A stretch of DNA of 41,085 nucleotides from an uncultured bacterium (lineage in GTDB: Bacteria > Fidelibacterota > Marinisomatia > Marinisomatales > Marinisomataceae). The translations under genes and the position numbers were made by a program. Shown here piece after piece: positions 1-41,085 of the stretch; the stretch's first letter is position 1, and every line of letters starts with the position of its first letter. The notes beneath the pieces were generated by a model. The model was given only the letters and a program-made list of their open reading frames with translations, had not been told where the DNA came from and ran no database searches. The DNA lies in the NCBI GenBank assembly GCA_964606555.1, contig CAZSGU010000001.1:23139-64223 (forward strand), given 5' to 3'.

Positions 1-1942
1 CTAATACTTCTCCTATATGTGGAGTGCTAGTTGATCTAACAGTAAATCCACCAGGGCCTTTCGATGATTCTTCTTGTGAGTAGTATTGTTCACCAGCAGT
101 TGTTAAGACATTGCTAATAATGATTGATGGACTAGTGCTATTAATTTCATCTTTTAACTGTAATGCTTCCGTTTCAATTATTGAAACAATTTCTTGAGTG
201 CTACTTATTGGCGAACCCTCTGGGAGTTCAAATGCAATTGATACTTCTTCTGCCTCTAGTACAGGGAAAAATGTCCATTTTACCCACCCTCCAGCAACGA
301 AGGAAAATGATATAAGCAATAAACCGGTAAATACTGCAATGGCAGTATATCGTTGGTCCATTGCCTTACGAACTAGCGGTATCCAAAAATTATCAACAAA
401 ATGATATAAACGATCTGAACAAAAATTTCTTGCTCGTGATAATAGCTTTCCAAATGTGACAAAATTTGTTTTAAACCAATCGGTAGCATGATTTAAATGT
501 GAAGGCAAAATCGTAGTTGATTCAATTAAAGACATTGCTAAAATAGGAATCGCGGTTAATGGAAATACTCTCCATATTTCTCCTGTTTCTCCAGCCAAGT
601 TCATCATAGGGGCAAAAACAGCAATTGTTGTTAAAACTCCAAAAAATACTGGTATTAAAACTTCCATAGTACCATTGATAGTAGAGGTATAGTTATCTTC
701 ATTAAATTTTATTCGTCGCCTAAAAACATTTTCACCAACAATAATCGCATCATCCACTACAATTCCTAAAACAACAATAAACATAAAGGCTGATAAGACA
801 TTTACAGTTACACCAATTTGAGGAAGTATAAGTAATGCACCACCAAATGAAATTGGTATTCCCATAGCAACCCAAAATGCCAGAGAAGGTTTTAAAAACA
901 TAGTTAATAATATGAGCACTAAAGTGATTCCAATTGCAAAATTTCGATATAATAGATTAATACGATCTTGTAAATAGCGTGCTTGATCATAAAAATAATC
1001 GATTTCAATACCTGCTGGCATATTTACTTTTTTATTGTTTACATACGTTCTTAGTTCTTCTGCAGCTTTTAATACATCCTGATCTCCTACCAGATTGATT
1101 CCAACAAACATTGCTGGTATTCCATTCCAACGATAAGATTTATCTACTTCTACAAAATCATCTTTAATGGTTGCAATATCTTTAAGCAAAAGTTGGCTTC
1201 CATTGGGTTGACTTCTGATAACAATCTTTTCATATTCTTTTGCATTATAAGATTGTCCTACAGTTCTGATTAGTAACTCTTCCTTAGATGTAGAGAGAAT
1301 TCCTCCTGGTAAATCGATAGAACCAGTGTTAATCGCAAGTGCAATTTGATCAAAATTAAGATTATATTTTTCAAGATTATTTTCAGAAACTTCAATTGTT
1401 ATTTCTCTATCTCTGCTGCCAAGAATTTCTGTATAAGAAACTTCATCCAACATTTTAATGTCTTGATCAATTTCTTTAGTGACTTGTAATAACGTACTTT
1501 CGTCTACGTTACCATAAATCACTACATCCAATACTTTCTCCTCCATTTCCATTTCTTTGATAATAGGTTTTTCACTATTCACTGGTAGGTTGTCCATGCT
1601 ATTTACTACTGTCTTTACTTCATCTAAAATTTTATCGAATTCTGAAGTGGAGTGAATCCTAATAGCAACCCTTCCCGAATTTTCTGTTGAATAAGAAATA
1701 ATTTCTTCTATTCCAGCAATACCTTGAAGTCTATCTTCTATTTTTGAACATATCGAAGATTCAATCTCGCTCGGAGAAGCACCTAAATAAGGAACATTGA
1801 TTGAAATAATATTAATATTTGGTTCAGGAAAAAACTCGGATTTCATATTTTGATAGGATGCAATTCCTCCAACAATTAAAAAAAACATCAATAGATTAGC
1901 AGGAACGCTATTTTTAACAAACCAAGTTACAATACTCTTCAT
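1..1942 (-). CDS. RND efflux transporter permease subunit (AcrB/AcrD/AcrF family), 3' end beyond window edge
   Basis: Not in the ORF track. Manual translation from ATG at 1942 gives MKSIVTWFVKNSVPANLLM...VPYLGASPSEIESSICSKIED, and the TM4 motif IVVLGIVVDDAIIVGEN is in frame near 750. The start overlaps the adaptor stop (TAATG). Confidence 0.93.
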   Translation of the reverse strand, partial: MKSIVTWFVKNSVPANLLMFFLIVGGIASYQNMKSEFFPEPNINIISINVPYLGASPSEIESSICSKIEDRLQGIAGIEEIISYSTENSGRVAIRIHSTSEFDKILDEVKTVVNSMDNLPVNSEKPIIKEMEMEEKVLDVVIYGNVDESTLLQVTKEIDQDIKMLDEVSYTEILGSRDREITIEVSENNLEKYNLNFDQIALAINTGSIDLPGGILSTSKEELLIRTVGQSYNAKEYEKIVIRSQPNGSQLLLKDIATIKDDFVEVDKSYRWNGIPAMFVGINLVGDQDVLKAAEELRTYVNNKKVNMPAGIEIDYFYDQARYLQDRINLLYRNFAIGITLVLILLTMFLKPSLAFWVAMGIPISFGGALLILPQIGVTVNVLSAFMFIVVLGIVVDDAIIVGENVFRRRIKFNEDNYTSTINGTMEVLIPVFFGVLTTIAVFAPMMNLAGETGEIWRVFPLTAIPILAMSLIESTTILPSHLNHATDWFKTNFVTFGKLLSRARNFCSDRLYHFVDNFWIPLVRKAMDQRYTAIAVFTGLLLISFSFVAGGWVKWTFFPVLEAEEVSIAFELPEGSPISSTQEIVSIIETEALQLKDEINSTSPSIIISNVLTTAGEQYYSQEESSKGPGGFTVRSTSTPHIGEVL

Positions 1943-3084
1943 TATCTATATTTTGGATTAACAGGAGTACCATTTGTGGCAATACTTATCTTAGATACAA
2001 TAATTCTCTCACCAATTGATATCCCATCTTTTACTATCATATCATTTTTCAATTTTTTAATGATATTAATTTTTCTTATTTCAATTTTATTATTTTTATC
2101 TACAATTAAGAGTTCATCATTGGCAGTAAATGAAATGTTTGGAATAACAAAGACATCTTCTAAAAATTTTCCATTAATTTTTGCCTCGACAAACAAACCA
2201 ACAGGCAATGTTGTTTGATTTTCTTCTAAGAAATCATTCTTGAAGTTTGCAATTAATTTAATCATTCTGGTTACTGGATCAATAACACCATCAACTCGTT
2301 CAATATTTCCTTTCCAGATTTGTACTTTTCCTTTATAGGGAGCACTAATGGTCACAAGCGATTTTTGATTGTCATTTAATTTTCTTCCATCCATTGGAAT
2401 ATCTAAAAATGCCAAATCACTATCTTTAACAGGTAGTGTGATTTCAATTTGATTAGATGTATAAATTATCCCCAAAGGTTGGCCTGGTAATACGGTTGAT
2501 CCTATATCAATATTAATACTTTGGATACGCCCTGTATAAGGAGCAGTAATATCTGTTTTATCTAGCTTTTTCTTAGCTGATTCTACTTGAGCTTTTGCAA
2601 CGTTCAGCGCTGCATTTGCTTGTTTCAGTTGAGGTTTTTTAAGTGTTAAATCTTTTGCAACTCCCTCACCAAGTTTGTCCCATGTCTGTTCTGCGATTTT
2701 AGCTTCTGCTTCTTGCATGGCAAGTTGCACTTCAGCACTACGTAGTTGAAGTAATGCATTATTGTATTGAAGTTGAAAATCTGTATCATCTATTTTTGCT
2801 AATATTTCTCCTTCTATCACCGAAGAACCTTCTGAAAATTTCTTTGAACGATATATAATTTCTCCCCCAACTTCACTTGTTAAAATAGTCTGAGTAATAG
2901 GCTGAGTTGTTCCCATGGAACTAATTAAAATTTGATGATTTGTTGGTGTGACAATTTCTACTTCAACCTCGATTGGAATACTCTCTTCTACTGGTTGAGG
3001 TTTTATTTGACCAAGCCAATATAACATATAGGCTATTGCCAATGAAAACAGTATAATGATTACAGGTCTGATATATCTTATCAT
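1942..3084 (-). CDS. RND efflux periplasmic adaptor (membrane fusion protein)
   Basis: N-terminal TM segment, lipoyl halves (SEVGGEI...; ITAPYTGRI), coiled-coil hairpin, IDPVTRM motif; lies between the OM factor and the RND permease. Confidence 0.93.
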   Translation of the reverse strand: MIRYIRPVIIILFSLAIAYMLYWLGQIKPQPVEESIPIEVEVEIVTPTNHQILISSMGTTQPITQTILTSEVGGEIIYRSKKFSEGSSVIEGEILAKIDDTDFQLQYNNALLQLRSAEVQLAMQEAEAKIAEQTWDKLGEGVAKDLTLKKPQLKQANAALNVAKAQVESAKKKLDKTDITAPYTGRIQSINIDIGSTVLPGQPLGIIYTSNQIEITLPVKDSDLAFLDIPMDGRKLNDNQKSLVTISAPYKGKVQIWKGNIERVDGVIDPVTRMIKLIANFKNDFLEENQTTLPVGLFVEAKINGKFLEDVFVIPNISFTANDELLIVDKNNKIEIRKINIIKKLKNDMIVKDGISIGERIIVSKISIATNGTPVNPKYR

Positions 3085-3095
3085 TTTATTTTGCT

Positions 3096-4520
3096 TTATT
3101 CGTAAGCAAATCCTCCTCCAAGAGACAATATTAAGTTTATTCTTTGTTCAATGCGAATTTTTTCTGTAGTAGCTAAAATATTTTTTGTATCAAAAAGCAT
3201 ATTATTTGCATTGATTACATCTTCTGCACTTGCAATTCCTTCATAGAATTCATTTAAAGTTGTGTTATAAATTGATTCTGCAATTTTGACATTTTTGTTA
3301 ACAAGAGCTAGTGAAGAAAGGGCAGTATTATCAAATTGCAAATTAGATTCTACTTCTTTATATGCATTCAGCAAATCATTGATAAATTGAAGCATCGCAA
3401 TTTCTTTTTGGTTTTTAGCGATTCTTTTACTTGCGATTAATTTTCCTGCACTAAATATTGGAGCAAAAATTGTAAGGCCTTGATTCCAAACCTTAAAGTC
3501 TTCTTCTAACAAATCTTCTAAATCATTTGAGGAGCTAGCTGGAGATCCAGAAGTTAAACTAAATGTAGGATACATAGCTCTCATCGCCTGTTTATTTAAA
3601 GCTTTTGCGGCAAGCATATCATATTGGGATGCAATCAAATCAGGCCTTCTTTTTATTATATCTGCTGGCAAAACAATTGGAATGCTTGGAAGATATTCTG
3701 GAAAATCATTGGAAATTACTAATGTCAAATCTGGATATTCTCTAATTAAAACTTTGCCTTGTCTAATCAATCCATTCAAGACACTTGTTTTATTATCTAA
3801 ATCACTTTGTGCATTATTAAGTATCATTTCTGATTGTTGAAAAAAATTACTTTTTATAATTCCTGTTTTATAACGTTCACTATATAAATCGTGAATAATT
3901 TTTGCATTATTATATTTTTGTTTTGCATTCTCTACTAATTGTTTGGATTCGATAATAGAGAAATATAATTTTGTTGCTTCAGCGGTAAGAGAAAATTGAA
4001 TATAAGTATAGTTATATTTGCTAGATAAATATTGTCTTTTACCAGCTAGTCTTCCTTGTCTTAATTTCCCCCATAAATCTATTTCCCATTGAGCATTCAA
4101 AGATATATTATAGTTTTCTTGAGTAAATGTTGTGATTTCATCATTGTTACCAAAAAAACTAGTAAAAATAGGTGGAAACCCTGCAGTATTTTGTTCCGCC
4201 TCAGTTCCACTAGCAGCAATTGCTACAGATGGCGCTAAATTGGAAGTAGATAATACAGCTCTTTGTTTTGCAATACGAGTATTGATCATCGCCTGTTCTA
4301 AATTTATATTTTCTTCTAAAAATATTGATAAAAATTGATTCAAATTTTCATCTTGGAATTCATTCCACCAAATTTCTGATACATTTAATTGTACTGGCAA
4401 ATCTGATTGCCATTGATTTGGGATTTGTTCAGAAATGATTGAATCTGGTTCGATTGCCTTTTGGCTAGCACATCCTGTCACTAAAATAAGACATAGTGAT
4501 TGAATAATATTTTTTATCAT
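3096..4520 (-). CDS. TolC/OprM-NodT family outer-membrane efflux lipoprotein
   Basis: Lipobox LVTGC; motifs WWNEFQD, WEIDLWGKLR, LPADIIKRRPDL and a terminal SLGGG. Confidence 0.92.
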   Translation of the reverse strand: MIKNIIQSLCLILVTGCASQKAIEPDSIISEQIPNQWQSDLPVQLNVSEIWWNEFQDENLNQFLSIFLEENINLEQAMINTRIAKQRAVLSTSNLAPSVAIAASGTEAEQNTAGFPPIFTSFFGNNDEITTFTQENYNISLNAQWEIDLWGKLRQGRLAGKRQYLSSKYNYTYIQFSLTAEATKLYFSIIESKQLVENAKQKYNNAKIIHDLYSERYKTGIIKSNFFQQSEMILNNAQSDLDNKTSVLNGLIRQGKVLIREYPDLTLVISNDFPEYLPSIPIVLPADIIKRRPDLIASQYDMLAAKALNKQAMRAMYPTFSLTSGSPASSSNDLEDLLEEDFKVWNQGLTIFAPIFSAGKLIASKRIAKNQKEIAMLQFINDLLNAYKEVESNLQFDNTALSSLALVNKNVKIAESIYNTTLNEFYEGIASAEDVINANNMLFDTKNILATTEKIRIEQRINLILSLGGGFAYE

Positions 4521-5057
4521 TTATTCATCCATCAAATATTGAGATACTCTAAATAACAATATAAAGCTTATAGACCATGTAATTGCAATAATAACATAAT
4601 TTATGTTTTCTGCTCCAATAGAAACCGCATTAATTTTTTCACCACCTATATACGCTAATGGTGCCAATAATCCATAAAAAGATATCAATGGATATTTTCC
4701 TTTTAAATATCGCATTGCGTAGTTTACTTGCGATGCAAATCCGGCCCACATACATAAAATCCAAATGGGAGCAAGATTAGGAAATTGATTAATAGCGCCA
4801 TTGTATTGCACAATATTATATATTGCAAATCCTGAGTCAACAATTATACCAAGGAATATTGCAAATATAATTAATTGTAATTCTTGATATCGTTTATAGG
4901 CAATAATAGAGAAATGAAAAAAAAGAAATATCAGAGTTATTATTGGAGCCAAAAGTGGCATTTCCAATGATGGGGTTGATGCACAGCAAATCCATACTAT
5001 TGAAAAACCAAAGTAATTTACTACAGCATCCTTATGTTCTAATATGAACTTGATCAT
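4521..5057 (-). CDS. DUF2878 family membrane protein
   Basis: Hydrophobic 178 aa protein with GIIVDS and APIWILCMWAGFA...N and APLAYIGG motifs, typical of DUF2878. Confidence 0.7.
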   Translation of the reverse strand: MIKFILEHKDAVVNYFGFSIVWICCASTPSLEMPLLAPIITLIFLFFHFSIIAYKRYQELQLIIFAIFLGIIVDSGFAIYNIVQYNGAINQFPNLAPIWILCMWAGFASQVNYAMRYLKGKYPLISFYGLLAPLAYIGGEKINAVSIGAENINYVIIAITWSISFILLFRVSQYLMDE

Positions 5058-5085
5058 TGTTTAGTGCACCTAAATTGTAAGAGAG

Positions 5086-5158
<73 letters not shown>

Positions 5159-5183
5159 TCTGAAAAAGTTTAAAAAAGTACAC

Positions 5184-5211
5184 ATTATAAGTTATTTAAA
5201 AAACACATAAA
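5184..5211 (-). promoter_or_regulatory. Putative sigma70 promoter for tRNA-Phe and the efflux operon
   Basis: Minus-strand TTTATG-16-TATAAT about 25 nt upstream of the tRNA. Confidence 0.4.
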
Positions 5212-5229
5212 TATTTATTAGTTTCAGAA

Positions 5230-5829
5230 ATGAAAGAAATTGTTATTGCATCATCTAATCAACACAAAATTTCAGAAATTACTCGAAAGATTCATTCAAA
5301 TTTTGATACAATCTATTCTTTATCAGATTTTCCTAAAATTGGAGAGATAAAAGAAGATGGAAACTCAGTTCGTGAAAATTCGTTTATAAAATCAAGGGTT
5401 ACATTTGATTATACCAATATTCCTTCCCTTGCTGACGATACAGCTTTGGAAGTTGATTATTTAAATGGAGACCCTGGACTTTATACTGCACGATATGCAG
5501 GAGAAAGTGCAACATATGATGATAATATAAATAAACTTTTAAAAGCTATGGATGGAGTTATAACAAAAATGAGAACAGCACGATTCAGAACTGTAGTATC
5601 CTATGTAGATGGTGGCAAAAATGATTTTTTTGTAGAAGGATGTGTAGAAGGATATATTCTGAATGAAAAACAAGGTGAATCTGGTTTTGGATATGATCCT
5701 ATTTTTTTTGTTCCAGAACTAAATATGTCTTTGGCAGAAATGTCTTCTAACATCAAGAATAAGATCAGCCATCGTGGAATTGCAATTGATAAATTCAATA
5801 ATAAGATTAATCAGATATTCAATGTATAG
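5230..5829 (+). CDS. rdgB: Non-canonical purine NTP pyrophosphatase (RdgB/HAM1)
   Basis: ASSNQHK, ADDTALEV..LNGDPGLYTARYAG, GFGYDPIF and ISHRG motifs. Confidence 0.95.
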   Translation: MKEIVIASSNQHKISEITRKIHSNFDTIYSLSDFPKIGEIKEDGNSVRENSFIKSRVTFDYTNIPSLADDTALEVDYLNGDPGLYTARYAGESATYDDNINKLLKAMDGVITKMRTARFRTVVSYVDGGKNDFFVEGCVEGYILNEKQGESGFGYDPIFFVPELNMSLAEMSSNIKNKISHRGIAIDKFNNKINQIFNV

Positions 5830-8800
5830 ACTATTTTTACTATGTTGTGTAATATTTTTTCCAAGCTTATTATTTGGTGCTGATAATCTTATTACTAATC
5901 CTTTTTATAAAACTAAAAAAATTAATTTTTGTTTAAATGATATCTCGAATTATCCGATTGGAATTTTTAATGTCAAGAATTCTTTCACAAAATATCAAGT
6001 TGATTTTAATATAAACTCTAATATTATTTCAATTAGTGAATCTTTTTTAGACAATAAAAATCTATTACCATATACGTCTTCCATAGATGATTATTTTGAT
6101 AGCCTTTATGTGGTGAATCAAAAATATAATCTTAGTAAACCATTTAATTTTTCTCCTTCAGATACAACTCAAGCTAAAGCTGGAAAAGACAAATATGTAG
6201 AAATAGCTGATTTTGATATTGGGAGACTCGGTAGAGCATCATTAAAAGTACAAGGGAATATTAATTTACAAGGGAAATTAGTAAACCAAGATCAAGAATT
6301 GGTTAGATCATCCTATAAAGAAAGAGAACAAACAAATTTCCGTTTTGATCAAAAGCAACAACTTAATGTGCAAGGAAAAATTGGTGATCAAGTAACAATA
6401 TCGCTAGATCAAAATTCTGAAAGAGATTTTGATTGGGAAAATACAGTTCGTATTGATTATCAAGGACAAGAAGATGATATTCTTCAAAAGTTGGAAGCCG
6501 GTAATATTTCTCTATCATTGCCCGCTACTGAATTCGTTACTTTTTCAGGTCAAAACCAAGGATTATTTGGAGTCAAAGCTTTTACAAAGCTTGGTCCAAT
6601 GAGCATTACTAGTATTGCTTCACTAGAACGTACAAAAAAAGAATCCCAAAAATATAAAGGAACATCTGAACTGCAAACAAAACGAATTCAAGATTATGAT
6701 TATAGAAAAAATTTATATTTCTTTATTCATGATTGGTTTCGTAATGGTGCAACAGATATAATACCCGATAATGGTTTCCAATTAGATGTTCCATCTTATT
6801 ATCCGCTTAGTAATGGATTACATCCTATTGGTAATCTAGTGGTAAGAAATTTCGAACTATATAAAATCGATGCATCTAATAATCCTGCAGCAGATCCAGG
6901 TATAGCATATATTGATCCTAATGATACTGATTATTATAGCGATAGTAGTAAAGAAGGTGCCTTTATTCGACTGGAAAGAGGGACTGATTATCGTATTAAT
7001 GAAGATTTAGGATTCATAAGAATGCAGAGTAGTTTACAGAACGAAATTATTGGTGCACGATTTGATTTAACAGATCGATCGACTGGTAATGTAGTTTTAA
7101 GTGTAGGTTCTGATGTTGGAGAAAATGGAAATGATGGTTTAATACTAAAAATGATTAAACCACAATCATCCCATCCAAATCATCCAACATGGGATCTAAT
7201 GTTTAAAAATGTTTATTCATTAGGAGGGATTAATATTGATCAAACCAATCTTAGTGTTAGAATTGTTGATAATTTTTCCACTCCAGTTAGTGATAGATCA
7301 AATAATGGAGAAACATTTATAAATTTATTTGGTTTAGATAGTTTAAGTCAAAATGGTAGTTCTTCCCCTGATGAAATTATCGATTTAAGTAATCCTAATA
7401 TTGTCAATCTTGTATCTGGCGAGATTCATTTTCCAGCTCTTTTACCATTTGTTTCAGAAGAAACGATTGTTGGAGGGAATGCTAATGATAACCTTAATTC
7501 TCTGTTGCAAGAAGGGAAAATGTATACAACAACTAATCGTACAGAATATACTGGAGATTCACGATTTACAATCGAAGCTAATTATACCAGTCCAAAATCT
7601 TCTATTAATTTAGGATTTACTTTGGTTGAAGGAAGTGAAGAAATTTATTTCAATAATGAAAAATTAGAAAGAGGATCTGACTATCAGATTGATTATTTCT
7701 CAGGAACAATTGTATTAAATAATAATATTGACCCTAATGGTAATATAGAAATTGTTTATGATAAACATGATTTGGTAACCTTTGATAGAAAAATAATGGT
7801 TGGATCTAGGGCACAAGTTGATTTTGACGAAAATTCATTTTTAGGTATGACAGCCCTTTACTATAACCAAGATATTGTTAATAAAAAAGTAGAAGTAGGA
7901 TATGAACCAATTCAAAATTTTATATGGGATATTAATGGACGTTATGAAAGAGATTTAGAAAATTTATCTGCATCATTAAATAAATTAAATATGTTTGATG
8001 CTGAAAAATTGTCAAGATTTAAACTAGAAGGAGAAATAGCACAAGTATTACCTAATCCAAATTCAATTTCAAATTCTTCAACCGGTGATGGAGATGGTGT
8101 AGCATATATTGATGATTTTGAAGGGTCAAAACGTATTACAAATCCATCAATTTTAAGAAGATTTTGGCATATATCTTCTGCTCCAATCAATATTGATACT
8201 AATCAGTCATTTAATCAACGAGATCGATTAAGAATGCATTGGTATAATCCATTCTCACAGGTTCTTACAAATAATATTTGGCCGAACGTATCTACTTCAC
8301 AAAGAGCACAAAATCTAACAACTGATATATTAGTACTCAATTTTGAACCACAAGAATATCAAACAATTACTAATCCAGATTCATTATGGGCAGGAATTAC
8401 TGCACCAATGTTTATTGGTGAATATGACCAGACTAGAACAAAATTTTTTGAAATTTGGTTACGTGGTGATTCAGGGAAATTAACAATTGATTTAGGAAAA
8501 ATTAGTGAAGATTATGACGGTAATGGTATTTTGAATAACGAAGATATTCCAGATGCAGGTTTGGCACTTGGAAATGGATTTTTGGAAGACAATGAAGACA
8601 CAGGGCTAGATGGATGTTTTGATGCATTTGAAGATGGATGGGGAAGTTGTTTAGATAGTAGTGGATCTAATTATCAAGATTATTTATCCGCAGGAGAATC
8701 GGTTCTTATTAATGCTTCTTCAGATATCGATCCAAATGATCCTAATGCTGATAATTGGAATTATGTTGAGGGAAGTTCAGAATATGAATTTGTTAATGGT

Positions 8801-11800
8801 ACAGAAGGAAATGGTACTGGAGATAGAATTCAACCAGGTGGTAAATATCCTGATAGTGAAGACTTAGATCAGTCAGGATTTCTAGATAGAACAAATGATT
8901 ATTTTACTAAAACAATTTCATTGAATGATACCACCTATGTTGCTGGTTCAACAGTTATCGATGATGTTCCAACAGGTTGGAAGCTTGTTAGAATCCCAAT
9001 AAGTCATTTTTCAAAAATACAAGATATCACTTTAAGTGAAATAAGATATATACGACTCGTCGTATCCGGTGTTAATCAATCATCCACTTTGGAAATAGCA
9101 AAAATGGAACTGGTTGGGAATGCTTGGGAAGAACTGGGTACTTCATTGGTATCAGAAAATGAATATACTATTCAAGATAGTACTTTTCTAGTGACGGTTG
9201 TTAATGATGAAGATAACCCTGATTATATCCCTCCAAAGGGAGTTTATGGAGAGTATGATGAGATTAATCAGATTAGGTCAAAAGAACAATCTCTTGTTTT
9301 AAGGTTTGATAATATGAATCCAAATATTAAAGGGGGTGCAAAAAAAATACTTTCTTCTATGGATGCCAAGAAAGGACAAAGTTTTTTGATTTATGACAAA
9401 ATGAAGATGTATGTTTATGGTAATAGTTCTGATATTGGAGAAAATGAATCTGATGTTGATTTATTTATAGAATTTGGTAATGGAGAAGAATATTACAGAT
9501 TAAGTCAACCAATCTATGATGGATGGGATGAAGATGAAAATCGAAATTCAATTGATTTAAATTTGGACTGGCTTACTGAATTAAAAAATGTTGATTCTAC
9601 TTCTATTGAAAAATTAAATGATAATGATACATTTGTTGATTCTACCGATTATAAAGGATATTCATTTATTAATGATAATGATCAAGAATATAAAAAAGTA
9701 GAAATTATAGGAAATCCTTCTTTATCTAGGCTGCAATATTTTGTTGTAGGCGTTGAAAATAATTCGAACCATCCTATTAGCGGTGAATTATGGCTAGATG
9801 AATTAAGGCTGAGTGGAGTTAAGAAGGAAAAAGGAACAGCTGTAAGATTAAAATCAGAGTTTAACTTATCTGATCTTAATCAAAGTTCATTTTCTTATGT
9901 AAGAAAAGATGCCGACTTCCATATATTGCAAGAAAGGCTTGGAACAAATATTACTACTGAAAGCTTTGTTTTCACAAATCAAATGCAATTAGGAAAACTT
10001 TTTCCTCAAGATATGGGCATTACATTTCCATTAAATATGACATATAATATGCAAAATAATACTCCTAAATTTTTACCAGGGACAGATATAAGAACTAGTG
10101 ATAGTGCCCCAGATTCGGTTATTACTCAATCTTCCACAATTAGTTTAAATGGTAAAATTTCAAAGAGAATTAAATCAGAAAATCCTTTTATTAGGTATAC
10201 AATAGACAATTTAAGTACCTCTTTTAATATTTCTACACAGAATCGATCTGATGAGATTATGAAAAGTGTTGATACTGATAGATTTACATCTAGTGTAGAT
10301 TACAATTTAAAATTTCCAAGCGATAATTACATTCAAGCATTTAAATGGTTGAAAAAAGTTCCAATTGTTGGAGAAAATATGAGTGAAACAAAGTTTTTTT
10401 ATACTCCTAGTTCTTTTAGTACAGGTATAAAATTAAATCAGAACTTAGTAGAAAAACAATCACGAGCTACAGATGAAATAGTCGATGATTTTAATCTAGG
10501 ATTGAACAGAACTTTTGCTTTGAGTTATAAAGTTTTTGATAATTTCCAATTTAATTATAATAGAAATGTACAAACTGATATGGCAGAATATCGAGCCAAA
10601 ATTTTTGAAGCATTAAAAGAATTAAAAATAGGTGATACTACAAGAAATACTGAATCATTTGCTTCAAATTTTTCTCCAAAATGGTTTTCTTGGTTTCAAC
10701 CAAATTTTGTATACAATACAAATTATTCATGGAATAAACCAAGATCTAGCGTTATAGATGGAGCAAATATTGTTTCTGTAAGAAATAATGGGGTTAATTT
10801 TAGTCTTTCTGCTACTGAAATTCTTGAATTATTTTATACTCCTGCTTCAAAAAGAAATGTTCCCGCTCCAAGAACAAGATCGCGAGAAGATCTTGGTGCC
10901 GTTTCATTAGAAAACGATGAAAACGAATCCGAAATAATTGAAGATTCGACTAATAACAAAAAACCTAAAAACAAAAAGGAAAGAAAAATCAACAATAGTC
11001 TTGCAATGGAACGAATATATGGATGGTCAAAAAAAATAGAACCCTTGTCTATTAGCATAAATAACACTACTAATTTGACTTCTAATGCTATTCAAGGCAA
11101 GGTGCCATTAAAATACAGATTTGGTTTGTCTGACACACATGGCCTAGATCATGCATCAGAAGTTGGTTTAAATACTGGTGTTGATGATATCAAAAAATCA
11201 TTATCTATCAGAAGTGGAATCAAATTTGATTCAAATACTTCAATGAATATATCTTTTTCTGAAAGTATATCATCTAATTTAAATGGTTATGGTATTGATA
11301 TTCGTTCAATTAATAGAGACTATTTTGCTTATGGAGAACATCTTTCTGATGGTTTACCATTTTCAAACTGGTCTTTCAGAATTGGAGGTCTTGAAAAGAT
11401 AAAATTTATTAGTCCTTATGTGAATTCATTATCAATTGAACATGCATTCAATGGGAAACAAAATGTTTCATGGAAATTTAATGAAACTGGAATTGGTGCT
11501 ATTGATTTATTGCAAATATCATCTTTTGTTAGCGATAATGATGATTATACTCAATTTTCTAGGGTATCAAGAAATTTTACTCCTTTAATCGGAATTACAA
11601 CTTCTTTTAAAAATGGGATATCTACTAATATTAGAACAAATATAACCCATACACTTGATGAAGTTCCTAACGGATTAACTTATATATCAGAAAACAGTGT
11701 ACTTGCAAGCCTAACATATAATTTTACAAAAGGTATTCGCGTACCTCTCCCATTTACTGAACGTAATATTTATTTAAAAAACAATATTAATCTTACTTTA

Positions 11801-12028
11801 AATATAGATGTTAGTGAAAAGAAAGAAGAAGGCTCAAAAGATAAAATTAATTTTGCCGAGCAAAATTTTGTTGATTCATGGAAAACAATTTTAAGAGTAA
11901 CTTATGCTTTAACAGATAATGTTTCGGGTAGTCTTTTTTATGAATATAGAGTAAATGATACTCGATTAACAGGTAGAAGAACTGATAGGGATTTTGGAAT
12001 AAATATCAATGTTGCAATTAGAGGTTAG
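5822..12028 (+). CDS. sprA: SprA/Sov-like giant outer-membrane beta-barrel (type IX secretion translocon homolog)
   Basis: About 2068 aa from ATG 5822 (signal peptide MYRLFLLCCVIFFPSLLFG). SprA-type motifs YQGQEDDILQKLEAGNISL..GLFGVK, WDLMFKNVYSLG, YIDDFEGS, NGTEGN, PDSEDLD and WLDELRL, plus a beta-strand-rich C-terminal half. Confidence 0.88.
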   Translation: MYRLFLLCCVIFFPSLLFGADNLITNPFYKTKKINFCLNDISNYPIGIFNVKNSFTKYQVDFNINSNIISISESFLDNKNLLPYTSSIDDYFDSLYVVNQKYNLSKPFNFSPSDTTQAKAGKDKYVEIADFDIGRLGRASLKVQGNINLQGKLVNQDQELVRSSYKEREQTNFRFDQKQQLNVQGKIGDQVTISLDQNSERDFDWENTVRIDYQGQEDDILQKLEAGNISLSLPATEFVTFSGQNQGLFGVKAFTKLGPMSITSIASLERTKKESQKYKGTSELQTKRIQDYDYRKNLYFFIHDWFRNGATDIIPDNGFQLDVPSYYPLSNGLHPIGNLVVRNFELYKIDASNNPAADPGIAYIDPNDTDYYSDSSKEGAFIRLERGTDYRINEDLGFIRMQSSLQNEIIGARFDLTDRSTGNVVLSVGSDVGENGNDGLILKMIKPQSSHPNHPTWDLMFKNVYSLGGINIDQTNLSVRIVDNFSTPVSDRSNNGETFINLFGLDSLSQNGSSSPDEIIDLSNPNIVNLVSGEIHFPALLPFVSEETIVGGNANDNLNSLLQEGKMYTTTNRTEYTGDSRFTIEANYTSPKSSINLGFTLVEGSEEIYFNNEKLERGSDYQIDYFSGTIVLNNNIDPNGNIEIVYDKHDLVTFDRKIMVGSRAQVDFDENSFLGMTALYYNQDIVNKKVEVGYEPIQNFIWDINGRYERDLENLSASLNKLNMFDAEKLSRFKLEGEIAQVLPNPNSISNSSTGDGDGVAYIDDFEGSKRITNPSILRRFWHISSAPINIDTNQSFNQRDRLRMHWYNPFSQVLTNNIWPNVSTSQRAQNLTTDILVLNFEPQEYQTITNPDSLWAGITAPMFIGEYDQTRTKFFEIWLRGDSGKLTIDLGKISEDYDGNGILNNEDIPDAGLALGNGFLEDNEDTGLDGCFDAFEDGWGSCLDSSGSNYQDYLSAGESVLINASSDIDPNDPNADNWNYVEGSSEYEFVNGTEGNGTGDRIQPGGKYPDSEDLDQSGFLDRTNDYFTKTISLNDTTYVAGSTVIDDVPTGWKLVRIPISHFSKIQDITLSEIRYIRLVVSGVNQSSTLEIAKMELVGNAWEELGTSLVSENEYTIQDSTFLVTVVNDEDNPDYIPPKGVYGEYDEINQIRSKEQSLVLRFDNMNPNIKGGAKKILSSMDAKKGQSFLIYDKMKMYVYGNSSDIGENESDVDLFIEFGNGEEYYRLSQPIYDGWDEDENRNSIDLNLDWLTELKNVDSTSIEKLNDNDTFVDSTDYKGYSFINDNDQEYKKVEIIGNPSLSRLQYFVVGVENNSNHPISGELWLDELRLSGVKKEKGTAVRLKSEFNLSDLNQSSFSYVRKDADFHILQERLGTNITTESFVFTNQMQLGKLFPQDMGITFPLNMTYNMQNNTPKFLPGTDIRTSDSAPDSVITQSSTISLNGKISKRIKSENPFIRYTIDNLSTSFNISTQNRSDEIMKSVDTDRFTSSVDYNLKFPSDNYIQAFKWLKKVPIVGENMSETKFFYTPSSFSTGIKLNQNLVEKQSRATDEIVDDFNLGLNRTFALSYKVFDNFQFNYNRNVQTDMAEYRAKIFEALKELKIGDTTRNTESFASNFSPKWFSWFQPNFVYNTNYSWNKPRSSVIDGANIVSVRNNGVNFSLSATEILELFYTPASKRNVPAPRTRSREDLGAVSLENDENESEIIEDSTNNKKPKNKKERKINNSLAMERIYGWSKKIEPLSISINNTTNLTSNAIQGKVPLKYRFGLSDTHGLDHASEVGLNTGVDDIKKSLSIRSGIKFDSNTSMNISFSESISSNLNGYGIDIRSINRDYFAYGEHLSDGLPFSNWSFRIGGLEKIKFISPYVNSLSIEHAFNGKQNVSWKFNETGIGAIDLLQISSFVSDNDDYTQFSRVSRNFTPLIGITTSFKNGISTNIRTNITHTLDEVPNGLTYISENSVLASLTYNFTKGIRVPLPFTERNIYLKNNINLTLNIDVSEKKEEGSKDKINFAEQNFVDSWKTILRVTYALTDNVSGSLFYEYRVNDTRLTGRRTDRDFGININVAIRG

Positions 12029-12029
12029 A

Positions 12030-12947
12030 ATGAGATTTATATTAATAGCAATTATCGTATTTGGTTGTAGTAAACAAGAATTAGTAGAAGTGCCACATTT
12101 TAGTGGGGTAAAGGCATTTCAATATTTAGAAAAGCAATGTGAATTTGGACCAAGAAATCCTGGTTCAACCGGCCATAAGGAATTTGCAAATTATTTAGAA
12201 AATTTTCTTAAAGAACATTCTGATAATATTTTAATTCAAAATTTTGAATATGTTGAGCCGGTGACAGAAAGCTTAAGAAAAGGAAAAAATTTTATTGTTC
12301 AGTTTAATCAGGATGCAAAGTATCGATTATTAATTGGAGCACATTGGGATACTCGAGCTGTTTCTGAACAAGATAAGAATATAGAAAACAAAACACTTCC
12401 AGTGCTTGGAGCAAATGATGGTGCAAGCGGTACAGCAATATTGATGACTCTATATGACCTGTTTACAGCTGAGGAACCTCCAATTGGGATTGATTTAGTA
12501 TTTTTTGATGCCGAAGATGTTGGAAGATCATTTGAAGGCACTACTTTTGCTGTCGGTTCAGAATTTTTTTCTAAAAATCTTCCTATTGAAAAACCTAATT
12601 TTGCTATTATTGTTGATATGGTTGGAGATAAACAATTGAATTTACCTATTGAAAGATTCTCTTATAATATTGCTCCTAAAAAAGTAAAGGAGATTTGGGA
12701 TATGGCAGAAGATCTTTCCTTAAATGCTTTTGAGAAGAGGATTGTTGAAGAAATTTATGATGATCATGTTCCGTTATGGAACAATGCGCAAATTCCTGCT
12801 ATTGATATTATTGATTTTAAATATCCTAATTTGTTTTACAATCATTGGCATACACAACAAGATATTCCTGAAAATTGTTCTCCAAAAAGTTTAGAGCAGG
12901 TTGGTACTTTATTATTAAATTATATTTATGTTTCAGATCACAAATAA
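12030..12947 (+). CDS. M28-family lipoprotein, probable glutaminyl cyclase (bacterial, animal-type fold)
   Basis: Lipobox VFGC after ATG 12030. Motifs GAHWDTR, GANDGASG, FFDAEDVG, DMVGD, DDHVP and HWHTQQD match Bacteroidota glutaminyl cyclases as I recall them. Confidence 0.8.
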   Translation: MRFILIAIIVFGCSKQELVEVPHFSGVKAFQYLEKQCEFGPRNPGSTGHKEFANYLENFLKEHSDNILIQNFEYVEPVTESLRKGKNFIVQFNQDAKYRLLIGAHWDTRAVSEQDKNIENKTLPVLGANDGASGTAILMTLYDLFTAEEPPIGIDLVFFDAEDVGRSFEGTTFAVGSEFFSKNLPIEKPNFAIIVDMVGDKQLNLPIERFSYNIAPKKVKEIWDMAEDLSLNAFEKRIVEEIYDDHVPLWNNAQIPAIDIIDFKYPNLFYNHWHTQQDIPENCSPKSLEQVGTLLLNYIYVSDHK

Positions 12948-13977
12948 ATTTTTGTTTATTACTATTTTTTTAATGAGTTGCTCAGGAGGTGGAGGTTCTT
13001 CTACGGGTCCTGATGATGGATCTGATGGTAGCGATACTGGTGGAGGAGATTCTTATACTTTTCCTAATGCAACTAATTTTGATCAAGAAAATCAAATTGA
13101 AGTGATTTCTTGGAATATTCAAACATTCCCACAACTAAGTACTACTCCAAATTATGTTAAAAGTTTACTTGAAACTTGGAATGCTGATCTTTATTTATTT
13201 CAGGAAATTATTGATAAAAATACATTAATCAATATGGTAAACTTAATGCCAGAGTATTCCTATGTTATTTCTGGCGAGACAAGTAATATGCATTTTGCAT
13301 TAGTATATAAAATTGCAAATTCAGATTGTTCTGCTTGTGGTATAGTAAACTTTAATTATAGCAATGAATTGTGGTCTGATACGGCAAACTATAATGATAA
13401 TGATAATGATCCTGCTAATAATGCCAAATATCAATTTGCAAGCAGACCTCCCATGGAAAATTTTGTTACTTGGACAAATGGCACTAAATCAGTTGATCTC
13501 TATCTTATTGATATTCATTACAAATGCTGTGGTGATAATACTTTAGATCTTTCCAATAAAGGCTCTGAAACAACAAGAAGACATTACGCAAGTACGCTTC
13601 TTAGAGATTATGTCATTAATCAGAGAGCGAGTGATTATGTAATGATTGTAGGAGATTTTAACAATATTGGTGAACAATCTATATCAAATCCTTCAATTGC
13701 TCCATTAACAGATCCTGATATCAATTCTAATTATTTCAAGATGGCAGACGAATATATTTTCGATCAAAGTAATTCTACTTGGTCATGGCAAGGGTGGAGA
13801 AGTTCATTTGCTCCCTCTCATCTTGATCATGTAATAATTAGTCAACCACTCTTTCAGTTTGAATCTGTCTCTAATTCTGGAATAATTGATATGCTTACCG
13901 AAACTGGGATGTCAGCATATGATATTGATGATAAACTTTCAGATCATAAACCATCTTATTTTAGATTCTATCCATAA
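12928..13977 (+). CDS. Endonuclease/exonuclease/phosphatase (EEP) family lipoprotein
   Basis: Lipobox LMSC and a Gly/Ser/Asp linker, then SWNIQ, FQEI, HYKCC, VGDFN, HLDHVII and SDHKP motifs. Confidence 0.88.
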   Translation: MFQITNKFLFITIFLMSCSGGGGSSTGPDDGSDGSDTGGGDSYTFPNATNFDQENQIEVISWNIQTFPQLSTTPNYVKSLLETWNADLYLFQEIIDKNTLINMVNLMPEYSYVISGETSNMHFALVYKIANSDCSACGIVNFNYSNELWSDTANYNDNDNDPANNAKYQFASRPPMENFVTWTNGTKSVDLYLIDIHYKCCGDNTLDLSNKGSETTRRHYASTLLRDYVINQRASDYVMIVGDFNNIGEQSISNPSIAPLTDPDINSNYFKMADEYIFDQSNSTWSWQGWRSSFAPSHLDHVIISQPLFQFESVSNSGIIDMLTETGMSAYDIDDKLSDHKPSYFRFYP

Positions 13978-13978
13978 A

Positions 13979-14731
13979 GTGAATTATTTTTCTTTTTTTG
14001 CACTATTTTTTTTATTAATAAGTGCAATTTTTTCTCAAGATTTTGAAGAAATTGATTCTAATCTTCTCAACCGAAATTTTGAAGATACTATTATTCCTTT
14101 AAATAAATTAAATACAGAATATCCAAAAAATTTAGAAATATTAGTTCGGCTTTCAGCAGCACATCATTTATTATCAGAAAAAGTGTATGACAAAGCAATG
14201 GATATATATCATCTAGATAAATCACTTCATTATATTACAGAAGCTATAAAAATTGATTCAACACATGGGGAAATTCATAAATGGTATGCACTTGCATATG
14301 GAAAAAAACTCGAAAATGCTAATATTAGAACTCAAATTGAAGGTTCTAAAATAATTGCTTTTCATTCCACTGAAGCAATTAAAAAATTACCTGATGATCC
14401 ATATTGCTATAATGTAATGGGACAATGGCATTATCGTTTAGCAGATTTAGGAAAAGTATCACGAAAACTAGCACAAATTATTTTTGAAGAACCCCCAGAA
14501 GGATCATTTGAACTGGCAGAGTCTTATTTTAAGACAAGTATTGTATTAGAACCAGAATATATAGGTACTTATTATTGGCTCGGAAAAACATATCAGAAGT
14601 TAGGTAAATCTGATGATGCCCTAGTGGTATTTAAAAAAGGAATTAAATTATTGCCTCCATATAAAAGAGAGGAAGCAATGTATAAAGAAATGATTAAAAT
14701 TCTTGAAAAGAATGACAGAAAAAAATCTTAA
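13979..14731 (+). CDS. Secreted TPR protein resembling regulator of microtubule dynamics (RMDN/FAM82) TPR domain
   Basis: Probable GTG start at 13979 gives a signal peptide. HKWYA...AIKKLPDDP...MGQWHY...RKLAQIIFEEPPEGSFELA..YF...LGKTY parallels RMDN1. Confidence 0.7.
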   Translation: MNYFSFFALFFLLISAIFSQDFEEIDSNLLNRNFEDTIIPLNKLNTEYPKNLEILVRLSAAHHLLSEKVYDKAMDIYHLDKSLHYITEAIKIDSTHGEIHKWYALAYGKKLENANIRTQIEGSKIIAFHSTEAIKKLPDDPYCYNVMGQWHYRLADLGKVSRKLAQIIFEEPPEGSFELAESYFKTSIVLEPEYIGTYYWLGKTYQKLGKSDDALVVFKKGIKLLPPYKREEAMYKEMIKILEKNDRKKS

Positions 14732-15635
14732 AGATATTATTACAGAAAAAGCACTTCATTTAGGATTCGATAAAATTGGTTTTGCTAACCCTTCGCATAA
14801 AGTGGATTCTAATAATTATTTTGATGAATGGATCAAATCAAATTATCATGGTACAATGAAATGGATGGAATCAAGAAAAGAGGAACGAACAAATATATTT
14901 AATTATTTTCCTGAAGTAAAAACTGTGATTTCATTAGCATTTAATTATTTTACAAAGAGAAGTTCTGAATTTTCAAAAAATTATAATTCAGATATCAAAT
15001 TTAGTAATTATGCATGGGGGGATGATTATCATAAAGTCATTAAAGATAAACTTCACCTTATCAAAGATACAATTTCTGATTATGATTCATCTATCAAAAC
15101 CTTGGTTTGTGTAGATACTGCACCAATTATGGAGAAAAAATGGGCAGAAAAAGCAGGTATTGGATGGCAGGGGAAGAATACAAATCTTCTTACCAAAGAT
15201 TTGGGAAGTTGGATATTTTTGGCAGAAATACTGATTGATCAAGAAATAGAGTATGATATTCCTTTCAGTGAAGATTTGTGTGGTACATGTACGGCATGCA
15301 TCGATGCATGTCCAACAAATGCTTTAACAGAATATAAAATAGATTCCAATAAGTGTATCTCGTACCTTACTATTGAGTATAGAGAAGATTTTAAAAATGA
15401 AAATTTACATGATTGGATTTATGGATGTGATATATGCCAAGAAGTATGTCCATGGAATATTAAATTTGAACAGGTAAAAAAAGACCAACAGTTTGAACCA
15501 AGAGAATCATTGGTTAATTTTTTTCAATCAAACTGGAACAATTTAAGTGAAGAGACTTTTCAATCAAGTTTTTCGAATTCTGCTGTAAAAAGAACTAAAT
15601 ATAAAGGACTAAAAAGAAATATTGAGTCCTTATAA
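14712..15635 (+). CDS. queG: tRNA epoxyqueuosine(34) reductase
   Basis: YAWGDDYH, VDTAPIMEK, GIGWQGKN, CGTCTACIDACPT, CISYLTIE and GCDICQEVCPWN motifs. Confidence 0.96.
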   Translation: MTEKNLKDIITEKALHLGFDKIGFANPSHKVDSNNYFDEWIKSNYHGTMKWMESRKEERTNIFNYFPEVKTVISLAFNYFTKRSSEFSKNYNSDIKFSNYAWGDDYHKVIKDKLHLIKDTISDYDSSIKTLVCVDTAPIMEKKWAEKAGIGWQGKNTNLLTKDLGSWIFLAEILIDQEIEYDIPFSEDLCGTCTACIDACPTNALTEYKIDSNKCISYLTIEYREDFKNENLHDWIYGCDICQEVCPWNIKFEQVKKDQQFEPRESLVNFFQSNWNNLSEETFQSSFSNSAVKRTKYKGLKRNIESL

Positions 15636-16409
15636 TTTTTTTACTTTTTTATAGTCCTCAGGAATTTTAAATCTCTCTGGCAATAGTTTTGTATTTGAAT
15701 ATTCTAATAAATTATAAGTGAAGGTTCCGTCTTTGTTAATTGTCTGTAATTTTACCATTACTGCATCTTTGTTAATATTGTATTCTTCAAATGGAATATT
15801 CATTTCATTAAAACCTAAACTTGGAGGGATTGAACCATTAAATATATTTTCTAATTTTTTGCGTGTTGATTCTATAATTGGAGATTTGAGAGTTTTTTCT
15901 GTAAACCATATAAACATGTTTAATTCTTCTTCGTCTTCTTGAATTGTAATTTCTGCTTTTCTAGTCTCAAAACTATTCAAAACTTCAATTTCTTCTCCAA
16001 TCGTAACAGTTTCCTCTTCTTCTTCTTCGTTTGTTTCATTGCTTTCCGAGGGCGGTCCTCTTTCTCCATCATCTTCATCATTTTCTAAGAATTCTGATAA
16101 TGGATAGATTACATATTTTTTTTTCTTATGATTGATTTTTGTTACCAAAGAATCTTCAAGTGAAATAATATATCCTTCTTCTCTTTTTATATTAAATACA
16201 CGGAGTATCTTAATGTGAAAATTACTTTTGATATAGTATGTGTCTTCAGAGAAATATCTATTGATACTTCCTTCCATTGTTCCTTGAGAGAATGAACCTT
16301 TTATTTCTTCGTTAATATAAAGAGAAGATTGTCCGTATAAATTATTTAAAGGAAATAAGAATAAGAAAAAAGCTATTTTAACAAAGTTATTATAAACCAG
16401 TTTCTTCAA
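15630..16409 (-). CDS. Secreted hypothetical protein (DUF4412-like)
   Basis: Likely TTG start at 16409 gives MKKLVYNNFVKIAFFLFLFPLNNLYG|Q. INHKKKKY, an acidic linker, IWFTE and a C-terminal FKIPEDYKKV resemble DUF4412/GLPGLI-type proteins. Confidence 0.6.
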   Translation of the reverse strand: MKKLVYNNFVKIAFFLFLFPLNNLYGQSSLYINEEIKGSFSQGTMEGSINRYFSEDTYYIKSNFHIKILRVFNIKREEGYIISLEDSLVTKINHKKKKYVIYPLSEFLENDEDDGERGPPSESNETNEEEEEETVTIGEEIEVLNSFETRKAEITIQEDEEELNMFIWFTEKTLKSPIIESTRKKLENIFNGSIPPSLGFNEMNIPFEEYNINKDAVMVKLQTINKDGTFTYNLLEYSNTKLLPERFKIPEDYKKVKKL

Positions 16410-17325
16410 CTGTTTTCTTAACTTCTGAGAGGGTTTTATCCAATGCATTTTTTTCTTCTTCATTGAGTTCAAATGTAAGAATTTTTTCTACTCCATCGCT
16501 ACCAATTACTGTTGGTACTCCAATGAAGTATCCATCGATATCAAATTCACCTTCACACAATGAAGCACATGGAATAACTCTTTTTTTATCTTTAACAAAA
16601 CTTTCAACCATTTCTACTGCAGATTGTGCTGGAGCATAAAATGCTGATCCTTTGCCAAACAGTTTGACAATTTCACCACCACCAAATCTTGTTCGTTCTT
16701 CGATTGCACTGATTTTTTCTTCACTTAATAATGCGTGTAATGGTACTCCTCCAACATTAGCTAATCTACTAACTGGTACCATTGTATCTCCGTGACCTCC
16801 AAGTACCATACAGGTAACATCTTGAGAAGAAAGATTAGTTTCTGCAGCTATAAATGATCTAAATCGTGCACTGTCTAGCGCTCCTGCCATTCCCACTACT
16901 TTATTTTTCTCAAATTCAGAGACTTTATAAAATGTATATACCATAGCATCTAATGGGTTAGATACAACAATAACAAATGCGTCTGGAGCATGTGTTTTTA
17001 CTTCATTGGCTACATTTGTCATAATAGATAAATTCTTACTTAGCAAATCTTCTCTGTTCATTCCAGGTTGTCTTGGAAATCCTGCAGTAATCACTACTAC
17101 ATCAGAATCTTTTATTTCTTGGAAATTTGATGATCCGACTAATTTAGCATCAAATCCATCGTGAGGAAGAAGTTGCGATATATCTAATGCTTTTCCTTTG
17201 ACAAAATTTTCAGCTTCAGGAATATCAATAATAACAATATCCCCCAATTCTTTTTGAGCTGCTAGAAGGGCAATATTACCACCAACTTGTCCACCCCCGA
17301 TTAGTGCTATTTTTTTTCTTGGCAT
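16390..17325 (-). CDS. mdh: Malate dehydrogenase (LDH-like)
   Basis: GGGQVG, TAGFPRQPGMNREDL, SNPLDAM, LDSARF, GGHGDTM and GSAFYAPA motifs. Confidence 0.96.
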   Translation of the reverse strand: MPRKKIALIGGGQVGGNIALLAAQKELGDIVIIDIPEAENFVKGKALDISQLLPHDGFDAKLVGSSNFQEIKDSDVVVITAGFPRQPGMNREDLLSKNLSIMTNVANEVKTHAPDAFVIVVSNPLDAMVYTFYKVSEFEKNKVVGMAGALDSARFRSFIAAETNLSSQDVTCMVLGGHGDTMVPVSRLANVGGVPLHALLSEEKISAIEERTRFGGGEIVKLFGKGSAFYAPAQSAVEMVESFVKDKKRVIPCASLCEGEFDIDGYFIGVPTVIGSDGVEKILTFELNEEEKNALDKTLSEVKKTVEETGL

Positions 17326-17327
17326 TT

Positions 17328-17582
17328 TTAATTTTTGTCAACTACGCTTACAAAAGTATTTTTACCTTTTTTGCTAAATTTTACAATGCCATTAGATGTT
17401 GCAAATAAAGAGTCATCATTTGATTTTTTTACATTACGTCCAGGATGATATTTTGTTCCTCTTTGTTTAACAATGATACTTCCAGATAGAATAGTTTGAC
17501 CATCGTTAGTTTTAATTCCGAGTCTTTTTGATACTGAATCTCTTCCATTTCTTGAACTTCCTTGTCCCTTTTTATGAGCCAT
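17328..17582 (-). CDS. rpmA: 50S ribosomal protein L27
   Basis: [16 protein letters not shown]...[13 protein letters not shown]; upstream SD GAGG. Confidence 0.98.
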
Positions 17583-17594
17583 ATATCTACCTCT

Positions 17595-17969
17595 TTATTT
17601 CTTTTTTGTAGTGCTTGCAGCTTTCTTTTTTGTAGTGCTTGCAGCTTTCTTCTTTGTACCGGTAATTGATTGAATTTGAATCATAGTTAAGTCTTGTCTA
17701 TGACCATTTTTTCTTTGATAACCTTTTCTTCTTTTCTTCTTGATTACAAGCACCTTCTTATCTCTTGTATGATCAATAACTTTAGCGCTGACTTTATAAC
17801 TGCTTAATTCTTTCGGATTAAAGATATTAGTATTTTTGTCTAATACTGCTTTAATATTATCAAATTTTACAATCTTACCTGTTTCTAAGTCAATTTTGGA
17901 ATCAACCATAACAGTATCACCCTTAGAAACCTTATATTGTTTTCCATATATTTCTACAATTGCAATCAT
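17595..17969 (-). CDS. rplU: 50S ribosomal protein L21 with Lys/Ala-rich tail
   Basis: AIVEIYGKQYKV...KKKRRKGYQRKNGHRQ. Confidence 0.97.
   Translation of the reverse strand: MIAIVEIYGKQYKVSKGDTVMVDSKIDLETGKIVKFDNIKAVLDKNTNIFNPKELSSYKVSAKVIDHTRDKKVLVIKKKRRKGYQRKNGHRQDLTMIQIQSITGTKKKAASTTKKKAASTTKKK
17598..17657. repeat. 24-bp tandem repeat (2 exact copies plus a partial) at the rplU 3' end
   Basis: tttcttttttgtagtgcttgcagc at 17598-17621 and 17622-17645, then tttcttctttgt; it encodes KKKAASTT repeats. Confidence 0.9.
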
Positions 17970-17977
17970 AGCGTGCG

Positions 17978-18006
17978 AACTTAATAGCTAATTTATTCCC
18001 TTTCAA
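17978..18006 (-). promoter_or_regulatory. Putative promoter for a leaderless or near-leaderless rplU transcript
   Basis: TTGAAA-17-TAAGTT-8-ATG, with no SD in the 8-nt gap. Confidence 0.55.
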
Positions 18007-19493
18007 GTACCTATTTCAGTTGTAATATCCTGCGTATCGTTTATTTTTGTGAATTTAAAATGATTTTTTGGGACTTGTATATCTTCTATAACTTTTAGAT
18101 AAACGAAATTTTGCCACATAAGGTTAATATACGCTTTCCTCTGCTCTTTTTTTAAATAGTGAGCAATTTCTGGATTTAAATATAGTTTTAATCTCAAATC
18201 TTTATTTTTTTGTTTATAATCACGTAACCAATAGTCGATTCTTGTTAAAAGAGTATCCTTTGATATAATTCTTCCTATACCTCTACAACTATCACAAGAC
18301 TCTGTTAAATTATCTACAATGCTTAAACCAGTTCTTTCTCTAGTCATTTCAAGGACACCAAATTCAGAGATTTCTGATACCGCTACTTTAGCGCGACCTT
18401 TTTTTAGTTCTTTCTTCATTTCAAGGTATATTTTCTTTCTATTTTGAGCAGAAGTCATATCAATAAAATCAATCAAAATTAAACCAGATAAATGTCTCAA
18501 TCTAAGTTGTTTTGCGATTTCTTTTGCTGCTTCTAGGTTAATTTTTAGAGAATTATCCTCATGTTTTTTCTTTCCAACAAATTTTCCACTATTGACATCT
18601 ACAACTACCATTGCTTCAGTTTTTTCGATAATTAAATATGCACCACTTTTAAGCCAAACTTTATTTCTTAATAATTTGACTAATTCATCATCAATCCCTT
18701 CTTGTTTAAATAAGGGAACTCTTTTTTTATAATGTTCAATCGAATCTGATATCTCTAGAGAGTCTTCCTTGATAATTTTTTGTACTTTGTTAAAGTTTTC
18801 TTTAGAATCAACAACAATTTTTTCTACTTTGTCACTTATTAAATCTCGCAGAACACTTGATGTCATTTCCAAATCGTTGTGAATTAATGTGGGTGCCTTA
18901 CTTTCTTTAGCCAAATTCATTAGTTGGTTATATTTTTTCTCTAAATTATTGTAATCATTTTGTATTTGTTTTTCAGTTTTTCCCTCTGCTACAGTTCGGA
19001 TAATGATTCCTAATCCATGTTTTTTCATGTCGAAAGCTATTTTCTTTAATCTTCTTCTTTCGTATTTATCCCTCATTTTTTTTGATACTCCAACATATTT
19101 TGAATTTGGTACAAGTACAATAAAACGCCCAGCAATCGAAAGATCTGTTGTAATACGAGCCCCTTTTTTATCAAATGGTTCTTTAATTACTTGCACAACA
19201 ATTTCTTGACCTGGATTTAGAAGAACATTAATCTCTTTAGAATTTTTAGAATCTGCAATTAATTCTGAATCTGATATTTCTGAAAAAGGCAAGAATGCAT
19301 TATTTCCTTTTCCAATATTGACAAATGCAGCTTGCATACCAGGGATAACGTTTTCTACTACTCCTTTATAGATGTTTCCTACAGTTCTTTCTCTTGACTG
19401 TTTATCAACATGTACTTCGGCAAGTTTTCCATTTTCTTTAACGGCTATTCGAGTCTCCCCGATGCCTTCACTAATGTAAATTTCTTTTTTCAT
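18003..19493 (-). CDS. Rne/Rng family ribonuclease (RNase G-sized)
   Basis: S1 domain GNIYKGVV..PGMQAAFV, VQVIKEP..KGARIT, VVDVNSG, LILIDFIDM and a CDSCRGIG zinc link; no long C-terminal scaffold. Confidence 0.95.
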   Translation of the reverse strand: MKKEIYISEGIGETRIAVKENGKLAEVHVDKQSRERTVGNIYKGVVENVIPGMQAAFVNIGKGNNAFLPFSEISDSELIADSKNSKEINVLLNPGQEIVVQVIKEPFDKKGARITTDLSIAGRFIVLVPNSKYVGVSKKMRDKYERRRLKKIAFDMKKHGLGIIIRTVAEGKTEKQIQNDYNNLEKKYNQLMNLAKESKAPTLIHNDLEMTSSVLRDLISDKVEKIVVDSKENFNKVQKIIKEDSLEISDSIEHYKKRVPLFKQEGIDDELVKLLRNKVWLKSGAYLIIEKTEAMVVVDVNSGKFVGKKKHEDNSLKINLEAAKEIAKQLRLRHLSGLILIDFIDMTSAQNRKKIYLEMKKELKKGRAKVAVSEISEFGVLEMTRERTGLSIVDNLTESCDSCRGIGRIISKDTLLTRIDYWLRDYKQKNKDLRLKLYLNPEIAHYLKKEQRKAYINLMWQNFVYLKVIEDIQVPKNHFKFTKINDTQDITTEIGT

Positions 19494-19688
19494 TTTTATA
19501 GCCTCTATCTTTACTCTAAATATAGAGCAACTATTTAACTTTTAGTGAAATGAGGAGAGAATAATTAGGAATAAAAAATCTTTATCAATTCTAAATTTCA
19601 AAAACAAAAATAATAACTTTTAAATTCTGCCCTCAATTTCAGAAGGAATTTAACGATTTTTACATTTAAAATGTATATAATCTCATTT

Positions 19689-20474
19689 ATGTATAATGAA
19701 GAACTAATTGCTGCAAAAGTTGCTGCTCGTAATGCAGGTAAAATCTTAATGAAATACTTGGAATCTGACTCTAAAGATATTCAATACAAATCAGAATCAG
19801 GTGATAGTCCCGTTACTATTGCAGATAATGAAACTGATGAATACCTTTCTAGTTTTTTAGGTGGTGAATTTCCACATGACGGCTGGCTTTCTGAAGAGAC
19901 TGTTGATACAGATACCAGATTAGATAAAGATCGTGTTTGGATTGTTGATCCTTTAGATGGAACCAAAGAATTTATTAAAAAACTGCCTGAATTTTGTGTG
20001 AGTATTGCACTTACCGATAATGGAATACCTGTAGTAGGGGTTATTTATAATCCTGTCTCAGATGAGATATTTTATGCTCAAAAGAATAAAGGAGCATTTT
20101 TAAATGGAAATCAAATAAAAATTTCTAATACAGAAAATATCCAAGATGCATCAATCATTGTAAGTAGGTCTGAGTACAGTAAAAATTTATGGAATAATTA
20201 TAAAAACAATTTCTCTTCTATTAAATCTGTTGGTAGCATTGCATATAAATTGGGATTATCAGCATCAGGCATGTATGATATTTGTGCAACAGTTGCACCA
20301 AAAAATGAATGGGATATTTGTGCTGGAGATTGTATAGTACGTGAAGCTGGTGGTACTATGAAGACAATTAATGGTAAGAATATTAATTATAATCAAAAGA
20401 AAACCCTTGTGACAGACCCAATAATTGCCACAAATTCTAAATTATTTGATATGGTATCAGATTTATTGTATTAG
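19689..20474 (+). CDS. cysQ: 3'(2'),5'-bisphosphate nucleotidase CysQ / inositol monophosphatase family
   Basis: SPVTIAD, LSEE, WIVDPLDGTKEF, VSRS and EWDICAG motifs. The start at 19689 is preferred because TATAAT lies 7 nt upstream. Confidence 0.85.
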   Translation: MYNEELIAAKVAARNAGKILMKYLESDSKDIQYKSESGDSPVTIADNETDEYLSSFLGGEFPHDGWLSEETVDTDTRLDKDRVWIVDPLDGTKEFIKKLPEFCVSIALTDNGIPVVGVIYNPVSDEIFYAQKNKGAFLNGNQIKISNTENIQDASIIVSRSEYSKNLWNNYKNNFSSIKSVGSIAYKLGLSASGMYDICATVAPKNEWDICAGDCIVREAGGTMKTINGKNINYNQKKTLVTDPIIATNSKLFDMVSDLLY

Positions 20475-20478
20475 TTAA

Positions 20479-21171
20479 ATGAAAAAGAAAGTATTAGATA
20501 AAGGTTATATAGAATTAATCGACACTTTAGGTGATGATTTAACTCCAGTTAATGCAGCTCGTGTATCGTTTGATGGATTTAGTGAAAGTTTTACAGACAA
20601 AGATAGAAAACTATCAAAATTTTTAATTAAACATAAACATTTCAGTCCTTTCAGGCATCAGCATTGTATGTTTATTATTAAGGCACCAGAATTTGTGATG
20701 AGACAATGGTACAAACATGTTGTGGGTATTGAAACTACTTCGAATCATCCGACAAAAGATCATGCTTGGAATGAAATTAGCGGTAGATATGTTCCATATG
20801 AAGATTTCTATAAACCAACAGAATTTAGGAAACAATCCGAGAATAACAAGCAGGCAAGTGAAGGTTTAGTTGAAAAACAAAATGAAGCAGAGTCATTATG
20901 GAAAGAATCTCAGGATAAGGCAATAGAAAACTATGAACAAATGTTAGAACTTGGTATGGCAAAAGAACAGGCTAGAAGTATCTTACCGCTTACAGTTTAT
21001 ACAAAAGTTTGGTGGACAGCATCATTTCAATCAATTATGAATTTTATAGAATTACGAGATGAAACAACCTCTCAAGTAGAAATACAAGAATATGCTAGAG
21101 CGTTAAAAGATATAATGTTAGAAACATTTCCAGAAACAACAAAAATATGGTTTGAGGTATATAGCAAATGA
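20479..21171 (+). CDS. thyX: FAD-dependent thymidylate synthase
   Basis: VNAARVSF, HFSPF, NEISGRY, GMAKEQARSILP and NFIELR..SQVEIQEYA motifs. Confidence 0.93.
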   Translation: MKKKVLDKGYIELIDTLGDDLTPVNAARVSFDGFSESFTDKDRKLSKFLIKHKHFSPFRHQHCMFIIKAPEFVMRQWYKHVVGIETTSNHPTKDHAWNEISGRYVPYEDFYKPTEFRKQSENNKQASEGLVEKQNEAESLWKESQDKAIENYEQMLELGMAKEQARSILPLTVYTKVWWTASFQSIMNFIELRDETTSQVEIQEYARALKDIMLETFPETTKIWFEVYSK

Positions 21172-22337
21172 AATATATTGGTCCAGATTTTTGTAACATT
21201 ACTTCGCTTTTAAATGACGAAGAATTATTGATACAAAAAACTGCGAATACTTTTGTTAAGAAGAAATTTCTTCCGATTATAAATAAATATTATGATAAAG
21301 GAACATTTCCAATCGATTTAATACCTGAGATGGGAGAATTAGGGTTTTTTGGCGCCACGCTTCCAAAAGAATTTGGCGGTGACGAAATCAGTAATATTGC
21401 TTATGGTCTTATCATGCATGAGCTTGAGAAAGGTGATTCTGGGTTACGTTCTCTTTGCAGTGTGCAAAGTGGTCTTGTTATGTATCCAATCTTTCAGTAT
21501 GGTACTAGTGAACAAAAGAAAAAGTGGTTACCAAAATTAGCTTCTGGAGAAGCAATTGGATGTTTTGGATTAACAGAATCTAATCATGGTTCTGATCCTG
21601 GAGGTATGCTTACAAGGGCAAAAAAAGATGGAGATAATTGGATTATTAATGGGTCAAAAATGTGGATTACTAATGGTTCAATAGCAGATGTATCGGTTGT
21701 ATGGGCAAAAGATGAAGAAGACATTATTCGTGGTTTTCTAATAGAGAAAGGGACAAAAGGATTTTCAACTTCTGATATTCATGGTAAAATGAGTCTTCGC
21801 GCATCAATTACATCGGAATTATTTATGAAAGACGTTTGTATTCCTGATAGCAATCGGTTGCCTAATGTTGAAGGGCTAAAAGGCCCTTTATCGTGTCTAA
21901 ATCAAGCAAGATATTCTATTGTATGGGGTACAATTGGAGCAGCTGTTGATTGCTATGAGGTTGCGTTGAATTATAGTAAAGAACGTAAACAATTTTCTAA
22001 GCCAATTGCTCAATTTCAGTTAACCCAACAGAAATTAGCATATATGATTCAAGAAATTTCAAAAGCTCAGCTACTTGCTATACAACTTGGGAGATTAAAA
22101 GATACTAATGAAATTGATTTCTCCCATATTTCTCTTGGGAAAAAGAATAATGTTGCGATAGCAAGAAAATGTGCAAAATTATCTAGAGAAATACTTGGAG
22201 CAAACGGAATTACGGATGATTATTCTGTCATGAGACATATGATGAATTTGGAAACAGTATATACTTATGAAGGAACCAATGAAATTCATACATTGATTAT
22301 TGGCCAGAAAATTACAGGTGAATCTGCTTTTGAATAG
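21168..22337 (+). CDS. Acyl-CoA dehydrogenase, glutaryl-CoA dehydrogenase-like
   Basis: DSGLRS..SVQSGLVMYPI, CFGLTESNHGSDPGGM, KMWITNGS, SLRASITSEL and TYEGT motifs. Confidence 0.93.
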   Translation: MKYIGPDFCNITSLLNDEELLIQKTANTFVKKKFLPIINKYYDKGTFPIDLIPEMGELGFFGATLPKEFGGDEISNIAYGLIMHELEKGDSGLRSLCSVQSGLVMYPIFQYGTSEQKKKWLPKLASGEAIGCFGLTESNHGSDPGGMLTRAKKDGDNWIINGSKMWITNGSIADVSVVWAKDEEDIIRGFLIEKGTKGFSTSDIHGKMSLRASITSELFMKDVCIPDSNRLPNVEGLKGPLSCLNQARYSIVWGTIGAAVDCYEVALNYSKERKQFSKPIAQFQLTQQKLAYMIQEISKAQLLAIQLGRLKDTNEIDFSHISLGKKNNVAIARKCAKLSREILGANGITDDYSVMRHMMNLETVYTYEGTNEIHTLIIGQKITGESAFE

Positions 22338-22887
22338 TGTAGTCAATTGTTTCTATTATATTTTTTAATAGTTTTTCTCTACTTACTTCTTGTCCCAATT
22401 CCAATAATAAAGAGGTATAAAGTTTATCTTGAATTGGTTCTAAATCTTGGAAATTTGAATTAACATTAATCCCAATTCCAAGAACTTGAGTGGTAACCTT
22501 ATCTTTTATTTTCTGTTCACAAAGGATACCTGCAATTTTTTTATTGTCAATATAAATATCATTTGGATATTTTATTCGTGCAGAGATTTTTAATTTTTCT
22601 AGGTTTGTAACAATTGATCTACAAGCAATATCAACCAAAGATTGTCCATTCATTATATAATTTTCAGGAATAATGATAGTAAATGCTAAATCTTTATACG
22701 GCGTAGAGACCCATTTTCTACCATGTCGTCCTCTTCCATAAGTTTGCTTATCACAAATAACTATACCATAGTTATCATTATTAAGATTTAGCGCTTTTTC
22801 ATTAGTTGATGCTAATTCTTCTTTATAAAAGATTTTAGGTGAAATGACTTTTGTATTTAGTAAATGATTACTGAGATCTAAGAGCAC
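22312..22887 (-). CDS. birA: Biotin-protein ligase, catalytic domain only
   Basis: STN, QTYGRGRHGRKW, KYPNDIY, KIAGILCE and GIGINV motifs; no N-terminal HTH. Confidence 0.9.
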   Translation of the reverse strand: MLLDLSNHLLNTKVISPKIFYKEELASTNEKALNLNNDNYGIVICDKQTYGRGRHGRKWVSTPYKDLAFTIIIPENYIMNGQSLVDIACRSIVTNLEKLKISARIKYPNDIYIDNKKIAGILCEQKIKDKVTTQVLGIGINVNSNFQDLEPIQDKLYTSLLLELGQEVSREKLLKNIIETIDYTIQKQIHL

Positions 22888-23450
22888 GGATCTAATTTTT
22901 TTCTCATTTTAAAAATAGTTCCTGGTTGTAGTACTCCATCATTATTTCTAATCAATTTTTCATTATCCATATAAATGATTACCCATGCAAGTTCATCGCC
23001 ATATATTTCATTAGCAAGACCCCATGCTGTATCGCCAGATTGTATTTGATAGTCAAAAAATTCTAAATCACAATTTTTTGCTTCACTAGCCTTTCTTTGT
23101 AATGATAAAAAATTATAAGGATAAATTTTATTTGGATCAGATCCGATCTCCTCTTTATTCCATTCATAAATTTCTCTCCACATTGAAGAATCTCCATATT
23201 CTCTGGAAGCAATTTTAATTAAATAATCACCTCTTTTAATCATATATGGTTCAAAAACAGTAACAGGAAGCGGTGGGGCTTCAGGTTCCTGCACAGTAAA
23301 TGTTTCTACTTTGACTTCTTCTTCAACAACTTTTGTATCAGATTCAGTGGATTCTTGACTACTCATTTCTTCTCCTACGCTAGGAGCGGTGCCAGCACAA
23401 TTGATAATCAAAAGTGTGCTTAGCAATAAAACAAATTCTTTTATTTTCAT
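22878..23450 (-). CDS. LysM-domain lipoprotein (two LysM-like repeats)
   Basis: SD GAGG before ATG 23450; lipobox IINC; YMIKRGDYLIKIA..YG..W..IY..N and YQIQSGDTAWGLA..YG..W..IY..N. Confidence 0.85.
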   Translation of the reverse strand: MKIKEFVLLLSTLLIINCAGTAPSVGEEMSSQESTESDTKVVEEEVKVETFTVQEPEAPPLPVTVFEPYMIKRGDYLIKIASREYGDSSMWREIYEWNKEEIGSDPNKIYPYNFLSLQRKASEAKNCDLEFFDYQIQSGDTAWGLANEIYGDELAWVIIYMDNEKLIRNNDGVLQPGTIFKMRKKLDPCS

Positions 23451-23527
23451 TGTATTCCTCATTGTTTCAATTTTTTGTCTATAATAATATTATTAATTTT
23501 TTAATTCAATGTTCCTATTTTTTTTAA

Positions 23528-25015
23528 TTAAGAATATTCTCCAAAGACTTTTCTTAAAGTATCTGAAATCTCACCAAGAGTACATTTATTTTTTGCACAA
23601 GTCACAATGTATGGAATTAAGTTTTGATCTGATTTGGCTTTTTCTTCTAATTCAGATAGTGCATTAGAAACTTTTTTATGATCTCGATCTTCTTTAAACT
23701 GAGTAACAAGATCTACTCTCTTTTTATTGTCATCTTTTTTACTTTCTATGTTGATTAGATCTTTTTCATTATTGTTAACAAATTGATTGACCCCTATAAG
23801 AATCTCTTCTTTACTGTCTAAATTATTTTGAAATTGGATTGAAGAATCTGCAATTTCTTTTTCTATTTCTCCTGTTTCAATCAGTTTTTCCATTCCTCCC
23901 TTATTAGATATATCGTCAATTTTTTCCAGAACTTCTTTTACAATTTCTTTTGTTCTGGTATTTATTAAATCACTATCTCCTATTGGATCTACAAAGTTTG
24001 GGATATTAGTTTCATATGCAATAATTTGTTGTATTCTTAGAGCTGCTAGAGCATTTTCTTCTGATGGAAGGCTGAGAGCTTCATCTTTACCATTGGTATG
24101 GATTGACTGTGCTCCCCCTAATACTGCAGCAAGTGCTTGTAATGTGGTTCTTACTGTATTGTTCTCGATTTGTTGTGCTGTTAGTGTAGATCCACCAGTT
24201 TGTACATGGAATCGACATAATTGAGATATAGAATCTTCTATTTTGAATCTTTCTTTTACTATTGTTGCCCAAATTTCTCTTGCTGCTCTGAATTTTGATA
24301 CTTCTTCAAAAAAATCTCGATGGGAATTAAAGAAAAATGACATTTGTGTTGTTAATTTCTCTATATCAATCCCATGTTTTTTTGCAGTATTGATATATGT
24401 TATTGCATTTGCAAATGTAAATGCTAATTCTTGTACAGCGGTACTTCCTGCTTCTCTTATATGATATCCTGAAACTGATATTGAATTCCATTTAGGCAAC
24501 GTAGATTGACAATATTCAAATATATCACTACTCAGTCTAAGTGATGGATTGATTGGAAAGATATATGTTCCTCTAGCAATATATTCCTTGAGAATATCAT
24601 TTTGGATTGTACCTTTCAAATTTGAGAGTGCATATCCTTTTTCTTCTGCTAATGCTACATAAAATGCTAATAAAATTGGAGCAGTTGCATTGATTGTCAT
24701 CGAAACAGAGACCTGTTCTAAATTTATTTCATTGAATAATAATTTCATGTCATCAATCGTAGAAATGGGTACTCCAGATTTTCCAATCTCGCCATAAGAT
24801 ATTTCATGATCAGAATCATAGCCAATTTGTGTTGGCAAGTCAAAAGCTACAGATAATCCACTGACACCACTATCTAACAAAGACAAAAAGCGACTATTCG
24901 ATTCTTTAACAGATGAAAATCCTGCATACTGTCTCATCGTCCAAAGTTTTGTACGATACATATCTTTATAGATACCTTTTGTAAATGGAAAATTACCTAT
25001 CTTTTTTTTAGACAT
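23528..25015 (-). CDS. Methylmalonyl-CoA mutase substrate-binding subunit (split type, no B12-binding domain)
   Basis: WTMRQYAGF, GLSVAFDLPTQ, QNDILKEYIARGTY, SGYHIREAG and TLGEI motifs; no DxHxxG. Confidence 0.92.
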   Translation of the reverse strand: MSKKKIGNFPFTKGIYKDMYRTKLWTMRQYAGFSSVKESNSRFLSLLDSGVSGLSVAFDLPTQIGYDSDHEISYGEIGKSGVPISTIDDMKLLFNEINLEQVSVSMTINATAPILLAFYVALAEEKGYALSNLKGTIQNDILKEYIARGTYIFPINPSLRLSSDIFEYCQSTLPKWNSISVSGYHIREAGSTAVQELAFTFANAITYINTAKKHGIDIEKLTTQMSFFFNSHRDFFEEVSKFRAAREIWATIVKERFKIEDSISQLCRFHVQTGGSTLTAQQIENNTVRTTLQALAAVLGGAQSIHTNGKDEALSLPSEENALAALRIQQIIAYETNIPNFVDPIGDSDLINTRTKEIVKEVLEKIDDISNKGGMEKLIETGEIEKEIADSSIQFQNNLDSKEEILIGVNQFVNNNEKDLINIESKKDDNKKRVDLVTQFKEDRDHKKVSNALSELEEKAKSDQNLIPYIVTCAKNKCTLGEISDTLRKVFGEYS

Positions 25016-25046
25016 AATAAGTTAATTTAATCTTAAAATCAGAAAT

Positions 25047-25574
25047 ATGGAATATTCTCAAATTCAAAAAATTATTTATTGGTTAAAATGTAAAAAATAT
25101 TTTGAAAATAATTCTATAATTTATCGATATTCAAAACAACAATCTGGTTCGGTTTTAGTAATTTTACCCGATAGTGATATTGCATTTGATTTTGCACAAC
25201 TTCTTCTAGATAGAATCGAACAGAAAAAGAATAATAATATTAGTTTTCTCTTGAGAGATTCATTAGTGAATTTTTATTCTGATGATCTTAAAAATTTTTC
25301 TGAATTATTTTCGTATACAGATATTGATTCATTAGGATTGCCTACACCATGGTTCATTAGAAAAATAAGAAAATCTAATTACCAAAATATGGTTGATTTA
25401 AATATTGAGTTTAGTCCATTTTCTTCATTCTTAGTGAGAGCTTGTCAATCTGAAGTAAGAATGGGTTTTAATTATGATAATTCAAAAAAATATTATAATG
25501 TTATATTAGACCAAAATTATCAAAAAGATTTGGGTGGAACATTTGATATGATTGGAAAGTTTATAAAAAAATGA
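25047..25574 (+). CDS. Hypothetical protein (resembles DUF6913 or the GT9 N-terminal half)
   Basis: 175 aa ORF overlapping the next gene (ATGA); DLN...SEVRMGF...YYNVIL pattern. Confidence 0.6.
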   Translation: MEYSQIQKIIYWLKCKKYFENNSIIYRYSKQQSGSVLVILPDSDIAFDFAQLLLDRIEQKKNNNISFLLRDSLVNFYSDDLKNFSELFSYTDIDSLGLPTPWFIRKIRKSNYQNMVDLNIEFSPFSSFLVRACQSEVRMGFNYDNSKKYYNVILDQNYQKDLGGTFDMIGKFIKK

Positions 25575-26326
25575 AAAATATTATATCAGAAATTGTTTTA
25601 TTGGATAAACCTGCATCATCTGTTAGTGATACTGGACATCCTTGGGATCTAATTGCTAATATATCTAAAATATTTAAGGATATTCCAAGTTCTTTTAAAA
25701 ATTTTGAACATGTAATAATTAATGATGATAATGGGCCTGTAATTATAGGTGAAAATGTGATTATTGAGCCATTTACTATTCTGAATGGTCCTTTATTTAT
25801 TGGTAAAGATTGTCTTATTAAATCTCATTCTAAGATTGCTAATTCTATTATCAATCATCATTGTAAAATTTCTGGAGAAATCCATTCTTCTATATTTCAA
25901 CCATATTCAAACAAAGCTCACGACGGATTCTTAGGACATAGCTTTGTTGGTTCCTGGGTAAATTTAGGGGCAGGTACTACTACTAGTAACCTAAAAAATA
26001 ACTATTCTAATGTCAGTGTCAAGTGGAATGGAGAACTTATTGATACCGGATCTATCTTTTTTGGATCAATCATTGGAGATCATGTAAAAACAGCAATTGG
26101 AACTAATTTAAATACAGGAACAGTGATTGGTATGGGTTCTAATGTTGTTTCTCAATCTTTTCCTCCACGCTATATTCCGCCATTTTCTTTGTATTATAAG
26201 GAAAAAATTAAAAAAATATCATTTGATGATTTCTGTAATACTGCTGAAAAAGCAATGTCAAGAAGAGGAAAATCTCTTTCAGATACTGAAAAAGACAAGC
26301 TACATAATATTTATAAAACTTGTTGA
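25571..26326 (+). CDS. GlmU-like hexapeptide-repeat acetyltransferase (FCB alternative GlmU C-terminal region)
   Basis: GPVIIGENV..GPLFIG, NKAHDGFLGHSFVGSWVNLGAGTTTSNLKNNY and GDHVKTAIGT motifs. Confidence 0.8.
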   Translation: MKNIISEIVLLDKPASSVSDTGHPWDLIANISKIFKDIPSSFKNFEHVIINDDNGPVIIGENVIIEPFTILNGPLFIGKDCLIKSHSKIANSIINHHCKISGEIHSSIFQPYSNKAHDGFLGHSFVGSWVNLGAGTTTSNLKNNYSNVSVKWNGELIDTGSIFFGSIIGDHVKTAIGTNLNTGTVIGMGSNVVSQSFPPRYIPPFSLYYKEKIKKISFDDFCNTAEKAMSRRGKSLSDTEKDKLHNIYKTC

Positions 26327-26351
26327 CTACCTAATTAACAACTAATATCTT
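26323..26351 (+). promoter_or_regulatory. Putative promoter, leaderless transcript of the 26359 ORF
   Basis: TTGACT-17-TATCTT-7-ATG. Confidence 0.6.
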
Positions 26352-26358
26352 CACCTTT

Positions 26359-26763
26359 ATGAGTGATATACAAAATAATTTGGGTCAAGTAGATGAAATC
26401 TTGAGTCCTTGTTGCGATGAGGAAATTAGGGTTTCTGATATTGGAGATAAACTTAAGTGCCCATTGTGTAAAACAAATCTAAAGCAAAGAGCATTTTTAC
26501 CATTTCTTGAATATCTTATGGAAAATGGACATGTTGAAAATTTAGATTTCTTTGATTTGGATTTATATAATCAAGATAAAGAAAGTTTAGACAGTCAAGA
26601 CGAAGAACTAGATTTAGATAAATATGAAGTTAAAAAAGATAGTTTGAATATTTATGAAGACGATAACCGTTTAGGCAAGCCTACTGCTGTCTCTGAAACT
26701 TCTATTGATGAATCTGCTCTTTCGAATGATTGGACTAAATTTGCTACCGAAGATTCAGAGTAA
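26359..26763 (+). CDS. Hypothetical acidic protein with a putative zinc ribbon
   Basis: SPCC...CPLC followed by an Asp/Glu-rich tail. Confidence 0.7.
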   Translation: MSDIQNNLGQVDEILSPCCDEEIRVSDIGDKLKCPLCKTNLKQRAFLPFLEYLMENGHVENLDFFDLDLYNQDKESLDSQDEELDLDKYEVKKDSLNIYEDDNRLGKPTAVSETSIDESALSNDWTKFATEDSE

Positions 26764-26814
26764 AACAGACGATTTTACTTTACAATTCATTACAGTTCGT
26801 ACTAAATTGATAGA

Positions 26815-26918
26815 ACCAAGATTTTTTCAGGCTATAAAATCTTGAAAGATTGAAAGAATTCCCCCGCTATCAACTTTCCTTTATAGCCTGTTTTAATATC
26901 TCTAACCTCATTTTTTTT
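26815..26918 (+). ncRNA. Candidate structured small RNA or extended terminator/attenuator
   Basis: Upstream TTTACA-18-TAAATT (26779-26808). Rod hairpin 26828-26890 with an 11-bp perfect outer stem, a 9-bp inner stem and a CCCCC loop. T-tracts at 26891 and 26911. Confidence 0.4.
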
Positions 26919-26921
26919 GTT

Positions 26922-26950
26922 TTGCTTCATTTGACGAATAGGATTAATAT
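26922..26950 (+). promoter_or_regulatory. Putative promoter of the etfBA-fadF-like operon
   Basis: TTGCTT-17-TAATAT about 42 nt upstream of the etfB ATG. Confidence 0.45.
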
Positions 26951-26992
26951 TGATTAATAGACTGATGAGTCGGTTTTTTTAAGAGAAGTAGT

Positions 26993-27760
26993 ATGAAAAT
27001 AGCTGTATTAACTAAAGCAATTCCAAGTTATGAATCAAGCATTCGAATTGATTCATCTGAAAGATGGATTGATGAATCAGTCGTCAATTTTGTCGTTAAT
27101 GAAAGTGATTCTTATGCTTTAGAAGAAGCTCTTCAAATCAAAGAACAATTGAATGATAATAGTGAAGTTGTAGTAGTAATAATGGGGAGCGAATCCAACA
27201 CATCAAAAGTATTAAAAGACGGTTTAGCAAAAGGAGCTGATAGAGGAATTTTCATTAAAAGTAATATTTCTGAAACAGATCCTTTATCTATTGCAAAGAT
27301 TTTTTCTGAACAACTTAAAGAAGAATCTTTCGATTTAATTCTATCAGGCCTTCAATCGGATGATTTAGGATCAGGACAAACAGGAGTATTGATTGGAGAA
27401 TTGCTCAATATGTCTACTGCAACTCTTGGGATTGAGACAAAAATGGAAGATGGAAAAATTAAAGTAAAACGTGAATTAGAATCAGGATGGTTTCAATGGG
27501 TTACTTTACCATTTCCTGCTAGTATTTCTATTCAATCTGGTATTAATGAGCCTAGATACCCGTCTTTAAAAGGTATTATGGGAGCAAAACGAAAAGAAGT
27601 GAAATTGGTTGATGCACAATCTATAAGTGACAGTAAACAAAAATTTATTAAGCTTTTCCTTCCAAAAGCTGAAAAAGTTACCGAAAAAATCGAAGGTACG
27701 GTAGATGATATAGTTTCAAGAATGATTGATATACTTAAAAACAATTTGAAGGTTATTTAA
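26993..27760 (+). CDS. etfB: Electron transfer flavoprotein beta subunit
   Basis: YALEEALQIKE, GLAKGAD, GLQSDD..GQTG, RELE and INEPRYPSLKGIM motifs. Confidence 0.96.
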   Translation: MKIAVLTKAIPSYESSIRIDSSERWIDESVVNFVVNESDSYALEEALQIKEQLNDNSEVVVVIMGSESNTSKVLKDGLAKGADRGIFIKSNISETDPLSIAKIFSEQLKEESFDLILSGLQSDDLGSGQTGVLIGELLNMSTATLGIETKMEDGKIKVKRELESGWFQWVTLPFPASISIQSGINEPRYPSLKGIMGAKRKEVKLVDAQSISDSKQKFIKLFLPKAEKVTEKIEGTVDDIVSRMIDILKNNLKVI

Positions 27761-28737
27761 TGGTACTTGTAGTTTTAGAGAATCAAAGAGGCAATATTCA
27801 TGCTTTTAGCCAAGAAGCAATTGCTGCTGGGCAACAATTATCCACCAAACTTGGTTTAGATTTATCTATTTTATGTATAGGTGAGAATGCAAGTGCATTA
27901 AAAGAACAAGCATCCAATTATAAAGTGAAGGATTTAATTTTAGCCGAACATGATTTAATAAATAATTATTCTGCTGATGGATATTCTAAAGCTCTTGCTC
28001 AAGTTATTTCTGAATTATCTCCACAATATGTTTTAATGGGTCATTCTTATATGGTTCGTGATTTTTTACCGAGGGTAAGTGCAAAATCAGACATTCCTTT
28101 TATTAGCGATATTATTTCAGTGAGCTATGATGATAGTCATCCAATTTTTACACGTCAAGTATTTAATGCAAAAATTGCTACAAATGTCCAAGCTAATTCA
28201 AATAGCAATACGATACTTTTAAGTTTTCAATCTGCAGCATTCTCTTCTGACAATATTGAAGCTGGTACTCCGGAAAATCAAATAGATTTTTCTCTTACTC
28301 TAGATACAGATGATATTAGATCTGAAAGCGAACCAGAATTTCAAGAATCTGCTTCTGGTGTAGATTTAACTACTGCTGAATTAATTGTTTCTGTTGGTAG
28401 AGGAATAGATAGTCAAGATAATTTACCAATAATTGAAGCTCTAGCATCAGCGATGGGAGCAGAAATTGCTTCATCACGACCAGTAGTAGATATGGGATGG
28501 TTGCCTCCTTATAGACAAGTTGGTAGTTCTGGTCAAGCTGTTTCTCCAAAGCTTTATCTTTCTGTTGGTATTTCAGGAGCAATTCAACATGTTGTTGGTA
28601 TGAAGGGATCAAAAAATATTATGGCAATCAATAAAGATGAAGAAGCACCTATTTTTGAGATTGCCGATTATGCAGTTATTGGTGATTTAATGGAAATTGT
28701 TCCGAAATTGACAGAAGAAATTCAAAAAAATAAATAA
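27760..28737 (+). CDS. etfA: Electron transfer flavoprotein alpha subunit
   Basis: VSVGRG, SSRPVVD, QVGSSG, GISGAIQH..GM and AINKD.EAPIF motifs. Confidence 0.97.
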   Translation: MVLVVLENQRGNIHAFSQEAIAAGQQLSTKLGLDLSILCIGENASALKEQASNYKVKDLILAEHDLINNYSADGYSKALAQVISELSPQYVLMGHSYMVRDFLPRVSAKSDIPFISDIISVSYDDSHPIFTRQVFNAKIATNVQANSNSNTILLSFQSAAFSSDNIEAGTPENQIDFSLTLDTDDIRSESEPEFQESASGVDLTTAELIVSVGRGIDSQDNLPIIEALASAMGAEIASSRPVVDMGWLPPYRQVGSSGQAVSPKLYLSVGISGAIQHVVGMKGSKNIMAINKDEEAPIFEIADYAVIGDLMEIVPKLTEEIQKNK

Positions 28738-28739
28738 CA

Positions 28740-30590
28740 ATGAAATTTCATATTGTAGAACAAATAGTTTTAACAATTTTTTTATTATCCGGTATATCAT
28801 TTTTTCTTTATCACTTGCTCTTGCGCCTTAGTATAGTTTTAAAAGGAAAACTAGATTTTAGTATTGATGATTTACCAAAACGGTTATTAAGAGTATTCAA
28901 TGAAGTTATTCTTCACAAAAAAGTAGTAAGTGGTAATCGAAAATTTTCTGGATTAATGCATGCATTTGTAATGTATGGGTTTATTTTCTTTGGTTTAATA
29001 ACAATTAATCATTTTATGACAGCATTTGGTGTTGAATTTTTTACTGAAAATCTACGCCACAATTATTTTCTATTTTTTGGTCTACCGTGGGCAATTTTGT
29101 GTTCATTGGGAATTCTTGCACTAGCCTATAGAAGATTTATTACTAAACCTGAAGCATTAGGAAAATTTTCCAGAACTTCTGCAGTGGTTTCATTGTTTAT
29201 TTTTACTTTAATGTTAACTTACCTGATTGATGAGTTTCATTTGCTTAATAATACTATAGCATTGAAGACAAATTGGTGGATTCATTCTTCTGTTATTGGA
29301 GGATTTTTGTTCTTAATTCCTCAATCAAAACATATGCATTTAGTATTATCACCATTTAATATTTTCCTTAGACCTTTTGAAGTACCAGATCATCCAGCAA
29401 TACCAATTGATTTAGAAGCTTCAGAAGAAGAACTAGATGAATTACTGTTAGATTTATCAAAATTAAGCAAAAATCAAGCATTAGATATCTTTACATGTGT
29501 AGAATGCGGTAGGTGTACTGATGTATGTCCAGCAAATCGAGGTGGAGGAATTTTAAATCCAAAGTATCATTTTATTTTAGATTTAAAAGATCCTATGCTT
29601 GAATCCAAAAATAGTAATGTTGTAGACAAGATTAATGTAGAAGCTGGATGGGAATGTACAACATGTCAAGCTTGTACAGAAGTATGTCCAGTAGGAAATC
29701 ATGTAGAAAAAGCAGATGAAATAAGAAGTTTTCAAGTTATGGTTGAAGGAGATGTTCCACAAGAGTATCAAAAGTTACTTCGTAACTTACAAGAGACAGG
29801 CAATACAGAAGGTGCTTCATCAAGTACTCTACTTGAAAAATTACCTGAATATACTCCAGATAAAGAGCTTGTTTTATGGTTAGGTTGTTTTGCAAAGCAT
29901 GCCATGGATCCCAATTTTGTTAAATCAGTTGAAAATTTTACCAAAATTCTTGATTCAGCTGGTATTACATATGGAGTTCTTAGTAATGAACAATGTTCAG
30001 GAGATCCAGCAAACAAATTAGGCGATAAACTTACCTATCAAATGTTGATGGATAACAATGTTGAAGAATTAAATAAAGTGAAAAAAGTTACAACTATGTG
30101 TCCTCACTGTGTTGTGAATTTGCAAAAAGAATATAGTAAATATCATGAGATTAAATATGAGGTTAAACATCATACTCAGGTTATTTCGGAATTATTAGAC
30201 GAAGGGAAAATTAATATTAACCCTGGTAGCTTAGAAAAAGTCACCTATCATGATCCTTGTAATTTGTCTAGAACACTTGATGAAGTAGATGCGCCTAGAA
30301 ATGCTATAAAGGCTGCAGCTCCAGAATTTTTTGAACTAGATGAGAGCGGAAAAGAAACATTATGTTGTGGAGCCGGTGGTGCACTTTGGTGGAAAAAAGA
30401 TACTGGAGAAGGACGAACTCATCTTTTGCGTGCTGAACAGGTAATCGAATCAAAAACTGATACAGTTGTTACAGGATGTAATTTTTGTTATGGAATGATG
30501 AATCAAGGGATTGATCCATTAACGCCAAAAGGACAAGATAAGATAAAAGTAAAAGATGTTGCAGATATTGTAGCAGAAAATATCTCCTAG
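28740..30590 (+). CDS. Membrane (Fe-S)-binding HdrD/FadF-like oxidoreductase, probable ETF:quinone oxidoreductase
   Basis: N-terminal TM region with His residues (MHAF, WWIH, SKHMH), CVECGRCTDVCP and CTTCQACTEVCP, and two CCG domains (YHDPC, CCGAGG); directly after etfBA. Confidence 0.88.
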   Translation: MKFHIVEQIVLTIFLLSGISFFLYHLLLRLSIVLKGKLDFSIDDLPKRLLRVFNEVILHKKVVSGNRKFSGLMHAFVMYGFIFFGLITINHFMTAFGVEFFTENLRHNYFLFFGLPWAILCSLGILALAYRRFITKPEALGKFSRTSAVVSLFIFTLMLTYLIDEFHLLNNTIALKTNWWIHSSVIGGFLFLIPQSKHMHLVLSPFNIFLRPFEVPDHPAIPIDLEASEEELDELLLDLSKLSKNQALDIFTCVECGRCTDVCPANRGGGILNPKYHFILDLKDPMLESKNSNVVDKINVEAGWECTTCQACTEVCPVGNHVEKADEIRSFQVMVEGDVPQEYQKLLRNLQETGNTEGASSSTLLEKLPEYTPDKELVLWLGCFAKHAMDPNFVKSVENFTKILDSAGITYGVLSNEQCSGDPANKLGDKLTYQMLMDNNVEELNKVKKVTTMCPHCVVNLQKEYSKYHEIKYEVKHHTQVISELLDEGKININPGSLEKVTYHDPCNLSRTLDEVDAPRNAIKAAAPEFFELDESGKETLCCGAGGALWWKKDTGEGRTHLLRAEQVIESKTDTVVTGCNFCYGMMNQGIDPLTPKGQDKIKVKDVADIVAENIS

Positions 30591-30634
30591 TTTGGTATAT
30601 AAACATTTTTTCCTTAAATTTTTAAATCAATTTC

Positions 30635-31129
30635 ATGAATAATTTAGATTCATCAATTATAAACAATAAATGTCAGCTTTATGGACTCGTTACTTTGCGA
30701 GTGCTCATTGGTTGGCATTTTTTATACGAAGGTGTTTCAAAAATAATCAATCCATACTGGTCTTCTGCTGCTTATCTGTTGGACTCAAAATGGATTTTTT
30801 CGGGATTAGCTGAAACTATTGCATCTAATCCTACCTTATTGACAATATCAGATTCTGTGAATGAATGGGGATTAACTTTAGTTGGCGTATCTCTCCTTTT
30901 AGGTTTATTTAGTCGTTATACTGCTTTGGTAGGAATGGGATTTGTAATGTTATATTATCTTTTTGCACCTCCTTTTCTTGGGTTGGAATATTCTAGACCC
31001 GGAGAAGGAAGTTATATTATTGTAAATAAAAATTTAATTGAAGCGTGTGCTCTGTGGGTATTGTATGTATTTCCTACTGGTCATATAATTGGTTTGGATC
31101 GATTGTTAGCCAAATTAAAATCAAATTAG
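30635..31129 (+). CDS. DoxX/DoxD family membrane protein
   Basis: LRVLIGWHFLYEGVSKI...GLFSRY...YIIVNKNLIE...GLDR. Confidence 0.85.
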   Translation: MNNLDSSIINNKCQLYGLVTLRVLIGWHFLYEGVSKIINPYWSSAAYLLDSKWIFSGLAETIASNPTLLTISDSVNEWGLTLVGVSLLLGLFSRYTALVGMGFVMLYYLFAPPFLGLEYSRPGEGSYIIVNKNLIEACALWVLYVFPTGHIIGLDRLLAKLKSN

Positions 31130-31141
31130 AGGAAACGTAGC

Positions 31142-32734
31142 ATGAGTGAAAATAAAAAACAGCAAAGCAGTGATCTGGAACGTCGAGACTTATTAAAAGG
31201 ACTTGCAACTGTACCAGTATTTGGTCTGTTTCTTGCTGAGCTTTGGCGAAAAATAAGTAGGGATGCAGAAAAAAAATCAAATATTCTTTCTGGTTTGGTC
31301 CAAGACGATTCAGCACCAGCAATTATCAAAGGCCTTTCAGATAGTAAACATCTGAATATTGGTATTATTGGTTATGGAGGTCGAGGTGGACATTTGGTCC
31401 GTGGTGCAGGATTTGCGACTACAGGGTGGACTGATACTGCAGCTAAAAACGCAAGAGAAAATAAATTAGACAAGCAATTTCAAACGTTCATGGATCAAGA
31501 AGATTTAAATTGCTCACTAGTAGGAGTGTGTGATCTATTTGATGTTCGTGCAGAACAAGGTCTAGATGCTTCTCAGAATGAAGTCCGACCTGGCGGTAAA
31601 CCAAAAAAAACTGCTACAAGATATCGCCACTATAAAGATCTTTTAGCTAATGATGATATTGATGCCGTCATTATTGCTACTCCAGATCATTGGCATTCCC
31701 GAATTACAATTGATGCTGCAAGAGCAGGAAAACATGTTTATTGCGAAAAAGGTTTAACTAGAACATTTGATGAAACAATTGAAGTATACGATGTAGTTAA
31801 AGAAACTGGGATTACATTTCAGCTTGGTCATCAAAATAGACAAGTAGAAGCCAATGAGAAAGCAAGACAAATCGTTCAACAAGGGTTGTTAGGCAAAATA
31901 AATTTAGTAGAGTTAACTACAAACCGTAACTCTCCATGGGGAGCTTGGGTTTGGGGTATTCATCCTAAAGGCAATGCTCAAACAATTGATTGGGATACAT
32001 TCCAAGAGCCAGCACCTAATAAAATACCATTTGGTGAAGAAGCATTGAAACGATTCTTCCGTTGGCGTTGTTGGTTTGATTATGGTACTGGTCTTTCGGG
32101 TGACTTATTATCACATGATTTTGATGCTGTAAATCAAATTATGGATTTGGGAATTCCAAAATATTCATCTTCAACAGGAGGAATTTACTTTTACAAAGAT
32201 GGACGTGATGTTCCAGATGTTTGGAATGCAACTTTTGAATATCCAGATAAAGATTTGACTGTTCTTTATAGTGCATCACTTTCAAGTAATGAACCGCGTG
32301 GAAATCGAATTATGGGCCACGATGCCACTATGCAGATGGGTGGTCAGAGCGGTGGTGGATCTGTGCATGGATTTATCGTAACAGCAGATCCTTATTCAAC
32401 ACAATACAAAGACCGTCTTGAGCAAGGTATTATCAATTCAAAATATCCAATTTATACCTATTCTCCTGGTTCAAAGCAAATTGATGGTGTAACGTCAGCA
32501 ACTTCCAAATACTTTGCAAATAAGGGGCTTCTATATACTTATAGAGAAGGGAAACGAGTTGATGCAACCCACCTTCATATTAAAGACTGGCTAGATTCAA
32601 TTAGAAGCGGAGGACAGCCTAGATGCAATATTGAGGTAGCACTTCATGAAGGTGTTGCTTGTCATATGGCTACAGAATCATATTTGACTGGTCGAAGAAT
32701 TGAATGGGATCCGGTCAATCGAAAATTGATTTAA
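31142..32734 (+). CDS. Tat-exported Gfo/Idh/MocA family NAD(P)-dependent oxidoreductase
   Basis: RRDLLK twin-arginine motif; GIIGYGGRG, IATPDHWH, YCEKG and WRCWFDYGTGLSGDLLSH motifs. Confidence 0.9.
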   Translation: MSENKKQQSSDLERRDLLKGLATVPVFGLFLAELWRKISRDAEKKSNILSGLVQDDSAPAIIKGLSDSKHLNIGIIGYGGRGGHLVRGAGFATTGWTDTAAKNARENKLDKQFQTFMDQEDLNCSLVGVCDLFDVRAEQGLDASQNEVRPGGKPKKTATRYRHYKDLLANDDIDAVIIATPDHWHSRITIDAARAGKHVYCEKGLTRTFDETIEVYDVVKETGITFQLGHQNRQVEANEKARQIVQQGLLGKINLVELTTNRNSPWGAWVWGIHPKGNAQTIDWDTFQEPAPNKIPFGEEALKRFFRWRCWFDYGTGLSGDLLSHDFDAVNQIMDLGIPKYSSSTGGIYFYKDGRDVPDVWNATFEYPDKDLTVLYSASLSSNEPRGNRIMGHDATMQMGGQSGGGSVHGFIVTADPYSTQYKDRLEQGIINSKYPIYTYSPGSKQIDGVTSATSKYFANKGLLYTYREGKRVDATHLHIKDWLDSIRSGGQPRCNIEVALHEGVACHMATESYLTGRRIEWDPVNRKLI

Positions 32735-32756
32735 CCAGCTATCTTAAGGTGAACAA

Positions 32757-33965
32757 ATGACAACAAATTTCCGTTTAGGGACAATGATGTTTCTTCAATT
32801 TTTTGTTTGGGGAGGCTGGTATGTTACTGTCGGAAATTTTATGGTAGCTGAAGGCATGAAAACCATTACACATTGGGCTTATTCAGTGAGTCCCCTTGCA
32901 GCTATTATATCACCATTTTTTCTTGGTTTTATTGCTGATCGCTATTTTAATGCCGAAAAAGTATTAGGAATACTGCATATTTTGAGTGGTTGTTTTCTAC
33001 TGTTAACACCTTTTTTCACATCTAAGCCCATGATATTTATTTTAATGTTAGCTATGCACATGATTTGTTATATGCCAACTTTGGGGCTTGCTAATTCTGT
33101 AGCCTTTCGCCATGTTGATAATCAAGAAAAAAAATTCCCCCTTATCCGTGTTTTTGGAACATTAGGTTGGATTGTTGTTGGTATTTTAGTAAGTAAGATT
33201 TTGAATGCAGATAATGATGCTACTCCATTTTATATTGCTGGGACTGCTGGAATATTTTTGGGTTTTTATAGTTTTAGTTTGCCTAAAACTCCTCCGCTAT
33301 TAAGCAAAGATGCACCTATTTCTTTTAGAGATATTATTGGTTTAAATGCTCTAAATAAACTGAAATCAAAATCATTTTTTGTATTTGCGTTATCCTCTTT
33401 CCTAATTTGTATTCCTTTAGCTGCATATTATAATTTTGCACCTATTTTTGTTTCTGATATGGGAATTGCAAGTCCAGCATTTAAGATGTCATTTGGCCAA
33501 ATGTCTGAAGTCCTTTTTATGTTAATCTTACCATTATTATTTGCTCGGTATGGAGTTAAATATATTCTCTTAGGGGGAATGCTTGCCTGGGCTGTTCGAT
33601 ATGCTCTATTTGCGGTATCTGCACCAACTGGGATTACATCATTGGTCTTTTTAGGCATAATCTTACATGGGATTTGTTATGATTTATTCTTTGTTGCAGG
33701 ACAAATTTATGTTGATAAAAAATCAACAGCTGATATAAGAAGTCAAGCACAAGGATTTCTAGTTTTAATCACCTATGGATTGGGTATGTTTATTGGAGCG
33801 CAAGTTGCAGGTTATATTTATAATTTATTATTAAAAGACCAGACGATATTATCTGTTCAAAGTTGGCAACAGTTTTGGTTGGTTTTTGCTATTATGACCA
33901 CTGTAGTGATTGTATATTTCTTTATTGGATTTAAAGATAAGTTGAATTCTAGAGAGCAATTATAA
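32757..33965 (+). CDS. MFS nucleoside:H+ symporter family permease (NupG/XapB/YegT-like)
   Basis: MMFLQFFVWGGW, FPLIRVFGTLGW, GQMSE, LHGICYD and QAQG motifs. Confidence 0.9.
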   Translation: MTTNFRLGTMMFLQFFVWGGWYVTVGNFMVAEGMKTITHWAYSVSPLAAIISPFFLGFIADRYFNAEKVLGILHILSGCFLLLTPFFTSKPMIFILMLAMHMICYMPTLGLANSVAFRHVDNQEKKFPLIRVFGTLGWIVVGILVSKILNADNDATPFYIAGTAGIFLGFYSFSLPKTPPLLSKDAPISFRDIIGLNALNKLKSKSFFVFALSSFLICIPLAAYYNFAPIFVSDMGIASPAFKMSFGQMSEVLFMLILPLLFARYGVKYILLGGMLAWAVRYALFAVSAPTGITSLVFLGIILHGICYDLFFVAGQIYVDKKSTADIRSQAQGFLVLITYGLGMFIGAQVAGYIYNLLLKDQTILSVQSWQQFWLVFAIMTTVVIVYFFIGFKDKLNSREQL

Positions 33966-33966
33966 A

Positions 33967-35217
33967 ATGGGAAAAAATAGATTAGGTATTGGATTTATTG
34001 GTGGAGGCTTTATCACCCGCTTTCATATTCAATCTCTAGTTGGAGTACGAGATGCAGATGTAGTAGGTGTCATGTCTCGTACAAAAGCATCTGCTGAAGA
34101 ATCAGCTACTCTGGCGAGAACCATTGGTGTAGGCAGTGATGCGAAAGCTTATGATTCCATTACTGATATGATTGCTGATCCTAATATCCATGCTTTGTGG
34201 GTATGTTCTCCAAATTTTGCACGAGTTGAAACATTTGAAGAAATTGCTAGTGCTATTTCATCTGGAAAAGGGGAACTAATCGGAGTGACCTGTGAAAAAC
34301 CTTTAGGTAGAAATGTAGAAGAAGCAAAAAAAGTTTTAGAACTAACCCAAAGTGTAAATCTATTAGATGGATATCTAGAAAATCAGATTTTTTCTCCTTC
34401 CATTACTCGCGGAAAAGAGATTGTTTGGGCTAGAGGTGCAGCAACCACTGGTCGACCTTACTTAGCACGTGCAGCTGAAGAACATAGTGGTCCCCATATG
34501 CCATGGTTTTGGGAAGGATCATTACAAGGTGGTGGTGTTTTAAATGATATGATGTGTCATTCTGTTGAAGAAGCACGTTTTATGTTAACAGAGCCAGGAA
34601 AACCTCGTGATTCGATCACTCCAATCAGTATTAGTGCGCATACGGATTGCCTAAAATGGCAACGTCCTGAATATGTAAAAATCTTATCTGATAACAGTAA
34701 TGGGAAAACTGACTATTCAAAACGTCCATCGGAAGATTTTGCCCGATCATTAATTGAATATCTAGATGAAGATAATAATAAATTAATTGTTGAAACTACC
34801 ACATCCTGGTGTTTTGTAGGTGAAGGGTTGCGTCTCAGCATGGAACTATTTGGGCCAGAATATTCTATGTTTGTTAATACACTGGACCCAGATTTAAAAG
34901 TATTTTTTAGTCGAAAGGTAGCTGGTTCAGAAGGTGAAGATCTTGTTGAAAAACAGAATGCAGAATCTGGTGGAATGCCCGTGGTTAGTAACGAAGCAGA
35001 GGTCTATGGTTATACAGCTGAAAATAGACATATGGTAGAATCCTTTATGAATGGTAAGCGCCCCGAAGAAAATTTTGACGATGGTTTAGAAGTGACTCGA
35101 CTTCTTATGGCTGCTTATATGAGCGCAGAACAAGGAAAAACGATACAACTCCCCAATCCAGATATTGACACATTCACACCTGCTGTAGCACGAGGTGAAT
35201 GGAACCCAAAAAGTTAG
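33967..35217 (+). CDS. Cytoplasmic Gfo/Idh/MocA family oxidoreductase
   Basis: GFIGGGFI, CEKPLG and GGGVLNDMMCH motifs; no signal peptide. Confidence 0.9.
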   Translation: MGKNRLGIGFIGGGFITRFHIQSLVGVRDADVVGVMSRTKASAEESATLARTIGVGSDAKAYDSITDMIADPNIHALWVCSPNFARVETFEEIASAISSGKGELIGVTCEKPLGRNVEEAKKVLELTQSVNLLDGYLENQIFSPSITRGKEIVWARGAATTGRPYLARAAEEHSGPHMPWFWEGSLQGGGVLNDMMCHSVEEARFMLTEPGKPRDSITPISISAHTDCLKWQRPEYVKILSDNSNGKTDYSKRPSEDFARSLIEYLDEDNNKLIVETTTSWCFVGEGLRLSMELFGPEYSMFVNTLDPDLKVFFSRKVAGSEGEDLVEKQNAESGGMPVVSNEAEVYGYTAENRHMVESFMNGKRPEENFDDGLEVTRLLMAAYMSAEQGKTIQLPNPDIDTFTPAVARGEWNPKS

Positions 35218-35221
35218 AATG

Positions 35222-35250
35222 TTGACTATTTATGTTGCTATTCCTAATTT
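35222..35250 (+). promoter_or_regulatory. Putative internal promoter, leaderless transcript of the 35257 ORF
   Basis: TTGACT-17-TAATTT-6-ATG. Confidence 0.6.
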
Positions 35251-35256
35251 GAAAAA

Positions 35257-35550
35257 ATGAATATCAAAAAATTTCTAACACTAATTAAATCAATTAATCT
35301 AAAATGGACTCTCAATACTTTTAATATTCTTTTTTTTATGAGTTCAATGATCATAGTAGCATTATTTGGTTGGTTGCCATTGTTTGTGATTATGCTGCCT
35401 TTTTCTATTTCATATACGATTTATTCTAAATCAATGAATCTCATTTCATCTCTACCTGGATTTGCAATCATTGAGACGGTCTATCTTAAATTGATGTATC
35501 AATTTCCTGCTCTTGAATCTTTTATCAAAAGTGTTCATCCTTTTATTTAA
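35257..35550 (+). CDS. Small hypothetical membrane protein
   Basis: Hydrophobic 97 aa ORF filling the gap, 3 bp from the next gene. Confidence 0.6.
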   Translation: MNIKKFLTLIKSINLKWTLNTFNILFFMSSMIIVALFGWLPLFVIMLPFSISYTIYSKSMNLISSLPGFAIIETVYLKLMYQFPALESFIKSVHPFI

Positions 35551-35553
35551 TCT

Positions 35554-36207
35554 GTGAAAAATCTTAGTATACTTTTAACAGCATTTATTATGGTTGGTTT
35601 TTCATCTAATTCAGAATGGACTGTTCTTTTTGATGGAAAAACTGTTAAAGGCCTCCGAGGATATAAACAATCGGGATTTCCCGACTCATGGGAAGTTGTT
35701 GATGGAACATTAAAAACTGTACCAGGCCATGGTGTAGATTTAATCAGTGAGGAAGTTTATAAAAATTTTGAGTTAGAATTAGAATGGAAAGTACCCAAAG
35801 GAGGTAACAGCGGCATTTTTTATTTTGCAACTGAAGAAGGAAATTATATTTGGCAGTCAGCACCAGAAATGCAGGTTGTAGATGATGAAAAACATACAGA
35901 TGGGAAAAATACACTTACTTCTGCTGGTGCACTGTATGCTTTGATTGCTCCATCCGCCAATGTTGTCAAGCCAGTTGGTGAGTTTAATCAGGTGCGAATC
36001 AAAGTAGAAAATAACCATGTGGAGCATTGGTTAAATGGAACAAAGATTGTCGAATATGTTTATGGTAGTGATATGATGTGGGATCTAGTGGCCAAAAGTA
36101 AATTCAATAAGATGCCTTTATTTGCGAAAGCATCCGAAGGCCATATTGGTTTACAAGGAGATCATGGATTGATATGGTATAAAAATATTCGCATTCGCAG
36201 GCTATAA
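35554..36207 (+). CDS. DUF1080 family 3-keto-glycoside lyase/hydrolase, secreted
   Basis: Signal peptide; LFDGK, NFELELEWK, NSGIFY, PEMQVVD, VEHWLNG, GHIGLQGDHG and WYKNIRIR motifs. Confidence 0.92.
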   Translation: MKNLSILLTAFIMVGFSSNSEWTVLFDGKTVKGLRGYKQSGFPDSWEVVDGTLKTVPGHGVDLISEEVYKNFELELEWKVPKGGNSGIFYFATEEGNYIWQSAPEMQVVDDEKHTDGKNTLTSAGALYALIAPSANVVKPVGEFNQVRIKVENNHVEHWLNGTKIVEYVYGSDMMWDLVAKSKFNKMPLFAKASEGHIGLQGDHGLIWYKNIRIRRL

Positions 36208-36208
36208 A

Positions 36209-37135
36209 TTGAAACGTCGAGATTTCATTAAACAATCTCTTGCAATTACTGGAGGAATTACACTTACTGGGTTGGGTAGCTCCATTGTTTTGGGTTCTAG
36301 CACAACTAAAACATTTAAAATATCACTTGCCGAATGGTCTTTACATCGTTCTTTGCAAAGTAGAGACATAGATCACCTTGATTTTTGTTCTGTTGCAAAA
36401 AATGAATTCGGAATTTCAGCGGTTGAATATGTGAACTCTTTTTTCTTCGATAAAGCAAAAAATCTCACTTATCTCAAAGAAATGAAAATGAGAGCAGATG
36501 ATCTAGGGGTAAAAAGTCTTCTCATTATGTGTGATCGGGAAGGAAATCTTGGTGATCCAGATTCAAATAAAAGAACTCAAGCGGTTGAAAATCATTATAA
36601 ATGGGCAGAAGCTGCTCAATATTTGGGATGTCATTCTATTCGTGTGAATGCCCGAAGTTTTGGTACCTATGATGAGCAAATTAAATTGGCTACTGATGGC
36701 TTACGTCGTCTTACAGAATTTGGGGATACGTTAGGTATTAATACAATTGTTGAAAATCATGGTGGACTTTCATCTAATGGAAAGTGGTTATCAACTGTTA
36801 TGAAAAAAGTAGACCATCCTCGTGTGGGTACTCTGCCAGACTTTGGGAATTTTCGAATTGAAGGAGACAAATGGTATGACCGATATAAAGGAATGAAAGA
36901 ACTCATGCCATATGCCAAAGCTGTCAGTGCTAAAAGCCATGAATTTGATAAGTATGGCAATGAAACTGGTACTGATTATTTTAAAATGATGGAGATTGTC
37001 CTAAACGCAAATTATCATGGATATGTAGGAATCGAATATGAAGGTAGTATTCACAACGAAATGGAAGGTATACAGCTTACACTTGATTTATTGAAAAAGG
37101 TAAGATCTATGCTTGATATTAATCCTTCAGAATAG
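36209..37135 (+). CDS. Tat-exported xylose-isomerase-like TIM barrel (sugar phosphate isomerase/epimerase; candidate 3-keto-glycoside eliminase/hydratase)
   Basis: MKRRDFIK; ISLAEWSLHR, ENHGG, LPDFGNF and GIEYEG motifs. Confidence 0.9.
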   Translation: MKRRDFIKQSLAITGGITLTGLGSSIVLGSSTTKTFKISLAEWSLHRSLQSRDIDHLDFCSVAKNEFGISAVEYVNSFFFDKAKNLTYLKEMKMRADDLGVKSLLIMCDREGNLGDPDSNKRTQAVENHYKWAEAAQYLGCHSIRVNARSFGTYDEQIKLATDGLRRLTEFGDTLGINTIVENHGGLSSNGKWLSTVMKKVDHPRVGTLPDFGNFRIEGDKWYDRYKGMKELMPYAKAVSAKSHEFDKYGNETGTDYFKMMEIVLNANYHGYVGIEYEGSIHNEMEGIQLTLDLLKKVRSMLDINPSE

Positions 37136-38336
37136 TTTTAATTGAGTTATTCAGCTTTTCAATAAAGATATCAATTTCTTCAATAGTATTATAAACATAA
37201 AAACTAACTCTTGCACAAGATGAAATGCCCAATGAATTCATTAAAGGTTTGCAACAATGATGACCAGATCTTAGAGTAATGCCCTCAAAATCAAGAAATT
37301 GTGCAATATCAAGTGAATGAATATTCTCAACATTAAAACTAATGATTGGAATTCTTTCTGACGCATTGCCATAGATTGTTATTCCATTGATATCACTTAA
37401 TTTTTCCAAGGCGTGTAATGTAAGTTTTTTCTGGGTTTCTATATGATCATCACCAATTTGATTTAAAAAATCAATTGCATAACCCAACGAGATTGCCTGT
37501 GCAGATAATGGTGAACCAGCTTCAAATTTATGAGGTATACTAGTCCATGTAGATTTTTCCATTGTTACATCTTCAATCATTCCACCGCCCGTTTGATACG
37601 GAGCCATATTATCTAGAATATCTTTTTTTCCATATAAAATTCCTATACCTGTTGGGCCTAGCATTTTATGTCCTGAAAATGCAAAAAAGTCACAATCTAA
37701 TTCTTCTACATTAATTTTGATATGTGGAGTACTCTGACATCCATCTAATAACACTAATGTTCCATTTTGATGTGCTTTTTCAATAATTTCTTTTACAGGA
37801 TTAATTGTTCCAAAAACATTCGAGGTGTGTGTCATAGCCAATATTTTTACATTAGTATTCAAATGATTTTCTAATTCTTCAACATTGATAGTACCATTTT
37901 CAGTTGATTCAATATATTTGATAGTTGCTCCAGTTTTCTCACCAATAATTTGCCAAGGAACAATATTAGAATGATGCTCCATATTTGTAATTAAAATGGT
38001 ATCATTTTTATTCAGGTTTTGAAAACCCCATGCATCAGCGACAAGATTAATTGATTCTGTAGCACCTTTAGTAAAAATAATTGATGCTGGGTCACTTGCT
38101 CCAATGAAGTGAGCAACTTTTTTTCTTGATCCTTCAAACTCATTGGTTGCTTTTTCACCTAATTCATAAACACTTCTATGTACACTTCCACCATACTCTT
38201 TATAAAATTTACTTTCAGCTTCAATAACGCTTATAGGTTTTAAACTTGTAGCAGCAGTGTCAAAATAGATTAAATCTTTACCGCGATTCTTTTGTTTAAG
38301 AATTGGAAATTCTTTTCGAATACTATGTACATCCAT
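37119..38336 (-). CDS. sufS: Cysteine desulfurase SufS
   Basis: YFDTAATSLKP, MEHHSNIVPWQ, FSGHKMLGPTGIG and RSGHHC motifs. Confidence 0.95.
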   Translation of the reverse strand: MDVHSIRKEFPILKQKNRGKDLIYFDTAATSLKPISVIEAESKFYKEYGGSVHRSVYELGEKATNEFEGSRKKVAHFIGASDPASIIFTKGATESINLVADAWGFQNLNKNDTILITNMEHHSNIVPWQIIGEKTGATIKYIESTENGTINVEELENHLNTNVKILAMTHTSNVFGTINPVKEIIEKAHQNGTLVLLDGCQSTPHIKINVEELDCDFFAFSGHKMLGPTGIGILYGKKDILDNMAPYQTGGGMIEDVTMEKSTWTSIPHKFEAGSPLSAQAISLGYAIDFLNQIGDDHIETQKKLTLHALEKLSDINGITIYGNASERIPIISFNVENIHSLDIAQFLDFEGITLRSGHHCCKPLMNSLGISSCARVSFYVYNTIEEIDIFIEKLNNSIKTILKD

Positions 38337-38857
38337 TAATATAATCCTAATTGAAGTTTTGCAGCATCAGACATCATATCTTGATTCCATTGAGGTTCCC
38401 ATACTAATTCAACTTCAACATCTTTTGTTCCATGTAATGATAGAATTTTTTCTTTTACTTCATCAGCAATGATAGGACCCATTCCACATCCAGGTGCAGT
38501 TAATGTCATTTTAATTGATACGCTTACTCCATCTTTTTCTTCTGAAACTGTGCAATCATACACTAAACCAAGATCAACAATATTGACTGGTATTTCTGGG
38601 TCATAACATGTTTCAAGAATATTCCAAACTTCTTCTTTGTTTGCAAAATTATTACTGACAATTGATTTTTTTTCTTCACCGATTGCTTCAGCATCGGATC
38701 CTTTTACCTGATACATGTTTCCTTCTACAACAATAGTAAAATTATCACCTAAAGATTGTGTAATAATACCAGGCATACCTTTTTTTAGAAGAATCTTTTC
38801 ACCATCAGGGATGCTAAAAACTTCTACGTCTGAATGTAAAATAAATTCTTTATTCAT
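38336..38857 (-). CDS. sufT: Fe-S cluster assembly protein SufT (DUF59)
   Basis: ITQSLG, CYDPEIPVNIVDLGLVY, MTLTAPGCGMG and WEPQW..MMS motifs. Confidence 0.92.
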   Translation of the reverse strand: MNKEFILHSDVEVFSIPDGEKILLKKGMPGIITQSLGDNFTIVVEGNMYQVKGSDAEAIGEEKKSIVSNNFANKEEVWNILETCYDPEIPVNIVDLGLVYDCTVSEEKDGVSVSIKMTLTAPGCGMGPIIADEVKEKILSLHGTKDVEVELVWEPQWNQDMMSDAAKLQLGLY

Positions 38858-39272
38858 CTGTAAGCTCTTTTTTAATGAATGCTAAAGCGCCAATAAAACC
38901 ATTCTGTCTTTGACTAGAGATACTTGTTCCTATATTCAACCATTCAAAAACTTCTATAGGTTCATTAAAATCATCAATAAAATCAATAATATTCTTTTTT
39001 TCTAAATTATTGAACCCAATTTGTAGAATTCGTAATAATCCCTTTACAATTGCACTTTCCGAATCTGCTTTTATATTAACTGTACCATCATTCTTTACTT
39101 TAATCCATGTTTGAGATGTACATGCATGTACTTTATTGGTATCTTTTTTATCTTCCATATTAATCTTATCAATTTTCTTACCTAGATCAATTAAATGGAT
39201 AAGTTTATCTTGGCCTTCTAGAATAGAGAATGCCTCTTTAATATCGGAAAAGTTTTTGTTTATATTATCCAT
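38850..39272 (-). CDS. sufE: SufE family sulfur acceptor
   Basis: LIDLGKK, VHACTSQTW, ADSESAIVKGL and SSQRQNG motifs. Confidence 0.9.
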   Translation of the reverse strand: MDNINKNFSDIKEAFSILEGQDKLIHLIDLGKKIDKINMEDKKDTNKVHACTSQTWIKVKNDGTVNIKADSESAIVKGLLRILQIGFNNLEKKNIIDFIDDFNEPIEVFEWLNIGTSISSQRQNGFIGALAFIKKELTDE

Positions 39273-40452
39273 TCATCCACTCATCTATATAAGTTTGTGC
39301 TTCATCTCTGATAGTATCATTTGAAAATTGTTTGATTACTTCATGAGCAAAAGCTTTAATAAGAATTTGAGTTGCTTTTTCTTTTCTTATTCCCCTTGTT
39401 TGTAAATAAAAGATACTATCTTTATCTAATGCTCCAGTTGTAGATCCATGACCACACTGAACGTCATCAGCATAAATTTCTAATTGAGGATTAGAGTGTG
39501 CTGTTGCTTCTTTAGAGAGAAGCAAATTTTTATTTGATTGATTGGAATCAGTTTTTTGAGCTCCATCAGCTACTATTACTTTTCCATTAAATACACAGGT
39601 TGATTTATTCTGAAGAATATTTCTTACATTTTGAAAACTAGTGCAATGTTCTGAATTGTGGTTAATTAATATATTGTTATCTACATGCTCATTATTTTTA
39701 GTTAGATTTAATGTGTTGATTGTCGTTTCACCGCCAGCTTGATTTAAGTCAACTTCAATAAAATTTTTGTTAAATGATGACTCATAATTAAAGTTATCAA
39801 CATTAATAATGCTATTGAGCCCAGATTCATAATAATTATACCCTAATAAGTTGCTTTTTGTGTTATCATTAAAGATAATTGTATGATTGAGCGTTGAGTC
39901 ATCTGAACAAATAAATTTATTAATTTTTAAATTAAAACTATCAAGTCCATTATTAACATTTTTTTCAACAATAGAGATATTATTTTTTTTATTTAATTTG
40001 AAAATATTGAACACAGGAATAAACATATTTTCTATTTTTTTGTCATAAACATTAATAATCTGAATTTCAGTATCAAATTTCCCACCTTCTTTGAACTCAA
40101 TCAAAATACCTTCATTAAATTTTGCAATTCCCAAATTAAATAGAGATTCATCTTGAAAGTTGTCTGACATTTTTATCGTATTACTATCTTTTACTTCGAT
40201 GGTTTTGCCAATTAAAATTTGATTTCTGTAAATAAAGTTATCTAGAGATTTTTTAACAAATTTTCCATTTACAAAACACAATGCATTCTCAATTTCTAGG
40301 TATTGTTTGATATCAATTTCTGACTGATCTTGATTAATAACATTATAGTTCTTTAGGTGACTGCTATTTGAGAATTTCCAGTTTTCTAATTTCTTAGAAG
40401 GGTAGCCTAACTTCTTAAACGCATTATAACTATGATTTTTTGTTTGATTCAA
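39265..40452 (-). CDS. sufD: Fe-S cluster assembly protein SufD
   Basis: ENWKFSN, FNGKVIV..AQKT, PQLEIYADDVQCGHGST and FYLQTRGI motifs. Confidence 0.93.
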   Translation of the reverse strand: MNQTKNHSYNAFKKLGYPSKKLENWKFSNSSHLKNYNVINQDQSEIDIKQYLEIENALCFVNGKFVKKSLDNFIYRNQILIGKTIEVKDSNTIKMSDNFQDESLFNLGIAKFNEGILIEFKEGGKFDTEIQIINVYDKKIENMFIPVFNIFKLNKKNNISIVEKNVNNGLDSFNLKINKFICSDDSTLNHTIIFNDNTKSNLLGYNYYESGLNSIINVDNFNYESSFNKNFIEVDLNQAGGETTINTLNLTKNNEHVDNNILINHNSEHCTSFQNVRNILQNKSTCVFNGKVIVADGAQKTDSNQSNKNLLLSKEATAHSNPQLEIYADDVQCGHGSTTGALDKDSIFYLQTRGIRKEKATQILIKAFAHEVIKQFSNDTIRDEAQTYIDEWMNG

Positions 40453-40472
40453 TTGATTTGTACCTTATAAAA

Positions 40473-41085
40473 CTATTTCAGAAGCCAAGAATAGCCTTTC
40501 TTTTCCACTTCTCGTGCAAGGCTCATATCACCCGATTTCTTTATTTGACCATCAATCATCACATGGACAACATCTGGTTTAATATATTCAAGCAATCGTT
40601 CATAGTGAGTAATAATGAGCGTTGAATTATCTTTGTCATTAAATTTATTTACCCCATTTGCTACAGTTTTTAATGCATCAATATCTAATCCAGAGTCTGT
40701 TTCATCTAATATTGCAAACTTTGGGTTTAAAGATAACAACTGTAGAATCTCACTTTTTTTCTTCTCTCCACCTGAAAAACCATCATTAATTGATCGTTTT
40801 AAGAATGAATCATCTAGATTAAGTTCATTTAGTATTCTTTTTGATCGATTTAAAAATTCTACTGCATCCATTTCTTCTTTACCTTGATGTTCAAAGTGTG
40901 CGTTGATTGCTGCTCTCAAAAAATAAGCCATACTTACACCGGGAATTGCGACAGGATATTGAAAGCACACAAATATGCCACTTAACGCTCTATTTTCTGT
41001 GCTCATTTCAGTAATATCAACATCATTCATATGTATAGAACCGCTTTTTACTTCAAATTTTTCATTACCAGCTAGTGCATTGGCT
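40473..41085 (-). CDS. sufC: Fe-S cluster assembly ATPase SufC, 5' end beyond window edge
   Basis: The frame stays open to the edge (ANALAGNEKFEVKSGSIHM...); FQYPVAIPGV, GFSGGEKK, LDETDSGLDIDA and ITHY motifs. Confidence 0.96.
   Translation of the reverse strand, partial: ANALAGNEKFEVKSGSIHMNDVDITEMSTENRALSGIFVCFQYPVAIPGVSMAYFLRAAINAHFEHQGKEEMDAVEFLNRSKRILNELNLDDSFLKRSINDGFSGGEKKKSEILQLLSLNPKFAILDETDSGLDIDALKTVANGVNKFNDKDNSTLIITHYERLLEYIKPDVVHVMIDGQIKKSGDMSLAREVEKKGYSWLLK

Follow-up and report, generated by a model that had tools for sequence, protein, structure and literature searches.

A putative type IX secretion translocon without a detectable Gld motor or PorU in the marine bacterial genus Marinisoma

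In F. johnsoniae, the extended translocon in the T9SS (type IX secretion system) is made up of SprA, PorV, SprE, SkpA and PorD (PMC10994853; PDB 6H3I, 6H3J, 8GL6, 8GL8). Cargo loading into SprA/PorV requires no energy in this bacterium; release of the PorV-cargo pair in Bacteroidota depends on the Gld motor and hub, and F. johnsoniae substrates are trapped when the motor is missing (PMC10994853). SprA is said to be present throughout FCB except for Chlorobiota (PMC12611786), and possible T9SSs of other FCB phyla are listed in PMC11285876 and PMC5837995; the available parts of these three accounts name neither Marinimicrobia nor a missing motor. The spread of SprA across FCB is already published; we found no paper on a stripped, translocon-only system.

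Here we analyze a sprA gene in a window of 41,085 nucleotides from Marinisoma (Marinimicrobia/SAR406), and the evidence makes it probable that this genus possesses a working T9SS translocon devoid of Gld proteins and PorU. Similarly to the Bacteroidota extended translocon, the Marinisoma set includes a colinear SprA, a PorV carrier, an SprE-like TPR lipoprotein, the PorD family, Skp and type A CTDs. In contrast to the Bacteroidota T9SS, no GldKLMN, PorU, SprF/PorP or type B route was detected, the cargoes number 3 to 6, and sprA is coupled to a glutaminyl-cyclase-like gene; compared to the F. johnsoniae counterparts, SprA is shorter by about 335 aa and the SprE-like protein by 330 aa. Like the other T9SS sets of FCB, this one shows SprA outside Bacteroidota, and the other sampled Marinimicrobia also have no detectable Gld motor; Marinisoma has in addition lost PorU and the genes that come after sprA in larger relatives, for a PorZ-like cargo and two members of the PorV family.

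The sprA gene and its neighborhood

In the list of open reading frames, the single open frame that ends at position 12028 is sprA. The frame finder places the start at GTG 5774; ATG 5822 is preferred because of the N-terminal signal peptide, the 8-base overlap with the rdgB stop and the agreement with the starts in relatives. The original prediction of a 6.2-kb sprA-like gene is borne out: the product scores 708.6 bits against the TIGR04189 cut-off of 200, and SprA is its sole match in PDB (E 2.8e-55). A profile search (E 1e-235) covers residues 42-2378 of the 2403 in the solved SprA, the alignment consists of three ordered stretches that are colinear over the full length, and conservation with the F. 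johnsoniae protein extends to the sequence of the cap region. By these comparisons, the gene encodes a true, intact, full-length SprA.

Table 1. Features in and around the sprA gene (positions in the window)
Feature	Coordinates	Strand	Basis and remarks
rdgB (Ham1-type pyrophosphatase)	5230..5829	+	TIGR00042 above cut-off; overlaps sprA start by 8 bases
sprA, T9SS outer-membrane translocon	5822..12028	+	2068 aa with signal peptide; TIGR04189 708.6 bits
Asp/Gly-rich loop within sprA that carries Cys932-Cys943 (about residues 896-943)	8507..8650	+	motif partly common to F. johnsoniae SprA
Glutaminyl-cyclase-like M28 lipoprotein	12030..12947	+	starts 1 base past sprA stop; start read from sequence
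Endonuclease/exonuclease/phosphatase-family lipoprotein	12928..13977	+	PF03372, gene order
TPR (RMD1-3-like) exported protein	13886..14731	+	PF21033 and TPR matches
queG	14703..15635	+	TIGR00276; variable neighbor unrelated to secretion

The placement of rdgB upstream and queG downstream of sprA, as noted originally, holds for both genes; rdgB occupies this position in 52 of the 59 related loci, and queG adjoins sprA in just 9 of the 59. The cyclase-like gene is adjacent to sprA in 45 loci, the remaining 14 being loci that stop within or at sprA; this conserved gene directly 3' of sprA did not figure in the original prediction. Its product matches glutamine cyclotransferases in PDB (6qro, E 1e-47; 6qql, E 1e-42), and Gln is found at position +1 in 54 of 165 predicted signal-peptide sites, against a background of 5.5% under a crude rule. 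Given this similarity and enrichment, the protein is predicted to possess the activity of Bacteroidota-type glutaminyl cyclases. In larger relatives, the cyclase gene and the PF03372 gene are separated by a block that contains one gene for a CTD cargo and two for PorV-family proteins. The exported TPR protein was rejected as an SprE homolog given the lack of an SprE match. None of the 38 window proteins scanned is a further T9SS component, as originally noted, and a promoter scan yielded matches at chance level.

All three features to which the original prediction drew attention, namely the ININVAIRG end, the loop with EDYDGNGILN and the pair of cysteines, are found in the translation; the first two are not unusual. 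A terminal aromatic residue is present in just 25 of 108 full-length relatives, with P. distasonis SprA ending in FSLAQ, and the SED...DG motif of the loop aligns with F. johnsoniae SprA; both the non-aromatic end and the Asp/Gly loops are ordinary for SprA. The Cys pair is lineage-specific: of 51 relatives, 40 have Cys932 and 39 have Cys943, and both are present in only 1 of the 10 most distant ones. The structural comparison proposed in the original prediction gave a mixed outcome. AF2 models, made as two half-proteins (pLDDT 82.8 and 75.1), are barrel-type and by eye show some 36-37 long strands, against the 36 of the closed SprA barrel with its extracellular cap, and the best Foldseek match of each half is SprA (E 4e-41 and 5e-59), although for these half-proteins the rmsd to SprA is high (12.6 and 24.5).

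Other translocon components, cargo and phyletic distribution

As suspected originally, the host is not a member of Bacteroidota and has a streamlined genome (the better assemblies from this genus measure 0.8-1.1 Mb). The host assembly has a completeness of 93%, with a single gap of about 75 kb; the complete, single-contig chromosome of a sister (969,550 bases) was also scanned, with 238 exported or anchored proteins. The genome-wide HMM search did not support the idea of an SprA unaccompanied by other T9SS genes. PorV is encoded elsewhere in the genome (PF19572, 76 bits); in NCBIfam, it passes the family profile with 217.6 bits and, with 157.8, falls below the equivalog cut-off of 250. Three type A CTD proteins with signal peptides score over the cut-off; the CTD cargoes bear a terminal Lys motif, and the sister chromosome encodes a fourth such cargo and a second PorV-family barrel. 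Carrier barrels are present in 21 of 21 genus genomes, and one cargo gene lies with its own PorV-family gene beside a gene for a TonB-dependent transporter. Of 61 genomes, 59, this one among them, have a PorD-family (DUF4835) protein that exceeds the Pfam cut-off, although at 50.5 bits the protein is below the NCBIfam equivalog cut-off of 170. An SprE-like lipoprotein is likewise found in this genome and in 59 of 61 overall; it is 540 aa long, against 870, and scores 107.8 bits against an equivalog cut-off of 250. The best natural PDB match of its profile is F. johnsoniae SprE (E 2e-30), but an engineered TPR protein scored higher, and the promiscuity of TPR similarity weighs against the assignment; a single-sequence PDB search gave no match. 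Skp is encoded as well, so that, together with SprA, PorV and the SprE-like and PorD-like proteins, the whole extended translocon appears to be encoded in one genome.

SprA is present in 121 of 121 genomes of the phylum. In a FastTree phylogeny that includes a single named Bacteroidota sequence and no clade test, the SprA tree follows taxonomy, with the phylum sequences in one clade. A horizontal origin of sprA from Bacteroidota was rejected given this single clade, a GC content of 30%, like that of the window, and an identity of only 23% to P. distasonis SprA. The RNA runs consist of contigs only, with shares of 0.11 or less in two true RNA holders, and hence cannot show expression.

The missing sortase, motor and hub

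PorU was found in 0 of 12 genomes within the genus, compared to 108 of 109 outside it; Peptidase_C25 is likewise missing from 21 of 21 genus genomes, and a PorU profile built from the lineage has no match. The site that reads acn-porU-maf-rodZ is acn-maf-rodZ in this genome, porU having been deleted from a syntenic position. SprF/PorP type B carriers were found in none of the genomes G041, G012 and G123 and are present in G058 and G066. Among 63 + 17 envelope proteins compared with NCBIfam, none matched a family named Plug, PorG, PorT or PorE. A small conserved barrel of 205 aa was considered as PorG/PorT and rejected: it matches no family, and its atlas neighbors are unnamed or TraO-like.

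The genome-wide search also failed to recover the Gld proteins. GldM was found in 0 of 41 genomes, and GldL and GldN exceeded the cut-off in 0 of 121 phylum genomes; GldK has no candidate in the complete chromosome, the same search having matched FGE-type proteins elsewhere, and none of the four is among the 238 scanned proteins of that chromosome. Weak GldL matches in 7 of 121 genomes involve only the C-terminal part of the model, in long frames. Weak GldM_4th matches, one of them at the cut-off, also occur in 7 of 121 genomes; their identification as YbbR was rejected, and the 2 of 7 that were read are soluble proteins of cytoplasmic type that appear to resemble 2-oxoacid dehydrogenase acyltransferases. 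The intended controls, a GldN search in a MAG titled Winogradskyella and a GldK search in a P. distasonis record, produced no matches, and because the Gld searches thus had no genome with true Gld genes as a positive control, a motor of high divergence might have escaped detection. With this qualification, no credible motor gene is apparent across the 121 phylum genomes, and the originally proposed minimal T9SS-like pathway is supported, in a form without the Gld motor.

Proposed export route and its energy source

Given that neither a motor nor an anchoring enzyme is detectable, export likely follows a simpler route than in the textbook T9SS. The signal peptides suggest that cargo would cross the inner membrane by Sec, after which the adjacent cyclase likely caps the new N-terminal Gln, a general step rather than a targeting signal. 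By homology, the CTD would then enter the SprA barrel and bind the PorV loops, and the PorV-cargo pair would be released while SprE and Skp are in position. We tentatively propose that this release is powered by one ExbB-ExbD-ExbD-TonB set, the sole recognizable periplasmic force transducer and the leading candidate energy source. Three near-complete genomes of the genus have a single ExbB each; exbBD-tonB is unlinked to any T9SS gene, and six TonB-dependent transporters require it in any case. In the absence of PorU, the CTD would be neither cut nor joined to lipid, leaving cargo non-covalently on its carrier or shed; we predict that cargo leaves and stays on PorV-family barrels. The cargo with its own PorV-family gene is likely the surface partner of the adjacent TonB-dependent importer. 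Both this triad and exbBD-tonB fall in the 75 kb block absent from the host assembly. The arrangement, a cargo gene adjoining its own carrier gene beside a TonB-dependent transporter gene, resembles type B T9SS substrates held by dedicated carriers (SprB-SprF) and SusC-SusD pairs, but the Marinisoma carrier is of the PorV family and the tail is type A-like; the SusD family has no match among the 238 scanned proteins.

Release could also proceed from the same translocon by thermal dissociation aided by SprE, Skp and cargo folding outside, the Gld chain being a later addition in Bacteroidota. Energy-free loading in F. johnsoniae, the 3 to 6 cargoes per genus genome and the fact that none of the 47 envelope proteins left without annotation in the complete chromosome stood out as a motor candidate agree with this scheme, which we nevertheless consider rather unlikely: loss of the motor traps substrates in F. 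johnsoniae, SprE, needed for energized release, is retained, and larger relatives are cargo-rich (30 CTD proteins in 800 kb of the 2.3 Mb of G058), also without Gld. A motor or hub unrelated to GldKLMN, or too divergent to be recognized, might instead couple to SprE/PorD. The phylum-wide retention of SprE-like and PorD-like proteins, the lack of a positive control in the Gld searches and the approximately 47 family-less envelope proteins, including the small conserved barrel, leave room for such a device; it seems unlikely, given that no unannotated protein has, by eye, an evident GldL-like or GldM-like layout, that the 2 of 7 weak GldM matches checked are of cytoplasmic type and that the conservation of the family-less proteins was gauged against a small part of the distant genomes only.

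More radical departures from secretion fare worse. Conversion of SprA into a giant uptake or general channel, with protein secretion lost, was the other option of the original prediction and could account for the missing motor and sortase, the few cargoes and the extra Asp-rich loops, but is very improbable in the face of the ubiquitous carriers, the cargoes with their terminal Lys motif, the retained SprE-like and PorD-like proteins and the conserved cap. That sprA is a decaying relic, or part of an ordinary complete T9SS with genes missed in the incomplete assembly, is largely refuted and hardly credible: split frames do occur in a few relatives and the assembly has its gap, yet full-length open frames with 60-96% identity persist across the genus, and the complete sister chromosome of this marinimicrobial lineage shows the same absences. 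The best reading is that the Marinisoma SprA system is a vertically inherited minimal T9SS lacking a motor and a sortase.

On a broader proposal our judgment is evenly balanced: Marinisoma may possess the smallest working T9SS, with five translocon parts, without Gld motor, hub or sortase, with PorV barrels that hold the cargo and with release by ExbBD-TonB or no motor at all, the motor-less state being ancestral, contrary to the proposed origin of T9SS within the gliding machinery of Bacteroidota. An extended translocon found phylum-wide without a detectable motor would challenge general statements about T9SS. With a complete chromosome of 970 kb, the question shrinks to a testable size: the machinery takes up about 11 kb, and there are four cargoes, a single ExbBD-TonB set and roughly 47 envelope proteins that lack annotation. 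The system also indicates which proteins are worth their cost at the cell surface for an abundant, streamlined marine lineage.

SprA, its gene neighbourhood and its ancestry

From the ATG at position 5822, which overlaps the rdgB stop codon by 8 bases and is consistent with the starts in relatives, a single open frame ending at 12028 encodes a 2068-aa protein with a signal peptide. As originally predicted, this protein belongs to the SprA family: it scores 708.6 bits against TIGR04189 (cut-off 200), SprA is its sole match in the PDB, and a profile of 52 relatives is colinear with Flavobacterium johnsoniae SprA over three ordered stretches (residues 42-2378 of 2403, E 1e-235). The structural comparison supports the assignment in part: AlphaFold2 models of two overlapping parts, residues 1000-2068 (mean pLDDT 82.8) and 20-1150 (75.1), with about 36-37 long strands together as counted by eye, both have the four SprA chains as the top Foldseek matches (E 4e-41 and 5e-59), but these are half-models and the rmsd values are high (12.6 and 24.5, respectively), which leaves a closed barrel putative.

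Two of the proposed oddities of the protein dissolve on comparison: just 25 of the 108 relatives of at least 1850 aa end in an aromatic residue, SprA of P. distasonis ends in FSLAQ, and the SED...DG motif of the Asp/Gly-rich loop is alignable with F. johnsoniae SprA. Cys932 is conserved in 40 and Cys943 in 39 of 51 relatives, with both present in just one of the 10 most distant; the pair probably forms a lineage-specific loop disulfide. Among 59 related loci, rdgB adjoins sprA in 52, queG in 9 and the M28 peptidase-family gene in 45, the remaining 14 stopping within or at sprA. Just 5' of rdgB, a tRNA-Phe(GAA) gene points away from the sprA operon.

The M28 protein is most similar to glutaminyl cyclases of Bacteroidota. 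In G041, the complete sister chromosome, Gln follows the signal-peptidase site, as crudely predicted, in 54 of 165 exported proteins against a background of 5.5%, an enrichment that may represent the Q-rule outside Bacteroidota. Passages of PMC5837995 argue that cyclisation does not govern T9SS targeting, and we therefore treat the cyclase as a linked general step.

The SprA relatives are assigned to Marinimicrobia, Neomarinimicrobiota or Fidelibacterota, two of them to Marinisoma. Sequence identity declines from 60-96% within the genus to about 42-56% in the order, 32-37% in the phylum and 23% with P. distasonis; the gene has a GC content of 30%; and in a FastTree phylogeny of 46 sequences the 25 from the phylum group together as a single clade. 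Together, these observations argue for vertical inheritance of sprA, as judged from a tree with one named Bacteroidota sequence. Contigs with Marinimicrobia-type sprA also occur in MAGs titled Winogradskyella (L060) and Chloroflexota (L048), which are probably mislabelled or misbinned, and one genome contains a sprA fragment of far higher score (G067:C105), possibly contamination.

Translocon components and cargo

The source assembly (803,765 bases, 93% complete) lacks, among other gaps, bases 1-74,986 of G041, a single contig of 969,550 bases that carries a SprA 96% identical to the one in the window (locus L021). As had been noted, a scan of the other 37 window proteins reveals no further T9SS component; the suggestion that SprA stands without partners does not hold genome-wide. 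The source genome encodes PorV, a DUF4835/PorD protein, a SprE-like TPR lipoprotein, Skp (adjoining bamA) and three type A CTD proteins above the cut-off. In G041, we scanned 238 of the 256 proteins with a hydrophobic N-terminus from 975 ORFs, the other 18 being window orthologues or evident cytoplasmic enzymes. NCBIfam models detected two PorV-family proteins (217.6 and 121.7 bits, cut-off 90) and, under the respective cut-offs of 250 and 170, SprE/PorW (107.8 bits) and PorD (50.5 bits). The natural protein in the PDB that best matches the SprE-like profile is F. johnsoniae SprE (E 2e-30), with one engineered TPR protein scoring above it.

These components are widespread: SprA is present in 121 of 121 phylum genomes, PorD in 59 of 61, the SprE-like protein likewise in 59 of 61 (all below cut-off), and PorV-family genes in 21 of 21 genus genomes, with two copies in 17. 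With the exception of the PPI subunit, the subunit list, known here from genes and with the SprE-like protein as a candidate, corresponds to that of the extended translocon of F. johnsoniae described in passages of PMC10994853; PorD and PorW are defined in those of PMC8754138.

A lineage CTD profile detects exactly four cargoes in G041 and three in the source genome; five genus genomes have 4-6 CTD matches. The cargoes of G041 are a metalloprotease-like protein (858 aa), a choice-of-anchor B protein, a choice-of-anchor J/PKD protein (1717 aa) and a 1084-aa protein encoded between genes for a TonB-dependent transporter and the second PorV-family barrel, a triad with identical order in the larger relative G058 (L240). 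Directly 5' of the 1717-aa cargo gene is a PKD-cohesin lipoprotein gene, a possible second anchoring route. Close to bamD-porV is a gene for a BamG-like barrel (95.6 bits, under the cut-off), which suggests a Bacteroidota-like BAM complex. The 970 kb chromosome of G041 also retains Bat-type vWA/TPR/BatD genes and a MoxR ATPase (L128-L129, L148).

Coordinates of the features discussed (window, source genome G000 and sister chromosome G041)
Feature	Source	Coordinates	Strand
tRNA-Phe(GAA)	window	5085-5158	-
sprA	window	5822..12028	+
M28 glutaminyl-cyclase-like gene	window	12030..12947	+
queG	window	14703..15635	+
acn-maf-rodZ site	G000	C6:13516-14119	
BamG-like barrel	G000	C4:18511-19803	
BamG-like barrel	G041	L140:12142-13437	
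exbB-exbD-exbD-tonB	G041	L103:1895-3983	
Triad: TonB-dependent transporter	G041	L106:16065-19184	
Triad: 1084-aa protein with variant CTD	G041	L107:3112-6366	
Triad: PorV-family barrel	G041	L107:6386-7435	
PKD-cohesin lipoprotein and 1717-aa cargo	G041	L152:7718-13862	

Motor, sortase and the release step

The system is not a T9SS of the Bacteroidota type with respect to motor, hub and sortase. Profile searches, of a sensitivity uncalibrated by any genome with true Gld genes, found GldM in 0 of 41 genomes, GldL in 0 of 121 above cut-off (7 weak matches) and GldN in 0 of 5 (one weak match in 121); GldK has no candidate in G041, and FGE-type proteins were matched in three controls and two further genomes. 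GldM_4th gave 7 weak matches in 121 genomes, one at cut-off; two were examined and both rejected. SprF/PorP was not found in G041, G012 and G123 and is present in the larger relatives G058 and G066.

Of 109 genomes from beyond the genus, 108 encode PorU, and of the 12 within it, none does; Peptidase_C25 is found in 0 of 21 genomes, and a PorU profile from 10 relatives gives best E values of 0.14 in G041 and 0.025 in the source genome. Among the matches listed (L182-L187), relatives have the order acn-porU-maf-rodZ; at the same site, the source genome retains acn-maf-rodZ, and G041 has acn-rodZ with a 157-base gap, maf also being lost. Larger relatives carry, after the cyclase gene, a lipoprotein, a PorZ-like beta-propeller with a CTD and two PorV-family genes (L044, L062, L079, L195-L200); this CTD cargo and PorV pair are absent from genus loci. 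The Gld searches and the PorU distribution thus indicate a motor undetected by these control-free profiles throughout the phylum and a sortase lost in Marinisoma by deletion of porU. The genome-wide checks for GldK/L/M/N and PorU that the original prediction proposed yielded nothing above cut-off or credible, and the case of an ordinary Bacteroidota with a complete T9SS is contradicted by these results and by the Marinimicrobia lineage.

By homology, cargo would cross the inner membrane via Sec and its CTD would be loaded on PorV inside SprA, as in F. johnsoniae, where CTD loading needs no energy according to passages of PMC10994853. Without PorU, cargo would retain the CTD and either stay on the PorV barrel or be shed. 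Release of the loaded carrier could be powered by ExbBD-TonB, which we tentatively rank first because it is the sole recognisable periplasmic force transducer: a single MotA/TolQ/ExbB gene is present in each of G041, G012 and G106 (1-3 in larger relatives). The one in G041 lies within an exbB-exbD-exbD-tonB cluster, and there being no second one, a separate Tol motor is lacking. Against this candidate, exbBD-tonB is not linked to T9SS genes and is already accounted for by six TonB-dependent transporters. Passive, motor-free release, ranked next, is only slightly less probable, and an unknown motor is the least probable of the three: by eye, none of the 47 unannotated envelope proteins of G041, the conservation of which is testable against just part of the distant genomes, has a GldL- or GldM-like layout.

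Relation to known type IX systems

We found no paper on a T9SS in Marinimicrobia or on a motor-less T9SS, in a search that left out most subscription papers. McBride and Zhu reportedly noted, in 2013, that Rhodothermus and Salinibacter have T9SS gene sets that are partial. Passages of PMC12611786 describe SprA as FCB-specific and lacking in Chlorobiota alone (Marinimicrobia may figure in its Extended Data Table 2); those of PMC11285876 and PMC5837995 allow for T9SSs in other FCB phyla, leaving Marinimicrobia unnamed; those of PMC12635249 infer that the T9SS evolved within the Bacteroidota gliding machinery; and those of PMC11205867, PMC8542988, PMC11652737 and PMC7323717 add nothing further. 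The present analysis adds three elements: the set of SprE, PorD and Skp; the porU deletion specific to this genus, together with its counts across the phylum; and the census of a complete chromosome that shows a single ExbB. Gene content and homology predict that the system would work like a type A T9SS translocon.
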